In this document: positions 1-32,419 of the stretch, in pieces
Layout of the letters: each line of letters starts with the position of its first letter
Numbering within the stretch: position 1 is the first letter of the stretch
Source: a virus
Taxonomy: Duplodnaviria > Caudoviricetes
Reading direction: 5' to 3' (one strand)
IMG/VR virus record: IMGVR_UViG_3300046063_000091
Span: 1-32,419 of that record
DNA: 32,419 bases
Made by a program: the position numbers and the translations under genes
The notes under the pieces: generated by a model
Seen by the model: the letters and a program-made list of their open reading frames with translations, nothing else
Databases searched by the model: none
What the model was told of the DNA's origin: nothing

Positions 1-3000
1 TCAAGAGGATCCCAGCGCAACGTCGGCGGCCACGCGGCGCGCCTCCTGGGCCTCCCTGCTCTTGAAGAGATCGCCAGCCCGGCGCACGGAAGACGTTCTT
101 TCGTCGGAGGCGCCTTGCTCGGAAGCCGCCTCCTCGTCAGAAGCGGTCTCGTCAGGAGCGTCCGAGAAGGCTCCATTCCGGAGCATCTTTTCTTTCACCT
201 GGTCTCGGGCCTGTTTAAACACGTCTTTTATGGCCTCTACCTGCTCTTCCGTCGGCTCCTGCGGGTCCAGTTGGCCGCGCTCGATCATGCCCTTCACCAC
301 CTTCTTGGCGAGGGTGCCGGCCTCCACCTGGTAGTCGTGATACTCCTGGGCGGTCATCTGGATCTTCTTCCCGTCGCGCACAAAGTGGTCTTTCGGGCGG
401 GTCGGCATCCACGAATCCTCGCCCAGCTTCTGGCGCCAGTTCGACAGCAGGCGGTCGGCGGCCAGCCGCCCGGTGGCGTCGTAGCGGTTGGCGGGGGAGA
501 GCAGGCGGTACACAAAATCCGTTGTCGGCCCAAACCCCTCGTTGCGCTTGGCCTCCTGCCCCCAGGGGTCCACGATGGGCGGAGGCTGGATCTGCGCGAG
601 CGGCACCGCCGAGCGCGCCGTCCGCTCGACGTAGTCGGCGGCGTGCTCCCCGACCGTGGCGTCGTCGGGCAGGAACGAATCCGAATCGCGGTAAAACGGG
701 TCCGCCGCGCGCATCGCCGAGGCAAAGAAGTTGGGGAAGTGTCCGCCCAGGAAGCGCCGCGCCCACTTCGCAGCGTTGCGGCGCGGATTCTCGATGACAT
801 TCGCCAGGTCCAGGACCCCCGCCGCAAGGGTCGATTCGAGCATCACGTCGTAGAGCCGCGACGCCGCCTCGGCATTGGCGCGGGCGAAGGGCTTCCCCCG
901 TCGCCGCGCCTCCGCGTAGTCGCCGGCGTATGCGAGCGGAAAGCTGAACGGGGCGAAGCGGCCGTAATCGTAGCGCGTGTCACCGATGCGGATCGTCGTC
1001 GGCTGGCAGTCGCGGTAGCCCTTCGAGCGGGCGCCCGCGTCGCTCCGGTCAATGGAGCCGCTCAGGTAGGGGCACCCCTCGTCGTCGAGCGTTTCGGCCA
1101 TCGTCTTCAGCCCCAGGCCCACCATCGACGTGACCGCCAGCTGCGCCACATCCTTCGTCACCTCCGCCGAGCGGTAGGGTTTAGCGACGAGCTGCCCGCG
1201 CTGCACCTCGGCGCGAAACAGGCCGTGGCGCGCCACGCGCTGCACCATGTCGAGCGTCTGGAGCGGCGGGATCAGTTTGGCCCCCTGCCGGACGGTGTTC
1301 GAGAGCGTCTTTACGAAGGGCACGAAGCCGTGCAGGAAGTACCCCAAGAGCCGCACGCCCATGCTGTCGTCTTGTGCCAGGCTGTTTTTGCCGCTGCGAA
1401 TCTTTTCCGAGAGCGGGTCGAGCGCCTCCTGAAACGATGCCTCACGCGCCTTTTCGAGGGCTCGTACGCTGGCGAGGCTGCCCATCGAGGCCGTCTGCGC
1501 CTCGATGAACGTCTCCATCTCTTCCCCTTCCAGCCCGTTGTCTTTGGCGAGGCGGTACGCCTGCGCGCCGCGCTCCATCTCAAAGACGATGGTCTTGAAA
1601 AACTGGTCACCGGCGGTGAGCGTGCGCAGGCCCAGCCGGGTCACGCGCCCCTTCGTCCCCCCAATCGCTACCGAGTAGCTCTGCGCCTGGTCGCGCCAGC
1701 CGCCCTCCGTATCGGCCCCCTCCACGCGCTGGTCCAGCACGGGCGCCTCGGTGTCGAACCCCAGCCGCGCGGTCGAGAGCGCCTTTGTGAGCCCCCCCCG
1801 CACCCCGCCCAGGAAATACGGCATCTCCCCCAGCGTCGGCATCCCCTCCTTCGGGCCCAGGATCGCCTCATGCACGCTCCCGGCCGTCATCTCCACCGTG
1901 CGCATGACGCTCTGTTTGAACACGTTGGCTCCCGTCGAGCCGAGGTTGAGCACCTGCGTGGACATCCCCGACAGGATCGCCGCCGTCCAGTACTCCTTCC
2001 ATTTCGAGCCGGCCCCGGCCCGCGCCGCAGTGATGACGCGCACCGCCTGCGCCGCCCGGCTCGGGTTCTCGGCGAAGAGCTCGCCCTGCCCTTCCTCCGC
2101 AAACGCCAGGCCGTTGTTTTTGAGCATGGCGGCGATCTCTTGCGTCTCCTCCGCGTGGGCCGCCTCCGCGCGGGCCACCACCTCTTCGTCCTCGGAGTTC
2201 ATCTTGCCCGCGTTCTGCTTTGAGGGGCTGAAGAGTACCTTCATGAAGTCCTCTCGCGCGCGCTCCGCCGGTGAGAGGTTCTCGTCTTGCGCGGCGGAGA
2301 GCGCCCGCGCCGCCTCGCTCATGCGCTCGCGGTAGCGCTTCGTAATCTGCCCCAGCTCGGCGATGCGCTGGGCGTCGCCGCTGTCGAGCGCCTCGCGCCC
2401 CTCGCGCTCGATGATCTCCTTCGCCATCATCACCTCGACCTTTTCGAGGCCGCCCTCGCCTTCGAGAAGCGCCTGGCGCTCGCCCTCGTAGTCGGCGTCT
2501 AAGCGCCGGCGGGCCTCGGAGCGCCACTCGGCCATGCTCTCCTGCGTGGGCATCCCGGCCTCCTCGCGGAGCTGGTCCATCACGTCCACGGCGCTGCGCA
2601 CCTCGTCGGAGTCGGCCGGGTTGGCGAGTTCGGGGCGGCCCGGCGTGCCCGGCTCCCCACGCGCCGCCGCCTCGCTTTCGGAGCGCAGGCGCTCGGCATA
2701 AAAGTCGTCGAGGAACGCCTGCGGGTCGTCGTAGTCAGAAGGCTTCGGGGTCGCGTCAGCATTCGCCTCCGAAGCATTCGCGTCCGAAGCATTCGCGTCG
2801 GGGTCGGCCTGATTGCCAGCTCCCGATTCTGCCCAATCCCCGCGCCGCTGGAAGCGGGTAGGGCCCGGCTCGTAGGGGGCTTGCTCTTCGCGCGTCTTCA
2901 GGTCGGTGCGTTTCTGAATTTCTTCGTCGCTTAGTCCCAGAGGACGACCCTTCGCCTCGCGTGGCGCAGGAAACATCCGCTGATAAGAACTCCCGTCTGC

Positions 3001-6000
3001 GGTCACGACATCCATCAGAACGCCGTCCGCAATGCCCTCTACCGCTACTTCGTGGCGCACCTGGTCATTCAATAGCTCCCTGGGCACAGACAGGGCCACC
3101 TGGCTGGCCCCGTTCTCCACAGCGAATGTACGCACGGCCTCTGTTAGCGTCTCGGTATCATCCAGTAGGGCCGCCTTCGCTCGCCCCAATCCCCGGACGC
3201 GCCCATCGGCCGCTCGCCCAATTACAATGATGCCCTCTGAGGTCTGCGCCTCTTTGGCAACGCCTGCTATTTCCGCCGGGGTGTTGACCGAGCGCCCGAG
3301 TAGTTTATGCGGAGTGCTGGGGGTGAATAGCTGGTCTTGCGCGGTTTCAGGGTCGATGCCCGCTCGCTCCAGCGCGTCTGGGTCGGTAATGTCCTCCACG
3401 CGCTCGTTGAGCCTCGGTCTGCGCGCGCGCCCCCGCGCGGACTTGTCCTCCTCCAGCACGCGAAACTCGCCGCTGTCGATGATGACGTGCCCCTTGAAGC
3501 GATCCATCAGGCTGCCGACCAGCGCTTGCGTAAAGCGCTGGTCAGCCGCCGATGAGGAGGAAACGTTGCCCGACGGGTGGTTGTGCAGGGCAAACACGCC
3601 GTCCGCCCCGCGCTCCTCCAGCCTGCCTTCGAGCCACGCCAGGCGCTCCTCGGTAGTCTGGCCGGCAGCTTGCGGGAACGCCGCTGACGCGCCAGGCAGC
3701 CGCGACGAAACGTTGTCCGAGCCGAGGATCTCGAAGCCCCCCGTGTCGGGAAGCTCTCGAACATAGATGTACCGGAGCGTCTCAAAACGCGAATCGCGCA
3801 GGACCTGCGCCACGGCGGCCAGGTCCTGCGCACCGGAGATGCGCTTGCCCGTGAGTGAAGCTGCTCCCTCGGAAACTAATTGTTGCCCGATTCTTCTTCC
3901 GAGGAGCTCAATCGGTTCCGCCTCGTCCGTCTGCCGGTCTGGTACGGAACTTCGACGCCCTCGTGATGGCGAAGCACGCTCGGCGCTTTCGGGATCTCCG
4001 AATAGTTCGAGCTGTTCTCGGACGTCTTGGAGCGCTTCTTCGGCGCGACTTCGGCTTCCGCTTTCCGATTCGTTTTGTCGGATGTCATAGCGCTGTGCTG
4101 CTGCTTCGGGGTCAAAACGCACGTCTCCTACGCGCTGAAACCGCGCCCGGTTCTCGATCTCGACGGCCTCCTCGGCGCGCAGGTTGCGCGCCGCCGCCTC
4201 CAGCACCAGCTTGAGGTCCGCGTCGGTCGGCGCGCGCCCCAAAGCCTCCCGCAACTTCGCGGCCTGCTGGCGAAAGAAGTCCAGGATGCGTTGCACAAGC
4301 GAGCGCTCCACGTTCAGGCCGCCCTCGGCCAGGTGCGCCAGGTACTCCTCGGCCAGCTCGATGCGCGTCTCGCGGCTCGCGCCCTCTACGCTGTCCACCC
4401 CCTCCGGCGCGTAGAAGTCCAGCAGGCTCCCCCCTTCCAGGCTGGCGGCCTGCATCCGCTCGGTGCCGATGACACCGGCGAGGCGGTCCATGGCCGCCTC
4501 AAACTGGTCCTGTGAGGCGAAGAACGCGCGCAGGCCCTCATGCCCGGCCACCTCGTGCAGGTACGTCTGGATGGCCTGCTGCTCTACTGTAAGGCCGCTC
4601 GCCTGGGCCGCGCGCCACACCTCCGAGGCGACCATCTGCGCCTCCCCGTCAAAGAAGAAACCCGGCGTGACGAACCCCTCGCGCTGCCCCTCGGCGAAGC
4701 GCCTGCCCGCCTCGCCGGGCACGTCTTCGGGCAGCATGTGGATCTTTGCAGCGGGAAGTCCTGACTGGAGGAGCCGTGACAGGGCGGCCTCTATGCGCTC
4801 GACGACTCTCTCGCCCCGCTCTCGGGTCTGTTCCTGGGTCCCTTCCTTCCCGGCGGGCTGCCGGGGCTGTACATCACCTTTTGCACTCTCACGCCCGCCG
4901 CGACGCTGGAAGGGCGCCTCGGTCGCTTCTCCCTCGGGCCTTTGAGCGTTTGTTTGTCCATCGGGAGCCTCCTGGGAAGATGCTTCCTGGGAAGAGGCTT
5001 TTTGGGGAGCGGGGCGTTGCGCGTCGGCAATCTCATTAGCGAGTTCAGGCGTGAGCGTCTTGCCCGTCACGTTCTGAAACTGATCCTCCAGGGCGCTCAT
5101 GGCCCGCTCCGGGGCAGACTGGAGGCTCGTCGGCCCGCCGGGGTTATTCTCCATCACGTCGAGCAGGTCGCCCACGTCCGTGCCGGTTTCATCGGCAACC
5201 TGGCCGAGGCTCATCGTGTCGGTACGACCGCGCGTCACCCAGTTGCCCAGGCCGCGCTCAACGATCTCGTCGCCGCTCGCGCGCCCTCGCACGGCGTCCC
5301 CCTGCGAGTTGTACGGCGCGTTCTCGCGCAGGGCGCGTAGCAGGGGGTCGTTTTCGGCACGCTGGCCGTGGCGGGCCTGCTGCTGCGCGATGGTATGCGC
5401 CTCGGCCAGTTCGATGGGGTTCTCGCTCGACTGCGCCACCGCCTGCGGGTAGCCGCTCACGCCCACGGCGCGCACCTCCTCTTCCGGGAGACGGGCGCGC
5501 CGCTCGTCGATGGCGGCGCTGTTTTCGGCGAAATACTCCGCCAGCACGCGGTCGTGCTCGCTGGAACGCCGGTCCACCACGCCGCTGCGGTCGGTGCCGT
5601 CGGCCTCCGTCTCGGTGTTGACGACCTCGAGGCGCCCGTCAGGCTGCGGGCGCACCTCGTAGCGGCCGCTCTCGAATGGGTAGGGCGTCAGAGCACGCTT
5701 TTTTAGTTCAGGTTCAGTCCCGGCACGGGGCGGCGCCTCACCAGGTCGGCCACCCACCGCTGCACCATCGCCTGACTGGCCTGGTGCTCCAGAAGCACCG
5801 GCGGCTTCCTCGGCACCCACCCCTTCCACGGTGCCCCCCTGCTGGCCTGGAGCGTTTGGCGTGACGTCAGCGGGAGCCCCCGCAGGGGCGGGAGATACGT
5901 CGGGGGTAGCCGGTCCATCAGGGGGTCTTTCATTTGGGGTTCTTTCATTTGGGGGTCCTTCATCGAGCGCTTGCTCTTCGGGGAAAAGGTCTTGCTCGCT

Positions 6001-8574
6001 TTCGCGGCGCTGACGCTCGGACTGGCGCGCCTGCTCTCGGGTCTCGACCAGGTTCTGCTCGGCCTGGCGCAGGCGCTCGCGGTAAGGTTGTAGTATCTGG
6101 TCGAAGTCTTCCTGCGTCGCAGCACGCTCCCCCATGCCTTCCAGGCTTTGCTGCGCGCTCTGCCCACCAGCGTTCGCTCCCGAAGTGTTCGCTTCGCGGC
6201 CCTGCTCTTCCGTCGCCTCGCCAAAGAGGTCTTCGCTTTGCGGCTCATCCGGCCCTCTGTCCCCCAGCTCGTCGCGCTTGGCGTTGAGCTCCTGCCGGGC
6301 GGCCTCTACCTCCGCCTCCGCCTGTTCGACGGCTTGCCGGGCGGCCTCGGCGCTCGGGTAGGTGCGCCGGCGGCCCGAGCCGACGCCCAGGTCGCCCTGC
6401 GCCTCTTCCGTGGCGTCGGCTTCAGGCGCGCCCGTATCACCATCCTGCCGAGAACTCGACTGCCCCTCGTCGATGGATACATTCGGCTCCACCTGCTCTT
6501 CTTCACTGGCCGGAACGGTGCCGCCTTCAACTGCTGCCTCACCTTCTGCGGCTTCTTCCCGCGACGGTGGCGGGGCCTGCTCTTGCGCTTCGGCAGGGTT
6601 CTGTTCAGCGCGACGCAGACGCTCGCGGCGCTTCTGCACCCTCGCGCGTGCCGCCGGCACTTCATCCGCTGCGGCGCGCGTGTTCTGCGCACTGCTGCCG
6701 GTCAACGGCGGACGTACGGCGCGCTTCTCTTGCTCCCGCCGCGCCATTTCATCAAGGAGGGCATCGGCTTCGGCCTCCGAAGCCGCGGCGGGCAAGCGCT
6801 CGGCCAACTCCTCCTCTGAAAGATCTCGCATCTCGGCCGTCCGCCTGCCTTCGCTTTTCTGCCCGGCGGAAGCGGCCTGCGTCGCCGTGGAAGTCGCCGC
6901 CGACTGCCCGGCTCCGGCGACCGCCTCGATAGCGCCCTCGCCGAAGCGAATGTCCTCTCCCGCGAGCGCCTGCCCGGCTACCTCGCCGCCCGCCTCGCCG
7001 AGCGTTTCCGATGCAAACCCGGCCCCGCTTCGCGACACCTGCGACAGGTTGGTGCCCTCCAGCGCGGGCAACGCCGAAGCGAAGAAGGCCTCCACCGTGC
7101 CCACCGCGCCGCCGCGCTGTTTCGCTCGCCTGCGCACCCGCTCTGCGAGCTGCTGCCCTTGCTCCCCCTTGAGCGCCTGCCCCAACGCCTTCGGGTCGGT
7201 AATGTCCACGCCCTCTTCCATCAGGTACTGCGCGAGCGCGGCCTTTTCCTCTACGCTTGCGCTGCCGACAAACGCGCCTGCCGACGAGCCAGCTTTTGCC
7301 CCCGCTGGGCCAAAAACACTTCCGGCCAGCGCGCCCAGCGACGTCGTCAGGATCGACGGAAGCGATTGCAGCGACGAGGACGTGACGAGATTGTACGCGC
7401 TGCCGGCCCCGCCCTGCTCCAGTTGCGAGAGCGCGCCGGCCACGGCCTCGCCTTGCGTGCTGCCCTCGCTGGTGGCTTCGGCCTGCGCCGCCGCGACACG
7501 TGGGTCGCGTGGAAGCTCACCCATCTGTCGCGTGTAGCGGGCTGCCTCCTTCGCCAGCTTCGCGCGCTCCTCGTCCGTGTACGGCTCGGGCGCAAAGAGG
7601 GGGTTGTTCTTGGCCGCCGGGCTCGTCGCCTTGGGGCGGCCGCGTAGCAGTTTGTCGAGGGCGCGGCCTTGCTGCATCTGCCAGTACGAACGTTTCAGAC
7701 CTGTCGTCCACGTCGTCTTGTCCTCCTGCTCGCCGGGAAAGAAACGAGGGTCGGCGAGCTTTTCGACGGCGCCGGCCGCCTTCGTGCGGCCCTCTTCGAG
7801 ACGCGCGGGTGCTTCCTCGTTGAAGCGCTCCATTTTCGCGCGCAGGTCTTTGACGCGACGGTTGTAGGCCTTGACCGCCTCGGCGTTGCTCTCGTCGAGC
7901 GAGTCGCCAGCGGCCTTGAGCGCGGCGGCTTCCGCTTCGAGCTCCTTGCGACGCGCGGCCACCTCCTCCATCTGCTGCACGCCCGCCTCGCGCTCCTTCT
8001 CGATCTGCTCGACAGCGCGGCCGTATCGTATCGCCTGGCGGCGGTCCTGCGCTGCCCCGCGCGTGGAGGTGGACACCGCGGCGGCGGGATCGGGGCGCGG
8101 CGGTTCTTTGTCGGCCGACTGCTGAGATTGCTGCGCCGGCGGCGGCCCCGTGAGCGCGTCGCGCAACTCTTTTTCGCCACCGGCCGCTTCTTCGAGGCGT
8201 TCTCGCCGCGCGGTCGGGGGGTCGGGGGACTGCTGATCGGCTGTACGGTCGGGCCGCTCGCCCTCTTTGCCGCCCAGAGCCGGCGGTTCTGCGGGCAGCT
8301 CTACGGCGGCCTCCATTCCGTTGCGTACTTCCGCTGCGCCGCCCGAGCCCGAGCCTCTTTGCTCCAACCCAAAACGCCGGCGGGCTTTTCGGATCGGCTC
8401 GTCGCCGGCGTCGTTGCGGAGCGAGCCCTCCTCCAGTCCGAAGCGCTGACGTGCACGCTGGCGGGCTTCATCGCTCGGGGCTTCCTTTCCCTGCGGTTCC
8501 GTGTCCAAACCAAACCGCTCGCGGGCGCGTCGTTGCGCCTCTCCGAGTTTGCCAGCCGTTTCAGGATCGCCCAT
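1..8574 (-). CDS. Large polyvalent protein (probable virion-injected protein): Gly/Ala-rich hydrophobic region, zincin-like metallopeptidase, JAB/RadC domain, LPD38-like C-terminus
   Basis: Start placed at ATG 8574 (MGDPET), 5 nt after the upstream stop; TGA at 1-3; 2857 aa. Motifs: YLHEVAGHEGL (HEVAGH at 4540-4557) with downstream AEEYLA; LHNHPSGN..S.AD..GHVII (HNHPSG at 3568-3585); PFVKT..N and YDYGRFAPF near the C-terminus. Confidence 0.85.
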   Translation of the reverse strand: MGDPETAGKLGEAQRRARERFGLDTEPQGKEAPSDEARQRARQRFGLEEGSLRNDAGDEPIRKARRRFGLEQRGSGSGGAAEVRNGMEAAVELPAEPPALGGKEGERPDRTADQQSPDPPTARRERLEEAAGGEKELRDALTGPPPAQQSQQSADKEPPRPDPAAAVSTSTRGAAQDRRQAIRYGRAVEQIEKEREAGVQQMEEVAARRKELEAEAAALKAAGDSLDESNAEAVKAYNRRVKDLRAKMERFNEEAPARLEEGRTKAAGAVEKLADPRFFPGEQEDKTTWTTGLKRSYWQMQQGRALDKLLRGRPKATSPAAKNNPLFAPEPYTDEERAKLAKEAARYTRQMGELPRDPRVAAAQAEATSEGSTQGEAVAGALSQLEQGGAGSAYNLVTSSSLQSLPSILTTSLGALAGSVFGPAGAKAGSSAGAFVGSASVEEKAALAQYLMEEGVDITDPKALGQALKGEQGQQLAERVRRRAKQRGGAVGTVEAFFASALPALEGTNLSQVSRSGAGFASETLGEAGGEVAGQALAGEDIRFGEGAIEAVAGAGQSAATSTATQAASAGQKSEGRRTAEMRDLSEEELAERLPAAASEAEADALLDEMARREQEKRAVRPPLTGSSAQNTRAAADEVPAARARVQKRRERLRRAEQNPAEAQEQAPPPSREEAAEGEAAVEGGTVPASEEEQVEPNVSIDEGQSSSRQDGDTGAPEADATEEAQGDLGVGSGRRRTYPSAEAARQAVEQAEAEVEAARQELNAKRDELGDRGPDEPQSEDLFGEATEEQGREANTSGANAGGQSAQQSLEGMGERAATQEDFDQILQPYRERLRQAEQNLVETREQARQSERQRRESEQDLFPEEQALDEGPPNERTPNERPPDGPATPDVSPAPAGAPADVTPNAPGQQGGTVEGVGAEEAAGASGAPGQSGDGAAVGGRPGEAPPRAGTEPELKKRALTPYPFESGRYEVRPQPDGRLEVVNTETEADGTDRSGVVDRRSSEHDRVLAEYFAENSAAIDERRARLPEEEVRAVGVSGYPQAVAQSSENPIELAEAHTIAQQQARHGQRAENDPLLRALRENAPYNSQGDAVRGRASGDEIVERGLGNWVTRGRTDTMSLGQVADETGTDVGDLLDVMENNPGGPTSLQSAPERAMSALEDQFQNVTGKTLTPELANEIADAQRPAPQKASSQEASSQEAPDGQTNAQRPEGEATEAPFQRRGGRESAKGDVQPRQPAGKEGTQEQTRERGERVVERIEAALSRLLQSGLPAAKIHMLPEDVPGEAGRRFAEGQREGFVTPGFFFDGEAQMVASEVWRAAQASGLTVEQQAIQTYLHEVAGHEGLRAFFASQDQFEAAMDRLAGVIGTERMQAASLEGGSLLDFYAPEGVDSVEGASRETRIELAEEYLAHLAEGGLNVERSLVQRILDFFRQQAAKLREALGRAPTDADLKLVLEAAARNLRAEEAVEIENRARFQRVGDVRFDPEAAAQRYDIRQNESESGSRSRAEEALQDVREQLELFGDPESAERASPSRGRRSSVPDRQTDEAEPIELLGRRIGQQLVSEGAASLTGKRISGAQDLAAVAQVLRDSRFETLRYIYVRELPDTGGFEILGSDNVSSRLPGASAAFPQAAGQTTEERLAWLEGRLEERGADGVFALHNHPSGNVSSSSAADQRFTQALVGSLMDRFKGHVIIDSGEFRVLEEDKSARGRARRPRLNERVEDITDPDALERAGIDPETAQDQLFTPSTPHKLLGRSVNTPAEIAGVAKEAQTSEGIIVIGRAADGRVRGLGRAKAALLDDTETLTEAVRTFAVENGASQVALSVPRELLNDQVRHEVAVEGIADGVLMDVVTADGSSYQRMFPAPREAKGRPLGLSDEEIQKRTDLKTREEQAPYEPGPTRFQRRGDWAESGAGNQADPDANASDANASEANADATPKPSDYDDPQAFLDDFYAERLRSESEAAARGEPGTPGRPELANPADSDEVRSAVDVMDQLREEAGMPTQESMAEWRSEARRRLDADYEGERQALLEGEGGLEKVEVMMAKEIIEREGREALDSGDAQRIAELGQITKRYRERMSEAARALSAAQDENLSPAERAREDFMKVLFSPSKQNAGKMNSEDEEVVARAEAAHAEETQEIAAMLKNNGLAFAEEGQGELFAENPSRAAQAVRVITAARAGAGSKWKEYWTAAILSGMSTQVLNLGSTGANVFKQSVMRTVEMTAGSVHEAILGPKEGMPTLGEMPYFLGGVRGGLTKALSTARLGFDTEAPVLDQRVEGADTEGGWRDQAQSYSVAIGGTKGRVTRLGLRTLTAGDQFFKTIVFEMERGAQAYRLAKDNGLEGEEMETFIEAQTASMGSLASVRALEKAREASFQEALDPLSEKIRSGKNSLAQDDSMGVRLLGYFLHGFVPFVKTLSNTVRQGAKLIPPLQTLDMVQRVARHGLFRAEVQRGQLVAKPYRSAEVTKDVAQLAVTSMVGLGLKTMAETLDDEGCPYLSGSIDRSDAGARSKGYRDCQPTTIRIGDTRYDYGRFAPFSFPLAYAGDYAEARRRGKPFARANAEAASRLYDVMLESTLAAGVLDLANVIENPRRNAAKWARRFLGGHFPNFFASAMRAADPFYRDSDSFLPDDATVGEHAADYVERTARSAVPLAQIQPPPIVDPWGQEAKRNEGFGPTTDFVYRLLSPANRYDATGRLAADRLLSNWRQKLGEDSWMPTRPKDHFVRDGKKIQMTAQEYHDYQVEAGTLAKKVVKGMIERGQLDPQEPTEEQVEAIKDVFKQARDQVKEKMLRNGAFSDAPDETASDEEAASEQGASDERTSSVRRAGDLFKSREAQEARRVAADVALGSS

Positions 8575-8579
8575 GAGAT

Positions 8580-9749
8580 CTAATACTTGACGCCATATTC
8601 CTGCTCGAATTGCTCTTTTGTGATCTCCCCACTCTGAACGAGGCCACACGCCGCCTTTATCTCTTCTTGCAAAGCCTTCTGCTCTTCGTCACCCCCGCCT
8701 TCCGCAGACGTCGCCTCGTCGAGCATCTTCCGGTACTTGTCGAGCGCCTCGTTTTTGTCGTTGTAATCCTCTGTGGTGAGAGGCACGTCAACCTTCCCGC
8801 CCGTCCCCAGCGCATTCGAGGTTACAGTCTTCGTGCCAGACGCTATCTCTTTCTCCAGCCTCTTGATTTGCGCCTTGATCTCCTCGGGGGTCAGCGCGGT
8901 CGTTTCGTCTCCCTCTTCGCCTCTCCGCTCCTCCGCCAGCGCGTTCGCCGAAGCGGTTTGCGCCTCGTTCTCGCGGGTGCGCGACTTGATCTCCTCGATC
9001 TCCGCCTTCTCCTTCTCCGTCATCGGCAAGTTGCGCTTTTTCTTTTCCTGGAGGAGCTCCAGGCGTTGCTTCTCTTTGAGCGTCTCGATCTTTTGCTCGG
9101 CCTCCTGCTTGTTCGTTTCGCGATCTCTCTGTTCCTTTTTCTCGTCGCGTTTCATCTTACGCCGGTGCTTCTTCCGCGCGTCGGCGTCGTCCTGGCGCTC
9201 CTGAACCTCTTTCGTCTCCTGCTCCCGGTTGTACTTCTTCTGCTCCAGGAGGCGGTCGTAGTAGGCCCCCAGGCGCTTCTGGTAGCCCTGGTCCATCTGC
9301 TGCTTCGCCCCGGAAAAGCCCCGCGTCGCCCCGCTCATCAGCGCGGTCGCCATCGGCGCGTCGGCCAGCGCCCCGATTCCCGAAAGCGCCAGCGACGCGA
9401 GCCCCGCCCACTTAAGCCCCTTCGCGCGGCGCTCGTTGTACTCCGGCTTCGCCCCGGCAAAGCCGCGCATCCGAGGAAGCCCCTCCGGATCGCCCCCTTC
9501 CTCGGGCGGCGAATCCGCTGAGGAAGCCCCCGCCGAGGAAGCCCCCGCCGGCGGCGGAATCGCGCCGGACAGCCCCCCGCCGGCGGAGGCGGCGTCGCCG
9601 GCAGCGCCCTGCCGGCCGGCCGCCCCCGGCGTCTCCTTGCGGCCCGTCACTGCCTTACGGGAGGCGCTCTCTGAAGGGAGCTCTTGGGAAACGAGGTCTC
9701 CCAGCTCGTCGTCATCGCGGAAGCGCTCGGGTACAGGAGGAGTCGGCAT
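8580..9749 (-). CDS. Putative internal virion / ejection protein
   Basis: 389 aa with a disordered N-terminus, a hydrophobic Gly/Ala segment (GLKWAGLASLALSGIGAL) and a long charged coiled coil; directly upstream of the polyvalent protein. Confidence 0.6.
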   Translation of the reverse strand: MPTPPVPERFRDDDELGDLVSQELPSESASRKAVTGRKETPGAAGRQGAAGDAASAGGGLSGAIPPPAGASSAGASSADSPPEEGGDPEGLPRMRGFAGAKPEYNERRAKGLKWAGLASLALSGIGALADAPMATALMSGATRGFSGAKQQMDQGYQKRLGAYYDRLLEQKKYNREQETKEVQERQDDADARKKHRRKMKRDEKKEQRDRETNKQEAEQKIETLKEKQRLELLQEKKKRNLPMTEKEKAEIEEIKSRTRENEAQTASANALAEERRGEEGDETTALTPEEIKAQIKRLEKEIASGTKTVTSNALGTGGKVDVPLTTEDYNDKNEALDKYRKMLDEATSAEGGGDEEQKALQEEIKAACGLVQSGEITKEQFEQEYGVKY

Positions 9750-9790
9750 CGGAAAAACGTGCTGCTCGAAAAGAACCGAAGCGGGAATCC

Positions 9791-10327
9791 CTACGAGGAA
9801 TTGTTTCCACTACTGCCGCCCCCGCCTCCGCCGGCGAAGGCCTGCGTCGCCGCCATCGCCCCCTGCCCCAGGAGACCCATCAGCCGGCCCTTCCGCTTTT
9901 GCTCGCGGGCCTGCTTCCGGTTCCAGATTCCCGTCTTGGTATTGGCTGAGCTCATCGCCTGCTGGAGCGCCGCGCGCTTCTGCTGCTGCCCCTGCTGCAC
10001 GACGTCGAGCATCCCCTGCGCCTGGTTGCGCCCGCGCCGCGCGCTCTGGGCAATGGCGCGCTCCGTCCCGCCGGCGCCCTGCTTGGCGAGGGTCGCCTGA
10101 TCGGTGCGCCGCTGCCGCTCGGTGATCCGGCGCAGCTGCTCCATGGCCGCCTGCGCGCCCGGCTGCTCCAGGGCCCCCTGCTTGGATTGGCTCATCAGCT
10201 GCTGGTGGAGCGCGCGCCGGTCGGCCTGGCCGGGGTCGGTGTCCTCGTCCCCCGAGTCGCTGAGTAGTTCCCTTCCGATGTCGATGGCCGCCGGCAGGGC
10301 GGCGGCCGCGAGCGTAGCCCAGGCCAT
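9791..10327 (-). CDS. Putative small ejection (DNA pilot-type) protein
   Basis: ATG at 10327 gives MAWATLAAAALPAAIDIG (178 aa); Ala/Gln-rich helical body and hydrophobic Gly-rich ends, first of three ejection-type genes. The longer ORF call to 10429 runs through an intergenic-looking leader. Confidence 0.6.
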   Translation of the reverse strand: MAWATLAAAALPAAIDIGRELLSDSGDEDTDPGQADRRALHQQLMSQSKQGALEQPGAQAAMEQLRRITERQRRTDQATLAKQGAGGTERAIAQSARRGRNQAQGMLDVVQQGQQQKRAALQQAMSSANTKTGIWNRKQAREQKRKGRLMGLLGQGAMAATQAFAGGGGGGSSGNNSS

Positions 10328-10488
10328 AGCAGGGTGCTGTTTGGGGAGCGAAAAAACGCGCGGGCTCGGGAAAAGGCTTCCCGGGAAGGGCAGACTACAC
10401 AACCCGCCGCCGCAGAACGCACGCCTCACCTTACGTCAATGTAGGGAAACGCCGAGTACAGAAAGCCCAAGGGGTCGGGCAGGAAGCC

Positions 10489-11118
10489 TCACCAGTCGAG
10501 TGTGAAAGGCCGAACGCGCACGCCGGCAGCCACGCCGGAGCGGATACTGCTCTCCCGCCCGCGCTTGGCAAAGCGGTAGCCGCCCCAGACCTCAACGCGC
10601 CGATACCGCAGGTGCACCGCCGCCGTCGCGCCGACCGTGCCGCGCGGGCCATACGTCGCTGCAAGGTCCGGCCACAGTTCCCATTCCGGCTCCGGCACGT
10701 CATAGACGCGCTGCTCGAAACGAGAGGCACGCGGGTCAAAGGTCGTGAGCGTGACGGACGACCCGGAGAATAGCCCGTCGGGCTCGATGCGCACCGGGCG
10801 CGAGCTGGCGAGCCCCGCCACGCGGAAGGAGTCGGGGCGCGCGTAGCAATCCCGTACGGTGTCTACGCGCGTCTCGTAACGCACGACCTCGCGTGGCGTC
10901 GAGGCGCGCGCCGTCGCCGGCGCCGCGCCGGCCTGCGTGGTTGTGGCCGTATCTTCCCTTGCGACAGGGCGGTTCCGGTACACCGTGTCTGTCTGCACCG
11001 ATGTTCGCGCGCGAACATTTTGCTGCCCGCGCTCGGCCCACCACTGTCCGGCGTAGACCCCCAACGCGAGGAGCGCAAGGGCGCCGACGGCGGCCAACAT
11101 GTAACCCAACTTGTTCAT
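10489..11118 (-). CDS. Lysis-cassette membrane protein, candidate spanin (N-terminal TM, C-terminal amphipathic beta-strands ending in Trp)
   Basis: 209 aa; TM LGYMLAAVGALALLALGVYAG; QTDTVY and RVDTV motifs; ATGA overlap with the upstream holin-like gene; last gene of the lysis cluster. Confidence 0.6.
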   Translation of the reverse strand: MNKLGYMLAAVGALALLALGVYAGQWWAERGQQNVRARTSVQTDTVYRNRPVAREDTATTTQAGAAPATARASTPREVVRYETRVDTVRDCYARPDSFRVAGLASSRPVRIEPDGLFSGSSVTLTTFDPRASRFEQRVYDVPEPEWELWPDLAATYGPRGTVGATAAVHLRYRRVEVWGGYRFAKRGRESSIRSGVAAGVRVRPFTLDW

Positions 11119-11381
11119 GATCGCCCAGAGTTATCGTGAACCGTGCCGCGAAGCCAGTCCCCCAGCGCGCTGACAGCCTTCGCGCCACTCGGCGACTTGA
11201 AGGCCTTCCACGCCACGATGCCGCCCGTGACCGCCGCGATGCTGCTGGAGACAATCCGCGAAAACTCCAAAAAGGCTTTTCCCTCCGTCAGCACGAAGCC
11301 CCTGAAAAGCGCGTAGCATACCAGCGAGGCGAGGACCGCCACTACGGAAACGCGAAAGAGCTTCTGCAACCCTGTGAGCAT
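11115..11381 (-). CDS. Putative holin (2 TM)
   Basis: 88 aa with two hydrophobic helices and a charged C-tail, inside the lysis cluster. Confidence 0.6.
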   Translation of the reverse strand: MLTGLQKLFRVSVVAVLASLVCYALFRGFVLTEGKAFLEFSRIVSSSIAAVTGGIVAWKAFKSPSGAKAVSALGDWLRGTVHDNSGRS

Positions 11382-11429
11382 CTTGCGGGTCGGAGTTTCT
11401 TTGATGAGTCTTCGGTTGGCCGAGGTCGC

Positions 11430-11759
11430 TCAGGCTATCGAGATGAGTTTGATGACGAGGGTGGCGATGAGAACGAAGGCGCTCCCGGTCCCCACCCACA
11501 CCTTCAACTTCGTTTCGATGGAGGACTGGCGGCTCCGAATCGTTTGCTGGTGCTCCTCGAGCCTCCGGATGCGTGCCTGGTTGCGGCTGTTTTGGTGGAC
11601 GTACTCCACGACCTCCTTGAGCGCCTCGGCGGTTTCCTCCTGGCTCTCACGAATCGTTTTCAGTTCCTGCGCCAAAACCGCAACGGCCACTTCGTCGTCC
11701 ATATCGGATTGCCTAACTTTTTGGGGGCTCGTCAGGTCGTCGAGGGTGGGGGTGGGCAT
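11430..11759 (-). CDS. Coiled-coil protein with C-terminal TM (holin/antiholin-like)
   Basis: ATG at 11759 (MPTPTLDDL, 109 aa), 35 nt after the lysozyme stop; heptad coiled coil then VWVGTGSAFVLIATLVIKLISIA. Confidence 0.55.
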   Translation of the reverse strand: MPTPTLDDLTSPQKVRQSDMDDEVAVAVLAQELKTIRESQEETAEALKEVVEYVHQNSRNQARIRRLEEHQQTIRSRQSSIETKLKVWVGTGSAFVLIATLVIKLISIA

Positions 11760-11794
11760 CTCGTCAAGCACGGTTGGGGAAACAATCAGCAGAT

Positions 11795-12397
11795 TCAGAA
11801 GCGTCGCAGGAAGCGGTTCACGGCGGGCGGCAGGCGGGTCTTGAGGGGTTGCACAGCCAGCGGCTCCAGCGGCGCGGCCTCCATTCCTGCGGCGACGGCC
11901 GGCTCCTCCAAGAAGAGCGCGCGCTCGGCCTTCCGGCGCTTCACCAGGCCGGAGAGGACCTCCCCATCGGCGTACTTCCACCGCAGAAACTCGTCAGCGG
12001 TCTCCTGGTACCGCTTTGCGTTCAGGTGGCGCAGCAGCGTAGACCCACGAAAGTTCGCCGCGCCGATGTTGTAGCAAAGGCTAACCAGCGCCGAAAACTG
12101 GTTCGCGGTCAGCGCGGTGGAGGTGGCCTCCTCGACAGCCGGCTCGTACTGCTGAATGAGTTGGCGCTTCAGGAGGCGCTCGGCCTCAGGCTTCGTGATC
12201 GGGCCCGGAGTAGACTGCCGCGAGAGGCCCGGCGTGTGCTTCTCGGTCGCGCCGTAGCCGATGGTCCAGACGCCCACACTGTCGGTGTACCACTCCGCGC
12301 GGAACGCCTCAAACCGGCGAATGAGCTCCAAGCCCGCCTGGTTGGTGTCCAGGAGGCCGTTGGGGACAAATTGCTTCTTGGAGAAGTGCTTTTTCAT
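11795..12397 (-). CDS. Endolysin, GH24 phage lysozyme
   Basis: Catalytic E-x8-D-x5-T pattern in FEAFRAEWYTDSVGVWTIGYG; NQFSALVSLCYNIG; GLVKRRKAERALF. Confidence 0.95.
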   Translation of the reverse strand: MKKHFSKKQFVPNGLLDTNQAGLELIRRFEAFRAEWYTDSVGVWTIGYGATEKHTPGLSRQSTPGPITKPEAERLLKRQLIQQYEPAVEEATSTALTANQFSALVSLCYNIGAANFRGSTLLRHLNAKRYQETADEFLRWKYADGEVLSGLVKRRKAERALFLEEPAVAAGMEAAPLEPLAVQPLKTRLPPAVNRFLRRF

Positions 12398-12467
12398 AGC
12401 GCAGAGGCTGTCTTCGAGCGGATGATGCCCTGCGCTGTGCCTTTGCCTTTTTGCGAAGCCGCCTGGC

Positions 12468-13013
12468 TTACGAAGCTATGTAGCTCACGCCCTCTCCGTC
12501 GATATCCACGTCGAGGTACACCGCCGAGAGGTCGTCGGCGGCCACCTCCACCGACTCCCCGGCAGCCAGAATGTAGCCCGCGCCCGCCCCGGCGCCGGAG
12601 GGTTGCACGTAGACGTTACCGCTGTTGCTGCTCTTTGCCTTGACCGTCACCCCCTCGTCGAGCGCCTGCGCGGCCGCGAGCGCTTCGGGCGTCCCGGCGG
12701 TGGCGACGGCCTTCTGGCCGGCATAGATCGCGCCCGGCGGGTTCCCCGTCACCTCCACGCGCAGCGTGTCGGTGGCGTTGGACGCCAGCGCCGCCAAAAG
12801 GTCCGACAGCGGCGTCGCGGCCACGTCTACGCTCCCGATGTTGTTATTTCCCGCCGGCAGGGCGCCGGTCAGCAGGGTGCGGAGCTCATCGGTGCCGGCC
12901 GTAGAGGCCAGCGCCGCGAGGAGCCGGTCCAACTGCGCGTTCTCGGTCGGGTCGTCGGGAATCTGTATCGTCCGCGTCGTCCCGGTTGCGTCTTTTACGT
13001 CAATGGTCGCCAT
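12468..13013 (-). CDS. Putative tail-associated virion protein
   Basis: 181 aa, Ala/Gly/Thr-rich; internal repeat LxxLLAALASxA(G)TDxLR twice; beta-rich C-terminal domain; 13 nt after the tail gene stop. Confidence 0.55.
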   Translation of the reverse strand: MATIDVKDATGTTRTIQIPDDPTENAQLDRLLAALASTAGTDELRTLLTGALPAGNNNIGSVDVAATPLSDLLAALASNATDTLRVEVTGNPPGAIYAGQKAVATAGTPEALAAAQALDEGVTVKAKSSNSGNVYVQPSGAGAGAGYILAAGESVEVAADDLSAVYLDVDIDGEGVSYIAS

Positions 13014-13026
13014 TGTACGGGGTATC

Positions 13027-16000
13027 CTATTGAGTGAGCAAGGTAGCGTATGCGGCGTTTTCTGCCTTGGTGAAGTCGAGGTTGGGCTCGCCGGTCACGG
13101 CAAGCGTAAAGGACTGCTCGGCCTGCTTCGACCCGTCGCTCACGACGAGCGTCACGTCGTATTCAGCGAAGGCCACCGTCGGCGCGGTCCCGCTCAGGGT
13201 GGCCGTGCCGTCGCCGTGGTCGGTGAGCGTGAGCCACGCCGGGGCCACGCTGATAGCAAAGGTGATCGCGTCGCCGTCCGGATCGCTCCCCTCTACGGTA
13301 TACGTGTACGATTCCCCGCTGGCCGCGGACGTAACCGGAGAGGAGCCGAAGGCGGGAGCGCGGTTGGTCGCGCCCACGTACAGCGGCGCGCTCACCCCGC
13401 CAGAGGTCGTCCACGAGGGCGCGGCGGGGTCGGTGCTCGTGGTGCCGGGCCGGCGGTGGGGCATGCGCACGTCGTACTCGAAGCCGAAGCGCTCGACGCT
13501 CTGCCCCGGCAGGCCTTCCCCTACGAGCTCGAGCTCGCCCTCCAGGAGCATCCCCGCCGGGAGCGTAAACGCGTCGTGCGGAGCTGTATTCATAGCCCCC
13601 TCCTGCAACAGCAGCTTCCCGCGTGCCGGGTCGTGCATCGAAAGCCGCCACGTGAGGCTGCGCAGCGGGTCGCCCTGGCGAAGCCAAAACTCGCGCAGGC
13701 GCTTCCATGTGCCCTGCGCCGAGAAGTAGAGCCGAGCGGTCTGCATGTACACCCGCTGCGCCTGCTCGGACGCGCCCTCTTCGTAGAGCCGCCCGCCGGC
13801 CCCATCCGAGAGCGGCCCGGTGCCGAGGAGCCGCCCCCGGAAACGCCCCAACGCCCGCCGCTCGCGGTCCAGGATCGTCCACGTCCCGTGCCGGAGCGAG
13901 AACGCGAACGTGAGCGCTCCGGCCCCCACCCACAACTCGCGCCGGCTCTGGTCGACGCTCCGGTAGTAGCCCAGCACGGCCGCAGGCTCGCCGCCGCCTT
14001 TGGAAGCCTGCCCGGCCCCGGCGCCGAGGCTTTCTAAAAAGTCTCCCTCGTGAAGCGGGGCCGATATCGGCTCGCCGGAAAGCTCCGGCGCGAGCTGGTA
14101 GATGCCGTCAACGCTGGCGAAGACCACGCTGCGATCGAGGTTCGTGAACGCCCCGCGCCCCACGCACCCCCGGGGCGCGACCTTGCGCCATCCGCTGAAC
14201 GCGACATCGCCCCCGCCCCCCACCTGGCCGAGGAAGACGCTCTCGCGGCAGAGCGCGTAGACGGGGTACTCGCCGAACTGCCCCTCCGAGGCCGGCAGCG
14301 TGGAGGCGGCAAACCCCACGATGCCGTCGGTGGAGCCGTCACCGATGTAGGCGGCCCGCCGCGCCAAAAGCGCGCGCGGCTGGGCTACGCTCGACACCAG
14401 AAGCCGGTTCGGGTCGTGCTCCTCGTTGGCATTCGCGCCGGCGATCTCTTCGCCTGTTACGTTGGCGCTCGATCCTCCGCCCCCGCCGGCGCCGGAGAAG
14501 AAAACCACGACCGACCGCAAATTGCTGTCCCCGCTTGCCGACGTGTCGCCGTACTTCGGCGACCCCGCTTGGGCGTTGGCGGACAGGTCAAATTCGATGC
14601 GCGCGCCCCCGCCGGCCTGAAGGCGAAACGTTCGCTCGCCTCCGTCGCCGGCGTTTCCGCCGGTCTGGTTTACGCTGGCGGCGCGCGTCTTTTTATCGAT
14701 GAGGGTCCCCTCGTCGTCCAGGACGCGCGCGGTCATCTCCGCCGTTGCCGAAAAGAGATCGCCCGGCTTCGTCGCCGATCCGTGCGCTTCGACGTAGGCG
14801 TCTACGTCGATGACCGCGTCGCCCGCCAGCACCGTCGAAAAGTCGTAGTAGGGAGCTGACGAAACCGGGCCGACGGCGTGCGTCGTGTCATCGGAAGGAT
14901 CGGAGGTGTCTCGGCGGTTGTCCACGGCATAACTGCGGGTTTTTTTGTCGCGCGGCCCGCCGTCGTCGTCGGGCATGTCGTCTATGATCTCCTCGCCGTC
15001 GGAACCGCCCCCCTCGCCCGAGGCAGGATCGCCCGTCGTCAGGTCGTAGGCCCCTTCCAGCCGCGCGTATACGTAGTTGCCGCCCCCCGTAGTAAACGCG
15101 CGCGTCGCTCCCTCCATGACGGCCGCGCCCCACGAGCCCGGCTCGCTTCCGGGCACATAGTCGCTGCTCACATAGATCTCCCACCGCTCGGCGCGCACGT
15201 CGGGATAGTAGAGCAGTCCTCCGACGAACGAGGCGCTCGTTGCGTGCGACGAGTCCAGGGGTACCGCCTCGGAGTAGCGCGCGAACCGGCCGTTGGAGGT
15301 GGCCAGCTCGACCTTCATCCGAATCCAGTAGTCGTTCCCGCCGGCGTCGTCGGTGCCGCCCTCCCAGCCGAGCATCCGGCGCAGCGCGGGTCGGGCGAAG
15401 TCGTAGCCCACGTCGCCCAGCAGGAGACGCTGGTTGTAACTAAAGGCCGCCCCCGCACGAATCGTGTGCTGGAGCAGGCTCTCGTCGCTCAGGGGCTCGC
15501 GCGTCAGGATCGAGGCGGCTCCACGAGGCATCTCCTCCCCCTCAAGCTGGGCCTGCGCGCCGATCTCGGTGTCGGAAATCGTTGCTACGCGGAAGCCCGG
15601 ATTGCCCATCGCGGGACGCTCGGCTCCGTCGCGCGGGTCGCCGTCGGCGTCTCTCAGGAGCGGCGGCTGCGCGAAAACGGCAATCCCGGTCAGGATCGGG
15701 TCCCATTCGCTCGCCAGGGGATACGGGTAGCCGTCGACAGTAAATACCGGCGCGTAGGTGTCGCCGCTCCCGCTCGTGCCGACCTCCGCCCTTATCGGGC
15801 CGCCGGGCGGCCCCAGGGTGCCGTCCTTGAGCGTCCACGCGAAGCGAAACACGTATTCCTCCGGCTCCAGCCCCTCGTCCGGCGACCCGGCGGCCACCTC
15901 GCTCGACACGGCCACGTCCGGCAGCGGGGGCGGCGTGAGCGGGAGGACCGCGTCGTCGCGCACCTCAAGGACCGCTTCGGGCGTGTCGTGCCGGGGCGCC

Positions 16001-16419
16001 CCCTTCGAGACGGCGGCGAAGTGCCCCGCCCCCACCGGCGCGAACTGCGCGAAGCGCGTAGCGTCGGCTCCGCCCTCCAGGGCGTGCAGCTCGCGCACCT
16101 GCCAGGGCGTGTCCGCGTGGCCCGGGTCGATGACCACCAGCGCCTCGTCAGTCAGCCCCAGCACGCGCTCCAGCGACTGCCCGGGGTCGGCTTCGAGGTC
16201 AGCCAGGTCACCGTAGCGCTGGCGCACCTGCTCGCCCAGCGCCAGCAGGCGCCGCGCGCCTGAGCGCTCCTTCGCGCCGGCGGCCACCTCGTAGCGCGGC
16301 GCATCCGGTGGGCCGGCCCGCGCCACGTTCACCGCCGCCCGCAGCGTCCCGGCGGGCGCGCGCCGCGCCGGCACGCTCACGTCGAGCGGCCCCAGCATAA
16401 CGTCCTTGCGCTCTGGCAC
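13027..16419 (-). CDS. Large tail protein (nozzle/stabilisation-like) with C-terminal Ig-like (He_PIG/cadherin-type) domain
   Basis: 1130 aa (GTG 16419; alternative ATG 16398). YNQRLLLGDV, YYPDVRA, PNRLLVS, GQFGEYPVY and VVFASVDGI recall Bacteroidota phage stabilisation proteins; Ig signature NRAPAF..SDPDGD..PAWL..DGT..VSDG. Confidence 0.7.
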   Translation of the reverse strand: MPERKDVMLGPLDVSVPARRAPAGTLRAAVNVARAGPPDAPRYEVAAGAKERSGARRLLALGEQVRQRYGDLADLEADPGQSLERVLGLTDEALVVIDPGHADTPWQVRELHALEGGADATRFAQFAPVGAGHFAAVSKGAPRHDTPEAVLEVRDDAVLPLTPPPLPDVAVSSEVAAGSPDEGLEPEEYVFRFAWTLKDGTLGPPGGPIRAEVGTSGSGDTYAPVFTVDGYPYPLASEWDPILTGIAVFAQPPLLRDADGDPRDGAERPAMGNPGFRVATISDTEIGAQAQLEGEEMPRGAASILTREPLSDESLLQHTIRAGAAFSYNQRLLLGDVGYDFARPALRRMLGWEGGTDDAGGNDYWIRMKVELATSNGRFARYSEAVPLDSSHATSASFVGGLLYYPDVRAERWEIYVSSDYVPGSEPGSWGAAVMEGATRAFTTGGGNYVYARLEGAYDLTTGDPASGEGGGSDGEEIIDDMPDDDGGPRDKKTRSYAVDNRRDTSDPSDDTTHAVGPVSSAPYYDFSTVLAGDAVIDVDAYVEAHGSATKPGDLFSATAEMTARVLDDEGTLIDKKTRAASVNQTGGNAGDGGERTFRLQAGGGARIEFDLSANAQAGSPKYGDTSASGDSNLRSVVVFFSGAGGGGGSSANVTGEEIAGANANEEHDPNRLLVSSVAQPRALLARRAAYIGDGSTDGIVGFAASTLPASEGQFGEYPVYALCRESVFLGQVGGGGDVAFSGWRKVAPRGCVGRGAFTNLDRSVVFASVDGIYQLAPELSGEPISAPLHEGDFLESLGAGAGQASKGGGEPAAVLGYYRSVDQSRRELWVGAGALTFAFSLRHGTWTILDRERRALGRFRGRLLGTGPLSDGAGGRLYEEGASEQAQRVYMQTARLYFSAQGTWKRLREFWLRQGDPLRSLTWRLSMHDPARGKLLLQEGAMNTAPHDAFTLPAGMLLEGELELVGEGLPGQSVERFGFEYDVRMPHRRPGTTSTDPAAPSWTTSGGVSAPLYVGATNRAPAFGSSPVTSAASGESYTYTVEGSDPDGDAITFAISVAPAWLTLTDHGDGTATLSGTAPTVAFAEYDVTLVVSDGSKQAEQSFTLAVTGEPNLDFTKAENAAYATLLTQ

Positions 16420-16495
16420 AGGAGAAGAGGGTTCTTCAGAAAAGCGTTCTTCAGGAGAGGGCCGCCCCTTGGGGAAAGCGGCCGCGCCCTGGGCG

Positions 16496-16723
16496 TCAAT
16501 AGGTAGGCGAGAGCTGCGACGTCGTCTGGCTGCGCGGCTCGTGGTCGTAGTCGCTGATCGCCCCGAAGAAGCGCCCGCGCTTCTGCTCGGCCAGCTCCGC
16601 CTGCCCCACGTCGGCGAGGTACTCGGCCTGCACGTAGTCCACCAACGCGCGCCGCAACTCGGGCGGCATCTGCTGCAGGTAGTCCGTTAAGGACGGGCCG
16701 GGAAGCGGCGCGGGAAGAGCCAT
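16496..16723 (-). CDS. Detached C-terminal helical part of the head-tail adaptor 18862..19362
   Basis: 75 aa; MPPELRRALVDYVQAEYL is the helix that normally follows the LYPVP beta-domain of such adaptors (compare IPEELRDALTWEAAGRVL in the neighbour 19422..20093). Own ATG with AAAGG 7 nt upstream; high GC resumes here. Confidence 0.7.
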   Translation of the reverse strand: MALPAPLPGPSLTDYLQQMPPELRRALVDYVQAEYLADVGQAELAEQKRGRFFGAISDYDHEPRSQTTSQLSPTY

Positions 16724-18915
16724 AGATATACCTTTGCGTTAAATCTTGATACCCACTTCGTAATACAGCTTTTTGAGCTTTCCCGCCCCTATGGTAATAG
16801 AAGTCTCCAGCACATTGCGGGTGATAAGGTTATTATTTGTTTGAGTCGAAACCGTCAACAATAGCGGTGTGAAAGCGATTGCCACTCCACGAGTTAGCAA
16901 CCAACACACCGTCATACCCTTCGGGCATGTAAACGGCAGCAGAGCGGATTCCTTGGTTGCCGTTATACAAATAGCCATTGTGCCAGTAGGACGGTCCCCG
17001 TTTGCGATTTTGCAAGATTAGCCGCAACTCTTCCCGGCGCATTTGCCGAAACGACGAAGGCGACAGGACCCTGCCGGTGCGAAGCGAACGCATGAATGCC
17101 ATCACGTCGCGGGCACTCATAATCCATCCTCCTACTCCCGTAAATGCCATTTTCCCGAAATCATGCCCACCGCTCGGCGTCGAGCCGTGCTCATAGGCCA
17201 GCGCGTGCGAATCGTCAGCCGGGGGCGCTGAATACGCATTTTCGACGCAGCCAGTGAATATCTCCCGCTGCACGAAGTCGTCGTACGCCTCCCCTGTCAC
17301 TTCTTCGATAAGCGCCTCCATAACAGCGAGGGAGCCATTTTTGTAATCGTACTTTGCGCCCACCTCATGCTCGAGCGGCCCGTCCAGATAATCCTGCACT
17401 TCCGTGTCGAACCCGCCGTAAAGGTCTATGTCTGCCGTCAACCCCGAACGCATTTGCAGAAACTGGCGAACGGTAGCCACTTCCGCCCCGGAGGCAATAG
17501 AAGAATAGCGGCTCTCAAGATGTGGCCACACGGCATCATCTAAACTTACCCGCTCCTGTTCAACGAGCCGCATCACTGCCGTAGCCGTGAAGATTTTCCC
17601 AACGCTGGCGACATGGCAGGGGGTGTCCAGCGTAAACGGTAAGTCGCCCTCACCTTCTGCACGTGCCACTCCTCCCGCGTCAGACTGAACAACCGAACCG
17701 TTTTGTTCGATAATCCACGCGTAGCCCGCCGGGTTGTCAATTCCAGCGGCAATGGTAGACGAAAAATCAGTCGTTGCTGCCGTCCGCGTTTGCGAAGAAC
17801 GGCGCAGGAAAACGGTGCCGTGAACGGCGTGGCTGTCGGTGTCTTTGCGAAACACTGGCGGAATGAACTTTGACGCCCCCGGCACAGGAGTAGCCGAGAC
17901 CGTCTTCACCGTCCGTGCGCTGCTGCCGCTTTCGGCCCACACTTGCGATTCGTACAAATACTTCGTCCACCACGAGTTTGGCGTGTCGTCTGGATCGGAA
18001 TGTGCAACGAACGGAAACCCAGCAACAATCCCATCGGTCGACAAACCCGACGCATTTCCAAGAATCACGTCACGAGCATTGCCGGCCTTTTCTTCTGTTT
18101 TACCAACATTCACTTTTTCAACAGGACTGCTGGATTCAACGCCGTCGAATGCGCGTCCAATGCTGGCGAACAGCTGCGTGTTACCCCACGAAAACGTGAG
18201 ACTCTGGCCGTCCGATGAAAGAAAGCCGCCGTAAATACGAACGCCCAAATCGGTGTTGATCGAGTGCTGCTGTGAAGCCAGTTCGGTAAACCCGCTCGGG
18301 GCTGAAACAGCAGGATGGGTCTGTACGCTGAGGAAGACGAGCACATAGTCTCCGGACTGCCACGAGTCGTCGGAAAGCACCGCCTCCGACGCTTCATACC
18401 AATCCAGACCCGCCGTTCGCTCGGTAAGCACGGCATACGGCACCGGGCTGACGGACGCGACCGGACCGCATCCAGAAGGGGTGTACCGAAAGAAGTCCGT
18501 TTTGGTCGTATCGCCATCGCTTACCGAAACTCCGATAACGACGAACGCAAGATCGGCCGGCAGTCCTGTTTCGTCTACGGTGATTTCCGGTACACCTTCC
18601 GTCGTGCCGTCGTTCGACTGGCTCTGCGAAAGTAACCCCTTCAGCCAAACAGGCCGCGCGTCTTCGTCGTTTTCGCCGCGTACTTCATCGCTGCCGTCGG
18701 AGAAAGCCAACAGTTCCACGAACACGTCAAATGCCTCAAGGGTATCTCCGTCCGCATCGGTCACAGCTACATCATCGGATACATCAGTAGGTGAAAACGA
18801 AGCAGATCCGTTGGACGCTTTCGCATTCACCGTACTGTCCTTACGCGAAAAGTCGGTTCGATCAGGCATTTTCGGTGCGAACGTCTGCGAGATTCCAGAC
18901 CGGAGCGTTTTGTGA
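16724..18915. other. Lower-GC inserted cassette within the adaptor gene
   Basis: Visibly more AT-rich than either flank, with fairly sharp edges (approximate); no transposase, terminal repeats or target duplication seen. Confidence 0.75.
16833..18869 (-). CDS. Multidomain protein: Ig-like domain, minor-tail-type beta domain, serine hydrolase (beta-lactamase class C / D-Ala-D-Ala peptidase family)
   Basis: 678 aa; SxxK in VASVGKIFTA (17595-17606), TVRQFLQMRSGL, YDYKN (YxN), GGWIMSARD, YWHNG; N-terminal TDADGD..PVWL..VSDG Ig signature. Confidence 0.85.
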   Translation of the reverse strand: MPDRTDFSRKDSTVNAKASNGSASFSPTDVSDDVAVTDADGDTLEAFDVFVELLAFSDGSDEVRGENDEDARPVWLKGLLSQSQSNDGTTEGVPEITVDETGLPADLAFVVIGVSVSDGDTTKTDFFRYTPSGCGPVASVSPVPYAVLTERTAGLDWYEASEAVLSDDSWQSGDYVLVFLSVQTHPAVSAPSGFTELASQQHSINTDLGVRIYGGFLSSDGQSLTFSWGNTQLFASIGRAFDGVESSSPVEKVNVGKTEEKAGNARDVILGNASGLSTDGIVAGFPFVAHSDPDDTPNSWWTKYLYESQVWAESGSSARTVKTVSATPVPGASKFIPPVFRKDTDSHAVHGTVFLRRSSQTRTAATTDFSSTIAAGIDNPAGYAWIIEQNGSVVQSDAGGVARAEGEGDLPFTLDTPCHVASVGKIFTATAVMRLVEQERVSLDDAVWPHLESRYSSIASGAEVATVRQFLQMRSGLTADIDLYGGFDTEVQDYLDGPLEHEVGAKYDYKNGSLAVMEALIEEVTGEAYDDFVQREIFTGCVENAYSAPPADDSHALAYEHGSTPSGGHDFGKMAFTGVGGWIMSARDVMAFMRSLRTGRVLSPSSFRQMRREELRLILQNRKRGPSYWHNGYLYNGNQGIRSAAVYMPEGYDGVLVANSWSGNRFHTAIVDGFDSNK

Positions 18916-19362
18916 GGGGGTCCCGCCGCCCCCGTATACGCCGTTGAGCTTGTACAGAAGGGTTACCTCGTAGACCCCGTCCGGCACCGGATAGAGCCAG
19001 AGCGCCCCTTCGTGGAGCCCGTAGCAGGTGGGGCGCCCGCTCTTCGCCTCGGGGCTGGCGGCGGCGGCGCGCACATCGGCGCCGGCCTTGTGCTCCAGCT
19101 CGCGATCCGCGATGCTCGCCCTGCGCATCACGTCGAGGGCCGACGTGACCGCGTAGGCGGCCTGCCCCTTCGCCGTCGAGACGGTAGCCCTCCCCTCGAA
19201 GCGATTCGTCTTCTTGGCGATCTCAATCAGGCCGTCCTGGAGGGCGGCCATCAGCGCCGGCTCGTCGGCCTCGGTGGGCGTCAGGCCGGGGTCTTCCAGG
19301 CGCCGCCCCAGGAGGCCGATCTTGCGCTTCACGCGCTCCAGTACGTCACCGGCGGTGTTCAT
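18862..19362 (-). CDS. Head-tail adaptor / tail ring protein, N-terminal part
   Basis: 166 aa; helical N-terminus, T..GQAAY, SGRPTCY, LWLYPVPDGVYEVTLLY typical of podophage adaptor/tail-tubular proteins; lacks the C-terminal helices. Confidence 0.75.
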   Translation of the reverse strand: MNTAGDVLERVKRKIGLLGRRLEDPGLTPTEADEPALMAALQDGLIEIAKKTNRFEGRATVSTAKGQAAYAVTSALDVMRRASIADRELEHKAGADVRAAAASPEAKSGRPTCYGLHEGALWLYPVPDGVYEVTLLYKLNGVYGGGGTPSQNAPVWNLADVRTENA

Positions 19363-19421
19363 GGGACTCGGCCTCTCTGAAAGTCAGCCTCTCTGAAGTT
19401 TAGATTACAGGGGATGCGCCT

Positions 19422-20093
19422 CTACTCTGCCGGGCGGTCCTCGCCCATCAGCCCATAGCGCAGCCCGCTGATCGCCCGCGTGGACGCCTCAAACGCAGCG
19501 CCGGCCCCTTCCTCCTTCGTGCTCTGGAGGACGCGCCCGGCCGCCTCCCACGTCAGCGCGTCGCGCAGCTCCTCGGGGATCTGCTCCGGCGCCGTGTCGG
19601 GCACGTAGGCGAACAGCTCCACCGTCGGCGTTGCGTCCTGCGGGTAGCACTCCACCGCCTGGTTGACGCTGCCGGAGAAGTAGGGCGCAAGGCTGGCAAT
19701 CGGGTGCGCCTCGTCAGCGGAGGTAAACGGGTTGGCTTGAAGGCGGTAGCGGCTCGAATCGAGGGGGACGAACTCATCCACCGCGTGCTTCCACTCCGGC
19801 AGGCGCACCCGCAGGAAGCGAATGAAGTCATCCGGCACCGGAATCACGGTCTTGCGCCCGTCGTTGGTGGGGGCCACGCTCGCGCTCCCGTCGTCGGCGG
19901 CAGGGTAGACGAGCTCGCGCGGCACGCGCCGCAGGATCGAGCGCCCCGCCTCCACGAGCTCCTGGTACGTGCTCTTCCGGTTCACGGGCGTCGTCTGGCC
20001 CTGAGCGGTCACCTGGTCCACGCGGTATTCCACGCGCTCCACGAGCGTTTCCTGGCTGGGGGTGTTGTTGGGGTCGTAGGTAAAAGTGGGCAT
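19422..20093 (-). CDS. Head completion / head-tail adaptor protein
   Basis: ATG 20093 (GTG 20099 alternative); IPVPDDFIRFLRVRLPEW..YRLQ.N and IPEELRDAL; position after the capsid genes. Confidence 0.7.
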   Translation of the reverse strand: MPTFTYDPNNTPSQETLVERVEYRVDQVTAQGQTTPVNRKSTYQELVEAGRSILRRVPRELVYPAADDGSASVAPTNDGRKTVIPVPDDFIRFLRVRLPEWKHAVDEFVPLDSSRYRLQANPFTSADEAHPIASLAPYFSGSVNQAVECYPQDATPTVELFAYVPDTAPEQIPEELRDALTWEAAGRVLQSTKEEGAGAAFEASTRAISGLRYGLMGEDRPAE

Positions 20094-20167
20094 GGGCACC
20101 GTTTGCTAGGGGTGCCATGCGCTGTGCCCGTGCCACTTAAACCTGGGATTGCTCTCCGCCGAGAGGG

Positions 20168-20752
20168 TCAGTCCTCCAGTTCGGGGAAGTCGTAGCCGTG
20201 CTCCTGGGCGAAGGCGCGGATCAGGGCCGGCTCGCCCCGGATCTCGTCGATCTCCTGTTCGGAAGCGCCCGTCTCGCGGGCGAGGTAGGCCACCGCTTGG
20301 TTCGGGTTGGTGTAGCCGAGCGTCTTGAGCTCACCCTCACTAGGCTCACCGTCATCATCCGGGAGGTCTTCTGGGCGGGGTCCGCCCTCGGCGGTTTCCG
20401 TGTCGGAGGTTTCCGTGTCGGCGGTTTCCGTGTCGGCGGTGCCCGATTCCGTCTCACTGGGGTCTTCCTCTGGGCGAGATTCGCTTTCGGAAACGTCCTC
20501 ACTGGAAACCTCCTCCATCTTCTCCTCCAAGTGGTCCACCGACCGAAAGCGCACCCCGAAGGCCGGGTGCTCTTTGAGCGCCTGGATGCGCGCCTCCCCG
20601 CGCACGGCGGTGGGGTCGGGCGTCAGGTCTACCGCGCCGAGAGGCACGTTCTTGTACTGCGTCCCCTGCGGGGTCTTGTAGGCCTTCTCTTGGTCGGGAA
20701 GGAGAATCGTCTCGTTCTCGCCGGTCGTCGAGGCGAAGCGTTCGGTGGTCAT
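20168..20752 (-). CDS. Hypothetical acidic protein downstream of the capsid gene
   Basis: ATG 20752 (MTTERF, 194 aa); two small folded-looking ends joined by an acidic linker with TADTE repeats. Confidence 0.65.
   Translation of the reverse strand: MTTERFASTTGENETILLPDQEKAYKTPQGTQYKNVPLGAVDLTPDPTAVRGEARIQALKEHPAFGVRFRSVDHLEEKMEEVSSEDVSESESRPEEDPSETESGTADTETADTETSDTETAEGGPRPEDLPDDDGEPSEGELKTLGYTNPNQAVAYLARETGASEQEIDEIRGEPALIRAFAQEHGYDFPELED
20393..20440. repeat. 15-bp tandem repeat (about 3 copies)
   Basis: ggtttccgtgtcgg at 20393, 20408 and 20423; encodes TADTE/TSDTE. Confidence 0.85.
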
Positions 20753-20829
20753 GACAAAGGGGCTGAGGGTTTGGGGAGAAAAGTGCTGGTGGAAAGCGTT
20801 TGGGAAGGCGTTCTTTTCCCGTGCCGCCG

Positions 20830-20900
20830 GGAGCCGGGGCGAAAGCACCGTAGCCGTTGCCCCGGCTCCGAGCAACACGCGCTGGAGCAACACGCTCCAG
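20830..20900 (-). promoter_or_regulatory. Two GC-rich hairpins after the capsid stop (possible mRNA stabiliser or partial terminator)
   Basis: ggagccggggc (20830-20840) pairs with gccccggctcc (20859-20869); ctggagc (20882-20888) pairs with gctccag (20894-20900); no U-tract. Confidence 0.4.
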
Positions 20901-20915
20901 GCGACATGTGCCCCA

Positions 20916-22241
20916 TCAGGAGCCGCGGATGATGTAGTGCGTGTCCGGGCGGCGCACTTCGAGGCTGGACTTCTCGATGTACTGCTCGGCCTCGGCGTCA
21001 CGGATGCCCGTCTCTTTGAGCATCAGCTTCCGCTTGTCCATCGGCTGCATCTCGCGCTTGTAGATGTTGTTCATGTCCAGCACCACGCCGAAGTTGGTGT
21101 AGCCCAGCTCCTCAAAGCCGGGGTGATACGCCACCATCAGGCGCCCAAAGCGCGTCTTGAGCTCCGAGAAGGTCACGCCGGCAATCGTGCGGCTCGGCGC
21201 CGTCTGCATCTTCGAGAGCAGCACCTTGTCCAGCTCGGTGCAGAGCTCCGCGTCGGCGAAGAGCATCCGCGTGAACGCCCCGTCGTTGCCGGTGAAGATG
21301 GTCTTGTTGATGTCGATCAGGCTCGCCTCGCTCATCCCACCGATCGTGTAGTTGATCGTGTTGGGGATGTAGCGCGTCACGCCGTTCTGGGTGTAGCGGT
21401 CCTCGGCGTTCTGGGCCGTCGATTCGGAGGCCACCCCGAAGAAGCCGTTGAACTCGAAGCTGCGGCGCAGGTCGATCAGGTTGTCCTGGCGCGCGCGCTT
21501 CCAGTCGTCGGTCATCGTGTGGTTGGACGTGCGACGGCGGTGATCGGAAATCTCGACGACCGCGTCGTAGGTGTGGACGAGGTTCCAGTCGTATTCCGGC
21601 ATCATCGCGCGACTCTCCGAGGGCTCGTCCGATTCCGTCTTGGAGTTCCCGATCCGCGCGAGCGGGTCGTCAGCGGAGGTCGCCGGGACGGTCCCGAAGC
21701 TGTCGCCGCCCGATTCGACCTCATCGACGAGCGCGCGCACGGTGATCGTGCCGGCTGAGGCGTCCTTGACCTCCTCGACGAGCATCACCGGGGCCGTAAG
21801 GTCGCCGGGGATCGAGATGAGGTCGTTTTTGCGCCAGCGGTTGCCGTTCTTGACCGTCCAGTCCACCGTCGCGCCGTCGGCGCCGGCAGTGCTCCCCGAT
21901 GCGATCTCGTCGGTGCGGGGGATGCGGTCGGAGCGCGCCCACTCGATCTTGACGTTCTCGACGCCGCCCTGACGCCGCCCTTGCAGCTTGCGCATCATCG
22001 TGTCGAGCGGAAAGCGGCTCGGCTCCAGCACGGCCAGCGCGTCGGAGACGTCGCGAACCTTGTGCTCGTCGGGCGTGCTCGTCTCCTTGATGTCGGAGAC
22101 CGGCGCTCCCGTGGCCGCCGCGGCGAAGGCCGCGCCCTGGGCGTCAACGTTGAAAACGAGGGTCGCCGTGAGGGCCACGAGAAAGCCCATCAGGCAACCG
22201 CAGAAAATGCGAGCGTAGCGGTTCCAGTCGAAGTGCTTCAT
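20916..22241 (-). CDS. Major capsid protein (SU10/DUF5309-like, HK97 fold inferred)
   Basis: ATG 22241 (MKHFDW, 441 aa) after the scaffold gene; PSRFPLDTM, KIEW, DLRRSFEFNGFFG, YTQNGV, TRFGRLMVAYHP and C-terminal PDTH motifs. Confidence 0.8.
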   Translation of the reverse strand: MKHFDWNRYARIFCGCLMGFLVALTATLVFNVDAQGAAFAAAATGAPVSDIKETSTPDEHKVRDVSDALAVLEPSRFPLDTMMRKLQGRRQGGVENVKIEWARSDRIPRTDEIASGSTAGADGATVDWTVKNGNRWRKNDLISIPGDLTAPVMLVEEVKDASAGTITVRALVDEVESGGDSFGTVPATSADDPLARIGNSKTESDEPSESRAMMPEYDWNLVHTYDAVVEISDHRRRTSNHTMTDDWKRARQDNLIDLRRSFEFNGFFGVASESTAQNAEDRYTQNGVTRYIPNTINYTIGGMSEASLIDINKTIFTGNDGAFTRMLFADAELCTELDKVLLSKMQTAPSRTIAGVTFSELKTRFGRLMVAYHPGFEELGYTNFGVVLDMNNIYKREMQPMDKRKLMLKETGIRDAEAEQYIEKSSLEVRRPDTHYIIRGS

Positions 22242-22389
22242 GGTTAGGGTGCAGCCGATGATGAGCTGCGCGGTTGGTGGGTGTGATGGGCCGGCGCGGA
22301 GGCGGCCTGCCAGCCCGCGATAGATGTGCGAGAGGAAAAATCCTCTCTTCAAAGCCTCCAAGTGAGAAAGTCGGTGGTAAAAGTCTGCC

Positions 22390-23637
22390 TCAAACGCCTT
22401 CGAGGACGCCGCCATTGGCGCCGCCGAGGTCCTGCGCGAGGGCGAGCGCCCCGTCCGGGTCGGCCTTCTCCTCCTGGTCGCCGGCCGAGCCGTCGGGGGC
22501 CTTGGGCAGGCCGTCGCCCTTCTGTTTCTTCTTCTCGCGGCGCTCGTTGATCTGCTGGTTGCGCCCCTTCGTCTCCCCCTCCTCGCGGGCGGCCTCAACG
22601 TCCTCCTCGTAGCGCATCCCCCGGTGCATGACCTCCAAGAAGTCCTCCGGCAGCTGGCCGCCGTTCGCCGGGTCGCCGTTGACGTAGGTCTGCACCTCTT
22701 TCAGGAAGCGGGTCATCTCCTCGTCGGAGTAGTCGTGCTCCTCCTGGAACGCGACCCGCATCTGCTGCCCCTTCTCGCGGGCGGCCTCGGCCTGTTCCTC
22801 GATCTGCTCCCGGCGCGCCTCCTGGCGCGCCTGCGCCTTCAGGACCTCGGGGTTCTCCTCGGCGGCGCCGGGGTCGAGGTCCATCGTGGCGACGGCCTGC
22901 TCTAACGAAAGCCCCTCCTCGACGGCCAGCCGCGTGGCCTCTTGCAACTGCGGATCGCTCTCGAAGGCGTCAATCAACTCCTCGTTGGCGGAGACCTCCT
23001 GCTCGATGAAGTCCACCGGGTCGCGCGGGTTGCCCTCCTCGTCTTCCCCCAGCTCGATGCCCCGCTCGGCCAGGCGCTCGCGCTGCTCGGCCACCGGGTC
23101 GTAAGCGGACTCCTCCTCCTCAGAGGCGGCCTCTTCGCCTTCCTCCTCTTCGCCGTCCGTTTCTTCGCCCTCGCCAGCGGGCGCTTCGCCGGCGGGCGTT
23201 TCGCCGGAGGACGCCTCCTCATCAGAGGTCCCCGATTCCGCATCGCTCGTGGCCCCTTCCTCCGCATTCGAGGCGGCCTCCTGGGGCGTCGCCTCCTCGC
23301 TCGCCTCCTCCGACGACGTGGCGTCGCCGGGTTCCTCGCCGCCGCCGGATTCGGAGCCAATCTCGTGCATCGCCGCGTGGAACGCCGTGTGGCGCCCGTC
23401 CGGGTGCTCCTCCCCGCCCTGGCTGCTCTGGAGGGCGCCTTGGAGGGCGTCGTCGATGACGTCGCCGGTCGTTTCCGGCTCCTCGACGCGCTCGCCCTCT
23501 ACCGAGGACATGTCCTGCCCCGAGTCTCCGGACTCGTTCGCCTGGGGCGCCTCTTGGGGCGCGGCTTCGGGGGAAGGGTCGGCGTCGGTCTGCGCGTCGG
23601 TTTGCGCGCCCGAGCGGTGGTTGTCCATGATGCCCAT
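22390..23637 (-). CDS. Putative capsid scaffolding protein
   Basis: 415 aa, extremely acidic disordered N-half, helical C-half with YEEDVEAAREEGETKGRN..I..R..GDGLP; lies between portal and capsid. Confidence 0.7.
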   Translation of the reverse strand: MGIMDNHRSGAQTDAQTDADPSPEAAPQEAPQANESGDSGQDMSSVEGERVEEPETTGDVIDDALQGALQSSQGGEEHPDGRHTAFHAAMHEIGSESGGGEEPGDATSSEEASEEATPQEAASNAEEGATSDAESGTSDEEASSGETPAGEAPAGEGEETDGEEEEGEEAASEEEESAYDPVAEQRERLAERGIELGEDEEGNPRDPVDFIEQEVSANEELIDAFESDPQLQEATRLAVEEGLSLEQAVATMDLDPGAAEENPEVLKAQARQEARREQIEEQAEAAREKGQQMRVAFQEEHDYSDEEMTRFLKEVQTYVNGDPANGGQLPEDFLEVMHRGMRYEEDVEAAREEGETKGRNQQINERREKKKQKGDGLPKAPDGSAGDQEEKADPDGALALAQDLGGANGGVLEGV

Positions 23638-23686
23638 AGCAGGAATCCGTTGTAAGGGTCAGAGGGGGTGGGGAAACGGGGTGCAG

Positions 23687-24085
23687 TCAAGCAAACTCAT
23701 AACTCACGGCCAGCTGCCCGGTCGTCGGCGCGGTCCCGGCCGAGGTGCGCACCTCCACGTCAAAGAGACGCGAGAGGCAGGCCAGCTCGCCGGCGTAGGT
23801 CACCGCGGTGGCGGTGGGGGGTGCGCTCCCGTCGGCGGCGGGCACGAAGCGGTGCGTGGCGCCGGCAGAGACGCTGGCGCTGGCGATCACGTCATCGGTC
23901 CCGCCTCGCACCAGCTCGACGGTCACGTTCTGGTCCGTACCGTTGTCGAGGGCCACGTGCAACGCGCGCAGGCCGTGCGGCACCACCAGGGCCGAGGACT
24001 CCCCACCCACGTCGGCGGCGGCCACCTCGAAGGACTGGCGGTCCGCCACGTCGTGCTCGAATGCTTTTGGAGAGCGCGTTTTCAT
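23687..24085 (-). CDS. Hypothetical small beta-rich protein (possible head/portal accessory)
   Basis: 132 aa, fills the portal-scaffold gap in operon orientation. Confidence 0.55.
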   Translation of the reverse strand: MKTRSPKAFEHDVADRQSFEVAAADVGGESSALVVPHGLRALHVALDNGTDQNVTVELVRGGTDDVIASASVSAGATHRFVPAADGSAPPTATAVTYAGELACLSRLFDVEVRTSAGTAPTTGQLAVSYEFA

Positions 24086-24125
24086 GCGTGGTCTGCGGGG
24101 TTCGTGCTACCGAGGGGGCTTTTCG

Positions 24126-26410
24126 CTACGCCGACGGGACCGCTTGCCGAGGCACCGCCTGCCGGGAGAGATCTCTCGATCCGCCGCCGTTGGAGGGAGC
24201 GCCCCCGGAAGGAGGCTTCGCCTGGGGGCCGCCCGCCTGGGAGCCCGCCCCCTGCGCGCCGCCTCCTTGCGGCCCACCCGCCGCTTGAGGCCCACCCGCC
24301 GCCGTCTGGGGTCCGCCTGCCTGTTGGCTCGGGGCCGCGCCCTGCGCCTGGTTCAGGAGCGCCAAGGCGTCCTCGTCGCCGTTTTTGGCGGCCTCCGCCA
24401 GCTCCGGCGCCACCGGGAGCCCCATCAGCATCGGGTTCGTCTGCTGGATTACCTTGCGCATCGCGTCGGACTTTGGGTGCGAGCTCATCTGGAGGTACTG
24501 GTCGAAGGTGATCCGCGCGCTCTGGAGGTGCTCCTTGAGGTCCTGCTCCCACAGCTTGCGCGTCGTGGCCGTGTCGCGCACGTCCTGGATGACGATGTCG
24601 TAGTCGATCCCGCGCACGGTCTCCGGGTCGAAGGTCACGGCCTTCTGGCTCTTGGGGCCTTGCAGGTGGCGCTCGTCGTAGAACTGGAGGACGACCTGGA
24701 GGGCCTTCCGGTCGCGCTTGCGCCGCGTCGCGTAGAAGCTCTCGAAGTATTCGATCGTCGAGGTCTGCCCTTGCTCGATCTGCGCGGCGTACTGGCTGGC
24801 GGTCACCTCCCGTTCGGGGGCCTGCCCCTGCACGGCACTGTTCACGCCCGAGATCTTTTCCATCCAGTCGCGCTGCTGCCCCAGCCAGTTGAAGATCCCG
24901 GCCGGGATGCTATTCGCCGTGATCTGCCTGGGCATCTGGTCGTGCTTCTTGGAGGGCTCGTACTTGATCGCGCCTCCCATGCGGGTCCACTCCTCCGCGA
25001 AGTCGTCGATGTCCATATCATCAGGGATCGCGTCCCGGGGCACCATCAAGAGCCCCTTCGCCCCCACGCCGAACATGAAGTCAATCGAGGCGGTCATCCG
25101 GTTCATCAGGCGCTGCGGGTCGATGATGTCCTCGACCATGCCCCAGTGCTCCCCGTCCAGCATCGTCGGGAAGCCCAGCGTGTAGGGGTGCTCGTCGTGC
25201 CAGTAGGGGGTCTCCCCCTCCCACAGGACGTGCCCATCGGGCGTGAGGTAGTAGACGTGCCAGACGTCTTCGTACTCCTCGTCGACGTCGAGGAGCGGCA
25301 CGCTGGGGAGCCCGTTGGCCATGGCCACCTGCTTGCGCTCCTCGTTGATCGACCGGATCTCCGCGTCGGACAGGTCGGTCTCCTCGTAGGTGCCGTCCAG
25401 CGGGTCGTGCACGTAGCGCTTCCACTCGTGCTCCTTTTTCCAGACCTCCACCACGCGCGCCTTCTCCGGCTCATTCGGCCAGTACCAGCTGAGGCTATCG
25501 GCCTGCTCGAAGTCCTCGTAGCTCGCCCCGGTGAAGCGCTCGACGTGCGCCGGCTGGATCTCCGCGTATAGCTCGCGCAGGTGCCTCTCTTCCACCGGGT
25601 CATCGGCGAACTGCTGGATGATCTCGTTGAGGGTCCAGTCGTGGATCTCGCCGATGAAGCGCAAATCCTTGCCCCGCCGGTCGTTCAGGTCGGGGTTGTA
25701 GAAGAGGCGGTTCTGGTTGACCGGGTCGATCGAGACCTCATCGCGGTTGTGCACGCTGTCGTACTCGGCGTGCACCTTCCACCCGAACGCGCCCGCCAGG
25801 AGACACTCCAGAAACTCGTCCGCATCGACCTCGGAGACGTCGTTGAAGTCGTGCGTCACCTCCAGGGCGACGCCCATCTGCTCCTCGGCGCCCTGGTCTT
25901 CCCGCTCGCGGGCCACCGGGAGCGGGTCGGCATACCCCTGTCGGAACTGCCCGCGCAGGTTCTGCACGATGGGCCGGATCTCGTTCATGACCCACGGCAC
26001 GCGCCCCTGCTCGCGCAGGCGCTCGGCCTCATCGACGGTTTCCCCGTCGGCGTCGGTGTAGGTCTCCCACTGCTTGCCGTAGAAGTAATCTCGGGCGCGG
26101 CGCCGGCGACGGCGCGCGTCGCGGGGCGCCGCCCCCCCCCCCCCCCCGAAGGGCAAGCACGCCGTCGCCGGCGCGCGTCACGGCGCGCCTCCCAGGCGCG
26201 CCGCGACTCCTCGACTAGGTCGTGCCTCTGCTTCGGCTTCTTATCGCGGACGACCTTCATCATGTCGGAGGTCGTCTCAGGCACGCCCGCCGGCATCGGC
26301 ACCTGGCTGGGCGGCTCCGGCGGCGCCCCCGGGAATCCCTGCAAGCCTCCCTGCTGGGGGAGGCCAGCTTCCTGCTGAGGGCGTTGCCGGCGTTGGGGGC
26401 TGAAGGGCAC
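24126..26410 (-). CDS. Portal protein (podovirus type), reading frame interrupted at about 26101-26193
   Basis: RDYFYGKQW, GRVPWVMNEI, EKISGVNSAVQG. The N-terminus (..HDLVEESRRAWEARRDA) lies in another frame upstream of a G16 run. Start uncertain: GTG 26410, ATG 26296 or ATG 26263. Confidence 0.85.
26101..26193. repeat. Imperfect 34-bp direct repeat (59-nt period) with a C16 homopolymer
   Basis: 26101-26134 vs 26160-26193 match at 29/34 positions; C run at 26132-26147. Confidence 0.9.
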
Positions 26411-26563
26411 AGGCCGCAGAGGGCGATAGTCGCCCAGTAGAAACGGGGAAAAGAGGCTTTTCCTGGCGAGCGTGCCCCGCAAGATGAGCAAGCCCAGTGA
26501 CCCTCTGCGCCCGCGCAGCCTGCGGCTCTGTAAGGTGCAGCCCCATGAGCACACCCACTCACC

Positions 26564-28714
26564 TCACGCGAACTCTGCTGCTCCACCGCGCCGCTTGCGG
26601 CGCTTCCTCTTGATAGGCACCTCGCGGCACGGCTCCATGTACTCCAGGGCCAGCCACACCGCCCCGGCGGTGCTGATCACGCGGTCGTCGTGCTGGCCCT
26701 CCACAGCGCCGTAGCTGCCGCGCTCCTTGCGCTCCAGGTAGTCGAACTCATCGCAGGCCCGCGCGTCGCGTTCGATGTACTCCTCATCGCGCATCGCGCC
26801 CTTGTGCGCGTTGAGCATGAGCATCTTCGACTGCTGGTTGGTGTGGAAGCCCAGCTTCCTTCGCGCGTCGGCGTCCTTGTCGGGGTCGGTGCGGTAAAAG
26901 AGGTTGTCGTAGTAGTCCCGGATCGCGTGCAGGACGGTGTAGCTGTGATCCGAGTCGAAGCCGCGCGTCTCGTCGCCGTGGTCTCTGCGCAAGCTGTTGA
27001 CCTCCACCGCCAGAAGCGCGTCGTCATACCATCGCGCCAGGCGCGCGGCTTCCCACGCGAAGAGGTCCTGGTCGAGGTGCCCATGCCACACGGCCACCGT
27101 CTCGGGCACGCCATGCCAGATCATCGGCAGCCGGTCGATCACCTTGACGGTCGAATAGTCCGCCTGGTCGGTCGTCCCGCCGACGTCGGCAAACGCCGCA
27201 TAGCGGCGGGGATAGCGGTAGCCCTCGCGCTCCAGGTCGCCGTCGCTCTCGCCGGGGCGCTGCCACACCTGCAAAAAGCCCCGCGCGCCGGGGATGAACT
27301 CGATGCCGGTGAGCGCGTCTTCGCCCTTCTCCCCGTCTGCCACCAGGTTGCCGATCTCTGCCGGCGGACAGGTGTGCTTGCGGGCCTTTTTGACGTAGGG
27401 CTTCGGGTAAAAGCGGCTGCCGGAGCTCTGGAAGGCCTCGTCGGGCGTCGAGGGGTACTCGCTCTTCCGGCGCCACTCCTCGTCCATGCCCGGCTCCTGC
27501 TGGCGACGCCGGTACCACTCGATCTGCTGGAGGCTGGCGCCCTCGTGCCACAGCACGCCCCACTCGTACTCGTCCAGGGTGTCCAGATAGCGCTCGGGCG
27601 TGGTCGGGAGTTCGGCCTGGTTCTCTTCGTTGTCGAACCAGGCGACGAAGAAGGGCTCGTAGCCGCCCGCATCATCGGGGTCCTCGGCTGGTGCTCCTTC
27701 CGCTGGACGGAAGCTTTCCTCTGGGCCGAAGCCGCCCGCGGCGCCGTCGGAGCCCCCGGCCCTCTCCTTCTCGAGCTCGCCGTTGGCTTTCTGCCACATG
27801 CGGTGGAAGAAGTTGCCCACGCCCTTCGCCGTCGATTCGATGACGCAGAAGGTGTAGGGCGCGTCCACCAGGGCGCCGGACAGGCTCTGCGCGAAGCTCT
27901 CGGCGTTGACCTGGGCGGCACTCTTCCAGAGGCCCACCTCGCTGAGGTGAAGCATCTGGTAGGTGTAGGAGCGCACCGCGTCGGGGCGCTCCACGCTGCC
28001 CACGCCCATGATGCACTCGCGCTCCTCGACGTAGCGCGTGTTCTGGGAGCCCTCGTAGGGGCGGTGCGTGACCGCGCCCACGTCGGCGGGGTACTTGTCC
28101 GCCGCCAGCGTGTACATGCCGCGGATGCGCTTCGCGGCCCCCTTGTCCTGCGCGCAGACGAAGCTGTTCCAGTGCTTCTTGTGGCGCTGCTGTATCCACA
28201 TCATGTACAGCTGCATGGCCGTCGAGCCGCCCCACTGCCTCGCTTTCAGGAGCACCAGGCGGATCGGCTCCCCCGCCAGGCGCTGGCGCTCAAACGAGCG
28301 CACGAGCTCGCGCTGCGGGCGCCGCAGGATGAAGGGCTGATGTCCCTCCGTCTTCGTCTCGATCTGAATGCAGACGGCCGCCCAGAACGAAAAGTCGTGA
28401 TCGTAGCGCAGCTCCTTGAGCGCCGCCTTCGCCTCACGGAAGGAGATCCCCACGTCCTCGGCCATCGCGGCGAGGCTGCCGGCCTCCAGCGCCGCCTCCA
28501 CGACCGCCTCGCCGCGCATGGTGTCGGGCAGGAGCCAGGCCCGGGTCTCCTCGTCGAGGTCGAGTGCGAAGCGCTGGAAGGGCTCCTCCTCTCGCTCCAG
28601 CTGAGGGTCGCCAATGGCGCCGCGCCCGCTGATGGGGTCGAACCCACGATTCAGGCGGCGCTGCCTGCGCTGGTTCTCTTTGAGGATCTGCTCTTTGTCC
28701 TGCTCGATCTCCAT
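26564..28714 (-). CDS. terL: Terminase large subunit
   Basis: 716 aa; Walker A LKARQWGGST, Walker B LHLSE, coupling motif ESTA.G, nuclease motifs FADVGG, AVEVN and HDDRV. Confidence 0.95.
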   Translation of the reverse strand: MEIEQDKEQILKENQRRQRRLNRGFDPISGRGAIGDPQLEREEEPFQRFALDLDEETRAWLLPDTMRGEAVVEAALEAGSLAAMAEDVGISFREAKAALKELRYDHDFSFWAAVCIQIETKTEGHQPFILRRPQRELVRSFERQRLAGEPIRLVLLKARQWGGSTAMQLYMMWIQQRHKKHWNSFVCAQDKGAAKRIRGMYTLAADKYPADVGAVTHRPYEGSQNTRYVEERECIMGVGSVERPDAVRSYTYQMLHLSEVGLWKSAAQVNAESFAQSLSGALVDAPYTFCVIESTAKGVGNFFHRMWQKANGELEKERAGGSDGAAGGFGPEESFRPAEGAPAEDPDDAGGYEPFFVAWFDNEENQAELPTTPERYLDTLDEYEWGVLWHEGASLQQIEWYRRRQQEPGMDEEWRRKSEYPSTPDEAFQSSGSRFYPKPYVKKARKHTCPPAEIGNLVADGEKGEDALTGIEFIPGARGFLQVWQRPGESDGDLEREGYRYPRRYAAFADVGGTTDQADYSTVKVIDRLPMIWHGVPETVAVWHGHLDQDLFAWEAARLARWYDDALLAVEVNSLRRDHGDETRGFDSDHSYTVLHAIRDYYDNLFYRTDPDKDADARRKLGFHTNQQSKMLMLNAHKGAMRDEEYIERDARACDEFDYLERKERGSYGAVEGQHDDRVISTAGAVWLALEYMEPCREVPIKRKRRKRRGGAAEFA

Positions 28715-28965
28715 GCCCTGCCTTTTGACACCCTGTCAGCGCGCGGGTCGTAGATGAGCTCTTCCCCGGGCTGGGCGTTGATGACGGCCAGCTCCTCGCC
28801 CGGCGCGCTGGCGACGACGGTGAGGACGCGCCCGGCACGGCCGTAGGCGCGCTCCTCCAGCCACGCGGGGAGCGCTCCCCGGCTCTCGCCGGGGCGCCGG
28901 AGGGGGCTCCTGTTGGTCCATCGGCAGCCGGGCGGCTGCGGGCCGCCTCCCGGGCTCCAGCTCAT
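28651..28965 (-). CDS. Hypothetical protein
   Basis: ATGA overlap with the upstream gene supports the start; the 64-nt overlap with terL weakens the call. Confidence 0.4.
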   Translation of the reverse strand: MSWSPGGGPQPPGCRWTNRSPLRRPGESRGALPAWLEERAYGRAGRVLTVVASAPGEELAVINAQPGEELIYDPRADRVSKGRAWRSSRTKSRSSKRTSAGSAA

Positions 28966-29483
28966 GGGGCCTCGCTCGGATAGTCCTCATTCTCGTAAGC
29001 CAGAAACGCGGCTTCGACCGCCACCCTTGCCAGCACGTACACGATCAGCAGGCCCAGCGTGGCCCCCAGCGCCACCGCTCTCGGGAGGCGGCCCCACACC
29101 GCTTGGAGCGCCCCCACCAGCGCCACCAGGAGCGCGTTGTAGGCGAGGGCCTTGCTTCGCCAGCGCGGCTCGTCAGGGCCGATGCCGGCGAAGACGAGAG
29201 CGCGCGCAGCTCTCCCGAGGCCGCCCAGCAGGTGGCCGCTTACGCTGCGCAGCCCGACCCACGCGATGCGCGGCAGGTACGTCACGCTGCGCCACCAGCG
29301 CCCCACAGCACCCGCGCGAGAGCCTGCGACGAGCAGTACGGCCAGCCTTACGCGCTCCCACAGCGAGAAGCTCTTCGCCTCCCGGAAAGCGTGCTCCATC
29401 CACACCTCCGAATGGTTGCGCAGGTAGCGCTTCGCCAGGCGCTTCTCCTTGCTGTGCAGGTGCTTTCTGTGGCTGCTGCTCAT
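28962..29483 (-). CDS. Hypothetical membrane protein
   Basis: 173 aa; GAGGAG 7 nt upstream of ATG; basic amphipathic N-half and two C-terminal hydrophobic helices. Confidence 0.6.
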   Translation of the reverse strand: MSSSHRKHLHSKEKRLAKRYLRNHSEVWMEHAFREAKSFSLWERVRLAVLLVAGSRAGAVGRWWRSVTYLPRIAWVGLRSVSGHLLGGLGRAARALVFAGIGPDEPRWRSKALAYNALLVALVGALQAVWGRLPRAVALGATLGLLIVYVLARVAVEAAFLAYENEDYPSEAP

Positions 29484-29510
29484 CGTATATGCTCCTCACA
29501 TGCCAGTATC

Positions 29511-30161
29511 CTACGTGTGGTAGTGCGTTTCGACCTTCTGCTGCACCAGCTCCAAGGCCTGCTCGGAGGCCGAGGAGGCGCCGCCGGCTTCCTGCTCGGC
29601 CCCGCCGGTCAGTTCGAGGATCTTTGCGAGGGCCTTCAGGGCGCGCTGGGGGTCTGCCAGTCGGACGTCGAGGGTCGTCTCAGAGGTGCCGTCCTCCTTC
29701 GTGGTGGTGCGCTGCGTCAGGTCGCGCACCTGGCCGAGGGCCGCCCGCCCGGAGGCTTTTTCCAAGTCGAGCTGCGCGCACCCCTCCTCGTCGATAGAGA
29801 CGAAGTCGGCCGCTGAGGTGCGCGCCAGGTTCGAGAGGCGCGCGATCACCTCCGCCGCGTCCATCATCACCTCGTCCATCACCGCGCGCAGGTACGCGCG
29901 AACCTTAGGTTTTCTTAGGGTGCGGCTGGCCTGCACGGCCGCAGCGTTGTCGGTGGAAAAGTCGTAGACACGCCGCGCCGCTTCCGTTTGGTTGAGCGTC
30001 TCGCAGTAGGTGTCCACCAGGGCCTTCTGCTTGGCCGTCAGCTCGGCGGCGAGCGCCTCGATATCCGGCGCGCCCTCCGGCCTGTCCCCACGCGCCGTTC
30101 TGTGCGCGGGCGCTTGGGCGGTCTGCTTAGGTTGAAGGCCGGCAGCGGAGGGCGTGCTCAT
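29511..30161 (-). CDS. terS: Terminase small subunit
   Basis: LTAKQKALVDTY..NQTEAARRVY..AAVQASRTLRKPKVRAYL HTH signature; first gene of the late operon. Confidence 0.9.
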   Translation of the reverse strand: MSTPSAAGLQPKQTAQAPAHRTARGDRPEGAPDIEALAAELTAKQKALVDTYCETLNQTEAARRVYDFSTDNAAAVQASRTLRKPKVRAYLRAVMDEVMMDAAEVIARLSNLARTSAADFVSIDEEGCAQLDLEKASGRAALGQVRDLTQRTTTKEDGTSETTLDVRLADPQRALKALAKILELTGGAEQEAGGASSASEQALELVQQKVETHYHT

Positions 30162-30507
30162 GCCTCACAATATGTGCCACGCGCACGCCCCACTGCGTAG
30201 CGCCGTCCTGACGCCAGCGTAAGCCACACCGTGAGGACGCCGACGCCGGCAGTGCTACCTTCCCCCTATCGCACACGCACGCCATGCGCTGTGCCTTTGC
30301 CACGCCCCGCCTGCGCTCCCCGAGCCGAAAGGCTCCTGGATGCGGGCGGGGCGTCTTTACGGGAGGCGCGTGTGAAGTAACCGTTAAACCCTACGCTTTT
30401 CCCGCACGTTTGGAAACCAAAAGGTTTACAGCGCATGTAAGGGCAGCGACAAGGCGGGGAACACATCCCGCCACGCTGATACACCCGACCAACTCCACAC
30501 CAGGACA
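30162..30507. promoter_or_regulatory. Divergent intergenic control region
   Basis: Separates terS (-) from 30508 (+); AT-rich core at 30375-30440 with palindromes tttgg-aaa-ccaaa (30409-30421) and ttaca-gcgca-tgtaa (30426-30440). No clear -35/-10 pair identified. Confidence 0.55.
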
Positions 30508-30816
30508 ATGGAAGACACCAGCCAAGAAGCCCGCTACGACTACACCAGCCCGCTCTCGCTTCTCGACGCGAAGCCTTCGGAAGGCGACACCTTCGAGGCC
30601 CCGCGCAAGCGTCTCTTCACCGAGCAAGGCGAAGACACGCTCACCGTCGTGGACGTCGAAGAGAAGCACATCGCAAACGGCAGCGGTTACCGCGGCAATG
30701 GCATCGTGGCAGCAGAGCCCGCAGACGACACGCGCACCAAGTACGTCGTCACCCTTGAAGACCCGGACGGCGCGCGCTTTGAGAAAGAGGAGTGGAAAAG
30801 CAACTTGAACTGGTAG
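30508..30816 (+). CDS. Hypothetical acidic protein
   Basis: 102 aa; AGGA just before ATG; GC3-rich codons; followed by a terminator. Confidence 0.75.
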   Translation: MEDTSQEARYDYTSPLSLLDAKPSEGDTFEAPRKRLFTEQGEDTLTVVDVEEKHIANGSGYRGNGIVAAEPADDTRTKYVVTLEDPDGARFEKEEWKSNLNW

Positions 30817-30895
30817 CGCCGCCTTCGTTGCGGCGATACACCCGGCGGTTTCGGTAATCGCCCGATGGCTCCGCACAAGCGGAGATACTGCACAC

Positions 30896-30938
30896 AGAAA
30901 AGGCCGCCCGGCTGGACCCCGAGGCGGCCTTTTCTTTC
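30896..30938 (+). terminator. Intrinsic terminator (possibly bidirectional)
   Basis: agaaaaggccgcc (30896-30908) pairs with ggcggccttttct (30923-30935), with T-rich tail and A-rich lead. Confidence 0.75.
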
Positions 30939-30971
30939 GCTGATACGCCTTCCTCACACCCTCCCGCCTCC

Positions 30972-31253
30972 ATGAGTTCCCGCGTCACCTATGTCACCGC
31001 AGACGAGTTGCGCAACATGGCCGCCCGCGCGGTCACCAAAAGCGAACTTTCGCTCCGCGCCGTCGGCGAGGAGTGCCAGATGAGCCACACGAGCGTGGCC
31101 AAGGCGATAGGGCGTGGCGCCGACCCGCCTCCCGCCTCGAAATACTCGGCGACATGCAGCTACATCTTGGAGCGCCTCTCAGAGCGTGTTATCGCCGTTG
31201 AGCCACGCTGGGGCGTCCATGCTCGCGAGAAATGCACGCCTCCCACACCGTGA
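30972..31253 (+). CDS. Putative Cro/XRE-like HTH regulator
   Basis: 93 aa; LSLRAVGEECQMSHTSVAKAI fits a helix-turn-helix pattern. Confidence 0.6.
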   Translation: MSSRVTYVTADELRNMAARAVTKSELSLRAVGEECQMSHTSVAKAIGRGADPPPASKYSATCSYILERLSERVIAVEPRWGVHAREKCTPPTP

Positions 31254-31319
31254 ATGTGAGGTTGCTCTCGTGTAGCTACGCCGAAAGCACTGTGCCCAGG
31301 CCCGGCGCTTTCGGCGTAG

Positions 31320-31637
31320 CTATCCCTGCTGCTGCCACGCCCGCCGCACCCGCTCCCAGCTCGCGCGGTCGCAGTCCATCCCGAGCGGCAGGCGCTCCTT
31401 GCCCTCCTCCCGCGCCCAGTCGTCGCGCTCAAAGGCGCGCTCGACGTCGCGCCGTATCGTCTTGCGCGCCCAACTGGAGAGCTGCGGCCACGCTTCCGCC
31501 AATGCATCGCAGTGCAGCGCGACGGCGTAGGTCTTGCGCCCAAGCATGTAGCGCGTGGCGGAGACCAGAAGGTCTTCCACGTCGAAGCCGAGCGCTTCAG
31601 CCGGCGGGTCGGTGCGTCCGCTAATGGAGGTGCTCAT
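31320..31637 (-). CDS. Hypothetical phage protein
   Basis: 105 aa; SATRYMLGRKTYAV motif recalls small phage proteins of unknown function. Confidence 0.6.
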   Translation of the reverse strand: MSTSISGRTDPPAEALGFDVEDLLVSATRYMLGRKTYAVALHCDALAEAWPQLSSWARKTIRRDVERAFERDDWAREEGKERLPLGMDCDRASWERVRRAWQQQG

Positions 31638-31697
31638 TGTTCGGCGGCTTTTTGCTTGCGTCGTTGTCGCTGTCGTCTGTTGGAAAATGGAGGGGGG

Positions 31698-32138
31698 TCA
31701 TTCTCCAAAAAGTGAGTGCTGACTTTCCGCCGGCGGGCCAGCCAAGTGCACCACGTCGAGGTTGCTCGGCTCGGAGAGGCGCGCGGCCAGTTCGCTCCGG
31801 TGGCACTGACGGTAGTCCTTGCATCCGCACATCAGAATGATGGTCTCTGGCGAGAAGCCGCACTCCTGAGGCACACGTTTGAGCCGGCGGCGTCCAGCCT
31901 CGAAGTCAGCAATTTCGGTCAGGCCAGGCGGGATGTTTCTGTAGTTTTCGTTTCCGAAAGCTGGGAAGTGCAGGTAGTACCCCTCCAGCTCGCAAGAAAG
32001 GCTTTTCTTCGAGAAGCCGGGCTTTGAAGAGCGCGCCTGAAGGCGCACGTCCACGACGACCGCACCGAGCATTTTTGCTGTCTCGCGCACTTCGTCGAGC
32101 GTCCAGGTGGCGTAGCCGAGCGTGTATAGGGTGTCCAT
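31698..32138 (-). CDS. DUF488 family protein
   Basis: LYTLGY, VVDVR..S.KPGFSK, Y.H...GN, LMC......CHR signature. Confidence 0.85.
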   Translation of the reverse strand: MDTLYTLGYATWTLDEVRETAKMLGAVVVDVRLQARSSKPGFSKKSLSCELEGYYLHFPAFGNENYRNIPPGLTEIADFEAGRRRLKRVPQECGFSPETIILMCGCKDYRQCHRSELAARLSEPSNLDVVHLAGPPAESQHSLFGE

Positions 32139-32206
32139 GATCCGTCTTTGCTTTCAGTTTTTTCTTCAAACAGGCATGGGAGAGCGGTGTAGGTGGGAGA
32201 GGGCGT

Positions 32207-32419
32207 TCACGCAGCCACGGCGTCCTCGCTGGCGGCGGGCTGCGTCGGAATGTCCAGCTCGATGCCCTGCGCGAAGTCTTCGAGGCACATCCGCGTCCGG
32301 CCCGGTTTGCGTTTGACGTAGCGCTGCCGCTCGATCAGGCGGTCGGCCATGTCGTCGAGCAGCTCTTCCCCGCGCTGGAAGTGGTGCGACACGTCCGAGC
32401 CAGTACGTGAGAGGTAGCT
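32207..32419 (-). CDS. Hypothetical protein, 3' part (runs off the window edge)
   Basis: Frame is open from 32419 to the TGA at 32207. Confidence 0.5.
   Translation of the reverse strand, partial: SYLSRTGSDVSHHFQRGEELLDDMADRLIERQRYVKRKPGRTRMCLEDFAQGIELDIPTQPAASEDAVAA

Follow-up and report, generated by a model that had tools for sequence, protein, structure and literature searches.

An uncultured salt-rock (halite) phage of the podophage type has its head–tail adaptor gene split into two conserved pieces, with a foreign, exchangeable gene between them. In the window, i.e. the whole stretch of DNA that was analysed (32,419 nt), the locus comprises the following features:

19422..20099, minus strand: upstream gene, 225 aa, conserved in the related loci L001, L003 and L004
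19362..18862, minus strand: adaptor N-piece, 166 aa
18871..18903, minus strand: tail motif P-V-W-x-L-x-D-V-R-x-E, N-piece residues 154–164
18869..16833, minus strand: cargo gene, 678 aa, GC 0.56
18483..18833, minus strand: Ig-like domain of the cargo, approximately residues 13–129
16902..17729, minus strand: serine hydrolase domain of the cargo (S422-x-x-K425, Y509-x-N511, H630-x-G632)
16832..16724, minus strand: AT-rich spacer, 109 nt, GC 0.42
16723..16496, minus strand: adaptor C-piece, 75 aa
13027..16419, minus strand: large tail gene, He_PIG Ig domain (PF05345) at the C-terminus of its product

The explanation that we favour, and consider likely, is a split adaptor reassembling in trans on the podophage neck, with an exchange site between its halves and a P-x-W tail that may dock the cassette. 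The podophage would encode its SU10/gp11-type head–tail adaptor as two genes, the products of which would reassemble into a working ring; the gap between the halves would be a site where genes for host contact are exchanged by recombination at the N-piece end, the present occupant being an Ig-domain and serine-hydrolase protein shared with a siphovirus; and the new C-terminal tail of the N-piece might dock the cassette product on the neck, for which the analogy of dodecameric adaptors suggests a maximum of 12 copies per ring.

Two pieces of one adaptor

The N-piece matches PF24175 (SU10_adaptor) in Pfam at positions 2–121 of 194 (E 3e-9; 38 bits against a cut-off of 27). Against a reference profile of 35 single-gene SU10-type head–tail adaptors (225 positions), the N-piece covers positions 1–156 (E 2e-53) and the C-piece positions 158–221 (E 6e-21), i.e. 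the two abut on the intact profile and leave scarcely any gap or overlap between them, as the original prediction of a gene split in two had it. The related phage L003 has an intact adaptor gene (218 aa) at the same position, directly followed by a homologue of the large tail gene; the N-piece matches its residues 1–161 at 36% and the C-piece its residues 153–211 at 47% identity. Homology, structure and relatives all support the 75-aa ORF as the missing adaptor C-terminus. PF24175 was also detected in intact P0019 (35.6 bits, positions 2–174). An intact chain is the norm in this family, since 43 of 45 representatives measure 191–322 aa and 37 of 45 reach the C-terminal helices; no adaptor above 322 aa was found in a length-free search with a single query sequence. 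The window adaptor is a split variant, not an ordinary one-chain member of PF24175. Among isolated phages the intact adaptor had no match and the N-piece two weak ones, and we found no split head–tail adaptor in the published literature.

The predicted structure of an intact adaptor (pLDDT 93.4) consists of helices 4–22 and 31–52, a beta region 56–139, a loop 140–148 and helices 149–198, and matches the GP4, SU10 and KHP30 adaptors. On this model, the chain is cut in the loop that leads from the beta fibre-dock domain to the final three helices. The N-piece contains the two N-terminal helices, the beta fibre-dock domain and a short added tail; the C-piece has a new Pro-rich leader, three bundle helices and the C-terminal arm. 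Helix bundle, inserted beta dock and C-terminal arm, all present in the intact relative, are jointly covered by the window pieces at the profile level. In solved adaptors, according to the parts of two reports drawn on here (PMC13730344, PMC9509320), the helix bundle is formed by both chain ends and a C-terminal loop grips the portal. The remaining helix bundle and the portal-binding arm are predicted to come from the C-piece, which makes reassembly likely, and we infer that the halves complement each other in trans with good probability.

Both halves are presumably translated; the C-piece has its own ATG, with AAGG 7 nt 5′ of it. The GC3 values of the N-piece (0.87) and the C-piece (0.91) fall within the range of six resident flanking genes (portal, capsid, 225-aa, tail, 181-aa and lysozyme genes; 0.86–0.92), and that of the cargo gene is 0.61; the codon usage of both adaptor halves is of the resident type. 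The two adaptor ORFs lie 2.1 kb apart. The large tail gene is probably the nozzle, judging from its position, and the gene order fits an adaptor placed between portal and nozzle. The promoter and terminator scan found none on the coding strand.

Neither half has decayed, as had been proposed: stops and frameshifts are absent from both, and both retain family-conserved positions as often as intact members do (26 of 32 in the N-piece, intact mean 23.9; 10 of 15 in the C-piece, intact mean 10.8). Stand-alone C-piece homologues (73–76 aa) are 61–96% identical, own-start C-pieces have diverged to 51–61% identity with the core kept, and their own ATG is retained although adjacent codons vary; short N-pieces persist to 35–46% identity. 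Such short N-pieces, six of nine of which are known without their DNA, and C-pieces that stand free have turned up in assemblies from JGI, ENA and Logan, and the exact window proteins occur on 2–3 contigs of up to 41,332 nt. The window is the only contig on which both halves were seen, those of L001 and L004 ending inside their cassettes; P0002 and P0069 are linked solely by a common largest contig size (37,422). Scans of metagenome contigs and of genome contigs confirmed a relative in neither, and among 39 viral loci with the DNA pattern of the C-piece core an adaptor was seen only on the L003 contig. Loci L008–L026 (19 of 22) were rejected as relatives, as these unrelated proteins match only a short EGLIEIA segment, and P0068 (464 aa, in a C-piece cluster) is an unrelated FecR protein and no fused form.

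Head–tail adaptors form a core ring of the virion, and those with solved structures that were compared here are single chains. A natural, conserved split indicates that the ring withstands interruption of its chain at a defined loop, which can turn into an exchange site for host-contact genes within a core structural gene. It also explains ‘truncated’ adaptors of 156–166 aa and orphan ORFs of 57–76 aa in databases.

The cassette and its junctions

The ATG of the cargo gene and the stop of the N-piece overlap by 8 nt. The cargo protein has an N-terminal Ig-like beta-sandwich, an unannotated middle and a C-terminal serine hydrolase of beta-lactamase fold (PF00144 at residues 381–656; E 1e-36, 127 bits against a cut-off of 27), and it matches phrog_382 (minor tail protein with lysin activity). 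The nearest solved relatives of the hydrolase include D-peptidases, DD-carboxypeptidases and esterases, and the NCBIfam model for class C beta-lactamases (NF033085) scored 16 bits against a cut-off of 415; the putative substrate is a cell-wall D-peptide or an ester. Residues 1–140 were modelled (pLDDT 76.5) as a nearly all-beta, Ig-like sandwich with disordered residues 1–10, and its structural neighbours are Ig folds at Z 5.4–6.9 only. In the model this domain folds by itself and does not require a donated strand, a point against docking; completion by a partner peptide, as in donor-strand-completed Ig domains, may still apply. By sequence, it is a homologue of the gene that opens the cassette of L004, a different one from that of the window (31% over 105 aa, E 1e-7). 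Neither Ig domain matched Pfam or NCBIfam, both reached 0.76 at best in the ESM Atlas, and the profile comparison with the He_PIG domain of the window itself was not significant; BFVD returned one unnamed match (E 2.5e-4).

The cassettes that follow the N-piece in L001 and L004 differ from that of the window, so the exchange site is old and swappable, and the one-off insertion envisaged originally gives way to a recurrent site. Relatives with no cassette or another one, proposed as a check, are thus at hand in L003 and in L001 and L004, respectively. No endonuclease or transposase was seen here, nor a recombinase. The cargo gene is 81% identical in DNA over 2059 nt to the siphovirus locus L030, and this copy comes from the same kind of sample. 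The spacer is more than plain non-coding DNA, as one of its frames has 30 open codons and then a stop; it probably holds the left-over 3′ end of a previous cassette gene, together with the start signal of the C-piece.

Of the two junctions that reads were expected to span, the 5′ one lies inside contigs from two runs of a separate study (X3, 18556–19041; X4, 18774–18934), which span it with no difference in sequence. Among the listed pieces from four runs, with 51 more beyond the list, none spans point 16833. Run X6 covers both adaptor halves (summed depth about 10–22) and lacks the cargo: its depth is zero throughout 16913–18796 (12 bins), one of its ends hangs loose at 18881, and it has depth in the 16756–16912 bin, where a variant lies at 16772. 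The loose end of X3 at 16833 was considered as another C-piece start and turned out to be the next gene of the siphovirus.

The P-x-W tail of the N-piece

The stretch after GGGGTP, where adaptor-like sequence had been thought to be lost, is a conserved tail. All nine short N-pieces end in it, with P154 and W156 invariant, and P-x-W occurs in none of the 35 intact linkers; four intact adaptors (P0030, P0041, P0044 and P0048) have an aromatic residue about 8–12 positions into the linker. The same motif stands twice, in tandem, at the end of a siphovirus tail-tip protein encoded directly upstream of the cargo-gene copy; these were the best two of 76,118 positions in a motif scan. This protein has no adaptor domain and no C-piece alongside, and the motif copies differ synonymously at V, D and R codons. 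What is new is this tail of the split forms and its recurrence on a siphovirus tail-tip protein before an 81%-identical cargo gene. The DNA match to L030 starts inside the motif (18887) and that to L001 stops inside it (18881).

The motif is a candidate cargo-docking peptide and recombination point. Recurrence of the motif in split forms and on a siphovirus scaffold lends indirect weight to the earlier idea that the freed C-terminus of the N-piece carries a cargo, and docking may be proposed tentatively. In SU10, fibres are held by Trp-bearing dock loops (PMC9509320, in the part drawn on here). The siphovirus match starting at 18887 also fits a hitch-hiked gene end, which counts against docking. 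One tail would need to serve different partners, because the first gene of the L001 cassette shows no likeness to the Ig domain over its 61 visible residues. If the tail docks, it is a small natural tag moving an enzyme module between podophage necks and siphovirus tail tips. It seems rather unlikely that halite phages have a common portable docking code, i.e. a C-terminal P-x-W-x-L-x-D grafted onto adaptor or tail-tip protein. Under such a code, the peptide would complete or bind the N-terminal Ig-like domain of exchangeable enzymes, the split of the ring protein would make grafting onto the podophage adaptor possible, and the DNA of the peptide would also serve as a swap point; one host-surface enzyme would then be displayed on virions of different tail types.

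Competing explanations and known systems

A credible competitor, though one we think doubtful, has its first part in common with the favoured explanation: the split adaptor works in trans, the tail binds no cargo and the cargo sits on the ordinary beta-dock domain. The tail might then pack on the adaptor, pair with the Pro-rich leader of the C-piece to aid reassembly, or be a conserved recombination handle. The insertion-derived tails of the split NrdA of phage Aeh1 (PMC3045599, in the part drawn on here), the aromatic residues in several intact linkers and the two DNA matches with ends inside the motif agree with this; the tandem motif on a siphovirus protein devoid of adaptor domain and C-piece, with its synonymous differences, argues for docking instead. 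That the insertion inactivated the adaptor is improbable; the halves would then be left over from a defective prophage, or belong to a second ring that the phage can spare because the upstream 225-aa protein does its job. This protein is a candidate paralogue and possibly a second ring protein, crAss001 stacks paralogous rings, with ring number varying among crassviruses (PMC10172136, in the part drawn on here), and defective prophages are possible for the group as the L004 record is classed as a provirus. However, the 225-aa protein could not be identified as an adaptor: its likeness to the adaptor profile is confined to a PEEL-type segment (HHalign probability 0.7%), and PDB sequences gave no match. 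Moreover, inactivation is at odds with the intact frames, the retained conserved positions, the resident-type GC3 of the C-piece and the persistence of both pieces at the divergence given above.

Restoration of a continuous adaptor by DNA excision, RNA splicing or ribosomal bypass, or an N-piece–cargo fusion by frameshift or readthrough, has a small chance in our estimate. In L001 and L004 the next ATG, 12 and 15 nt past the UGA of the N-piece, lies in the same frame as that stop, and the +1 frame of the window has no stop over about 30 codons ahead of the cargo ATG. Yet the frame to the cargo ATG varies (window, +1; L001 and L004, 0; siphovirus, −1), the C-pieces keep their own ATG, no repeat among those listed (20 of 52 direct-repeat families, 25 of 107 inverted pairs) joins the junctions, and no N-to-C joint was present in the contigs of four runs, which drop rare forms. 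Very improbable is an assembly chimera of the podophage and a co-occurring siphovirus having the cargo gene in common. The copy in the same kind of sample and point 16833, unbridged in the listed pieces, would fit; against a chimera stand the 19% of bases that separate the window cargo from the siphovirus copy, the two runs of a separate study that span the 5′ junction, the occurrence of the exact window proteins on 2–3 contigs, and the separate pieces in assemblies of three sources.

The comparison set for the split adaptor consists of SU10 gp11-type adaptors (PF24175; PDB 7Z47, 8JOV, 7WMP, 8ZKK and 26FB; T7 gp11). Like them, it combines a two-end helix bundle, an inserted beta fibre-dock domain and a C-terminal arm, encoded between capsid genes and a large tail gene; unlike them (described as one product), it is cut after the dock domain, with a foreign gene in between and a new tail on the front half. 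In the portion of the Aeh1 report used here (PMC3045599), nrdA is split by mobE, an inserted gene that fragments a phage gene, with insertion-derived tails and no splicing. The window pieces resemble those fragments in having their own ATGs, no decay, a new tail and a new leader. In Aeh1, however, an enzyme is split by a homing endonuclease insert, whereas in the window a structural ring is split by a variable insert (Ig and serine hydrolase) with an apparent link to the virion, and the tail is seen again on a scaffold protein of no relation. In the Pseudomonas podophage A1002, as far as the sections cited here go (PMC13730344), two proteins likewise do the job of one tail component, one of them offering fibre attachment sites; there the split lies in the nozzle, and gp47, the adaptor, is one chain. 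Mycobacteriophage minor tail proteins (phrog_382) share a serine hydrolase domain on a tail-region protein, with the match restricted to the catalytic domain (24–29%); in contrast to them, the window hydrolase follows an Ig-like domain, is encoded within a split adaptor gene and occurs in both a podophage and a siphovirus. The nozzle dock loop of SU10, in the cited part of its description (PMC9509320), is a short Trp-bearing scaffold stretch like the tail, for which binding is putative; the loop is internal, has three Trp and binds a trimer, whereas the tail is a free C-terminal peptide with one Trp.

Two separate genes for one adaptor

The predicted layout of an adaptor front half (N-piece), an inserted gene and a separate 75-aa ORF (C-piece) was borne out:

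19362..18862, minus strand: adaptor N-piece, 166 aa
18869..16833, minus strand: cargo gene, 678 aa; its start overlaps the N-piece stop by 8 nt
16724-16832, minus strand: spacer, 109 nt, AT-rich
16723..16496, minus strand: adaptor C-piece, 75 aa

GC3 is 0.87 in the N-piece, 0.61 in the cargo gene and 0.91 in the C-piece. The N-piece matches Pfam SU10_adaptor (positions 2-121 of 194). On a profile of 35 intact adaptors (P0019 and 34 representatives from a 45-match search), the N-piece spans positions 1-156 and the C-piece 158-221 of 225. Aligned with the single-gene adaptor of the related phage locus L003, the N-piece covers residues 1-161 (36% identity) and the C-piece residues 153-211 (47% identity), which identifies the 75-aa ORF as the missing adaptor C-terminus, as had been proposed. 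L003, reached via the gene upstream of the adaptor, has one 218-aa adaptor gene, directly ahead of a gene homologous to the window's large tail gene. Among the 45 matches found in 1.84 billion representatives, 43 are 191-322 aa long and two 156-160 aa; 37 extend into the profile's C-terminal helices.

The predicted model of the intact adaptor (mean pLDDT 93.4) has two N-terminal helices (4-22, 31-52), a beta domain (56-139), a loop (140-148) and three further helices (149-159, 162-179, 183-198), and matches neck proteins of GP4, SU10, KHP30, Pa223 and crAss001. The split point falls in the modelled loop 140-148, the length of which varies among intact members too. According to two reports (PMC13730344, PMC9509320), the two chain ends of solved adaptors together build a helix bundle, and the portal is bound through the C-terminal loop; neither half alone would therefore be expected to work.

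At positions at least 60% conserved among intact members, the window's N-piece keeps 26 of 32 (intact mean 23.9) and its C-piece 10 of 15 (intact mean 10.8), about the level of intact members and in agreement with the lack of decay noted originally. Free C-pieces of 57-76 aa are present in JGI, ENA and Logan data; five compared share 51-96% identity, and those of 73-76 aa begin with Met and a variable Pro-rich leader. Nine short N-pieces, the window's included, were found, with 35-95% identity to it; the stop codon and following gene were seen in DNA for three of them (window and related phage loci L001 and L004). Only in the window were both halves seen on a single contig, and proteins P0002 and P0069, both with a longest contig of 37,422, suggest a second such phage.

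Phage genes that are split and complement in trans are already known, e.g., nrdA of Aeh1 (PMC3045599); here the split gene is a head-tail adaptor, with an exchangeable cassette (the gene or genes between the halves) in the gap. The nozzle of A1002 is built of two proteins (PMC13730344) and crAss001 has paralogous rings (PMC10172136). A full-text literature search, with most subscription journals outside its coverage, turned up neither a split head-tail adaptor nor cargo held on phage tails by strand completion.

The cargo gene and the exchange site

Cargo residues 381-656 form a beta-lactamase-fold serine hydrolase with SxxK, YxN and HxG motifs. It is far under the class C beta-lactamase cut-off, and among its closest solved relatives are D-peptidases, DD-carboxypeptidases and esterases. 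Residues 13-129 make up a predicted Ig-like sandwich, homologous to the start of the first cassette gene of L004 (31%, E 1e-7). The entire cargo gene is also found in L029 and L030, two loci read as siphovirus, with 81% DNA identity from 18887 to exactly its stop codon. There two genes precede it, one of 803 aa and tape-measure-like, the other of 933 aa and read from sequence features and position as encoding a tail-tip protein; an NCBIfam search with these two genes gave no match. That the cargo gene lies in the tail regions of two kinds of phage points to an enzyme carried on the virion that would act at the host surface.

L001 matches the window at 95% identity as far as 18881 and continues with a different gene. 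In L004 the N-piece is short, shares 86% identity with the intact adaptor of L003 and precedes genes of 261 and 165 aa. In sequencing run X6 both adaptor halves have depth and positions 16913-18796 have none; a loose end at 18881 resembles the L001 continuation. The gap between the halves is an exchange site, and the split of this core virion gene around it is conserved. Of the original account, the split and the C-terminal identity hold; a single insertion does not, as L001 and L004 carry other cassettes at the site, relatives of the kind that it had suggested looking for.

On a tree of 35 N-terminal regions the L004 form is sister to intact L003 (support 100/100), so that the split label must change at least twice; this means two origins, re-fusion, or 3' module transfer by recombination. 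P0003 is a chimeric N-piece, its first 49 residues of L003/L004 type and the remainder of window type; recombination therefore occurs among these adaptor genes. The spacer contains 30 open codons and then a stop, which probably come from the end of a cassette gene that was displaced, and is partly common to run X6, which is without cargo. In L001 (8487-8504) and L004 (12876-12896) the next gene's ATG is in frame with the N-piece UGA, 12 or 15 nt on, and readthrough of the N-piece may be possible there, not in the window.

The P-x-W tail motif and the proposed assembly

The newest and most testable part of the finding is a shared motif at the N-piece C-terminus. P154 and W156 are invariant in all nine short N-pieces, and P-x-W is absent from the linkers of intact adaptors (0/35). 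In the 933-aa siphovirus protein a coiled-coil-like stretch and two motif copies in tandem form the C-terminus, immediately ahead of the cargo gene; across 76,118 positions of six loci these copies rank first and second (scores 48 and 32, against 25 for the third). The V, D and R codons show synonymous differences between the window and siphovirus copies. The same peptide thus ends two unrelated scaffold proteins ahead of the same gene. Relative to the upstream gene, the cargo or cassette ATG is shifted by +1 in the window and by -1 in the siphovirus, and is in the same frame (0) in L001 and L004; this variation speaks against a conserved fusion and in favour of contact in trans.

The tail-tip-like protein end in L030 (5450-6001, plus strand) also has a Cys-Cys pair, with the cargo gene and then a gene of 351 aa downstream. 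The third-ranked likeness (score 25) lies in a cassette protein of L004 (12894-13679, plus strand), just past its Ig-like domain, a hint that the motif may serve as a strand linking domains. The motif resembles the first strand of cadherin-like domains.

We consider it probable that both halves are translated, that the three C-piece helices would pack against the two of the N-piece, and that the pair would assemble as an ordinary ring. Restoration of a continuous adaptor at the DNA or RNA level is a rival explanation, against which stand the lack of any repeat joining both junctions among those listed and the absence of an N-to-C joint from the contigs of four runs. A relic or a dispensable ring is unlikely given the conserved positions kept by both halves, and a chimera very unlikely given the short N-pieces and free C-pieces in JGI, ENA and Logan assemblies.

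More tentative, and somewhat less likely to be right than wrong, is the proposal that the freed N-piece C-terminus, at the edge of the fibre-dock domain, would hold the cassette product. Such docking is weakened because the cargo DNA match begins within the motif, which would also be expected of a gene end that hitch-hiked, because the L001 cassette starts with a protein unrelated over the 61 residues seen, and because the cargo domain folds alone in prediction; the tail may instead serve reassembly or recombination only. Cassettes would be swapped by recombination at the tail motif and where the C-piece begins, and the spacer's open codons would be a remnant of such swaps.

Genome setting

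The window is a virus record of 32,419 bases; its minus strand encodes terminase, P22-like portal, SU10-type major capsid protein, tail genes, lysozyme and a very large ORF. The nine runs listed for this region all come from halite metagenomes; by portal, the closest isolates are three Bacteroides phages (~32% identity). The very large ORF (1-8649, minus strand; at least 2882 aa) extends beyond the window edge, matches RadC-like JAB weakly at residues 1680-1735 and is probably an ejected mega-protein. The 225-aa gene (19422-20099, minus strand) may encode a second adaptor-like ring. Between its homologue and the adaptor, L003 and L004 have three genes, one peptidoglycan-hydrolase-like, and directly upstream of this homologue L004 has a 443-aa ORF with tandem internal repeats (8640-9971, plus strand), without counterpart at that place in the window or L003. 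The large tail gene of the window has a He_PIG Ig domain at its end (13027-13390, minus strand), and is followed by only a 181-aa gene, whereas in L003 a 1027-aa gene follows (16440-19523, plus strand), a candidate fibre without Pfam match.
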